32,000 bases of DNA, from the NCBI GenBank assembly GCA_963704705.1, contig OY969931.1, positions 1,020,001 to 1,052,000 of the forward strand, in the 5' to 3' direction. The stretch's first letter is position 1. Every line of letters starts with the position of its first letter. The notes beneath the pieces are model-generated. The model had not been told where the DNA came from. It was given only the letters and a program-made list of their open reading frames with translations, and made no database searches. Positions 1-32,000 of the stretch are shown here, one piece after another. The DNA is from an uncultured bacterium (GTDB taxonomy: Bacteria; Patescibacteriota; Gracilibacteria; UBA1369; PNNO01). Both the position numbers and the translations under genes were made by a program.

Positions 1-942
1 GTATTTTTCAACAACATCAAAAGGTGAAATAACATTGTTTAAAGATTTGCTCATTTTGTGTCCCCCGCTTGAAATAAATCCGTGAATCGGAATAGATTTT
101 GGAGTCTGAAGACCTGCAGAAAGCAAAATTCCAATCCAAATCCCCGCATGAAATCTAATAATGTCTTTTCCAATTACATGAGCATCACAAGGCCAGTATT
201 TTTCGAATAATTCTCCGTCGTTTTCATAATCCAAAGCAGTAATATAGTTTGATAAAGCATCGCACCATACATACATTGTATGATCGGGATCATTAGGTAC
301 TTCGATGCCCCAGCTTAATTTATCTTTTGGACGTGAAAAGCTGACATCCCGGAGTCCTTCTTTTGCAACATTCAAAAATTCACGTTTTCGATAGTTCGGC
401 TCAATTTTTATCTCATCTTTTTCAATTAATTCCGCAATTTTATCTGAATATTTTGAAAGTCTAAAGTAATAATTTTCTTCACTAAATTTTTCCACTTCTT
501 TTTTATGGATTGGACACTTTCCGTCTTCCAAATCTTTCTCTGTCACATAAGCTTCGCATCCTTTGCAGTAAAATCCTTCATATTTATCTTTATATATATC
601 CCCTGCTTCAAAAAGTTTCATCCATAATTTTTGTGCGCCGCGCTTGTGCCTGTCAGATGTTGTACGGATAAAATCATCATAAGATAAATTCAATAATTTT
701 TTTAATTTCTTATTTTGATTCGCAATATCATCAACATGCTCCTGCGGAGTAATACCAAGCTCTTTGGCAGTATCGTGAATCTTCATTCCATGCTCATCAG
801 TGCCTGTTAAAAAATAAACATCTTCGCCAAGCAACCGATGATAGCGCGCCAAACAATCAGCTTCAATTGCCTCCATTGCGAAACCAATGTGCGGAGCAGC
901 GTTTGCATAAGGAATACTCGTTGTCACATAAAATTTACTCAT
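1..942 (-). CDS. metG: methionine--tRNA ligase, N-terminal 314 codons (gene continues beyond the left edge)
   Basis: My translation of the minus strand from the ATG at 942-940 gives MSKFYVTTSIPYANAAPHIGFAMEAIEADCLARYHRLLGEDVYFLTGTDEHG (class I HIGH-type motif). Near position 60 it gives GGHKMSKSLNNV (KMSKS). The frame is open to position 1. It is absent from the ORF track because it has no stop inside the window. Confidence 0.9.
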   Translation of the reverse strand, partial: MSKFYVTTSIPYANAAPHIGFAMEAIEADCLARYHRLLGEDVYFLTGTDEHGMKIHDTAKELGITPQEHVDDIANQNKKLKKLLNLSYDDFIRTTSDRHKRGAQKLWMKLFEAGDIYKDKYEGFYCKGCEAYVTEKDLEDGKCPIHKKEVEKFSEENYYFRLSKYSDKIAELIEKDEIKIEPNYRKREFLNVAKEGLRDVSFSRPKDKLSWGIEVPNDPDHTMYVWCDALSNYITALDYENDGELFEKYWPCDAHVIGKDIIRFHAGIWIGILLSAGLQTPKSIPIHGFISSGGHKMSKSLNNVISPFDVVEKY

Positions 943-957
943 GACTCTATTTAACCC

Positions 958-2160
958 TTATTCAGAAGGTTTTTCAAGGTAACCTTCAGGGTTCTGTTTA
1001 TCGCCTTCTCCCCCAACCTGAGTTCTATAGAGTGAAAAATTGAATACCGGCATGAAAGTATTAGGCTTTATAAAGGCCTCAATTTGTTTTCGTAATTTCT
1101 GGAAAGTGCCTGTTGAATCAATTTTTGCATAATCTCTGATTGTATATTCACCATCATCAGGAATTAATATTCTGTAATAAATTCGTGCTCTTTTTCTTTT
1201 TTCAAAATCAGAACCACCCTGTAAAAGTTCAGGATTAAATATATTTGAAAGACTTAAATAATTAGAATCATGACAATCCAAAAACTCTTTAATTGTCACT
1301 GGATTTGAAGTGTCTTCAGTATATTTTACTGTTCGTGCCTCGCCATTTGAATCTAGCTGATATACAAAAGCTTCACGTGCCCACTGCCACAAATACGCGC
1401 AATTTTCATTATATTGAATCCCGTTTCGATCATCAGTAAAGCCGGCTGAAGTTGTTCCGAAACAAGAAGGCCAGTCCTCATTTGAACCAATCCATACCGG
1501 AAGATAATCTCCGATAAATTCAGTGGTAAGTTTATCAGGATTAGGGTCAAAATATTTACTGCAAACCGAACCAACCTGTGCCCCGCTGTTAATACCTGTA
1601 ATTTTCCATCTAAGCATATCAAGAACACCTTTTTGTAATGCTTCATTCAATTCAGGAACAGCATCAATAAAAAACTCAACTCTAAAATCACTCACATTTT
1701 TTACAGAAACATCTTCATTTTGAACAAATAATGGAACTGTTAATGTATCATTCAAATCAAGATATCCATAAAGGTAAGTTTTTGGATCATCCTGAGCAAG
1801 TTCTTTGTTAATTATTTCTGTGTCAACAAAAGGCATGGACTTGGCTTTATTGCCGATTGAATATTCAAAACTCAAATCTTCACCAATATTATAAGAATCA
1901 CCATTCACAATAAGTTCTCCTTTTATCATTTTATCTTCTTTTTCAAATCCAGGTAATTTTTGATGCAAATCCAAAAGCGCACTTTCAATACCTGACTCAG
2001 CCGCATAATAAGCTTTACCTGCATTTACAATATCAGTTGTTATTCTTATTTCACGCATAACCAGACTGCTTAGCCCTAGCGCAAGAGTCATTAGCACTCC
2101 CATTACAAGCAAAGTGATTAGTAGTGCGCTGCCTTTTTGTTTGATTAATTTTAATATCAT
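958..2160 (-). CDS. large pilus-associated protein with PilX-N-like N-terminal hydrophobic segment (minor pilin / tip-protein candidate)
   Basis: The N-terminus KGSALLITLLVMGVLMTLALGLSSLVMREIRITTD resembles the PilX N-terminal domain. It is the last gene of the pilin operon and overlaps the upstream pilin gene by 4 nt. The ~350 aa globular part contains 4 Cys. Confidence 0.5.
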   Translation of the reverse strand: MILKLIKQKGSALLITLLVMGVLMTLALGLSSLVMREIRITTDIVNAGKAYYAAESGIESALLDLHQKLPGFEKEDKMIKGELIVNGDSYNIGEDLSFEYSIGNKAKSMPFVDTEIINKELAQDDPKTYLYGYLDLNDTLTVPLFVQNEDVSVKNVSDFRVEFFIDAVPELNEALQKGVLDMLRWKITGINSGAQVGSVCSKYFDPNPDKLTTEFIGDYLPVWIGSNEDWPSCFGTTSAGFTDDRNGIQYNENCAYLWQWAREAFVYQLDSNGEARTVKYTEDTSNPVTIKEFLDCHDSNYLSLSNIFNPELLQGGSDFEKRKRARIYYRILIPDDGEYTIRDYAKIDSTGTFQKLRKQIEAFIKPNTFMPVFNFSLYRTQVGGEGDKQNPEGYLEKPSE

Positions 2161-2843
2161 AAGTTGTCTGTTTGCTGGTTATAAACACGTGATGAAAATG
2201 TTGTTTGCAAATCAAGATTAAAATCCGAAACCGTATCATTGTTGGATCCAATACTCGAATACACAGTAACCGATGGCTGAAACTGTACTACGCCACACGA
2301 AATATTATCAGGATCAAATGGATCATCCAAAGGTGCTTTATCAAAACTAAATGATTTAATTTTTAAATCCTTCATTTCAATCTCTACAAATCCTGTTTCA
2401 AATCCTCTGTCAGGTTTCCATTTATCATCAGCTGTACCTTTTATTTCTTTTTTAAAACTTAATATTTTTCCATCGTTATCTTCGGAATCCTGAACTAGAA
2501 ATACAGTTCGTTCAGTTGCATCGCGATTGATTAATGCCAAATAAGAATCTGGTGAACCCAACTGAAGTTCGTTACTATTGCATGTATCAGATTGCGAACT
2601 GCCACTTCCGGGCTTACCAGGACATCCATAATCAATTGTTTTTGATCTTGTTTCTTCACCTATTAAACTGTAAACATATCTCAATTGCGAATACATTTCT
2701 CTTATAACATTTGCATTTCTTTGTGCACCTGCAATATTTAGATACGAACTTGAAATAGTAATCATTAATAATGAAAAAATAGTAATTGCAATGAGTATTT
2801 CTATTAATGTGAATCCCCTGTTTGTTCTAATTTTATGAGTCAA
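2157..2843 (-). CDS. prepilin-type N-terminal cleavage/methylation domain protein (pseudopilin)
   Basis: N-terminus MTHKIRTNRGFTLIEILIAITIFSLLM carries the canonical G/FTLIE class III signal followed by a hydrophobic helix. Confidence 0.78.
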   Translation of the reverse strand: MTHKIRTNRGFTLIEILIAITIFSLLMITISSSYLNIAGAQRNANVIREMYSQLRYVYSLIGEETRSKTIDYGCPGKPGSGSSQSDTCNSNELQLGSPDSYLALINRDATERTVFLVQDSEDNDGKILSFKKEIKGTADDKWKPDRGFETGFVEIEMKDLKIKSFSFDKAPLDDPFDPDNISCGVVQFQPSVTVYSSIGSNNDTVSDFNLDLQTTFSSRVYNQQTDNL

Positions 2844-2870
2844 AAGTCAAAGGTTAATGGTCAAATGTTG

Positions 2871-3497
2871 CTATAAAGGTCCGGCTTTCCAGTCGGTTAA
2901 AATTGTAGGAAGCCTGAATTCGCCTGTTTTACTTCCTTCAGTCCACTGCACAACAGCTGTTACTGAAAGTTTTAATTTATCTTTTCCTTCTTTGTTAGAT
3001 AAATCATACGGTACTGATCTTACTTCAAGCCATCTTCTGAATTTACTTTTATTTTCAGTTGGTTCATGAATATATTTAACGGGATCTCCGCTTGTTAAAT
3101 AAAGCTGGCTTTTCTCCTGTGTGTAATTCAGCAGTTCCCATGGAGCCGCATTCTTTACATCAGCAGGATCATTGCTGCATGTATCGGTAGTTTGTAAATT
3201 TTCACGTTTTTCAATAATAAAATTACCATCACCTTCAAAACTTACTCCAAATAAATTCTTATCACTACCTCTCCAGTATTGGTTATGCATCCAAAGTCCA
3301 TCTCGTATATTTCTAAAACCTTCAAGAGCTTCCTGTGCCAGATTATAAGCAATTATTTTATCGATATTACTATTGTTGGCTCTAATTGATGACACCAATA
3401 AATTAGTTGTTGTTACAATAACAATTACAATAATTGCAATTGATACAATTACTTCAGGTAAAGTGAACCCTTTTTGTTTTTTATTTATATTTTTCAT
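2871..3497 (-). CDS. prepilin-type N-terminal cleavage/methylation domain protein (pseudopilin)
   Basis: N-terminus MKNINKKQKGFTLPEVIVSIAIIVIVIV has a G/FTLPE motif followed by a hydrophobic helix. Confidence 0.78.
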   Translation of the reverse strand: MKNINKKQKGFTLPEVIVSIAIIVIVIVTTTNLLVSSIRANNSNIDKIIAYNLAQEALEGFRNIRDGLWMHNQYWRGSDKNLFGVSFEGDGNFIIEKRENLQTTDTCSNDPADVKNAAPWELLNYTQEKSQLYLTSGDPVKYIHEPTENKSKFRRWLEVRSVPYDLSNKEGKDKLKLSVTAVVQWTEGSKTGEFRLPTILTDWKAGPL

Positions 3498-3634
3498 TAA
3501 ATCTATCAGTAAAAGTATTACCGGTTAACATATTTAATAAGATAACTCTTTGGTCATTTTCATTTACATCCCCTTTCAATCCAATTACAATCTGCAAAAA
3601 TTTATTTGAGCCAGCCATAGCACCTATTTCCAAT

Positions 3635-4066
3635 TCAGGAATGGCATTTGGCGGAGCAAAAGAACATAGTAAAATCATCATTTTCATTACCAAAAAGTTT
3701 AATATCATTTACAACTATATTCTTATCAAGATCATTTACTCCATACGATTCAGCATCTATTTGTAAACATTTGTTATTTTTTTCTTTTAAACGATTATAT
3801 GGTGCAATCAGCTGATCGATTGTTCCTTCCACTTTTACAACAAACCCAAAACAATGAGATTCATTGTCTACCGAATAACCTGATCTGGTTTTTTCACGCA
3901 TCTCAATAATCAAATTTTCAATTTTATTTGCAGCAATATCAAGAGCTATTCTTTTATTTACACTTGAATAACTCATTATGGTTACAGCAATTATCACTGA
4001 AATGATTGCCATCACTATTAGAAGTTCAATAAGGGTAAAACCTTTTTTTTTATTTTTAATTTTCAT
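3635..4066 (-). CDS. prepilin-type protein (GspH/FimT-like minor pilin), apparently truncated by a +1 frameshift; the tail continues in ORF 3481..3708
   Basis: MKIKNKKKGFTLIELLIVMAIISVIIAV. I prefer the ATG at 4066 over the track start at 4099, because 4066 sits just after the pilC stop (4077-4079) and gives a normal short leader peptide. See the frameshift finding. Confidence 0.65.
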   Translation of the reverse strand: MKIKNKKKGFTLIELLIVMAIISVIIAVTIMSYSSVNKRIALDIAANKIENLIIEMREKTRSGYSVDNESHCFGFVVKVEGTIDQLIAPYNRLKEKNNKCLQIDAESYGVNDLDKNIVVNDIKLFGNENDDFTMFFCSAKCHS

Positions 4067-4076
4067 TAAACTTTTC

Positions 4077-5285
4077 TTATATTGTTCCTGTAAACGCAAA
4101 AATCGGCATTAAAATAGCAAGCGCCAAAAGCACAATAAACAAAGCAACGATCAAAATCATAATCGGCTCGAATATTGCTGTTAATCTTTTAATACTATGG
4201 TCAATTTCTCTATTGTAATGTGACGCTATTTTTTCAGATATAGTGCCAATTGAAGCTGTTTTTTCACCGATACTAATCATTTGAGTAACAGTTTCAGGAA
4301 ATAAAAACGGTGCATCCATTAAATTGTCTGAAATCTTTTCACCTGCCTGAACTTTTTTTACAACTTCAAGAATTTTGAGTTCATAAGGTGCACTATTCAT
4401 TAAATGCGCTGTAATTTGAAGTGTTCTAATAACAGGCAATCCTGCTTCCATTAATATTCCAAGCATACTGATAAATCTCATAACCAACACTTTTCTTATA
4501 AGCGAACCAATAACAGGAATTTTTAATTTTGTGAAATCAATCTGAAAGTTACCTGCTTCAGTTGATTTATAAACCTTGTAAATACCATATATTGCAAGAA
4601 CACCTAAAATGATTGTCCACCAGTAACCTCTTAAAAAATCACTTGTCCCAATTAATAAGCGTGTTGCAAATGGGAAATCCTTAGTTTCCAAACCACCCTG
4701 AACAAGCAGGTCTGTTAGAATCGGGACAACACCCACAATCATAATTATTGAAACTATAATTAAAACAGTAATTACAATTATCGGATAAACTGACGCTGTA
4801 AACAATTTAATTTGAAGTTCATTAATTCTTTCTGTCTGGTCGGATAATCTAAAAAGCATTTTATCAAGATTACCAGCTGCTTCACCTGCTTTAACCACAC
4901 CGATTTCCGCATCAGTAAAAACATCCGGAAAACGAGCCATTGAATCTGAAAGTGTATTCCCACGTTCGGTTGAATAAGCCAATGTATTAATTATTCTTTG
5001 AAATCTTCGATTCTCTGTTTTTGAAGAAAGCACTTTAAGCGCTTGTAAAACAGGAATTCCAGCATCAACCATCACAGCAAGTAAATGGAAGAAATAAGCT
5101 TTTTCTTTTAAGCCTACTTTACTGTGATCAATTAAAAAATCATTAATTTTGGTTGAAACCGATGCATTTCTATTGTCATATAATCCATAAATAACTTCTT
5201 CTTTTTTCCTAACACCTCTGTTTTCAATACTTTTTAAAAGTTTTTCAGCATCCCTACTCTCTCTGTTTTTTTGATTATTATCCAT
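4077..5285 (-). CDS. pilC: type IV pilus / type II secretion platform protein (GspF/PilC family)
   Basis: 402 aa with two repeated GspF-type halves and three hydrophobic segments. Typical family strings are present (LSSKTENRRFQRIINTL..., GEAAGNLDKML, ISIGEKTASIG). It lies between PilO-like and pilin genes. Confidence 0.85.
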   Translation of the reverse strand: MDNNQKNRESRDAEKLLKSIENRGVRKKEEVIYGLYDNRNASVSTKINDFLIDHSKVGLKEKAYFFHLLAVMVDAGIPVLQALKVLSSKTENRRFQRIINTLAYSTERGNTLSDSMARFPDVFTDAEIGVVKAGEAAGNLDKMLFRLSDQTERINELQIKLFTASVYPIIVITVLIIVSIIMIVGVVPILTDLLVQGGLETKDFPFATRLLIGTSDFLRGYWWTIILGVLAIYGIYKVYKSTEAGNFQIDFTKLKIPVIGSLIRKVLVMRFISMLGILMEAGLPVIRTLQITAHLMNSAPYELKILEVVKKVQAGEKISDNLMDAPFLFPETVTQMISIGEKTASIGTISEKIASHYNREIDHSIKRLTAIFEPIMILIVALFIVLLALAILMPIFAFTGTI

Positions 5286-5289
5286 AATT

Positions 5290-5832
5290 TTATAAGTAAT
5301 AAGCTTTAATAGTTAAAGTCATGTTTTCAAGAAGGCTTTGAAGTCTTTGAACATTAATGTTTTCAACAACAAATTTTCTGCTTGTACTCTCAAGATCTTG
5401 CAAAAATGAAATTAAAGCCTGATGTCCGCCACTTATATTTGTTGAAATATTTAATACATTTACACCAAGTTCAGAATCTTCAAGTTGTCCAAAACTTATT
5501 GAATTCAAACTTACTGAATTGTCCGTAGTTAATTTTGCAAGTGTGTTAATTACTTCGCTTTCATTAACATCGGCAGGAATTAAGTTAAGAACATCATTCA
5601 TTGTTACTTCTGAACCTGAAAAAGAATCACGCAGATTTTCAAGTCTCACGATTTCTGCCTTAATTTGTTGTAATTCACTCTGCTTTGAAGACAAATCTGT
5701 CTGAAGATCAGCAAGTCTGTCTTTTTGCGGTAAAAGAAATACAAACACTCCGACTATTGATACAATTAATAATGTAACAGCAACAATTGTCGATGTATTT
5801 GAATCCTGATTTGTTTTTATTTGAGCATTCAT
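5290..5832 (-). CDS. PilO-like bitopic pilus biogenesis protein
   Basis: 180 aa with one N-terminal TM helix (IVAVTLLIVSIVGVFVFLL) followed by a coiled-coil (DRLADLQTDLSSKQSELQQIKAEIVRLE). It sits directly upstream of pilC. Assignment rests on architecture and context only. Confidence 0.45.
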   Translation of the reverse strand: MNAQIKTNQDSNTSTIVAVTLLIVSIVGVFVFLLPQKDRLADLQTDLSSKQSELQQIKAEIVRLENLRDSFSGSEVTMNDVLNLIPADVNESEVINTLAKLTTDNSVSLNSISFGQLEDSELGVNVLNISTNISGGHQALISFLQDLESTSRKFVVENINVQRLQSLLENMTLTIKAYYL

Positions 5833-5850
5833 TATTATTTTTAAGTTAAA

Positions 5851-6405
5851 TTATCTACGTGGAACGTTATCTTCAGAAGCTTTGTAATTCACACTTAGTA
5901 TAAAAGACAAAGTCGAATCCCCTTCAGCTGTCTGCGCCTTGCTTATTGAAGGTACAAAAGGGTTTGAAAAATCCGGAGCTTCACTGAAAACTTTAAGTGT
6001 GTCAGCTACATAACCCAGAAGGGTTTGCACGTTTTCTGAATTTAAAGTCTGAACATTAAATGAAAGTCTGCCATCTTTTCCTCCGCTGTACGAAAGAAAA
6101 TCAACAATTTTCCTTTTTTCTTCAATATCAACCGGAGCTATTTTAGTAATAGTATCCAATACTTTGGACCATTTTACTTCAATAAGCTCAATTTTATCCA
6201 AAGCGCTTATGCTTTTTTGAGCAAGCACGACATCGCTCTGATTAAGCTCATCCAAACTGTTATTGGCTTTTGTTATATCCTGATCAGCTTTATTTATCTC
6301 TGATTCGGCAGCTAGTGCCTGCGAATAGAAATAACCTGAGCCAAGCCCCACTCCAAAAAGGATAATAAAGGCAATGATTAAAAATACTGGTGATTTTTTA
6401 TTCAT
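5851..6405 (-). CDS. PilN/PilO-like bitopic pilus biogenesis protein
   Basis: 184 aa with an N-terminal TM helix (VFLIIAFIILFGVGLGSGYFY) followed by a coiled-coil. It is the first gene of the minus-strand pilus operon. Assignment rests on architecture and context only. Confidence 0.4.
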   Translation of the reverse strand: MNKKSPVFLIIAFIILFGVGLGSGYFYSQALAAESEINKADQDITKANNSLDELNQSDVVLAQKSISALDKIELIEVKWSKVLDTITKIAPVDIEEKRKIVDFLSYSGGKDGRLSFNVQTLNSENVQTLLGYVADTLKVFSEAPDFSNPFVPSISKAQTAEGDSTLSFILSVNYKASEDNVPRR

Positions 6406-6489
6406 GATATTTTGTGTTTATTTTTTTATCAATATATTATACTATTAAAATCCAAAAAAATCAATTATATAAGCCCAAAAATTATAATT

Positions 6490-6813
6490 ATGCAGCAGAA
6501 AAAAAACTTTATATTTAAAAACGAACAATTTATTTGTGAAAATTGCAAAAAAAATAACCCAAAACTTGCGGCTGGCTGCCGAAACCACTGTAAATTTTGT
6601 TTATATAGCAAACATGTTGATAAAGAAATACCCGGCGACAGGGAGAGTGAATGTAAGGGCTTAATGAAGCCAATTTCTTTAGACAAAGATGGCAAAAAAG
6701 GTTATATTATTATACATAAATGTATTGTTTGCGGTGCTGAAAACAGAAATAAAACAGCATCTGATGATAATTTTGATGCTATTATTGATTTATCGGTTAA
6801 TGAACTTGTATGA
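6490..6813 (+). CDS. RNHCP domain-containing zinc-ribbon protein
   Basis: FICENCKK...AAGCRNHCKFCLYSKHVD...PGDRESECKGLMKP...IIIHKCIVCG matches the RNHCP-domain pattern. The start is moved to the ATG at 6490 because the track start at 6412 adds an implausible AT-rich leader. The stop overlaps the tilS start (ATGA). Confidence 0.7.
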   Translation: MQQKKNFIFKNEQFICENCKKNNPKLAAGCRNHCKFCLYSKHVDKEIPGDRESECKGLMKPISLDKDGKKGYIIIHKCIVCGAENRNKTASDDNFDAIIDLSVNELV

Positions 6814-8093
6814 AAAATGATTTAAATAATATTATTAAAGATCATATTGCCAAAAATTCTAAAATTATTGTGGCTTTTTCAGGCGGGCCTGATTCAGTAT
6901 ACCTTTTATATAAATTGATTGGATTAAATCATTGTAAAATAATTCTGGCTCATTTTAATCACAAATTAAGAGGCAAAGACAGTAATCTGGATGAAAAATT
7001 TGCTGTTAACACTGCAAATAAATTTAAGCTGGAATTTGAATCAGATTCTTTTGATATTAAAAAATATGCAAAAGAGAATTCTTTAAATCTTGAAGAAGCC
7101 GCTCGAATTAAAAGATATGAATTCCTTAATAAGATAAAGAAAAAACATAATGCAAATTTTATTATAACCGCACATCATGCAGATGATAATCTGGAGACTT
7201 TTATACTTAATTTCATAAGAGGGGCTGGTTTAAAGGGCTTAAAATCGATGCAATTAATTAATAAAGATATTTTTAGACCTTTATTATATACATCTAAAGA
7301 AGAAATTATTGATTATTTGAAGAAAAATAAAATTAAATTCAGGGTTGATAAGTCAAACAGCGATAATTCCTTTACAAGAAACAAATTACGTAATGAAATT
7401 ATTCCAAAATTAAAAGAAATCCAGCCCGATCTAATTAAGATTTCCAATAGAAATCTTCAAAATTTTAATGAAGTTCATACATTAATTAATAATAGAGCCA
7501 ATAAAGATACATTAACAAAGCAAATTCTTTTAAGTGTTTATGAAAATATTTATGGATCAACACAAAACTTTTCAACAAGCCAATTAGAAAAGCTATTAAA
7601 AATTTCAAAAAATAAAAAAACAGGTAAAAAAGCTGAATTCGGCAAAGATTTTTATCTAACTTCAACATCAAAATCTATTGAATTGATGCCAAAAAGTAAA
7701 AGTACTTTAATAAAAAAGAATAAAATTAAAACTCCTGGTATAACTAAGTATGAATTTGGTGAAATTAAATGCAGACTTACAAACAAAATACCAAAAAGTG
7801 GGATTTATGTTGATTATTCGAAGCTAAAACTTCCTCTATATATAAGGAGTAAAATTGATGGAGATAGATTCAGCCCATTTGGACTTAAAGGAACAAAAAA
7901 ACTTCAGGACTTTTTTACTGATAAAAAAATTCCGAAACACAAACGTTCTCAAATCCCTATAATTACAGATAAAAACGATAAAATTATTGCCATTGGAAAT
8001 TATTCAATTGATGATAACTACAAGATTTCAGAATCTAACAAGGAGAAAGCTAATCAATACCTTGAAATAGTATTAAAAAAAGATAAACTATAA
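6810..8093 (+). CDS. tilS: tRNA(Ile)-lysidine synthetase
   Basis: N-type ATP pyrophosphatase PP-loop VAFSGGPDSVYLL. The C-terminal TilS substrate domain is present (GDRFSPFGLKGTKKLQDFFTDKKIP). The classic tilS-ftsH neighbourhood is also present. Confidence 0.9.
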   Translation: MKNDLNNIIKDHIAKNSKIIVAFSGGPDSVYLLYKLIGLNHCKIILAHFNHKLRGKDSNLDEKFAVNTANKFKLEFESDSFDIKKYAKENSLNLEEAARIKRYEFLNKIKKKHNANFIITAHHADDNLETFILNFIRGAGLKGLKSMQLINKDIFRPLLYTSKEEIIDYLKKNKIKFRVDKSNSDNSFTRNKLRNEIIPKLKEIQPDLIKISNRNLQNFNEVHTLINNRANKDTLTKQILLSVYENIYGSTQNFSTSQLEKLLKISKNKKTGKKAEFGKDFYLTSTSKSIELMPKSKSTLIKKNKIKTPGITKYEFGEIKCRLTNKIPKSGIYVDYSKLKLPLYIRSKIDGDRFSPFGLKGTKKLQDFFTDKKIPKHKRSQIPIITDKNDKIIAIGNYSIDDNYKISESNKEKANQYLEIVLKKDKL

Positions 8094-8098
8094 GAGCT

Positions 8099-9970
8099 AT
8101 GGATAGAAAAATTAAATTACCGGAACAAAGACCTAAAAACAGCTTACTTTACTTAATTGTATTAGCTTTAATAATTACCGCTCTTTACCTGGTATTTAAT
8201 CCTGATCAGAGTTCAACTGAAAAAATCAGTATTAATACCTTTGTTGAGCAGGCTAGAAATGAAGAAATAAAAAGTATTGCCGTTAAAAATGAACGTATTG
8301 ATATTGAGTTAATAGATGGCTCAAAAGAATACGCTTTTAAAGAAAGAGGTGAAACTTTAAGAGAAATACTTACTGATGTTCCAATTGATATCAGAAATAA
8401 AATCGATACTGAAATAGTTTCTACTGAAGGTGAGGAACTCTGGACCAATATACTTATAAGTATAGTTCCCTTCTTATTAATAATCGGATTTTTCGTTTTC
8501 ATGATGCGTTCTGCTCAAAACAGCAATAATCAGGCTATGTCTTTTGGAAAAAGCCGCGCACGTCTTCATGATAAAGAAAAGAATAAAACTACATTTAAAG
8601 ATGTGGCAGGTGCAAAAGAAGCAAAAGAAGAACTTGAAGAAATAGTGGATTTTTTAAAAAAACCAGCAAAATACACATTAATGGGCGCAAAAATACCAAA
8701 AGGTGTAATTTTAGTTGGTGCTCCCGGTACAGGTAAAACATTATTGGCACGAGCAGTGGCTGGAGAAGCAAATGTTCCATTCTTTAATATAAGCGGTTCG
8801 GAATTTGTTGAGATGTTTGTTGGTGTAGGTGCAAGCCGTGTACGAGATTTATTCAAAAAAGCAAAACGCAATGCTCCTGCAATTGTATTTATTGACGAAA
8901 TAGATGCTGTTGGCCGACAAAGAGGGACAGGACTTGGAGGAGGACATGATGAAAGAGAACAGACTTTAAATCAAATACTTACTGAAATGGATGGATTTGA
9001 AAAAGATACAAACATAATTGTAATGGCAGCAACAAACAGACCTGATGTACTTGACCCTGCTTTATTAAGGCCAGGCAGATTTGATCGCCGTATTGTGGTG
9101 GATATGCCGGACATTCAGGACAGGGAAGAAATTTTAAAAGTTCATTCAAGAGGCAAACCAATAGCAAGCAGTGTTGATTACCTTTCAATTTCGAGACAAA
9201 CACCTGGCTTTTCAGGTGCTGATTTGGAAAATTTACTTAATGAAGCAGCTATTTTTGCAGCTAAAGAAAACAAAAAAACCATTTCGATGCATCATATTCA
9301 GGAATCTATTGAAAAAGTTGCACTTGGGCCCGCACGAAAATCACTTATTCTTTCAAAACTTGAAAAACAGATTGTAGCATATCATGAAGTCGGACATGCA
9401 CTTGTAGGCCATTTTCTTCCATATTGCGACCCTATTCATAAAGTTACGATAATTTCACGTGGACATGCACTTGGCGTAACTTGGTCTGTTCCTGAAGAAG
9501 ATAAAAGACTCAGTACTAAAACTAAATTTGAGCATGATATAGCAATGTCCCTAGGAGGATATGTTGCCGAAGAAGTTGTATTCGGGGATATTACCAATGG
9601 AGCCGGAAGCGATCTTCAACATGCAACTGATATTGCAAGACAAATGGTCACAAGATACGGTATGAGTAGTCTTGGTCCGGTTATATATGGTGATCAAAAC
9701 CATGAAGTATTTTTAGGCAGAGACTTTGGACATGTTAAAAATTATTCTGAAGAGCTAGCTGCTAAAATAGATGAGGAAATTAAAAAAATAGTGGATAAGG
9801 GATATAAAACTGCAAAAGAAGTAATACTAAAACATAAAGACTTATTGGATAAAATAGCAGCAGACTTAATTAAAAAGGAAAATATAGATGCAAAAGAATT
9901 TAAAGAATATTTTAAAAATGTTAAAGTTCCGATAAAAAAATCATTTAGCAGAATTAAAAAAATAACTTAA
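8099..9970 (+). CDS. ftsH: ATP-dependent zinc metalloprotease FtsH
   Basis: Two N-terminal TM segments, Walker [19 protein letters not shown], Walker [10 protein letters not shown], the second region of homology, and the zinc site HEVGHAL. Confidence 0.95.
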
Positions 9971-9972
9971 CC

Positions 9973-10365
9973 ATGCCTAAAAAAAATTCACCACAAGTTG
10001 TATCTCAATCACAATATGATGAAGATGCTATTGAAGGACAATTAGCATTGGATGTTTATCAAACAGATAAGAATATAGTTATTTTAGCGCCTGTTGCTGG
10101 TGTAAAGCTTGAAGACATGAATGTTGAAGTTACTGATGATGTATTAACAATAAAAGGTCACAGACAATATGAACATACAGTTAAGGAAGAAAATTATTTT
10201 ACACAGGAATGCTTCTGGGGTGATTTTTCCAGATCAATAGTCTTGCCAGCTTCAGTTGATAGTAATAAAATAAGCGCCAGCTTTAATGATGGCGTACTAA
10301 AAATTGAAATTCCTAAGATTGAAAAAGCTCGGAGTAAAGTAATTAAAATTAAGACTACGAAATAA
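9973..10365 (+). CDS. Hsp20/alpha-crystallin family small heat-shock protein
   Basis: 130 aa with an alpha-crystallin domain pattern: LALDVYQTDKNIVILAPVAGV..., FSRSIVLPASVD..., ASFNDGVLKIEIPK. Confidence 0.85.
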   Translation: MPKKNSPQVVSQSQYDEDAIEGQLALDVYQTDKNIVILAPVAGVKLEDMNVEVTDDVLTIKGHRQYEHTVKEENYFTQECFWGDFSRSIVLPASVDSNKISASFNDGVLKIEIPKIEKARSKVIKIKTTK

Positions 10366-10366
10366 T

Positions 10367-11239
10367 ATGTCACAAAAAATTAGAAAAGCAGTTTTCCCTG
10401 CAGCTGGTTACGGGACACGTTTTTTGCCGGCTACCAAAGCCCAGCCAAAAGAAATGCTGCCAATAGTTGATAAACCTGTTATTCAATATTTGGTTGAAGA
10501 AGCTGTTGAAGCTGGAATTGAAGAAATAATTATTGTTACAGGTCGCGGAAAAAGAGCAATTGAAGATCATTTTGATCATTCATTTGAACTTGAACATACT
10601 TTGGCTGAAAAAGGTAAATCTAAATTACTTGATAAAGTACGTAAAATTTCAGAATTAGCGAAATTTATATATGTAAGGCAACCAATGCCCCTTGGAGACG
10701 GTCATGCAATAATGCAGGCTCGCGAAATTATCGGTGACGAACCATTCGCGGTTATGTTTGGTGATGATATTGTTGATCATAAAATTCCAGCACTAAAACA
10801 GCTTATGGATGTTTATGATAAAACATGTTGCAGTGTAATTGGTTTGGAAAAAATCTTAAAACAAGATTCAAATAAATATGGAATAGTTAAATCGTGCGGT
10901 TTTGACGGTAGAACCTACCATTTAGATGGAATGGTTGAAAAACCCGATCCAAAAGATGCACCTTCTGATCTGGCTATTATTGGTAAATATATTTGTACAC
11001 CTGAAATTTTTGAAGCAATGGAAAAAGCAAAACCATCAAGAGATGGTGAAATGCGCTTAATAGACGGATTTCTGGAATTAATCAAAACTCAACAAATATA
11101 TGGTTATGAATTGGAAGGCCAAAGATTTGATACAGGAAACATTCTTGGGTTTATTGAGGCCACTCTTCATTACGCTTTAAAAAGAAAAGACCTTGAAGAA
11201 CCATTGAAAAAGCACATAAGGAGCCTTGATATTAAATAA
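10367..11239 (+). CDS. galU: UTP--glucose-1-phosphate uridylyltransferase
   Basis: KAVFPAAGYGTRFLPATKAQPKEMLPIVDKPVIQYLVEEA is the GalU signature N-terminus. Length is 290 aa. Confidence 0.9.
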   Translation: MSQKIRKAVFPAAGYGTRFLPATKAQPKEMLPIVDKPVIQYLVEEAVEAGIEEIIIVTGRGKRAIEDHFDHSFELEHTLAEKGKSKLLDKVRKISELAKFIYVRQPMPLGDGHAIMQAREIIGDEPFAVMFGDDIVDHKIPALKQLMDVYDKTCCSVIGLEKILKQDSNKYGIVKSCGFDGRTYHLDGMVEKPDPKDAPSDLAIIGKYICTPEIFEAMEKAKPSRDGEMRLIDGFLELIKTQQIYGYELEGQRFDTGNILGFIEATLHYALKRKDLEEPLKKHIRSLDIK

Positions 11240-11254
11240 AAAAAAAGGTATAAT
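11226..11254 (+). promoter_or_regulatory. sigma70-like promoter upstream of the TPR gene
   Basis: TTGATA (11226-11231), 17 nt spacer, TATAAT (11249-11254), about 30 nt before the ATG at 11286. AT-rich genomes produce such hexamers by chance. Confidence 0.4.
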
Positions 11255-11285
11255 GATTTGAAATAAAAAAAATAAAAATAAAAAA

Positions 11286-11900
11286 ATGCCTAAAGAAATG
11301 AATGTTATTTTTAAAGAAGCGGAACGCCTTAAAATGGAAGGACAGCATGAAGAGGCTATAAAACTTTGCGAAAAGGTACTTAATGATGATTTAAGCTGCA
11401 CTGAAGCATATGAGGAAATCGGAGACAATTATTTAAGTTTAAGAGAATACGATAAAGCGCAAAAAGCTCTTAAAAGAGCATTGCAGACAAATTCAAAAAG
11501 CCCGAACGCGAATTATTTACTTGGATTTTTATATTCTGCTATCGGTGATTTTAAAAAATCAATTAAATATCTGGAAATTTCAGATGGATTTGAACCAAAT
11601 CACCCTGAAATTCTAAGATGTCTTGGCTGGAGTCTTTACCATGACGGTCAAAGACAAAGAGGTGTTGTTTTATTGGAGAGATCACTTGCTTTAAGCCCAA
11701 ATGACCCATTAATTTTGAGCGATCTTGGTGTTTGCTACTTAAACAGCAAAAAATTCGATAGATCAGCAAGCTTATTTAAGAAAATTCTTGAAATTGAACC
11801 TGAAAATGAAAAGGCAAGAGAATGCCTTAATGCAGTAAGGTTTTTTCAGCACGAATACAGCAAATTAAAAGAACAAAATCAGAAAAACAATAAACAATAA
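11286..11900 (+). CDS. tetratricopeptide (TPR) repeat protein
   Basis: 204 aa of tandem 34-residue TPR-like units (e.g. AYEEIGDNYLSLREYDKAQKALKRALQTNSKSPNA, NYLLGFLYSAIGDFKKSIKYLE). Confidence 0.75.
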   Translation: MPKEMNVIFKEAERLKMEGQHEEAIKLCEKVLNDDLSCTEAYEEIGDNYLSLREYDKAQKALKRALQTNSKSPNANYLLGFLYSAIGDFKKSIKYLEISDGFEPNHPEILRCLGWSLYHDGQRQRGVVLLERSLALSPNDPLILSDLGVCYLNSKKFDRSASLFKKILEIEPENEKARECLNAVRFFQHEYSKLKEQNQKNNKQ

Positions 11901-11941
11901 TATGTTTATTCGTAGTTTTTTAATTTTTGTCAATTTTCTGC

Positions 11942-11969
11942 TTGCCAAAAAATGCCCAATCAGTATAAT
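11942..11969 (+). promoter_or_regulatory. sigma70-like promoter of rnpB
   Basis: TTGCCA (11942-11947), 16 nt spacer, TATAAT (11964-11969). The predicted start 7 nt downstream (11976) coincides with the first paired base of helix P1. Confidence 0.5.
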
Positions 11970-11975
11970 GGATAA

Positions 11976-12439
11976 GCTGATTAAGGGCTTTTTGTGGTCG
12001 CCTGTCACATTATAAGTGATGGGAGGAAAGTCCGAACACCAAAGGAATAGGTAGCTGGTAACACCAGCCGGCTCTCTCAGTAATGAAAGAGCAAGGGAAA
12101 GTGCCACAGAGACAATACTACTAGAGGCCTTTGGCCTCTGGGAAAGGTGAAAAGTCCCCCGAGACGAGCGTATGCGAGTCTCTAGCGAGCTAAACTTATA
12201 GCGAGCCAAGTGTGAGCGTAAGCGAACTCAAATAAGGGGGAAGTCTCCCTCAAGTAATTGTGGGAAACTCGGTAAACCCTACCAGGTGCAAGGTGGTTGG
12301 CATGCAGGAATTAAGCTATATTCCTTTAGCTCCATGTTTTGCCCACTGCGAAGAACCGCATTGTAAAATGTCGGTCAAGATAGATGATCACGCCATAAAA
12401 GGTAACAAAATTCGGCTTATTGAAAAGCCTTTAATCAGC
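11976..12439 (+). ncRNA. rnpB: RNase P RNA (bacterial type A-like), unusually long at ~464 nt
   Basis: Universal CR-I GGGAGGAAAGTCCGAACACC lies at 12021-12040. AGTGCCACAGAGA and GGTAAACCCTACC...GCAAGG are present, and CR-V ACAAAATTCGGCTTAT lies at 12405-12420. P4 forms between aag(t)ccgaa (12028-12036, with the classic bulged U) and ttcggctt (12411-12418). P1 is 17 bp between 11976-11992 and 12423-12439, with one G-U that only works on the plus strand. The region is G+C-rich relative to its flanks. Confidence 0.9.
12161..12227 (+). repeat. G+C-rich repeat copy A (GCGAGC-unit element) inserted in an RNase P RNA hairpin
   Basis: gagacgagcgtatgcgagtctctagcgagctaaacttatagcgagccaagtgtgagcgtaagcgaac is flanked by ccccc (12156-12160) and ggggg (12236-12240). 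It is about 85% identical to the reverse complement of 13966-14012. Confidence 0.7.
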
Positions 12440-12485
12440 AGCTTACGGCAATTACTCATTGCTAATAACTAATTCCTAATATTGG

Positions 12486-13904
12486 ATGAAAAAAACTGAA
12501 ATTGCATTTGGCATACTTCGAATACCGATTGATATTGTAATGATTGTACTTGCGTTTTTTTCTGCCTATCAATTAAGACCTATTACAGATTTAATACCGG
12601 GAATAAAACTTCCCCTGGACCTTTCTACTTTTCCTCCATTAAATGAATATATTCAGTTTAGCGGATGGGTGGGTGTTATTTTGTTGGTATTATTTGCAAT
12701 AAACGGGATGTATTCATTAAAAACATCTCATAAATTGAGCCGTGAAATCAGTAAGGTTATTTGGTTCTCAATTATCTGGATACTATTAATAATCGCATAC
12801 TACTTTGTGATTCGTGAATTCCCTTTCTCTCGTTTGGTGCTTATTTACAGTTTTGTGTTAACTATCATTTATATTTCGCTTGGAAGATATATAATTAATA
12901 AATTACAAAGATTTTTCTTAAAAATGGGTTTTGGTAAAAGGCGTGTTCTATTTGTTGGCTTGAATCAGGTAACAGATGAACTTACAAAAGTTTTTAAAAA
13001 TGATTTAAGATTTGAAGTTGTTGGAGCAATTGATGCTGATGAAATAAATGAATTAAATAAATTTATAACAGAAAAAAACGTTGATGAATTAATTCAAACA
13101 AAATCAGACTTAAGCAAAGGACATTCAGAGGATATTTTGGATTTTTGCAGAGAAAATCATATTCAATATAATTTTGTTCCTGATATTGTTCAGGTTCAAA
13201 GAACAAACATTGATATTACAACACCTTCCGGTATTCCTTTAATATCTTTAAAGCCCACTCCATTGGATGGCTGGGGCAGAGTTTTAAAAAGAATATTCGA
13301 TATTTTGGGTTCTTTATTCGGGCTAATACTTTTCTCCCCTATTTTATTAATTACTGCAATTGCAATTAAGTTAGATGGCAAAGGAACAATTTTATTTAAA
13401 TTTTTAGATGACGGCACCCGTGTTAAAAGAGTTGGTCAATTTGGAAGATTCTTTAATTTTTACAAATTCAGATCAATGAAACCCAATACCCATAATTTAA
13501 GATATACTGAATTGGCAAAAGACAATATCAGAAAAGATTCTCCAATGGTAAAAATAAAGAATGATCCAAGGGTAACAAGTGTCGGTAAATTTATTAGAAA
13601 ATGGAGTGTTGATGAACTTCCTCAATTATGGAATGTATTTGTTGGTGATATGTCGTTGGTTGGACCAAGACCACACCTGCCTGAAGAAGTTGAGAAATAC
13701 GACAAGCACCATAAATTCGTATTATCGCTTAAACCAGGCATAACTGGCATGGCGCAAATTAGCGGCCGAAGCAATCTTGATTTTGAAAAAGAGATACAAC
13801 TAGACACTTATTATATTGAAAATTGGTCACTTTGGTTAGATATCAAAATAATTTTAAAAACTTTCAAAGTCGTTTTTACTGGAAAAGCTGCGAAAGACGT
13901 GTAA
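12486..13904 (+). CDS. polyprenyl glycosylphosphotransferase (bacterial sugar transferase, WbaP/EpsB-like)
   Basis: 472 aa with N-terminal TM helices. The C-terminal sugar-transferase domain shows RIFDILGSLFGLILFSPILLITAIAIKLD, YKFRSM, DPRVTSVGKFIRKWSVDELPQLWNVFVGDMSLVGPRP and KPGITGMAQISGRS. Confidence 0.87.
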   Translation: MKKTEIAFGILRIPIDIVMIVLAFFSAYQLRPITDLIPGIKLPLDLSTFPPLNEYIQFSGWVGVILLVLFAINGMYSLKTSHKLSREISKVIWFSIIWILLIIAYYFVIREFPFSRLVLIYSFVLTIIYISLGRYIINKLQRFFLKMGFGKRRVLFVGLNQVTDELTKVFKNDLRFEVVGAIDADEINELNKFITEKNVDELIQTKSDLSKGHSEDILDFCRENHIQYNFVPDIVQVQRTNIDITTPSGIPLISLKPTPLDGWGRVLKRIFDILGSLFGLILFSPILLITAIAIKLDGKGTILFKFLDDGTRVKRVGQFGRFFNFYKFRSMKPNTHNLRYTELAKDNIRKDSPMVKIKNDPRVTSVGKFIRKWSVDELPQLWNVFVGDMSLVGPRPHLPEEVEKYDKHHKFVLSLKPGITGMAQISGRSNLDFEKEIQLDTYYIENWSLWLDIKIILKTFKVVFTGKAAKDV

Positions 13905-13940
13905 AATATACAATTGACCATTGACTTACTAAATGTATTC

Positions 13941-14012
13941 GTTCGCCAAGGCGAACTCATGCTACGCTCGCGATATGTTTACGCTCGCGAGAGACTCACT
14001 AACGCTCGTCTC
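13941..14012 (-). repeat. G+C-rich repeat copy B, inverted relative to copy A, ending 2 nt before the secA ATG
   Basis: On the plus strand: gttcgccaaggcgaactcatgctacgctcgcgatatgtttacgctcgcgagagactcactaacgctcgtctc. It contains three CGCTCG units, a direct repeat of tacgctcgcga (17 nt period) and a 7-bp hairpin gttcgcc/ggcgaac. Confidence 0.7.
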
Positions 14013-14014
14013 TA

Positions 14015-16714
14015 ATGTTACAAAAAATAATTAATCGTATAATTGGCGATCAAAATAAGAAAGCCATTAAGAAAATTCAACCACTTGTTGATGAAATTAA
14101 TAAATTTGATGCAAAATATTCAGAAGAATTAAAAAATGATGAAGACTTTGTAGCAAAAACAAATGAATTTAAACACAGACTCGCAAATGGTGAGACTGAA
14201 GATCAAATTTTACCCGAAGCTTTTGCTTTGGTTAAGGCTGCATGTCGAAAATTACTTGGAAGAAAATGGGAAGTTCGCGGAAATGAAATAACATGGGATA
14301 TGGTTCCGTATGATGTTCAGTTAATAGGAGGAGTTGTTTTACATCAGGGAAATATCGCTGAAATGAAAACAGGTGAAGGTAAAACACTTGTTTGTACTAT
14401 GCCGGTTTATTTAAATGCTTTAAGCGGCAAAGGAGTATTTGTTGTGACAGTAAATGATTATCTGGCTTCACGTGATGCTGAATGGATGAGCGGTGTTTAT
14501 AGTTTTCTTGGTTTATCAGTTGGAATAATAAGACACGGACAGAGTCCTGAAGAAAAAAAACAAGCATATGAATCTGATATTACTTATGGAACAAACAATG
14601 AATTTGGATTTGATTATCTTAGGGATAATATGGCTACAAATATTGATAATGTTGTTCAAAAATATTTAAATTATGCGATTGTAGATGAAGTTGATTCGAT
14701 TTTAATTGATGAAGCCAGAACTCCTTTGATTATTTCAGCTCCGGCAGAAGAATCAACATTAAAATATAAAAGATATTCTGATTTAGTCGGAAGATTAAAA
14801 GAAAATGAAGACTATAATATAGATGAAAAGGCCAGATCTGCAGCATTAACAGAAGATGGAATTAAAAAGATGGAAAATCTTTTGGGTGTTGAAAATATTT
14901 ATACCGAAGCTGGATTTTTAGAGGTTCATCATATTGAATCAGCATTAAAAGCACAGACAATCTTTAAAAAAGATATCGATTATGTTGTTAGAGATGGCGA
15001 AGTAGTTATTGTTGATGAGTTTACAGGTCGTTTAATGCCCGGCAGACGCTATTCGCAGGGGCTGCATCAGGCAATCGAAGCAAAAGAAGGTGTTGAGATT
15101 AAAAGAGAATCTAAAACAATGGCAACAATTACATTCCAAAACTATTTCAGATTATTTAATAAATTGGGAGGAATGACCGGTACAGCTGAAACTGAAGCAG
15201 AAGAATTTTATAAAATTTACGGCTTGGATACTATTGTTATTCCAACTCATAAAAAAGTAATAAGAGATGATAAACCTGATGCGATTTATAAAACTCAAAA
15301 AGCAAAATATGTTGCTGTGGCAGAAAAAACAAAGGAACTTCATCAAAATGGTCAGCCTGTTTTAATTGGTACAATTTCAATTGAGAAATCAGAGGTAATG
15401 AGTAAGCTGCTTAAAATGCAAGGTGTGCCCCATAGTGTTTTAAATGCTAAATTCCATGAAAAAGAAGCTGAAATAATTAAAGACGCAGGTCAGGAAAAAG
15501 CTGTTACAATTGCAACCAACATGGCAGGTCGCGGAACCGATATTAAACTCGGGAAAGGTGTAGCTGATCTTGGAGGATTATATGTTATTGGAACTGAAAG
15601 GCATGAATCAAGACGTATCGATAATCAGCTCAGAGGTCGTTCAGGACGTCAGGGTGATGATGGTGCTACGCAATTTTATGTTTCAACCGAAGATGATCTA
15701 ATGCGTTTATTTGGAGGTGAAAGAGTACAAAGGATGATGGATATTTTGAAAGTACCTGATGATATGCCAATAGAAAACGGCATGATTTCAAAATCTATTG
15801 AAAGCGCACAGAAAAAAGTTGAAGGCAGAAACTTTGATATAAGAAAACATCTCGTTGAATATGATGATGTGATTAATCACCACAGAACAATTGTTTATAA
15901 AAAACGCAGAGAAGTATTAGAAAGTGAAAACATTAAAAACGATATTATTCTTCTTTTGGAAAAAGAAATTGAAAAAGTTGTTTTAATGCATACACAAGGC
16001 GAAGCTAAAGATTGGGATTACAAAGAAATAGTTGAAACTGTTAGAACTTTTAACAGAAATAGAAGTAAAGAATTTAATATTGATGATATTACAGGAATTA
16101 CAAATGTTGAAGATATGATTAAGAGACTTAGAAGATATTTATTTGATGAATATGAAGAACTTGAAAAATCGATTCCTAATCCTGAATTATTAAGAAAGAT
16201 TGAAAGAAGTGTTTATCTTCATATTATAGATTTATTCTGGATGGAGCATATTTCAAATCTAAATGCTATTAGAGAAAATGTAGCTTTAAGTGGCTATAGC
16301 CAGAGAGATCCTCTAAATGAATATAAGGGGGAAGCATTTACTGCATTTGAAAAAATGATGAATGATGTAGAAAGTGCGACAGTAAATACTTTATTTAAAA
16401 TTGATATTAGAAGTCAGGTTCCTGTACAAGTAATTCAGTCTGATCAGCCAAGAAATATTCAAACAAATGAAGGCCAAATAAACGAACCACTTTCAGGTCA
16501 CGAAGGTGGCAGATCAAACATTATAAAAACTATGGCTGGTGCCGGAGCAAATAAGAAGGGTATACAAATGATAAATACTGAAGAATCAAATCCCGCATTT
16601 GCAGCACAGCCAATGGCTGCTCAAACTGTGGATCCAAAATTTCAGGGAGTGGGCAGAAACGACCCATGCCCTTGCGGAAGCGGTAAAAAATTCAAAAAAT
16701 GCCATGGTGCTTAA
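14015..16714 (+). CDS. secA: preprotein translocase ATPase SecA
   Basis: 899 aa with DEAD-motor motifs ([42 protein letters not shown]) and the C-terminal zinc finger [14 protein letters not shown]. Confidence 0.95.
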
Positions 16715-16734
16715 TATAATTAACCACACTTGAT

Positions 16735-17076
16735 ATGAATGATGGGATGAAATGTACAACTTTGGAAGTAGAAGTATTTCCTGGTGAAAACGAAGACGAC
16801 ACTTTTTTAGAAGATGAAATAACAGCTGTAAGAGCTGTAGATTTAAGTTTAGATGGATTAAAAGATTTTGAAGATACAATTAGCACAATGCCAGTAGAAA
16901 AATTAAGGGATCAAGTAAGTCAATTAAGTAGGCAGGTTATTTCATTAAAATCAGATTTGCCGGGAGGAGAACCTAATACAGAATGGGAAGTGGAAAAAAG
17001 ACAATTACTTGATTTAGCTATAGCTAAAAAACAGATTGCTGAAACTTATCTCAAGGAAGCTGCTGAAGACATTTAG
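16735..17076 (+). CDS. hypothetical small acidic protein
   Basis: 113 aa ORF, strongly acidic, with a predicted helical C-terminal half. I recognise no motif. Its end overlaps the convergent galE stop by 4 nt. Confidence 0.4.
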   Translation: MNDGMKCTTLEVEVFPGENEDDTFLEDEITAVRAVDLSLDGLKDFEDTISTMPVEKLRDQVSQLSRQVISLKSDLPGGEPNTEWEVEKRQLLDLAIAKKQIAETYLKEAAEDI

Positions 17077-18068
17077 TTTTCATAGCCGTCAGGATGCTCT
17101 TTGTGCCACTTCCAAGCGGTTTCTATAATTTGCTCAATTGAAGTAAATTTTGGGTTCCATTTTAATTGTGATTTGATTTTTTCAGAGTCAGCAATAAGAA
17201 TTGCCGGATCCCCCTCTCTTTTTGGTGTCTCTTCTTTTGGAATTGGATGTCCAATAACTTTTTCCGCTGCTTCAATTACCTCTTTAACTGAAAATCCATG
17301 ACCGTTCCCTAAATTGTACACATCACTGTCCCCTGTTTCAAACAGTTTTTTAAGAGCAAGTATGTGTGCCTGAGCTAAATCATTAACATGAATATAATCG
17401 CGAACGCATGTTCCGTCTTTTGTATCATAATCCGTTCCGAAAATTGAAATACTTTTACGCTTTCCAAGTGCTGTTTTTAAAATAAGAGGTATAAGATGAG
17501 TTTCCGGGTCGTGATCTTCTCCAATTTCACCTGAAGGGTCTGCGCCGGCAGCATTAAAATATCGAAGTGAGATATATTTAAGTCCGTGAGTCTCTTCGTA
17601 CATTTTCAAAATATTTTCAAAAATTAATTTTGTACGACCATAATGATTAACCGGCATTAATGGATGATCTTCTTTTATTGGAGTAGAAATTGGATTTCCA
17701 TAAACCGCAGCAGTAGAAGAAAAAATGATGTTCTTTAAATCATTGGCAACCATTGCGTGCAATAAATTTGTTCCGTTTATACAATTATTTTCAAAGAATT
17801 TTTCAGGTTCTTTCATGCTTAAACCAGCTTCAATAAACGCAGCGAAATGAATAACCGCATCAAAATTATTATGCTCAACCAATTTAGTTAAAACTTCACG
17901 TTCGCAAAGATCTAAATTAATAAATTCAACTTCGGGCGCTAAAGATTTTTTATGTCCGTTTACTAAATTATCAAGAACTGTAACTTTATATCCTTCTTTT
18001 AACAGGAGTCGAACAGTATGAGAGCCAATATAACCAGCTCCGCCGGTAACGAGTATATGTTTACTCAT
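17073..18068 (-). CDS. galE: UDP-glucose 4-epimerase
   Basis: ILVTGGAGYIGSH Rossmann motif, and the SDR catalytic region SSTAAVYG...Y..TK (NHYGRTK). Length is 331 aa. Confidence 0.9.
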   Translation of the reverse strand: MSKHILVTGGAGYIGSHTVRLLLKEGYKVTVLDNLVNGHKKSLAPEVEFINLDLCEREVLTKLVEHNNFDAVIHFAAFIEAGLSMKEPEKFFENNCINGTNLLHAMVANDLKNIIFSSTAAVYGNPISTPIKEDHPLMPVNHYGRTKLIFENILKMYEETHGLKYISLRYFNAAGADPSGEIGEDHDPETHLIPLILKTALGKRKSISIFGTDYDTKDGTCVRDYIHVNDLAQAHILALKKLFETGDSDVYNLGNGHGFSVKEVIEAAEKVIGHPIPKEETPKREGDPAILIADSEKIKSQLKWNPKFTSIEQIIETAWKWHKEHPDGYEN

Positions 18069-18069
18069 A

Positions 18070-20331
18070 TTAATCTAAATAAATTTCACGAGGTTTCGCG
18101 CCGTTTGATGGACCAATTACTCCGTTCTCCTCAAGTTCATCCAATAAACGTGCTGCTCTGGCATATCCTACTTTAAGACGTCTTTGTAACAAAGATGCTG
18201 AAGCTTTTCTGTTCTCCTGAATCACTTCAATCGCCTGCTTGTACATTTCATCGTCTGAATCTCCAAAATTACTGTCAGGCACACCGTTTAATTTTTGTCC
18301 TGCAACTTTTGCTGAAATAATTTCATTATCATATTCAGGTTCAATTGTTAATTTAACTCTGTTTGTAACTGCTTCAATTTCAGCTGATGAAATATAAATT
18401 CCCTGAACTCTGAGCGGTTTATTCATACCGCTAGGTAAATAGAGCATGTCTCCTTTTCCAAGAAGATCTTCTGCACCAACTCCATCTAAAATTGTTCGTG
18501 AATCAATAGAAGAACTTACAGCAAATGAAATTCTCGCTGGAATGTTTGCTTTAATTAAACCTGTGATTACATCAACAGAAGGTCTTTGAGTTGCTATTAC
18601 CAAATGTATTCCAACTGCTCGTGCCATTTGTGCGATTCTGCAAATTGATGCTTCAACTTCTTTTCCGGCTGCCATCATCAAATCAGCCAACTCATCAATC
18701 ACCACAACTATTGTACTCATTTTATCTTCAATTGCAGGGTCAGCATTATAATCGGTTATGTTACGTTTTCCTTTATCAGCACAATCCGTATAACGTCTGT
18801 TCATTTCAGCTACACACCATCTTAAAGCTATTGCTGCTTTTTCAGGGTCATTAATTACCGGAGTTAATAAATGAGGAATTGAATTGTAAGCTTTAAGTTC
18901 AACCTGTTTTGGATCGATTAATATCATTTTTAAATCAAGCGGTGAGTTCTGATACAAAAGTGAAATCAATAAAGTATTCATTCCAACTGATTTACCACTG
19001 CCGGTTGCACCTGCAATAAGCAAATGCGGCATACTTTTTAAATCCGCAATAATAGGCTGACCTGAAACATTGCGTCCAAGAGGGAATTTTAAATTTGAAT
19101 CGCCTTTTTTAAATTCAGGTGATTCAATAATTTCTCTAAGTTTAACCATTGACCGATGTTCATTCGGAACCTCAATTCCAACCAAAGCCTGGCCAGGAAT
19201 TGGTGCTTCTATACGAACAGAAGGCGCTGCCAATGCAAGTGCCAAATCATTCTTTAATGAAGTAATTTTAGAAAGCTTAACTCCTTCATGAGGCTTTAAA
19301 GTATATTGAATTACAGTAGGACCCACATGCACTTCATGCATTGTTACATCAATGCCAAACTGCTCAAGTTTTGTTCTGATTTTTTCAGCATTTTTCATTA
19401 ACACATCATCATCTGATTCAATTTCAGTTACTCCACCTTCAAGCAAATCGAGCGAAGGAAATTCCCAATCAGCATAATCCTGTTCTTTTTCTTTTCCTGC
19501 ATCTTCTGCAATTTCTTCTTCTTTAGCTGCATTTTTAATTTGCACTTTTTTCTTCTCTGATTCTTCTTCTAAATATTTATCTTCATCTTCATTAACTTCA
19601 GTAACCGGTTGAGCTCTTTTAATTCTAATTTCTGATTCACGGCCTCCGTAAATAGCCTTTAATACATCATCATTAGCAAGTTCAACATTGTCAGAACTGA
19701 TTTCACGTTCGTTTTTACTTCTTTTTTCCGCTGGTTTCTTCTCAATTTTAATTTCAGGTTTAAAGAATCTTGCTAATTCACCCAATGATATTTCAAATGT
19801 TAATAAAATTGAAATAAGCGCTACTCCAACAAAAATTACAGCTGAACCAACATTCCCTATACTCAACATTTCACGCATAAAAAAGTTGGTTACAAAACCA
19901 ACATAACCTCCATACTGACCCTGTTGCGCAACAGTCAGCACATTTTCAATAGGAACAGCCAGATGCACAATGCTTAATATTGAAAGTACCATTAAAACAA
20001 CTCCTACTGTTCTGGATAAGCCGAAAGTCACATTTCGCGCAAAGAAAAGCATTAAAGTTATAAGTAAAAATAGCGGTGGAATCATATAAATCCCCCAACC
20101 TAAAATCGGCTGCAATAATCCTACCCATATTTCACCAACAATACCAAATGATCCCTGAATACTTAAAAATGTTACAGCTGCGAATATAAAGTATATAACC
20201 GCTGTAATATCTCTTGCTACTGATGATTTTACCTCAAATTTCAGATTACTGCCCGAATTTCTTTTACGTTTGCTTGATTTAGCTGATTTTGATGTTCTTG
20301 AAGATTTTTTAACTTTTCTTGTTCTAGGCAT
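18070..20331 (-). CDS. ftsK: DNA translocase FtsK/SpoIIIE
   Basis: Basic N-terminus, 4-5 TM helices and an acidic linker. Motor domain with Walker A GATGSGKSVGMN and Walker B VVVIDELADLMM. C-terminal winged-helix gamma domain (ASASLLQRRLKVGYARAARLLDELEENGVIGP). Confidence 0.92.
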   Translation of the reverse strand: MPRTRKVKKSSRTSKSAKSSKRKRNSGSNLKFEVKSSVARDITAVIYFIFAAVTFLSIQGSFGIVGEIWVGLLQPILGWGIYMIPPLFLLITLMLFFARNVTFGLSRTVGVVLMVLSILSIVHLAVPIENVLTVAQQGQYGGYVGFVTNFFMREMLSIGNVGSAVIFVGVALISILLTFEISLGELARFFKPEIKIEKKPAEKRSKNEREISSDNVELANDDVLKAIYGGRESEIRIKRAQPVTEVNEDEDKYLEEESEKKKVQIKNAAKEEEIAEDAGKEKEQDYADWEFPSLDLLEGGVTEIESDDDVLMKNAEKIRTKLEQFGIDVTMHEVHVGPTVIQYTLKPHEGVKLSKITSLKNDLALALAAPSVRIEAPIPGQALVGIEVPNEHRSMVKLREIIESPEFKKGDSNLKFPLGRNVSGQPIIADLKSMPHLLIAGATGSGKSVGMNTLLISLLYQNSPLDLKMILIDPKQVELKAYNSIPHLLTPVINDPEKAAIALRWCVAEMNRRYTDCADKGKRNITDYNADPAIEDKMSTIVVVIDELADLMMAAGKEVEASICRIAQMARAVGIHLVIATQRPSVDVITGLIKANIPARISFAVSSSIDSRTILDGVGAEDLLGKGDMLYLPSGMNKPLRVQGIYISSAEIEAVTNRVKLTIEPEYDNEIISAKVAGQKLNGVPDSNFGDSDDEMYKQAIEVIQENRKASASLLQRRLKVGYARAARLLDELEENGVIGPSNGAKPREIYLD

Positions 20332-20400
20332 GAATTGATTTATTAATACTGGATATAATTTTAAACATAAAACAGAGAAAATTGCAAGTTGATAACATAG

Positions 20401-20433
20401 AAAAATGGCCCAGGGTTCGCTACGTCCTGGGCC
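20401..20433 (-). terminator. intrinsic-terminator-like hairpin at the ftsK-proximal end of the G+C-rich block
   Basis: An 8-bp GC-rich stem ggcccagg (20407-20414) / cctgggcc (20426-20433) with an 11-nt loop. On the minus strand it is followed by ATTTTTCT (20406-20399). Confidence 0.5.
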
Positions 20434-20890
20434 GACTCTGAGAAGTCATCAATCTGCTGGACCCCTATTTTGTGGGCCTTTAACGCTAACATCCTTGGTG
20501 TGAGGAGATGCGCTTTTATATCCAGCAAATCTTCCTTTCTCAGAGCACCCTGTTCGGTACTAACAACTAGCATTGTCCTTGCAACGACACACATTTTTTT
20601 ACGCTTTTTTTCGGCGAGCAGTCATGCCAGCCACACAAGAAGGGAGGCTAACTTCAGGGGGCACATGCATTTCACCTGTTTCGCCGCATTCCAGGAGCGG
20701 AAGCAGGAAACACCCCTGGTGAGTGTGGGGTCGGACACTCAGACCGGCTACTCCAGGTCTTCTTGCTCATACCGGAAGATGAACAACAGGGGGAAAGTCT
20801 GCGTTCATCAACGGTTCCACAAGCAGCTCAAACCTTTTTGCGTAATTTGGTTGGGATCGTTCGAAGGACGTTGCTGTTCCTAGTCGCTAA
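20401..20890 (-). ncRNA. unclassified G+C-rich structured-RNA candidate (strand tentative)
   Basis: About 51% G+C by hand count against AT-rich surroundings, with no credible ORF. It has several nested perfect 6-10 bp helices and a terminator-like 3' end on the minus strand. I recognise no family. Details are in the findings. Confidence 0.4.
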
Positions 20891-21062
20891 GAAATTACTT
20901 AATCTATGAACAGGGATTTCAAACATTCTCACATAAATAGAAATACAATCGAAAACATCGATATATCAACTATATTAAAGTGGTAATGGATTTTATAATT
21001 AAATCCGATTCAAAGTCAATTGGATTTCTGCTATTATTACACGCGAATTAATCTTTATAAAA

Positions 21063-22649
21063 ATGATTCGAACACGTTTTGCACCATCACCAACAGGATA
21101 TCTGCATGTAGGAGGCCTCCGAACCGCTTTGTACAGCTATTTATTGGCTAAAAAAAATAACGGTCAATTCATATTAAGAATAGAAGATACAGACCAAAAA
21201 CGTGAAGTTGAGGGTGCAACAGCTCATTTAATTGAAATGCTTGAATGGGCTGGATTGAATCCGGATGAAGGTCCAAGTAAAGGTGGCCCTTTTAAGCCAT
21301 ATATTCAATCGCAAAGGACTGAAATATATAAAAAATATGCAGAAGAATTATTGGAAAAAGGCCATGCTTATAGATGTTTTTGCACAGCTGAAAGACTTAC
21401 AGAAATGCGCGAACAACAGGAAAAAGCCAAAAAAGCACCAATGTACGACAGACATTGTCTTTATTTAAGTGATGAAGAAATCCAAAAAAATCTGGATGAA
21501 GGAAAACCCTTTGTTGTACGCCAAAAAATTCCATTAGAAAAACTGGTTAAATTTAAAGATTTGGTTCGCGGAAACGTAACTTTTGCAGCAAAAACACTTG
21601 ATGATCAGGTTTTATTAAAATCTGACGGATTTCCTACCTATCAACTTGCTAATGTAATTGATGATCATTTGATGGAAATAACTCATGTTATAAGAGGCGA
21701 AGAATGGCTTCCATCAACACCAAAACACATACTTTTATATGAAGCTTTAAAATGGAATCCACCTGAATTTGCGCACATTCCCCTGCTTTTAAACAAAGAT
21801 CGCAGCAAATTAAGTAAGCGTCAGGGCGATGTTTCTGTTGAAGATTATATTAATAAAGGTTATTTAAAAGAAGCTATCATTAATTTTATTGCATTTTTGG
21901 GGTGGCATCCGGGAGGAGACAGTGAAACTGAAATTTTCAACCTTGAAGAACTGGTTGAACACTTCAGTTTAGAAAAAGTTCATAAAGCCGGAGCTATTTT
22001 TGACCTTGAAAAACTTGATTGGTTCAATTGGCAATGGAAACGAAGAATTTTCCATGACGATTTACATGAATTTGCAAAAAAACTCGACCAGAAAGTTGAA
22101 ATTCACAGTCCTAAAAAAGGAGAATTTATTTATAATTTTTCTGATAAGAAAATTGCACATGAATTCTTTTTACACAGAACAGATGAGCTTAAAAAAATGT
22201 GCTTTAATTCGCTTGCAGATGCCTATAAACAAGAAGACGAAAAACTACGTAAAGCACTTGTAACAGTTGAAGAAAAAGTTCTCAGAGATCATAAAAATAT
22301 AAATGAGTATATTAAATTTTATTTTGAAGATATTGATTACGGAGTTGAACTTTTGACTCATGAAAAAATGAAGGTGGATTTTGAAACAGCGAGTACTTCC
22401 CTATCTAAAATTTTGGAGAAATTTGAAAATTTTGATGATTTTGATGACGAAGAAAAAATAAAAGAACTTTTAATAGGTGTTGTTGAAGAAACAGGGCTAA
22501 AAAACGGTCAAATATTTTGGCCATTGCGTTCAGCTTTAACAGGTGAACAGTTCTCTCCTGGTGTTTTTGAAGTTGCATGGGTTATAGGAAAAGATTTATG
22601 TTTGGAGCGCATTAAAAAAGCGTTAGAAAAGCTTGAAAAAGCATCTTAG
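21063..22649 (+). CDS. gltX: glutamate--tRNA ligase
   Basis: IRTRFAPSPTGYLHVGGLRTALYSY (HIGH region) and KLSKRQG (KMSKS-type). A zinc-binding-like CFC...C segment is present. Length is 528 aa. Confidence 0.93.
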   Translation: MIRTRFAPSPTGYLHVGGLRTALYSYLLAKKNNGQFILRIEDTDQKREVEGATAHLIEMLEWAGLNPDEGPSKGGPFKPYIQSQRTEIYKKYAEELLEKGHAYRCFCTAERLTEMREQQEKAKKAPMYDRHCLYLSDEEIQKNLDEGKPFVVRQKIPLEKLVKFKDLVRGNVTFAAKTLDDQVLLKSDGFPTYQLANVIDDHLMEITHVIRGEEWLPSTPKHILLYEALKWNPPEFAHIPLLLNKDRSKLSKRQGDVSVEDYINKGYLKEAIINFIAFLGWHPGGDSETEIFNLEELVEHFSLEKVHKAGAIFDLEKLDWFNWQWKRRIFHDDLHEFAKKLDQKVEIHSPKKGEFIYNFSDKKIAHEFFLHRTDELKKMCFNSLADAYKQEDEKLRKALVTVEEKVLRDHKNINEYIKFYFEDIDYGVELLTHEKMKVDFETASTSLSKILEKFENFDDFDDEEKIKELLIGVVEETGLKNGQIFWPLRSALTGEQFSPGVFEVAWVIGKDLCLERIKKALEKLEKAS

Positions 22650-22682
22650 AACACTTAAAATTGTACTACTTAATATCAATAC

Positions 22683-22979
22683 ATGCATTTTGAGAATATA
22701 AAAGAAGTTGTCAGGCATTTAAAAAAGACTTTGCCATGCAAAAACTGTAAAAAAATTTACAGATATAAAGACATAAGCGTGGTTGTTGCCACTCCAAACG
22801 AAGGAATTTTTGCATTAAGATGTAATAAATGTAAACTTACAACATTGGCAGAGGTATCAATAAATTCCGAAAGAGAACATCGCTCGATTGTAACAAAAAA
22901 CGATGTATCTCAAATGCACGAATTTCTTGAAACCTTTAATGGAGATTTCAAATCATTATTTAATTCATCTAAAAAATAA
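22683..22979 (+). CDS. hypothetical zinc-ribbon protein
   Basis: 98 aa with two CxxC pairs (CKNCKK ... CNKCK). I recognise no further family. Confidence 0.5.
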   Translation: MHFENIKEVVRHLKKTLPCKNCKKIYRYKDISVVVATPNEGIFALRCNKCKLTTLAEVSINSEREHRSIVTKNDVSQMHEFLETFNGDFKSLFNSSKK

Positions 22980-22982
22980 CCT

Positions 22983-23246
22983 ATGAAAAAACTTATTTCT
23001 GTAATTTTTACCAGCATTTTGCTTATAACTATTACAGGGTGCCAGGAAGCACAAAATCTTGCTGATGATGCAAAAAAATCAGCAGACAATCTTACAAACG
23101 GCGTAATGGAAACTAAAGATAATATTGAAAATACTGTTGATGGAGTAAAAAATGCAGCAGATCAGGTAAATAATACTGTAAACGGTATCAAAGATACTAC
23201 CAAGGGCATCTCTGATGCTTTGGGAGGCGATAAAGATAATGAATAA
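22983..23246 (+). CDS. small lipoprotein (predicted)
   Basis: Signal peptide with lipobox MKKLISVIFTSILLITITGC. The mature part is an Asn/Asp/Lys-rich, loosely repetitive sequence (N.V.G[VI]K units). Confidence 0.6.
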   Translation: MKKLISVIFTSILLITITGCQEAQNLADDAKKSADNLTNGVMETKDNIENTVDGVKNAADQVNNTVNGIKDTTKGISDALGGDKDNE

Positions 23247-23949
23247 ATTCAAAGTACAATTTCACGCTCATACAAAAAGTGATCCAGAGGATTGCTTATT
23301 TCATACTGATAAAGATTTAATTGATGAAGCAAGTAAGCATGGATACGATGTTTTGGCTATAACATGCCATAATAAAATTGTTTTTAATAAAGAACTTGAA
23401 GAATATGCCAAGCAAAAAAACATTCTTTTAATTCCGGGAATTGAAAAAAGTGTTTGCAAGAATCATGTAGTTATTATTAATGCAAAACCCGAAGCTGAAA
23501 ATATTCACGACTTTGAAGCTTTGGAAAAATATAAAAATGAAAATCCTGATTCTTTGATTTTTGCTGCACATCCTTATCATCCATTCCCTCTTGGTGTTTT
23601 GAGTCTTAAATCAAATCTCGATAAATATAATCATTTATTTGATGCAATTGAGTACAGCAGTTTCTATTCAAAAAACTTTGATTTTAATCAAAAAGCGGTT
23701 GCTGCTGCAAAAAAATATAATAAACCAATGATCGGAACAGCTGATAATCATGTTCTTGAATTTTTGAATCATACTTATTCTTATGTTTACGCTCCTTCCA
23801 AATCAAAAGAAGATATAATAAACGCTATTAAAAAGGGAAATGTTGAAATTATGAGCAAACCGATGAATTTATTGAGAATAGCTGTGATGACTCTTAGACT
23901 TACATTTTTAGAATATGGACGGAAATTTATAAACCTTTTTAGAAATTAG
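23239..23949 (+). CDS. PHP-domain metal-dependent phosphoesterase
   Basis: MNKFKVQFHAHTKSD has the HxH motif. Later His/Asp positions fit a PHP fold (ITCHN, AAHPYHP, GTADNH). The start is moved to the ATG at 23239, which overlaps the lipoprotein stop (ATGAATAA), rather than 23215. Confidence 0.7.
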   Translation: MNKFKVQFHAHTKSDPEDCLFHTDKDLIDEASKHGYDVLAITCHNKIVFNKELEEYAKQKNILLIPGIEKSVCKNHVVIINAKPEAENIHDFEALEKYKNENPDSLIFAAHPYHPFPLGVLSLKSNLDKYNHLFDAIEYSSFYSKNFDFNQKAVAAAKKYNKPMIGTADNHVLEFLNHTYSYVYAPSKSKEDIINAIKKGNVEIMSKPMNLLRIAVMTLRLTFLEYGRKFINLFRN

Positions 23950-23951
23950 TC

Positions 23952-23971
23952 GCTTTAAATAAAGGCTTTTT
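23952..23971 (+). terminator. weak intrinsic terminator after the PHP gene
   Basis: gcttt-aaata-aaggc (5 bp including one G-U) followed by TTTTT (23967-23971). The stem is short, so this is tentative. Confidence 0.3.
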
Positions 23972-23973
23972 CG

Positions 23974-23982
23974 TGGTATAAT
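23974..23982 (+). promoter_or_regulatory. extended -10 promoter element upstream of pta
   Basis: TGgTATAAT at 23974-23982, 26 nt before the pta ATG. The -35 is poor (TTTAAA). Confidence 0.35.
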
Positions 23983-24007
23983 ATATTGAAATAATTAATA
24001 TAAAATC

Positions 24008-25021
24008 ATGAAAAGTTTTTTACGTTACGTTAAAACAATTGCCAAACAAAACCCTAAAAGAATTGTTATGCCCGAAGGGTTTGAACCGCGCGTTCTTAAA
24101 GCTACCGAAGTAGTTTTAAAAGAAAAAACAGCTTACCCGATTTTAGTTGGCGACCCTGCTGAATTGAAAGAATTGGCTAAAAAGTACGGTGCAAAAATAA
24201 ACTGGAATAAAGTGGAAGTTGTAAATAATAAAGATCCTGAGGTAATAAAAAGATATGCAAAAAAATTCTATGAATTAAGAAAAGAAAAAGGAGTTACAGA
24301 AGAAGATGCAATGAAAATAGTACAAAGTTTTAATTATTTTGGAACTATGATGGTGTATATGGGTGATGCTGATGGAATGGTTTCAGGTACAACATATTCA
24401 ACCGCTGAAACTATCAGGCCTGCATTGCAAATAATTAAAACAAAAGAAAAATTTCATAAAGTGTCAGGAGTTTTCTTTTTGGTTTTGGAAAACAGATTGT
24501 TATTATTTGCAGATACTGCGGTAACTATAGATCCAAATTCACATGACCTGGCTGATATAGCTATTGATACCGCTGAAACAGCAATGAAATTCGGTTTAGA
24601 ACCTAAAATAGCCATGCTTTCTTTTTCAACTGCAGGAAGCGCAAAACATCCTTTTGTTGATAAAGTCCGTGAAGCAACAGCGCTTGTAAGAAACGAAAAA
24701 CCCGAGCTAGTTGTTGAAGGAGAAATGCAGGTTGATGCAGCTTTAGTAAAAGATGTATGTGAAAAAAAATTCCCAAATTCAGTACTTAAAGGTAATGCTA
24801 ATATTTTAATTTTCCCTGATTTGCAGGCTGGCAATATCGCATATAAGTTAGTTGAAAGACTTGCAAAAGCAAAAGCTATCGGACCTCTTCTGCAAGGGCT
24901 TAAAAAACCTATAAACGACTTGTCGCGCGGTTGCAATTATAAAGATATTTCCAATTTAGTTGCATTCACAACTTTGGAAGCTGCTGATAAAAAAATTAAG
25001 CACAAAAAATTCTTATCATGA
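24008..25021 (+). CDS. pta: phosphate acetyltransferase
   Basis: 337 aa PTA_PTB-only form. DGMVSGTTYSTAETIRPALQIIKT and PDLQAGNIAYKLVERLA are typical family strings. Confidence 0.9.
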   Translation: MKSFLRYVKTIAKQNPKRIVMPEGFEPRVLKATEVVLKEKTAYPILVGDPAELKELAKKYGAKINWNKVEVVNNKDPEVIKRYAKKFYELRKEKGVTEEDAMKIVQSFNYFGTMMVYMGDADGMVSGTTYSTAETIRPALQIIKTKEKFHKVSGVFFLVLENRLLLFADTAVTIDPNSHDLADIAIDTAETAMKFGLEPKIAMLSFSTAGSAKHPFVDKVREATALVRNEKPELVVEGEMQVDAALVKDVCEKKFPNSVLKGNANILIFPDLQAGNIAYKLVERLAKAKAIGPLLQGLKKPINDLSRGCNYKDISNLVAFTTLEAADKKIKHKKFLS

Positions 25022-26169
25022 ATATTTTAGTAATAAATGCAGGTTCATCTTCACTTAAATTCCAGTTATTAAACAAAAAACTGGAGCCTATATTTAAAGG
25101 GATAGTTGATGGAATTGGAAAAGATGCCTGTTTTGTTAAATACAATGACAAAATATATAAAAAGAAAATTAAAAATCATGAACAAGCAGTAAAAGAAGCA
25201 CTTTCAATAATTGGTGATAATAAAATAGATGCAATTGGCCATCGTGTTGTTCATGGCGGAGAAAAATATCATGATGCTACTTTGATTACACCAAAAGTTA
25301 TTAAAGAAATTGAAAATTTGATAGAACTTGCACCGCTTCACAATCCACCAAACCTTGAAGGAATAAAAGCATGTAAAAAATTATTAAAAGGAATTCCAAA
25401 TGTAGCTATTTTTGATACTGCATTTCATCAAACCATTCCAAAAAAAGCATACACTTATGCAATTCCACAAAAATATTATAAAAAATACAGCATAAGGCGC
25501 TATGGTTTTCACGGTACCTCTCATAAATATATAGCTAATGAAACTTATAAATTATTGAAATCTAAAAAAGGTAAAATCATAACCTGTCATCTTGGTAATG
25601 GTTCTAGTATAAGCGCAATTAAAGATGGAAAATGTATTGATACTTCCATGGGGTTTACTCCATTGGAGGGTGTGCCTATGGGAACGAGAAGTGGATCAAT
25701 TGATCCGGCAATCGTCTTTTATTTAATGGAAAAAGAAAGAATTTCCACAGATGAAATCGACACAATCCTTAATAAAAAATCAGGTATTTTAGCGGTTAGT
25801 GAAATAAGTAATGATGTAAGAGATATCCGGGCAAAAGCAAAACAAAAAAATAAAGCAGCATTATTCACTTTAGAATATCTTGCATATAAAATAGCTCTTA
25901 AAATTGGCGCATACGCCGCGGCACTCAATGGTGTTGATGCAATAACTTTTACAGCAGGCATTGGTCAAAATGCATGGTATTTAAGAAGAGATATTTGTAA
26001 TTATTTAAAATATCTTGGAGTAAGATTAGATAATGTAAAAAATAGAAAGTCAAAAATTAAAATTTATGATAAGATGAGCAAAGTGAAAGTTTTCGTTATA
26101 AAAACTGATGAAGGCCTTCAAATTGCCCACGAAGTAAAAAAAATACTTAACAAAAAAATTCATGATTAA
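25018..26169 (+). CDS. ackA: acetate kinase
   Basis: MNILVINAGSSSLKFQL, GHRVVHGG, FDTAFHQTIP, RYGFHGTSH. It overlaps the pta stop by 4 nt. Confidence 0.93.
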   Translation: MNILVINAGSSSLKFQLLNKKLEPIFKGIVDGIGKDACFVKYNDKIYKKKIKNHEQAVKEALSIIGDNKIDAIGHRVVHGGEKYHDATLITPKVIKEIENLIELAPLHNPPNLEGIKACKKLLKGIPNVAIFDTAFHQTIPKKAYTYAIPQKYYKKYSIRRYGFHGTSHKYIANETYKLLKSKKGKIITCHLGNGSSISAIKDGKCIDTSMGFTPLEGVPMGTRSGSIDPAIVFYLMEKERISTDEIDTILNKKSGILAVSEISNDVRDIRAKAKQKNKAALFTLEYLAYKIALKIGAYAAALNGVDAITFTAGIGQNAWYLRRDICNYLKYLGVRLDNVKNRKSKIKIYDKMSKVKVFVIKTDEGLQIAHEVKKILNKKIHD

Positions 26170-27643
26170 ATTGAAACCTATACGAATCCCTATGAGAGTC
26201 GGCAATAAATATATTGCTGTAGTTAATGAAACAACAGCTGCGCAACTTGACGTAAGAGCAGCGGACAGAGTTGATTTAAAAATTGGAAGAAGGGAATTAA
26301 CATGCATTCTTGATATAAATGAAAGAAAAGATATTAAAGATAATCAGGTTGGATTATTTGCAGAGACATGGGATAAATTAAAAACAAAATCTGGCGATGA
26401 AATAACTTTAGTACCTGCTCCAAAACCTGAAGCTGACACATATATTAAGAAAAAACTTGAAGGAGGAACTCTCACAAGAGATGAAATTGATGTAATTGTT
26501 AGAGACGTTGTTAATGATGATCTATCTGACATTGAAATGACCTATTTTGTAAGCGGATGTTTTTGTATGGGACTTAGTGACGATGAAACAGCAAATTTAA
26601 CTCGTTCAATTGTTAGTCATGGAGATCAAATTATAATAAAAAATCGTATTGTAATGGATAAACACTGCATTGGTGGTGTTCCGGGTAATCGCACAACTAT
26701 GGTTGTGGTTCCAATTATAACTTCGCTTGGATATTACATGCCAAAAACTTCGAGCCGTGCAATTACGAGCCCTGCCGGTACTGCTGATACTATGGAGGTA
26801 CTGGCAAACGTTGTTAATCATGCAGACAAATTACGGAAAATATTAAAGAAAACTAATGGATTTATTACATGGGGCGGCGGAGTCGATCTAGCTGCAGCTG
26901 ATGATAAATTAATTAAAGTAAGATACCCGCTAAAACTTGATCCGCAGGGAATGCTTCTTGCTTCAATAATGGCAAAAAAATTCTCTGTATCATCAAATCA
27001 TGTAATTATTGATATACCATGGGGTGAACAGGGTAAAGCAAAGAACAAAAAAGACGCTAACGCATTAAAAAAGAGATTTCTTGCAATTGCAAAACTACTC
27101 GGAATGAAAATGAAAGTTGTTCTTACTTCTTCTGATCAGCCAATTGGTTATGGAATCGGACCGCTTTTAGAAGCCGAGGATGTATTAAAAGTTTTAAAAA
27201 ATGATCCTGATGCACCGCAGGATTTAAGAAAGAAAGGACTAATGCTTGCAACTGAATTATTGTATTTAACAGGCAAATATCCTCTTAAATCAAGCGCTAA
27301 AAAAGCAGCAAAAAATGCACTTAAATCAGGAAAAGCTTATGATCAGTTTATGAAAATAATAAAAGCACAGGGTGCAAAAAAAGGTACTAAATTAGGTGAA
27401 TTTACATACACTGTAAAAGCAGGTAAAAACGGAAAAATAAGCAGAATTGATAATAAATTAATTGCTTCGGTTGCCAGACAGGCAGGTGCTCCTCTTGATA
27501 AGGGTGCAGGAGTTTTTGTTTATAAAAAACTAGGTGAAAAAGTGAGAAAAGGTGAAAAACTTTATACTGTCTATGCTGAAAATAAAAACCGTATAGATTA
27601 TGTAAAGAAACTTGCGATTAATAAAGTGTACTCAATTACTTAA
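26162..27643 (+). CDS. AMP phosphorylase (thymidine phosphorylase family with archaeal-type N-terminal extension)
   Basis: 493 aa. An ~85 aa N-terminal extra domain precedes the glycosyltransferase-3 core. DKHCIGGVPGNRTTMVVVPI and KTSSRAITSPAGTADTMEVL follow the pattern of archaeal-type AMP phosphorylases rather than ~440 aa bacterial DeoA. It overlaps the ackA end by 8 nt. Confidence 0.82.
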   Translation: MIKLKPIRIPMRVGNKYIAVVNETTAAQLDVRAADRVDLKIGRRELTCILDINERKDIKDNQVGLFAETWDKLKTKSGDEITLVPAPKPEADTYIKKKLEGGTLTRDEIDVIVRDVVNDDLSDIEMTYFVSGCFCMGLSDDETANLTRSIVSHGDQIIIKNRIVMDKHCIGGVPGNRTTMVVVPIITSLGYYMPKTSSRAITSPAGTADTMEVLANVVNHADKLRKILKKTNGFITWGGGVDLAAADDKLIKVRYPLKLDPQGMLLASIMAKKFSVSSNHVIIDIPWGEQGKAKNKKDANALKKRFLAIAKLLGMKMKVVLTSSDQPIGYGIGPLLEAEDVLKVLKNDPDAPQDLRKKGLMLATELLYLTGKYPLKSSAKKAAKNALKSGKAYDQFMKIIKAQGAKKGTKLGEFTYTVKAGKNGKISRIDNKLIASVARQAGAPLDKGAGVFVYKKLGEKVRKGEKLYTVYAENKNRIDYVKKLAINKVYSIT

Positions 27644-27648
27644 TATTT

Positions 27649-28509
27649 ATGGAATATCAGGAAATAATTGATAAAATTAAATCTCTTGAAATACAGGGGG
27701 CTCGAAATATTGCAATTGCTGCTGTTGAAGCATTTGGAATGAAATTGAAGGAAACTCAGGATGAAGCTGAATTAAAAAAAGCTCATGATGAGCTTGTTGC
27801 AACACGCGCAACAGAACCCGGCCTTAGAAATGCCTTGAAATTCTGTATTGAAAATTATAAAAACGATCCTGATATTGCAGAAAAAGCAAAAAAACACTTT
27901 GAAGAAGCAAAACTTAAAATTGCTGAATACGGGGCTAAAAAAATACATGATGGAATGAAGGTTTTTACACATTGTCATTCGTCAACTGTATGCGCGATTT
28001 TAGAAAAAGCATGGGATGACGGTAAAAGATTTGAAGTTTATAACACTGAAACACGTCCAAAATTTCAGGGACGCAAAACAGCAACTAAATTAGCTGAAAA
28101 AGGCATTCCGGTTACTCACTTTGTGGATAGTGCGGGCAGATCAATGCTTCGAAAATGTGATTTATTTTTGTTTGGTTGTGATGCTGTTACTTCTGAAGGT
28201 AAACTTATAAATAAAATCGGAACTGAAATGCTTGCTGAAGCAGCACACGAAAGCAGAGTTGATGCTTATTCATGCACAAATTCCTGGAAATTTGACCCTG
28301 CGACTTTATTTGGCACAGAAGAAGAAATTGAAGAGCGTGATCCTAATGAAGTATGGGAAAATCCTCCAAAAGGTGTGAAAATTTATAATCCTGCATTTGA
28401 AATAACATCACCTGATTTATTCACAGGCGTAATTACAGAGCTCGGAATTTATAAAGGAGAAGCCCTTGTTGAAGCAGTCAAAGAGGAATATCCATGGATG
28501 TTCAAGTAA
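27649..28509 (+). CDS. ribose-1,5-bisphosphate isomerase (eIF-2B alpha/beta/delta-like, e2b2 family)
   Basis: LEIQGARNIAIAA, FTHCHSSTV, YNTETRPKFQGRKTA, GCDAVTSEGKLINKIGT and NPAFEITSP are typical of the e2b2 family. It follows the AMP phosphorylase gene after a 5-nt gap (27644-27648). Confidence 0.78.
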   Translation: MEYQEIIDKIKSLEIQGARNIAIAAVEAFGMKLKETQDEAELKKAHDELVATRATEPGLRNALKFCIENYKNDPDIAEKAKKHFEEAKLKIAEYGAKKIHDGMKVFTHCHSSTVCAILEKAWDDGKRFEVYNTETRPKFQGRKTATKLAEKGIPVTHFVDSAGRSMLRKCDLFLFGCDAVTSEGKLINKIGTEMLAEAAHESRVDAYSCTNSWKFDPATLFGTEEEIEERDPNEVWENPPKGVKIYNPAFEITSPDLFTGVITELGIYKGEALVEAVKEEYPWMFK

Positions 28510-28548
28510 GAATAGTGTAAAATAGGTTTTGAAAATTTCTAAAACCAT

Positions 28549-29673
28549 ATGAAAAAGAAAAACATCCTTATTTTATATGCGAAAATGGGAAAGGGGCATT
28601 ATAGCGCCTCAATGGCAACTAAAGAGGCAATTATGCAACTTTATAAAGATAAATATAATGTTGAAATTGTGGATTTTTTTGGAATGGTTAATGAAGGTTT
28701 CAGTAATTCAACTGCAAAAGCATATGATGGAACCGTTAAGCATATGCCAAATTTTTATAAGATATTTTTTGAATGGACTGATGAAGAATGGAAAGTTAAA
28801 TTCATAAATACAATTAATTATCTTTCGCTTTCAACAGCATTTAAAAAACTACTTAAAAAACAAAATCCTGATATTATTATCTCTACTTTTCCGATTTGGG
28901 ATTATGCAATTGCCAAAATGTGGAAAAAAGAACATCCGGGTGCAAAGTTTATTAATATAATTACTGACTCAATCTCAATTCATAAAGCATGGCTTATCGC
29001 AGATGCTGATTACAGAATTGTTCCAAATGAAGATACAGCTAAAGTATTAATGAACAAAGGTGTTGATCCTAATAAAATTAAAATACTTGGATTTCCTGTT
29101 GATTTAACATTCAATAAATCTATCGACAAAAAAAATGTTCTTAAATTTTTAGGATTAAATCCAAAATTATTTACAGTATTAATATTTGCTAATATCGGGA
29201 ATAACAGAAGAAACCAAAAACTATTAGAAAGTATTATCTTTGGTAAAAGAGATTATAATGTAATTATTGTTACAGGCCGCAACGAAACTTTAATGCCTAA
29301 AATCGAACATATGAAATTCGAAAAGAACGTTGCGATTCTCGGGTGGACAACAAATGTTCCCGAATTGATTTTATCAAGCGATATTATTGTTACTAAAGCA
29401 GGCGGAGCAACAGTTATGGAATGCGTTGCAGCACAAAAACCCATGATAATTACTCAGGTTATTCCTGGCCAGGAAGAAGGTAACGCTAAATTAATCGAAA
29501 AACACAGTCTTGGAATTATTCTTGAAAACGGTAAAAAGGGAATAACGAATCTTCCTGAGCATATAAAAAGTATAAGAAAAGAATATAATAAATATAAAAC
29601 AGCTTTAAAAAAGCAGAGCAAACCGGAGGCTGCTCTGCAAATTGCTAAACTGATTGATTCTGAACTTTCATAA
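28549..29673 (+). CDS. GT28-type glycolipid glycosyltransferase (MGDG synthase / UgtP-like)
   Basis: The N-terminus ILILYAKMGKGHYSASMATKEAI (G-x-GH motif) matches the MGDG-synthase domain. The C-terminal GT-B half shows VTKAGGATVMECVAAQKPMII...PGQEEGNA. Confidence 0.7.
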   Translation: MKKKNILILYAKMGKGHYSASMATKEAIMQLYKDKYNVEIVDFFGMVNEGFSNSTAKAYDGTVKHMPNFYKIFFEWTDEEWKVKFINTINYLSLSTAFKKLLKKQNPDIIISTFPIWDYAIAKMWKKEHPGAKFINIITDSISIHKAWLIADADYRIVPNEDTAKVLMNKGVDPNKIKILGFPVDLTFNKSIDKKNVLKFLGLNPKLFTVLIFANIGNNRRNQKLLESIIFGKRDYNVIIVTGRNETLMPKIEHMKFEKNVAILGWTTNVPELILSSDIIVTKAGGATVMECVAAQKPMIITQVIPGQEEGNAKLIEKHSLGIILENGKKGITNLPEHIKSIRKEYNKYKTALKKQSKPEAALQIAKLIDSELS

Positions 29674-29679
29674 ACTGGC

Positions 29680-31614
29680 TTAGATAGCCACTTCGTACAA
29701 TTTCTGAGAATCCAATAGATATAATCTGTTGGAATCCTTATCAAAATAAATATCTCTTACATCATTTAAACCATCAAATACAAATTGAGAATTATAAACT
29801 ACTCCTTCACCCTCTGGATCTTTATCAAGCATAATCACGCGATTTTTAGAAGGTTCCAAAATAAATATTCTATTTAAATCAAGTTCCGTATAAATTTTTG
29901 TAGGCGATGAAATTGGATCAAGCGGAGCCTTGGCAATAGTTAAGAAAGTAGGTACTCCCCTGTCAAATCTTATTAAACTTCCGTCGTCTGTAATTACATA
30001 AATGTATCCATCAATCGCCAAATCAACGAAATTAGATCCAAATTCGCCTTCGGCTATATAACTTTCAGCACCAGAATAACCTTCTCGTTTCTTGTTATAT
30101 CTCCAAATTTGCTTTTCAGCACTATCAAGCAGATACATTCTTCCGTTATAGGAAGCAACTGCTACAGAACTATGGAATTGGCCGTCTTCTGTATCCATAA
30201 ACTGAAATTGACCGTTTGAATAAGTAATAACTCTGCCTGATTTTGTTAAGAAAATAAGAGAATCATTATCATCATCCCAAGTACCATCAATAACTGCCTC
30301 GTTATCATCAATAGTTAAAGGGTCTTCAATTTTATCGAGCAAAATTTCATATAATGCATTGTATTCATAAGCAAAAATACTGCCTGAATATGGAATTAAA
30401 CCTAGTGCGCTAACATTATCGCGTTTAGTTGTTAAATCAGCTACAACTTTTGGATCAGTTACATAAGTTATATTATCAAGTTTGGTTTTTTCTTCCTGAA
30501 TCAATCCTAAAAGCTCGCTTGCTTTACTTCTGTGGTATCCGGAATTTAATACATCAACAGCTTTTGATTCCGCATCTGTTAAAATATCGGAAGCTGCATC
30601 TTTATTGCTTATTCCGCGAAGTGAAGCAGTGTTTATTTCTTCTTCCACTTGTGTCAAAACTTCATCAAGACGATCAATTTCACGTTGATTTGCAGTATTA
30701 TTTTTTACAAACCAAATAACAGCTGTAAGTAAAATAATCACCACGATCAAAAGTGCCAAAATTTTATCTTTTGTCATCTGTCTGCTCGTCATTCCTTTTA
30801 AAAGCGTATTCAAATAACGCATTGATTTGTCACTGATACCCTTAACAGCACCATGAACTCTGTTAGGTTTTGATTTAATTCTTTTTGCCAATGATGGTTT
30901 TTCATCTTCAAGATATTCACGTACACCTTTTTTTTCATTGTCTGATAATTCACTTAATCCTTCATGAAATACCATTCCGATTAATCCAATTTTACTTAAT
31001 ATTTCAGGAGTAAGTGCATCTTTCAAATCACTTAAAGATTCAACCAAATCCTGAGGATTTAATGTATTTATAAAGTCAGACTTTGAAATATATCTCAATA
31101 AACGAGTTGTTGCCAAAACAACAAAATCGCCCGGTTCCAATGAACCGCTCGCAATATTACTGAATGTTTCTTCTGATTTTGAATTCGGATCTGATAGTCC
31201 TTCTGAAATAACAGAGCAATATCTTTTACGAACCAAATAAGCTTCTGCATCGCCTGTTTGAGACAAATGTAGTTCGTCACCAACAACAATGCCAATTATT
31301 ACATGAAGATTCCCAATAAATTTTGAGACAGTTTCTTCTTTAAATGCATTAATTTGAGAATTGACTTCTTTAAGCGCATCCTCAAACCTTTCGTAAGGGT
31401 CTTTTTCCAAATCCGAGAAAAATATCTTACGTGCCGAATCAAAAATTGTTTCAGCAATTACTTCTGCATCAGCAGGATTATTTTGAATTTCAACAGTAAC
31501 AAATAGTTGGCCGGCTGCTTCTTCGCCTTCTCCTAAATCGTAAGCATAGTTCTCGAGAAAGCTGCCTTCCTCCTTACCAACAAATAGAAATTCAAATTGA
31601 TTTCTGAGTTTCAT
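29680..31614 (-). CDS. single-pass membrane protein: cytoplasmic PP2C-like (probably inactive) domain, TM helix, extracytoplasmic beta-propeller-like repeats
   Basis: A long ORF of 644 aa. The N-terminal ~230 aa have a PPM-like pattern (IIGIVVGDELHLSQTGDAEAYLVRKR, GDFVVLATTRLL). The TM helix is ILALLIVVIILLTAVIWFV. The C-terminus has repeated strand-rich units (GRMYLLDS, DGYIYVITDDGSLIRFD, NRIFILEP, NRLYLLDS). Function is unknown. Confidence 0.6.
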   Translation of the reverse strand: MKLRNQFEFLFVGKEEGSFLENYAYDLGEGEEAAGQLFVTVEIQNNPADAEVIAETIFDSARKIFFSDLEKDPYERFEDALKEVNSQINAFKEETVSKFIGNLHVIIGIVVGDELHLSQTGDAEAYLVRKRYCSVISEGLSDPNSKSEETFSNIASGSLEPGDFVVLATTRLLRYISKSDFINTLNPQDLVESLSDLKDALTPEILSKIGLIGMVFHEGLSELSDNEKKGVREYLEDEKPSLAKRIKSKPNRVHGAVKGISDKSMRYLNTLLKGMTSRQMTKDKILALLIVVIILLTAVIWFVKNNTANQREIDRLDEVLTQVEEEINTASLRGISNKDAASDILTDAESKAVDVLNSGYHRSKASELLGLIQEEKTKLDNITYVTDPKVVADLTTKRDNVSALGLIPYSGSIFAYEYNALYEILLDKIEDPLTIDDNEAVIDGTWDDDNDSLIFLTKSGRVITYSNGQFQFMDTEDGQFHSSVAVASYNGRMYLLDSAEKQIWRYNKKREGYSGAESYIAEGEFGSNFVDLAIDGYIYVITDDGSLIRFDRGVPTFLTIAKAPLDPISSPTKIYTELDLNRIFILEPSKNRVIMLDKDPEGEGVVYNSQFVFDGLNDVRDIYFDKDSNRLYLLDSQKLYEVAI

Positions 31615-31843
31615 TTTAAAATGATTAGACGTCTATCTAAATGTTCTTGTCAAATTTACCGCAAATTACTCTTAAGTTCAAGAAAATGTTTTTATTTTGG
31701 TACTTTTCATAAATAGATTATTCAGTAGCATGTATTGTTCTTAAAATTTTACTTATACATTCCTTTAAATGATCTCTTCTATTATAACAACTATTAATTT
31801 CTCTTTTATAAAAATCTCGTTCTTGTTTAACTGACTTGCTTTC

Positions 31844-32000
31844 TTATAAAATTTTACGTTTCTTCTTTTCTAAATCATTTGATTTTCTATGAATTTTATC
31901 TTCCATTGAATGTAATTCACTTTTAGCATTAAATATTGAAACAATTCCGAGAATCATAGGGATTGCAGCTATAACAAATGCTAATATTACAGCTCTTCTG
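31844..32000 (-). CDS. C-terminal fragment of a membrane protein ORF entering from the right edge
   Basis: My minus-strand translation gives RRAVILAFVIAAIPMILGIVSIFNAKSELHSMEDKIHRKSNDLEKKKRKIL, with the stop at 31846-31844. It is a TM helix followed by a charged tail. Only 52 codons are visible. Confidence 0.3.
   Translation of the reverse strand, partial: RRAVILAFVIAAIPMILGIVSIFNAKSELHSMEDKIHRKSNDLEKKKRKIL

Follow-up and report, generated by a model that had tools for sequence, protein, structure and literature searches.

The window, by which we mean the whole 32,000-nt stretch of DNA analysed, carries rnpB, a sugar phosphotransferase gene and secA in that order on its plus strand. The rnpB gene (11984..12435, +) encodes a bacterial class A RNase P RNA that matches RF00010 along the full model (positions 1-367; 166 bits, E 4e-52), and a consensus scan places a putative promoter-like site, TTGCCA-16-TATAAT (11942..11969, +; 11/12 matches), upstream of it. 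The RF00010 match leaves 79 nt unaligned at the P13 loop, where alignment with 11 relatives and fold prediction delimit an expanded P13 hairpin (12156..12240, +), the stem of which, CCCCC (12156-12160) / GGGGG (12236-12240), encloses a 75-nt insert predicted to form a closed three-hairpin domain (-32.8 kcal/mol, z -3.1). Here, within rnpB and on the opposite strand, lies a copy of a structured repeat, copy A (12160..12229, -; nhmmer E 1.3e-16; covariance model 61.9 bits, E 5e-12), which is of a short subtype without hairpin 1 and most closely resembles short-subtype copies from a congener (89-90%). None of the 11 relatives with an rnpB match has a copy in this gene, and the same position is instead taken by a plain short P13 hairpin of 12-17 nt, for example CCCGTTAAACGGG. 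The genome is represented by a single assembly, from which the rnpB insertion is known.

A scan for terminator-like sites found none on the plus strand between rnpB and the transferase gene (12486..13904, +; Bac_transf, PF02397, E 9e-66), in line with the original prediction, which was also right in its gene identities and in the 110-nt gap that separates the stop codon of the transferase at 13904 from the ATG of secA at 14015. The transferase gene itself lies outside the repeat. The secA gene (14015..16714, +; Pfam SecA_DEAD, E 1e-123) encodes a protein whose N-terminus, MLQKIINRI, is close to that of repeat-free relatives such as G002 (MLQKVINRI), and a putative -10-like box, TGTAAAAT (13900..13907, +; promoter scan match 13880-13907), overlaps the transferase stop codon and is kept in two repeat-free congeners, as TGTAAAAT in G002 and as TGTAGAAT in G001. 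Directly before the secA ATG stands copy B, of the long subtype (13935..14013, +; covariance model 87.7 bits, E 2e-18). Its three hairpins, defined by consensus structure and covariation, are hairpin 1, GTTCGCC AA GGCGAAC (13941..13956, +), hairpin 2, N-GC-[UC]-GCGA ... UCGC-[UC]-GC-N' with a variable loop (13965..13989, +) and an A/A at the innermost pair in this copy, and hairpin 3, AGAGAC ... GTCTCT (13990..14013, +), which stops 1 nt short of the ATG. The last stem base of copy B is 14013, which leaves A14014 as the sole base before the ATG. No copy was found at the secA site in any of 12 relatives, and the order rnpB-transferase-secA is conserved in relatives that have neither copy.

The original prediction had described the two copies as an inverted pair from a hand alignment, and blastn recovered the same span (12161-12206 versus 14012-13966; 85.1% identity over 47 nt with one gap), while an inverted-repeat search of the window returned arms at 12161-12190 / 13983-14012 (30 nt, 87% complementary). 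Chance similarity had been thought unlikely, and the E values of both copies against the family covariance model (5e-12 and 2e-18) bear this out. The 47-nt core stands as a match but not as the extent of the unit, which is about 70 nt in copy A and 79 nt in copy B. The two copies are of different subtypes, short and long respectively, and are not each other's closest relatives, their mutual similarity ranking 29-30 of 45. Sixteen copies were found in the 1.37-Mb genome by the covariance model and 17 by nhmmer, so that, of the readings proposed at first, the one of a miniature interspersed repeat is supported by the many scattered copies, its named test, although the repeat does not qualify as a classic REP or as a MITE. 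Copies A and B are two of about 17 members of a dispersed repeat and not a dedicated pair, and they represent separate, recent, species-specific insertions from different subtypes.

The unit is 70-85 nt long and GC-rich in a genome of 35.5% GC. Covariance model searches of this genome and 120 relatives from the order found 2-32 copies in 8 of the 12 relatives of the same family, copy number within the family thus ranging from 0 to 32, and one weak match only among the 108 genomes outside it; save for this match, the repeat is restricted to one family of Peregrinibacteria among the 121 genomes searched. RNaseP_bact_a was the only Rfam match in the window, and no Rfam family matched the element at E<=5 at four loci. 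Carriage by phage was rejected, there being no match in viral contigs.

Site occupancy differs between species of one genus, and filled and empty sites were found between relatives at secA, rnpB, map, glgP and five further genes. Relics of deleted copies are visible as AACTCGTCTCTG before map in G003 and as TCGTGTCTG before a ymdB-like gene in this genome. This presence/absence variation in close relatives is as in MITEs, but the terminal inverted repeats of MITEs are absent from the alignment, in which the ends G(G)A(A/G)TTC and CGTCTCT are not inverted copies of one another; an invariant G stands three bases before TTC and for that reason probably belongs to the unit. Some copies are flanked by repeats of 5-6 nt (AATGT, GATGGA, TATGGA, AAGGA), and flank similarity is modestly above that of permuted flanks (P about 0.01), with several filled/empty pairs showing no duplication. 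Insertion into the start codon with duplication was considered at first, on account of ATG-like words flanking the unit on either side, but the filled/empty pairs are mostly without a duplication. The genome has four RAYT-like Y1_Tnp genes. No model match lies within 600 nt of any of them, other palindromes flank them, and mobilisation by a RAYT was rejected on this lack of linkage and on G006, which has two Y1 genes and no repeat. No mobilising enzyme was identified among the genes examined, the four Y1 genes included.

Our data suggest that copies A and B very probably belong to a lineage-restricted, dispersing three-hairpin repeat of 70-85 nt and were inserted separately. Such a unit would spread as a non-autonomous element, through a trans-acting enzyme or by copy-and-paste recombination, with insertions made or retained beside start codons. 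In rnpB, the copy would be tolerated as a near-neutral enlargement of the apical loop of P13, a peripheral helix; there it may fold on itself and leave the P13 stem intact. At secA, copy B would have lengthened an AT-rich leader of roughly 30 nt by 79 nt of stable structure.

It is possible, if doubtful, that the family is instead mainly a functional cis-acting leader RNA, such as a protein-binding or structure-gated translation element, kept at the AUG by selection, with the rnpB copy and the copies at 3' ends as by-products; this explanation overlaps with the one we prefer. The structure of the unit argues for it. The three hairpins all show strong covariation, with 94.7% of cells paired compared with 81.5% in shuffles, changes on both sides in 16 of 21 pairs, and an observed value that none of 500 shuffles reached. 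The closing pair of hairpin 2 covaries in 12 of 32 copies and, in hairpin 3, 5 of 6 outer pairs and both inner pairs covary, while the loop of hairpin 2 varies in length and the core sequence is conserved across copies. Orthologous copies at rfbB, rpe and dnaJ in two species differ by compensated changes, which could mean structural selection at the level of the locus and hence function rather than a passive element; these differences coincide, however, with subfamily signatures, as gene conversion would suffice to produce. On the transcribed strand, G-U pairs show no excess over A-C mismatches (11 against 18), which gives no hint of RNA-strand-specific selection, though this manual tally from the alignment does not discriminate between the possibilities. 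The element also lacks an Rfam match. Two further ideas on its internal structure were rejected: a conserved uORF, since many copies have CTCACGC in place of CTCATGC and so lack the internal ATG, and the possibility that hairpin 1 comes from a different hairpin family nested within the repeat, since a scan for perfect GC-rich hairpins found the CCCCGC-TTA-GCGGGG type only within copies.

Placement relative to genes is likewise in keeping with a leader. Long copies run in the same direction as transcription, with 0-3 nt separating the end of the last hairpin from an ATG, and the genes that follow are unrelated housekeeping genes (secA, dnaJ, map, rpe, rfbB, lspA, glgP). Of the 17 copies in this genome, 8 stop 0-2 nt short of the ATG of a long ORF in the same orientation (null probability 0.014 per copy, P = 3e-11). 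Manual classification puts 13 of the 16 informative copies in the direction of transcription, and the adjacency to start codons recurs in relatives. Because about half of the copies end 0-3 nt before a start codon, the repeat forms all or part of a 5' leader or an intercistronic spacer. Plus- and minus-strand copies are intermixed along the chromosome, their orientation following genes and not replichores. In many copies a -10-like box, identified by eye, lies 4-7 nt before the first G of the element; these boxes are outside the conserved unit and vary in sequence, and the ATG and N-terminus of the genes agree with those of orthologues that have no repeat. A leader of the riboswitch or regulon type would be expected before the same or related genes, but the genes that follow the repeat serve mixed functions (lspA, phosphorylase, cytidylyltransferase, rpe, rfbB, dnaJ, map, fur, pyrD, secA and valS, the last named from its N-terminal sequence only), and the set differs between species and between genera. 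The spread of copy numbers within the family also speaks against it, as do copies that are reversed relative to the gene, that lie where two genes converge or that sit inside rnpB. The tight ATG spacing and the orientation bias could nevertheless reflect function instead of insertion preference.

Shine-Dalgarno (SD) motifs occur at 29 of 808 starts compared with 67 of 808 in a control window, so the genome avoids them. A hidden SD at the left border of the repeat, which often reads AAGGAG, was rejected because it is ~80 nt from the AUG and not conserved and because of this avoidance. With a host that does not use SD sites, hairpin 3, which touches the secA AUG, would probably dampen or gate initiation; the secA mRNA may gain protection from the 5' hairpins. 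More tentatively, and rather improbably as we see it, the repeat may be a start-codon-seeking mobile leader that turns leaderless or short-leader genes into genes with structured leaders and gated translation.

The dispersed repeat also bears on the idea that the insert in RNase P RNA serves as an antisense guide on the secA leader, or on all leaders of the family, masking the initiation region or bringing about its cleavage, which we regard as very unlikely. RNase P RNA is usually abundant, the sequences are complementary, and duplex formation is predicted to yield -32.7 kcal/mol relative to the two folds apart; but this value falls within the range of the other copies (-6 to -43 kcal/mol), most of which should pair with the insert about equally well, so that the predicted pairing is not specific to secA, and both partners are predicted to be held in stable hairpins of their own. 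The two copies are of different subtypes. The insert is found in this species only among 12 rnpB genes, and the secA copy likewise among 13 genomes; the co-occurrence of both in sister genomes, which the original prediction had proposed as a check, was thus not observed, both being absent from every relative examined, and no conserved or co-varying guide-target pair of the EGS/M1GS kind was found in them. An extension, in which the rnpB copy is a built-in guide to about a dozen repeat-led mRNAs, secA included, and tunes them jointly as a natural counterpart of engineered M1GS ribozymes, seems to us extremely unlikely.

Two further proposals concern the pair itself. In a read-through rnpB-transferase-secA transcript the copies were suggested to pair with each other as a long-range stem, looping out the transferase gene between them, and the shared strand of the three genes, the lack of a terminator-like site after rnpB and the complementary arms would permit this. 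The probability is nonetheless close to nil: the three genes keep their order in relatives lacking both arms, stable local hairpins would form first, RNase P RNA requires a defined, processed 3' end, and two of 17 copies within 1.8 kb are not unusual (about 136 pairs x 0.0026 = roughly 0.36 expected). A DNA inversion of the 1.8-kb segment between the copies, which their inverted arrangement and a 47-nt match at 85% identity might favour, has a similarly negligible likelihood, since for homologous recombination the match is short and its identity low, no gene for a recombinase lies next to it, and inversion would separate secA from its upstream promoter region and split the essential rnpB, a point already made in the original prediction.

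The notion of RNase P RNA regulating secA, attractive but unsupported, thus gives way to a repeat family documented in an ultrasmall bacterium of the candidate phyla radiation (CPR), a group in which a limited literature search found no description of small interspersed repeats. For annotation, the family accounts for several GC-rich hairpin leaders in this genome and cautions against taking each of them for a gene-specific regulator. Specialist attention is merited by how strictly the last hairpin is placed against start codons in a non-Shine-Dalgarno organism, by the turnover of copies between congeneric species and by the tolerance of a 75-nt insertion in P13 by an essential ribozyme.

Several known systems invite comparison with the present repeat. 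Short tandem repeats (STRRs), which are heptanucleotides, occupy P12, a peripheral helix in which they are tolerated; the present insert, also in a peripheral helix, is by contrast one structured unit of 70 nt and belongs to the P13 loop of a single species. STRRs are reportedly found inside cyanobacterial rnpB (Vioque 1997, Nucleic Acids Res 25:3471, cited in PMC2858038). Within coding regions, Rickettsia palindromic elements (RPE) are mostly in-frame insertions; like them, the present repeat is a structured element of a small AT-rich genome that is able to land inside genes and be read through, copy 1073941 for instance being entered by both comEC and a convergent gene, but its members lie mostly just upstream of start codons. 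REPs are single palindromes of 20-40 nt, usually at 3' ends and in inverted pairs, which flank a RAYT gene. With REPs and BIMEs the present repeat shares GC-rich extragenic hairpins without terminal inverted repeats and a genome with Y1 genes, but its unit has 70-85 nt and three hairpins, is solitary and 5' of genes, and does not flank the Y1 genes.

The bcr1 repeat of the Bacillus cereus group is about 155 bp long, is transcribed and has clear 5-bp direct repeats (Okstad 2004 and Kristoffersen 2011, via PMC3184786), its distribution is not conserved in close relatives, and compensatory changes keep its fold (PMC3184786). The present repeat is likewise interspersed, at variable sites and with compensatory base-pair changes, although its flank duplications are at best weak. 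REP2 of Neisseria and the IR of Borrelia are small repeats with stem-loops that directly precede many unrelated genes and share their orientation (Delihas 2011, PMC3184786), and they carry their own promoter, ribosome-binding site and ATG (PMC3184786). The present repeat has no sequence similarity to these, uses the promoter and ATG of the host gene in place of its own, and makes no use of an SD site. It resembles them in its co-oriented location upstream of unrelated genes, in reaching the start codon and in its internal stem-loops, and is a new family among an already known type of small interspersed structured repeats.

The inverted match between the copy inside rnpB (copy A, 12160-12229, minus strand) and the copy before secA (copy B, 13935-14013, plus strand) was confirmed at 87% over 30 nt, and by blastn at 85% over 47 nt with one gap, and both copies are members of a family of dispersed, GC-rich units rather than a dedicated pair. 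Iterated nhmmer found 17 copies in the genome (G000, a single contig of 1,374,545 bp with 35.5% G+C, of which the window is 1,020,001-1,052,000) and a covariance model trained on 32 long copies found 16, many of them outside rnpB and secA, which bears out one option of the original prediction, an interspersed repeat. Copy B has better blastn partners in G000 than copy A, for example one of 93% over 60 nt at 1,213,551. Copy A is closest to short-subtype copies from a congener (89-90%) and copy B to long copies (86-89%), the pair itself ranks 29-30 of 45 in similarity, and the two are thus not each other's closest relatives. By our arithmetic approximately 0.36 pairs no more than 1.8 kb apart are expected by chance with 17 copies, so the proximity of copies A and B carries no weight.

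Copy A lies within a full-length gene for a class A RNase P RNA (rnpB, 11984-12435, plus strand, 166 bits), in which 79 nt were left unaligned within the hairpin after GGUGAAAA (P13), and folding predicts that the insert forms a closed domain of three hairpins (-32.8 kcal/mol, z -3.1) standing on P13, whose stem stays intact. Copy B, flanked by genes for a Bac_transf sugar transferase and SecA, does adjoin the secA ATG (14015) as first proposed, but it does not end at 14012 with a 2-nt gap; the final base of its last stem is 14013, with a single base between this and the ATG. The secA leader is predicted to form all three hairpins of copy B. A 34-codon frame traced by hand (13933-14037) opens at an ATG at 13933, just left of copy B, crosses the copy in a frame other than that of secA and terminates beyond the secA start; no frame like it is conserved in other copies of the repeat. 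A duplex between the rnpB insert and the secA copy is predicted to be favourable (ddG -32.7 kcal/mol), as the proposed pairing of RNase P RNA with the secA leader would have it, but this value falls inside the range for other copies (-6 to -43) and argues against a pairing particular to secA. A long-range stem between the copies that loops out the transferase gene is very unlikely, since the gene order is kept in relatives with neither copy.

Of 12 genomes in the same family, 9 contained the repeat by sequence search, and one genome from another family had three 20-nt matches confined to hairpin 1; the covariance model found it in 8 of the 12 (2-32 copies each), with one weak match in 108 other genomes of the order. 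These kin genomes are non-independent samples, repeat boundaries were set by hand and gene calls were taken from ORFs. Public records containing the repeat are Peregrinibacteria or Patescibacteria MAGs, plus one SAG; viral contigs yielded no match, nor did Rfam.

The long form of the unit (~80 nt) runs from G(G)A(A/G)TTC through hairpin 1, CTCA(C/T)GCT.., hairpin 2 and hairpin 3 to a terminal GTCTCT; the short form, to which copy A belongs, lacks hairpin 1 (GAGTTCGCTWWCGCTCAC...). Hairpin 1 has a GC-rich stem of 5-7 bp in which pairing is kept while the sequence varies freely, hairpin 2 follows N-GC-[UC]-GCGA ... UCGC-[UC]-GC-N' with a loop that is mostly TAAGTTT and can hold 30-70 extra nt, and hairpin 3 follows AGAGAC-UC-RY-UAAC-RY-UC-GUCUCU, with one UC/UC internal loop in each of the latter two. 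Nested inserts occupy the hairpin 2 loop in the congeners G003 and G004 (~60 nt at loci L055 and L074; ~70 nt at L059, L075 and L044), and the ~70-nt insert resembles, by eye, the 69-bp unit of a tandem array at ~677,600 in G000. The stems covary: paired cells amount to 94.7% against 81.5% in shuffles, both sides change in 16 of 21 pairs, none of 500 shuffles reached the observed values, and pairing collapses to 23-48% in slid registers. The closing pair of hairpin 2 also covaries (CG 17, AU 6, GC 2, UA 2, GU 2), and therefore hairpins 2 and 3 stand side by side. On the transcribed strand we tallied 11 G-U pairs and 18 A-C mismatches; as G-U is no commoner than A-C, selection on the structure could act on the DNA, in favour of spread, as well as on the RNA.

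In G000, 8 of the 17 copies stop 0-2 nt short of the ATG of a long ORF in the same orientation (lspA, a glgP-like phosphorylase gene, a cytidylyltransferase gene, rpe, rfbB, dnaJ, map and secA), against 0.014 per copy for a random intergenic point on a random strand (P = 3e-11), and three further copies lie 13-51 nt upstream of pyrD, fur and a gene that was named valS on its N-terminal sequence alone. Classified by hand, 13 of the 16 informative copies run in the direction of transcription (P ~0.02), and since the chromosome carries plus- and minus-strand copies in mixed order, orientation follows genes, not replication. In four congeners roughly half of the 33 curated copies abut a start codon, as do 5 of 22 model matches in two other genera. 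Several ATG-adjacent copies take up the whole spacer between co-directional genes (rpiB-rpe, adk-map), where adjacency is forced because the spacers are tiny; those at secA, lspA and glgP touch the ATG despite 30-190 nt of free spacer upstream. Many copies have, by eye, a -10-like box 4-7 nt ahead of their first G. Copies away from start codons are found downstream of stop codons or in the gap between convergent genes, and their hairpin 3 is often followed by a T-run that resembles a terminator. At the copy at 1,073,941 (1073961-1074038, outside the window), the comEC ORF and a convergent, unannotated 230-aa ORF (methyltransferase-like by eye) both run into the repeat, which encodes the last 23 and ~17 residues of the two proteins, a likeness to the Rickettsia RPEs.

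Start codons in G000 avoid SD motifs despite a canonical 16S rRNA 3' end that includes the anti-SD (CACCTCCTTTCT): of 808 unambiguous starts only 29 have GGAG, GAGG or AGGA at -20 to -4, compared with 67 of 808 for a control window, and the G content of upstream regions is only 5-8%. In a published survey (PMC10783764) a genome from the Peregrinibacteria is counted as "SD-scarce". TAnAAT boxes in G000 show a broad peak at 20-35 nt from the ATG and a sharp one at a distance of exactly 6 nt (36 genes), the leaderless arrangement, so that leaderless mRNAs are probably common. With starts that are SD-poor, G-poor and partly of the leaderless type, a GC-rich hairpin touching the AUG is the reverse of what is usual at starts in this organism.

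At secA the repeat is absent in all 12 family members examined, with the rnpB-transferase-secA order conserved (empty site in the congener G002, ...GTGTAAAATGGTTAGAGTTGAATAAATAAATTTAATAAAT / ATGTTACAAAAGG; filled site in G000, ...TTACTAAAT(GTATTCG...GTCTCTA)ATGTTACAAAAAA). Where the transferase gene of G000 stops there is a TGTAAAAT box that G002 shares and that the congener G001 has as TGTAGAAT, so the ancestral secA leader would have been ~30 nt long and the unit would have entered at its 3' end. In eleven relatives, three of them congeners, P13 of rnpB is a plain hairpin of 12-17 nt (e.g. GTCCCGTTAAACGGGAAG), in place of which G000 has CCCCC-G(...)-GGGGG. The rnpB of G001 (L019) has ~30 extra AT-rich nt near its 3' end, unrelated to the repeat, and that of a further relative, G014 (L026, 491 nt), has its own unrelated inserts in P9/P12-like regions. 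Elsewhere, G000 reads TAA/ATG where G003 reads TAAA-unit-GATG, and TAGAAT-TGATTC-ATG (leaderless type) where G001 reads TAGTAT-CGAA-unit-T-ATG; the glgP site is filled in G000 and empty in G002. The map site is filled in G000, empty in G001 and G004 (TAATG overlap) and holds AACTCGTCTCTG in G003 (L118), while TCGTGTCTG precedes a ymdB-like gene at 124350 in G000 that has a full copy in G002. These two short stretches are relics of units otherwise lost: 9-12 nt from the last stem of the repeat, still directly before the ATG. Copies at rpe, rfbB, dnaJ, lspA and one convergent gene end are each common to one congener, and shared copies differ between species by compensated changes that coincide with subfamily signatures, so that stepwise compensation and gene conversion are indistinguishable. 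At ~1349470-1349535, outside the window, G000 has a long near-perfect palindrome (TATACTAAGTAAGTACCCCCTTACTTAGTATATA) between a promoter-like TGGTATAAA box and an ATG; G004 (L072) carries the leader repeat there, and one slot has therefore been filled by two different inserts.

Flank repeats accompany some copies (AATGT at secA; GATGGA, TATGGA and AAGGA elsewhere), and those of at least 5 nt, at nine copies against 3.7 expected from permuted flanks, are in modest excess (P ~0.01). Four diverged genes for RAYT-like Y1 transposases (150-205 aa; at 85532, 1347549, 35114 and 1267038, outside the window) are present in G000, each flanked by different palindromes or tandem units that are unrelated to the leader repeat; a repeat-free relative (G006) also has two Y1 genes, and mobilisation by RAYT was rejected.

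The unit has no terminal inverted repeats, which sets it apart from MITEs, and it differs from REPs in size, pairing and RAYT linkage. It has neither promoter nor ATG of its own, in contrast to REP2, and it lacks the conserved gene set that defines a regulon-type leader. On these grounds the leader repeat would constitute a new family within a known kind, the "small interspersed structured repeats". That a genome-wide repeat can lie inside rnpB has a precedent in heterocystous cyanobacteria, in the STRR family reportedly described by Vioque in 1997. In behaviour the leader repeat comes nearest to the Neisseria REP2 and Borrelia IR repeats and to bcr1 from the Bacillus cereus group: according to PMC3184786, the first two directly precede genes and extend as far as the ATG, and bcr1 combines a distribution that is not conserved with a structure kept by compensatory changes.

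Follow-up and report, generated by a model that had tools for sequence, protein, structure and literature searches.

Between ftsK and gltX, which lie on opposite strands of the window (the whole 32,000-nucleotide stretch of DNA analysed), is a block markedly richer in G+C than its surroundings: 244 of the 480 positions from 20401 to 20880 are G or C (50.8%), whereas the window averages 33.4%, falling to 26% in 20881-21062 and 22% in 20332-20400. With an island defined by 150-nt windows having a G+C fraction of at least 0.46, only two sustained islands are present, one at 11976-12375, corresponding to RNase P RNA, and the other at 20376-20900. A first-pass annotation, made by reading the letters alone, had drawn attention to this block; its base count is exact, RNase P RNA is indeed the only comparable sustained island, and the ORFs it described (ftsK, gltX and, within the block, one of 137 aa on the plus strand and one of 77 aa on the minus strand) are as reported. 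It had proposed that the block specifies an independent, structured non-coding RNA (ncRNA) of roughly 0.5 kb, read from the minus strand, closed off by a terminator some 70 nt ahead of ftsK, and belonging to no class that could be named. The analyses described here support that proposal, with a larger predicted length of ~585 nt, and define the features collected in Table 1.

Table 1. Genes and predicted features of the ftsK-gltX region, in window coordinates
Feature	Position	Strand	Basis and details
ftsK	18070-20331	-	ORF
ftsK promoter (neighbour, outside RNA)	20358-20387	-	TTGCAA-18-TAAAAT; promoter scan; kept in all relatives
Whole predicted RNA gene, ~585 nt	20401-20984	-	Promoter and terminator positions, full-length fold, homology
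Predicted intrinsic terminator	20401-20433	-	Sequence: GGCCCAGG, 11-nt loop, CCUGGGCC, then A and UUUUU
3' domain	20436-20545	-	Outer helix 20536-20545/20436-20445, intermediate helix, three-way junction 20455-20527
P1, 3' strand	20548-20555	-	GAACAGGG; consensus and single-sequence folds
P2, 3' strand	20575-20588	-	GUCGUUGCAAGGAC; consensus fold
A-rich single-stranded linker	20594-20612	-	Inside 5' domain; unpaired in all folds
Central conserved arm	20613-20676	-	GGUGA...GUGCCCCCUGAAG...CUUCUUGUGUGGCUGGCAUGA...UCGCC; 19 predicted pairs
Second variable arm	20715-20757	-	Helix 20754-20757/20715-20718 around hairpin 20721-20726/20735-20740
Variable arm	20762-20823	-	Basal helix 20819-20823/20762-20766 and hairpin 20778-20784/20803-20809
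P2, 5' strand	20856-20869	-	GUCCUUCGAACGAU; partner 20575-20588
P1, 5' strand	20908-20915	-	CCCUGUUC; pairs with GAACAGGG at 20548-20555
5' leader, A+T-rich, local hairpin	20921-20984	-	Alignment, fold
Predicted sigma-70-like RNA promoter	20990-21019	-	TTGACT (21019-21014), 18-nt spacer, TAAAAT (20995-20990); 10/12 match
gltX promoter (neighbour, outside RNA)	21009-21037	+	TTCAAA-17-TATTAT with TG; region kept in all relatives
gltX	21063-22649	+	ORF

Database searches assigned the block to no known family. At the gathering thresholds of Rfam 15, whose models cover among others OLE, ROOL, GOLLD, HEARO, raiA, tmRNA, 6S, SRP, T-box, riboswitches, group I/II introns and self-cleaving ribozymes, the sole match in the window is RNase P (11984-12435); at E <= 10, three sub-threshold chance matches to eukaryotic families were the only ones returned for 20250-21100, none being a match for the block, and at E <= 1 nothing relevant was retrieved with the loci L082, L085, L089, L090, L093 and L141 of related organisms. 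ARAGORN reported no tRNA or tmRNA genes, whether for the window or for any of nine related loci. Pfam gave no match for seven ORFs, the 137-aa ORF has no homologue among 5.8 billion proteins, and the six frames of the block, concatenated as a substitute for the blastx search by which the first-pass annotation would have recognized a decayed gene, matched no protein at E <= 1. Phage and plasmid databases searched by blastn with the block and with its L141 and L090 versions yielded no match. An exact-match scan of metagenome contigs with an invariant 19-mer produced three matches, and four viral scans with 15-16-mers produced 148; nhmmer revealed no extended homology around any of them and all were judged to be chance matches, which means that the RNA family is uncommon or that these collections do not contain it. 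Even the JGI contig that carries L082 was absent from the results of the metagenome scan, and that collection is therefore evidently without these organisms.

Signs of a mobile or replicative element were also sought. Beyond 10-nt chance matches, the ends of the block show no inverted or direct repeats, nor is the flanking sequence duplicated, and neither the 32 kb nor 2.3 Mb of retrieved loci contained a second copy; a MITE, an IS-derived repeat or a REP-type element was rejected on these grounds, terminal repeats and extra copies in the searched loci being absent. The presence of ftsK and a local change of sign in G/C skew had suggested a dif/IMEX site or oriC. This idea was dropped because the skew tracks gene orientation, and neither a dif site nor a cluster of DnaA boxes could be made out convincingly by eye.

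Homologues were identified in three related metagenomic lineages, represented by L081 (SRR27885931), L082 and L083 (JGI 3300009320 and 3300009314) and L093 (ERZ24794656), all of which keep the promoter, the terminator geometry and the fold. The homology spans the full length of the RNA in L082/L083 and L093, and in L081 continues up to the end of the contig. A minus-strand promoter beginning with TTGACT near 21019, anticipated in the first-pass annotation, was recovered at 21019-20990 among the best-scoring sites of a promoter scan, in which it ranks first in the region; its counterparts are TTGACT-18-TAGAAT in L093, TTGACA-17-TAAAGT in L090 and a promoter of the same layout in L082. The sequence CCATTACCACTTT, which follows the -10 element, is invariant across the window, L082 and L093, and the 5' end of the RNA is predicted to be the A at about 20984. 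At the other end, the stem 20407-20414/20426-20433 with its run of U residues was found just as described earlier, having been missed by the scan tool only because its loop exceeds the 8-nt limit of that tool; L082, L093 and L090 carry at this position a G+C hairpin of other sequence, again with a U-run. The hairpin ends ~75 nt ahead of the ftsK start. The previously proposed ftsK promoter (20387-20358) likewise scores among the best sites and is kept even in relatives that have no RNA (L086, L142, L001), and the RNA promoter stands back to back with that of gltX. The predicted unit thus possesses its own promoter and intrinsic terminator, both kept in homologues, as would be required of a stand-alone ncRNA gene.

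The first-pass annotation had left the orientation unsettled. Promoter, terminator, folding z-scores and G-U pairs now designate the minus strand, and on these sequence-based predictions we consider the functional strand settled. The block folds with -180 kcal/mol on the minus strand versus -165 kcal/mol on the plus strand (z -5.3 versus -2.1), and the full 585 nt reach a minimum free energy of -201.7 kcal/mol on the minus strand (z = -6.9); none of 100 shuffles folded as well as the minus strand in either case. The same bias, as z for minus versus plus, is seen in L093 (-5.1 versus -3.5), L090 (-3.2 versus -1.4), L085 (-5.2 versus -2.5) and L089 (-5.7 versus -3.0). Invariant G-U pairs of the shared helices, several of them in the central arm, turn into A-C mismatches when read on the plus strand. 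RNAalifold energies are nearly equal between the strands (-66.1 versus -64.8).

The common fold consists of a ~370-nt 5' domain closed by two long-range helices, P1 and P2, an invariant central arm, and a 3' domain built on a three-way junction. The 5' leader varies in length, that of the window being ~33 nt longer than those of L082 and L093. P1, whose 5' strand sits within the invariant 20-mer GAAAUCCCUGUUCAUAGAUU, has eight pairs kept in all four aligned sequences with one change (U-A to U-G). Because this strand and the predicted start near 20984 lie farther out, the right end of the block had to be moved outward from where the first-pass annotation had set it. P2 is arranged as 6+6 base pairs flanking an invariant 2x2 internal loop (CG/GC); its 12 pairs are standard at 100% of pair positions and include three compensatory double changes (G-C to U-A, U-A to C-G and C-G to U-A). 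Both P1 and P2 also appear when the window and L093 sequences are each folded alone. Two hairpins listed earlier, 20721-20726/20735-20740 and 20778-20784/20803-20809, are real in the window sequence but lineage-specific: the former is missing in L082 and L093, and the latter, at the tip of the variable arm, gives way to a different hairpin in L093, whereas L082 has lost it by deletion. The basal helix of that arm is conserved, with one compensatory change.

Nearly all pairs of the central arm are invariant, as are its unpaired UUGUGU and CU, and it includes the 19-mer TCTTGTGTGGCTGGCATGA, identical in 4/4 sequences. The A-rich linker, still A-rich in L082 and L093 without conservation of its sequence, had been read as dividing the block into two domains; it is internal to the 5' domain, and the actual boundary falls at about 20546-20548. 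In the 3' domain the three-way junction bears two hairpins (GCGCAUC...GUUAGCG and CCCR-CAAAAU-YGGG), and the window, L082 and L093 arrive at the same architecture when folded separately. The outer helix differs in each sequence (CUCUGAGAA:UUCUCAGAG, UUUCUUGAG:CUUAGGGAG and UUUCUUAAG:CUUGAGAAG), with full covariation. This helix and two others from the first-pass list (20455-20461/20521-20527 and 20492-20495/20503-20506) belong to the minimum-energy fold and are kept, with changed sequences, in L082 and L093.

The consensus comprises 86 pairs, in which 97% of pair positions are standard, compared with 36-49% in controls with partners slid by one to three columns. Pairs with double changes number 16, against 0-5 in the slid controls, a value reached by none of 500 shuffles; as the alignment contains four sequences from three independent lineages and served both to predict the structure and to count the pairs, these statistics are indicative and fall short of formal testing. 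Because P1 and the central arm hardly vary, they neither support nor contradict pairing. Identity in the RNA far exceeds that at four-fold sites of gltX (0.95 versus 0.66 between the window and L081; 0.87 versus 0.52 between L082 and L093), a comparison that shows purifying selection on the predicted RNA. Compensatory changes and purifying selection, both expected of an ncRNA gene, are therefore in evidence, across four sequences only. Those checks set out in the first-pass annotation that could be run (Rfam matches, protein homology, conservation in related genomes and compensatory change in the helices it listed) all came out in favour of its reading.

The RNA is missing from the close relatives L086-88 (GCA_964346325.1 being the genome of the L086/L087 lineage), L142, L001 and L091, where empty slots measure 222-252 nt (L086-88), 179 nt (L142) and 140 nt (L001). 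No database entry was found for the GltX of the window itself, and a scan of species-representative genomes anchored on GltX found a closest relative of only 70% identity, again without the block. Absence from close relatives indicates that the RNA is dispensable, and an inserted passenger would look alike. In L093 the gene after the RNA is convergent and is not ftsK; linkage to gltX is kept. The same slot in L090, L085, L089 and L141 holds folded RNAs that cannot be aligned with this one and went undetected by a profile of the four homologues, yet are equally biased to the minus strand. In still other lineages it holds unrelated G+C-rich sequences and small ORFs, the latter with no match to Pfam or to defence systems. 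At this locus several contigs come to an end. The 12-mer TCGAACGATCCC is common to the P2 region and the otherwise non-alignable RNA of L090; some of the RNAs are thus related as mosaics, the likeness between type A and L090 being confined to a 5' module in which GAAAU(C/U)CCU and this 12-mer are equally spaced, while L141 and L089 have in common a hairpin, GUCCCCC...GGGGGACAUUAUU.

The slot RNAs are large (180-715 nt) and G+C-rich, occur in Peregrinibacteria-like relatives with 70-95% GltX identity, and show purifying selection for each type where it is measurable; the distribution of the RNA cuts across the relationships of pta, ackA and gltX. We entertain as a speculative and rather doubtful possibility that the gltX-divergent slot is an RNA-only hypervariable locus, in which different folded minus-strand RNAs are housed in one promoter/terminator frame. 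If so, the 'ornate' RNAs would form a family whose members can be exchanged and on which selection is diversifying or frequency-dependent; conflict with phages, or with the cells on which these episymbionts of the Candidate Phyla Radiation (CPR) are thought to depend as hosts, is one possible driver.

Other explanations of the block must be weighed against a folded RNA gene. It might be passenger DNA without RNA function, left at an insertion hot spot by a mobile element or by capture of foreign G+C-richer DNA. In favour of this, the block is inserted sequence when compared with L001, L086-88 and L142, other lineages fill their slots with unrelated material, and its occurrence disagrees with the relationships of pta, ackA and gltX. 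Conservation within the type far above that of synonymous sites, compensatory changes with a common fold recovered independently, and a conserved promoter and terminator of its own argue the other way, as do the lack of terminal inverted repeats, flanking duplication or a second copy in the 32 kb and of any six-frame protein, phage or plasmid match, and we judge this explanation unlikely. Least credible among the alternatives, in our view, is that the product of the block is a small protein or peptide and not an RNA. The 137-aa and 77-aa ORFs are present, and a plus-strand ORF at 20906-20986 (MNRDF...KW) begins in an invariant stretch; no ORF, however, has a Pfam or database homologue, and the MNRDF ORF, as read from the alignment, runs to 26, 17 and 5 codons in three lineages. 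The motif VMPATQEG of a 49-aa ORF in the window recurs as FMPATQEEG in a different ORF of L082 and is followed by divergence through 1-nt indels; such indels break the conserved islands, so a reading frame is not kept. Neither the conserved frame nor the protein homology that would mark a coding gene or pseudogene was found.

The position of the block upstream of ftsK on the same strand, with a terminator hairpin ~75 nt ahead of that gene, could instead point to a cis-acting 5' leader, a riboswitch or attenuator whose terminator governs read-through. Riboswitches, T-boxes and attenuators lie in a same-strand 5' UTR with no promoter between, whereas here the conserved ftsK promoter intervenes and persists in block-less relatives, and the RNA of L093 has a convergent next gene and no co-oriented one; these two observations imply that the RNA is not a leader. 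Moreover, no conserved alternative antiterminator pairing and no riboswitch or T-box model match was found, and 585 nt far exceeds known leaders, making this reading highly improbable. Slightly less credence is due to a divergent tmRNA, 6S RNA, SRP RNA, group I/II intron or omega/HEARO-type guide RNA. CPR RNAs are frequently divergent, and the L090 version starts with GGGGUUGACCAUCUGGCUCGAACG, which we take to resemble the tmRNA 5' end of the Escherichia coli and Bacillus subtilis ssrA genes; against this, ARAGORN was negative for the window and nine related loci, none of those Rfam models scores even at E <= 10, a 3' T-arm, acceptor or CCA partner is lacking, no nuclease, reverse-transcriptase or transposase gene adjoins, and the RNA is missing in close relatives, at least at this locus, unlike a housekeeping RNA. 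Fainter again is the likelihood that the plus strand is functional, for example as a long gltX leader. Linkage to gltX persists where the other neighbour changes (L093), the consensus energy resembles that of the minus strand, and two wobble pairs in the first-pass annotation fit the plus strand only; yet the hairpin with its U-run is a terminator on the minus strand alone, at the gltX-distal end, the gltX promoter intervenes between block and gene, and the plus strand folds 15-30 kcal/mol more weakly (z only -1.4 to -3.5) with A-C mismatches in shared helices.

We thus consider it probable that the block is a stand-alone minus-strand gene for a folded ncRNA of ~585 nt belonging to no known family, and it is presumably transcribed. 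Transcription from the sigma-70-type promoter would begin near 20984, back to back with that of gltX. The transcript would fold into a 5' leader hairpin and then a multi-branched 5' domain of ~370 nt, closed by stacked long-range P1 and P2 and carrying two variable arms and one invariant arm, followed by a 3' domain with its outer helix and three-way junction; the intrinsic terminator would free the RNA ~15 nt before the -35 element of the ftsK promoter is reached. It may accordingly be pictured as an accessory gene, its variable slot bounded by the promoters of gltX and of the upstream neighbour. The RNA could conceivably act in trans as a folded particle, as a scaffold or by binding, although we lean somewhat against assuming so; nucleotides that are unpaired and invariant in the central arm and at the junction may serve as contacts to proteins, to other RNAs or within its own tertiary structure.

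Few bacterial RNAs are both large and intricately folded yet without known function, and those found so far have each attracted close study. To our knowledge no large folded orphan RNA has been described so far from the CPR; our literature search found no such RNA from this group, nor anything on structured RNAs of CPR or Peregrinibacteria. CPR genomes are tiny, with few non-coding genes; in such a genome purifying selection and a strong promoter make a specific task likely for an RNA of ~585 nt, and since close relatives swap or lose it, an accessory function of fast turnover is indicated, and not a housekeeping one. We regard the RNA as a new candidate class, known at present from a narrow range of organisms, and its recovery shows that screening for G+C islands is workable in CPR genomes.

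Among known systems, the RNase P RNA of the same window offers a second stand-alone structured RNA in the 450-585 nt range within a 33% G+C genome; it is universal and scores 166 bits to its model, whereas the block RNA matches no model and is missing in close relatives. tmRNA resembles the block RNA in size, G+C richness, fast divergence outside a small conserved part and variable locus, and the L090 5' sequence (GGGG...CUCGAAC) had prompted that identification, which negative ARAGORN and Rfam results led us to reject. The block RNA differs in having no tRNA-like domain by ARAGORN, Rfam or a search for a T-arm/acceptor partner, in a 5' region that pairs internally through P1 and not with the 3' end, and in lacking a tag-peptide frame shared by the window, L082 and L093. 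With the CsrB/RsmZ sponge RNAs it has in common its own promoter and terminator, many hairpins, variable length and poor conservation between lineages; a sponge of this type was rejected because GGA occurs 9 times in the window RNA against 9.0 expected, and in 7/7 RNAs the numbers of GGA, AGGA and ANGGA motifs agree with those expected.

Closer parallels are found among the orphan large RNAs. OLE, ROOL, GOLLD and raiA-motif RNA are several hundred nucleotides long, with many helices, a conserved core and variable peripheral arms, invariant unpaired nucleotides, G+C above that of the genome, and neighbours that are uninformative on function; self-assembly has been reported for ROOL, GOLLD and OLE. 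The block RNA is like them in size, non-coding nature, number of helices, core and arms, invariant unpaired nucleotides, G+C and uninformative neighbours; it does not match their Rfam models even at E <= 10, comes from a CPR (Peregrinibacteria-like) host and a handful of known lineages, and, as far as could be seen, is accompanied neither by a protein gene of its own, as OLE is, nor by a prophage or tRNA. The smtA motif ('Soda Lake RNA'), a candidate of >350 nt obtained by screening G+C-rich intergenic regions, is supported by covariation, confined to one narrow lineage, deemed too long for a riboswitch and of unknown function (PMC11109978). Like the block RNA it is large, occupies a long G+C-rich intergenic region, and combines covariation with a narrow lineage; the block RNA is set apart by its organism group and sequence, its own predicted promoter and terminator, an orientation divergent from the linked gene in place of a position upstream of it, and a locus polymorphic for presence and absence.

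The G+C-rich block between ftsK and gltX (about 20396-20900) has promoter and terminator signals, a conserved fold, evidence of purifying selection and independence from ftsK, with no coding or known-family signal, and very probably holds a genuine minus-strand gene for a structured RNA. The window averages 33.4% G+C, and scanning in 150-nt windows found only two regions of at least 46% over several hundred nucleotides: 11976-12375, a class A RNase P RNA (Rfam, 166 bits), and 20376-20900. Exact counting of 20401-20880 reproduced the 244 of 480 (50.8%) reported in the first-pass annotation, with AT-rich flanks (22% G+C at 20332-20400, 26% at 20881-21062), and its descriptions of ftsK, gltX and two ORFs (137 and 77 aa) that overlap antisense to each other likewise agree with ours. 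The database checks it had proposed were run: the block matched no Rfam 15 family at gathering thresholds (three chance sub-threshold matches to eucaryotic families at E <= 10), and all its six-frame open stretches, concatenated as a substitute for blastx, matched no protein at E <= 1. ARAGORN found no tRNA or tmRNA, Pfam gave nothing for seven ORFs in the block, the 137-aa ORF had no homologue among 5.8 billion proteins, and blastn of the block found no match in phage and plasmid collections.

Two small features were noted in passing. A 26-aa plus-strand ORF (MNRDF...KW, 20906-20986) has its start within an invariant 20-mer and its stop in the likewise invariant region adjoining the -10 element of the RNA; from this start the frame runs for 17 aa in L082 and for 5 aa in L093, two related loci, and a conserved peptide is therefore improbable. 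The RNase P RNA gene contains a G+C-rich element of about 75 nt (12155-12235, plus strand), with repeated GCGAGC words and a GAGAC...GUCUC hairpin, which recurs inverted in the intergenic region at 13935-14015 (minus strand), upstream of an 899-aa gene at 14015 identified as secA by its L142 homologue. The copies show 83% mean column identity and are unrelated to the ftsK-gltX block; a small hairpin element, mobile or duplicated, may have inserted into the periphery of RNase P RNA.

The top promoter-like site of the region, proposed in the first-pass annotation from its TTGACT element, lies on the minus strand (TTGACT-18-TAAAAT, 21019-20990, 10 of 12 matches), back to back with the gltX promoter; equivalent sites occur in L093, L090 and L082, and in the alignment the 13 nt past the -10 element are invariant. 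The minus-strand terminator that had been placed upstream of ftsK is also present, its counterparts in L082, L093 and L090 being G+C hairpins of different sequences with U-runs after them, and all relatives keep the ftsK promoter, even where the block is absent. Transcription would thus span about 20984 to about 20401: the independent minus-strand unit suggested earlier stands, with an extent, about 585 nt, longer than first drawn. On the minus strand the block folds much more stably than shuffled sequences (z = -5.3 for 20396-20900; z = -6.9 for the full 585 nt, with 0/100 shuffles as good), against z = -2.1 on the plus strand; in every lineage folded the minus strand is favoured by 15-30 kcal/mol, and the plus strand would turn invariant G-U pairs of the shared helices into A-C mismatches. 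Because RNAalifold energies are alike on both strands (-66.1 vs -64.8) and do not alone separate them, the strand call rests on the promoter, terminator, wobble asymmetry and single-sequence energies.

Features of the RNA gene, its neighbours, its homologues and the corresponding interval in related loci (L-numbers)
Feature	Position or length	Strand	Remarks
ftsK	18070-20331	minus	
ftsK promoter	20387-20358		downstream of terminator
Terminator hairpin	20433-20407	minus	followed by A and UUUUU
gltX	21063-22649	plus	
P1	20915-20908 with 20555-20548	minus	CCCUGUUC with GAACAGGG; invariant save one wobble change
P2	20869-20856 with 20588-20575	minus	6+6 pairs round invariant 2x2 loop; three compensatory pairs
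Two arms			conserved at base, lineage-specific tips
Central arm	20676-20613	minus	near-invariant; unpaired UUGUGU and CU invariant
A-rich linker			internal
3' domain			outer helix and three-way junction
L081 homologue			95% GltX identity; nhmmer E 1e-158; 92% over 605 nt including gltX-side flank; 94.6% in RNA alignment
L082/L083 homologue			87% GltX identity; nhmmer E 1e-47
L093 homologue			82% GltX identity; nhmmer E 4e-42
L090 insert	611 nt		z = -3.2; terminator called
L141 insert	3131-3845 (~715 nt)	minus	z = -12.5, -293 kcal/mol; several near-perfect 20-25-bp hairpins
L085 insert	307 nt		z = -5.2
L089 insert	182 nt		63% G+C; z = -5.7
L082 small ORF	3374-3877 (167 aa)	minus	own promoter; between gltX and RNA promoters
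L004 small ORF	5684-5908 (74 aa)	minus	in slot
L002 small ORF	5361-5924 (187 aa)	minus	in slot
L141 small ORF	2729-3076 (115 aa)	plus	in slot

Judged by its GltX, the host belongs with Peregrinibacteria-like CPR bacteria. Among species-representative genomes the nearest is L001 (70% GltX identity), in which epimerase, ftsK and gltX follow in the same order but with just 140 nt between ftsK and gltX, so that the block is absent. Contigs encoding GltX homologues gave access to closer relatives, and here the search of related genomes advocated earlier yielded homologues in L081, whose contig ends inside the RNA, L082/L083 and L093. In L093 the far-side neighbour is a convergent 1329-aa gene rather than ftsK, so the RNA stays with gltX, whose promoter it abuts. 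Between the window and L081 the RNA is 95% identical and gltX four-fold degenerate sites 66%; between L082 and L093 the values are 87% and 52%. As overall nucleotide identity of gltX is 91.5% and 80% in these pairs, the RNA is better conserved than its neighbour gene overall. Between the two types (window and L082) RNA identity is 62%. Most of it falls in conserved islands, the longest with 20 invariant nucleotides, and between them lie variable stretches and 1-nt indels that break the reading frames, a pattern expected for a structured RNA and not for a gene or neutral DNA.

The consensus from a four-sequence alignment (three lineages) contains 86 pairs, of which 97% of positions are standard, compared with 36-49% after the 3' partners are shifted by 1-3 columns, and in 16 pairs both partners have changed, compared with 0-5 in these shifted controls; 0/500 shuffles reach these values, which are counted on the alignment from which the structure was itself derived, and invariant helices contribute no covariation information. 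Two long-range helices, P1 and P2, close a 5' domain of about 370 nt. In the 3' domain the outer helix was misaligned by MAFFT. Folded one by one, the window, L082 and L093 gave the same 3'-domain architecture with a different outer-helix sequence in each, and independent minimum-energy folds of the window and L093 recovered P1, P2 and the 3' domain. Several helices had been drawn in the first-pass annotation. Its 20436-20445/20536-20545 pairing is this outer helix, kept with different sequence in L082 and L093 and enclosing 20455-20461/20521-20527 and 20492-20495/20503-20506 as it was nested there. Hairpins 20778-20784/20803-20809 and 20721-20726/20735-20740 do form in arms of the window RNA and are not kept in relatives, the former being replaced in L093 and deleted in L082 and the latter missing from both. 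The A-rich stretch taken for a domain boundary proved to be an internal linker.

The slot, defined as the interval between the gltX promoter and that of the upstream neighbour, was assessed in twelve lineages with GltX identity of at least 70%. This RNA occupies it in four (window, L081, L082/83, L093); in another four (L090, L141, L085, L089) the same frame contains different G+C-rich inserts, and four have no insert (L086-88, L142, L001, L091). None of the other inserts aligned with the window RNA by blastn, nhmmer or profile. That of L090 shares with it GAAAU(U/C)CCU and the 12-mer TCGAACGATCCC, spaced 56 vs 58 nt, which are the 5' strands of P1 and P2. A GUCCCCC...GGGGGACAUUAUU hairpin is common to the RNAs of L141 (~3258-3310, minus) and L089 (~400-435, minus), which are unrelated in other respects, with a 13-nt exact match where about 0.5 shared 9-mers are expected by chance, and hints at modular relationships among the cassettes. 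In z-score and hairpins the L141 insert (73% GltX identity) goes far beyond the window RNA, and it resembles stacked palindromic elements more closely than a typical ncRNA. Comparison of pta and ackA joins the window with L082 and L086, and L093 with L090; by the RNA, L082 and L093 are most similar, L086 has none and L090 is almost unalignable. This discord implies either that the RNA was lost repeatedly and evolved rapidly at intervals, or that lineages have exchanged RNA alleles. The small slot ORFs of L082, L004, L002 and L141, which are unannotated, match nothing in Pfam or PADLOC. A more novel reading, on which the slot would be a hypervariable locus for RNA only, is given a modest probability, well below even.

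Three metagenome contigs (L081, L084 and L247, each at position 1) have an end in the slot or 66-225 nt away from it, L081 starting inside the 3' domain of the RNA; a locus that is polymorphic within populations, if it breaks assemblies, would leave such ends. The 13-mer AAATCCATTACCA (20980-20992, minus), running from the last part of the -10 element into the predicted start of the transcript, also occurs in the empty slot of L086 (~3904-3916, plus), in opposite orientation and pointing to gltX; the match may be coincidental, or a small inversion or excision may have left it.

Other identities for the block were considered and rejected. An ftsK leader conflicts with the conserved promoter of ftsK itself and with L093, where the RNA has no ftsK neighbour; a plus-strand gltX leader conflicts with the weak plus-strand fold, the A-C mismatches and the gltX promoter. 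A pseudogene is opposed by the empty six-frame protein search, and a mobile repeat by the lack of a second copy within the window, of terminal inverted repeats and of flanking duplications. Among RNA kinds, tmRNA was found by ARAGORN neither in the window nor in related loci, and GGA motifs, on which a CsrB-like sponge would depend, are no more frequent than expected.

The block described in the first-pass annotation is real, and its interpretation as an independent minus-strand structured ncRNA is supported. The transcript would be made from the minus strand, released at the terminator and act in trans as a folded particle, which would make contact through the unpaired invariant nucleotides of its central arm, through the 2x2 loop of P2 and through the three-way junction. 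The whole reading, including accessory status and action other than in cis, we consider probable; a trans-acting scaffold or binding mode, taken alone, is a tentative and somewhat doubtful proposal.

A literature search returned no description of such a structured RNA in Peregrinibacteria or other CPR bacteria, and the RNA, with four sequences and a narrow known distribution, is a candidate for a new class of large bacterial ncRNA; its presence in a CPR genome at a polymorphic slot merits follow-up. All Rfam models were tested and none matched, which places the block outside OLE, ROOL, GOLLD, raiA and the smtA 'Soda Lake' RNA. It is nevertheless like the first four, orphan large structured RNAs, in size, in a core that is conserved while the arms vary and in having no assigned function, and in the same respects like the narrow-distribution candidate smtA 'Soda Lake' RNA, which was discovered through the same G+C-rich intergenic logic (PMC11109978).
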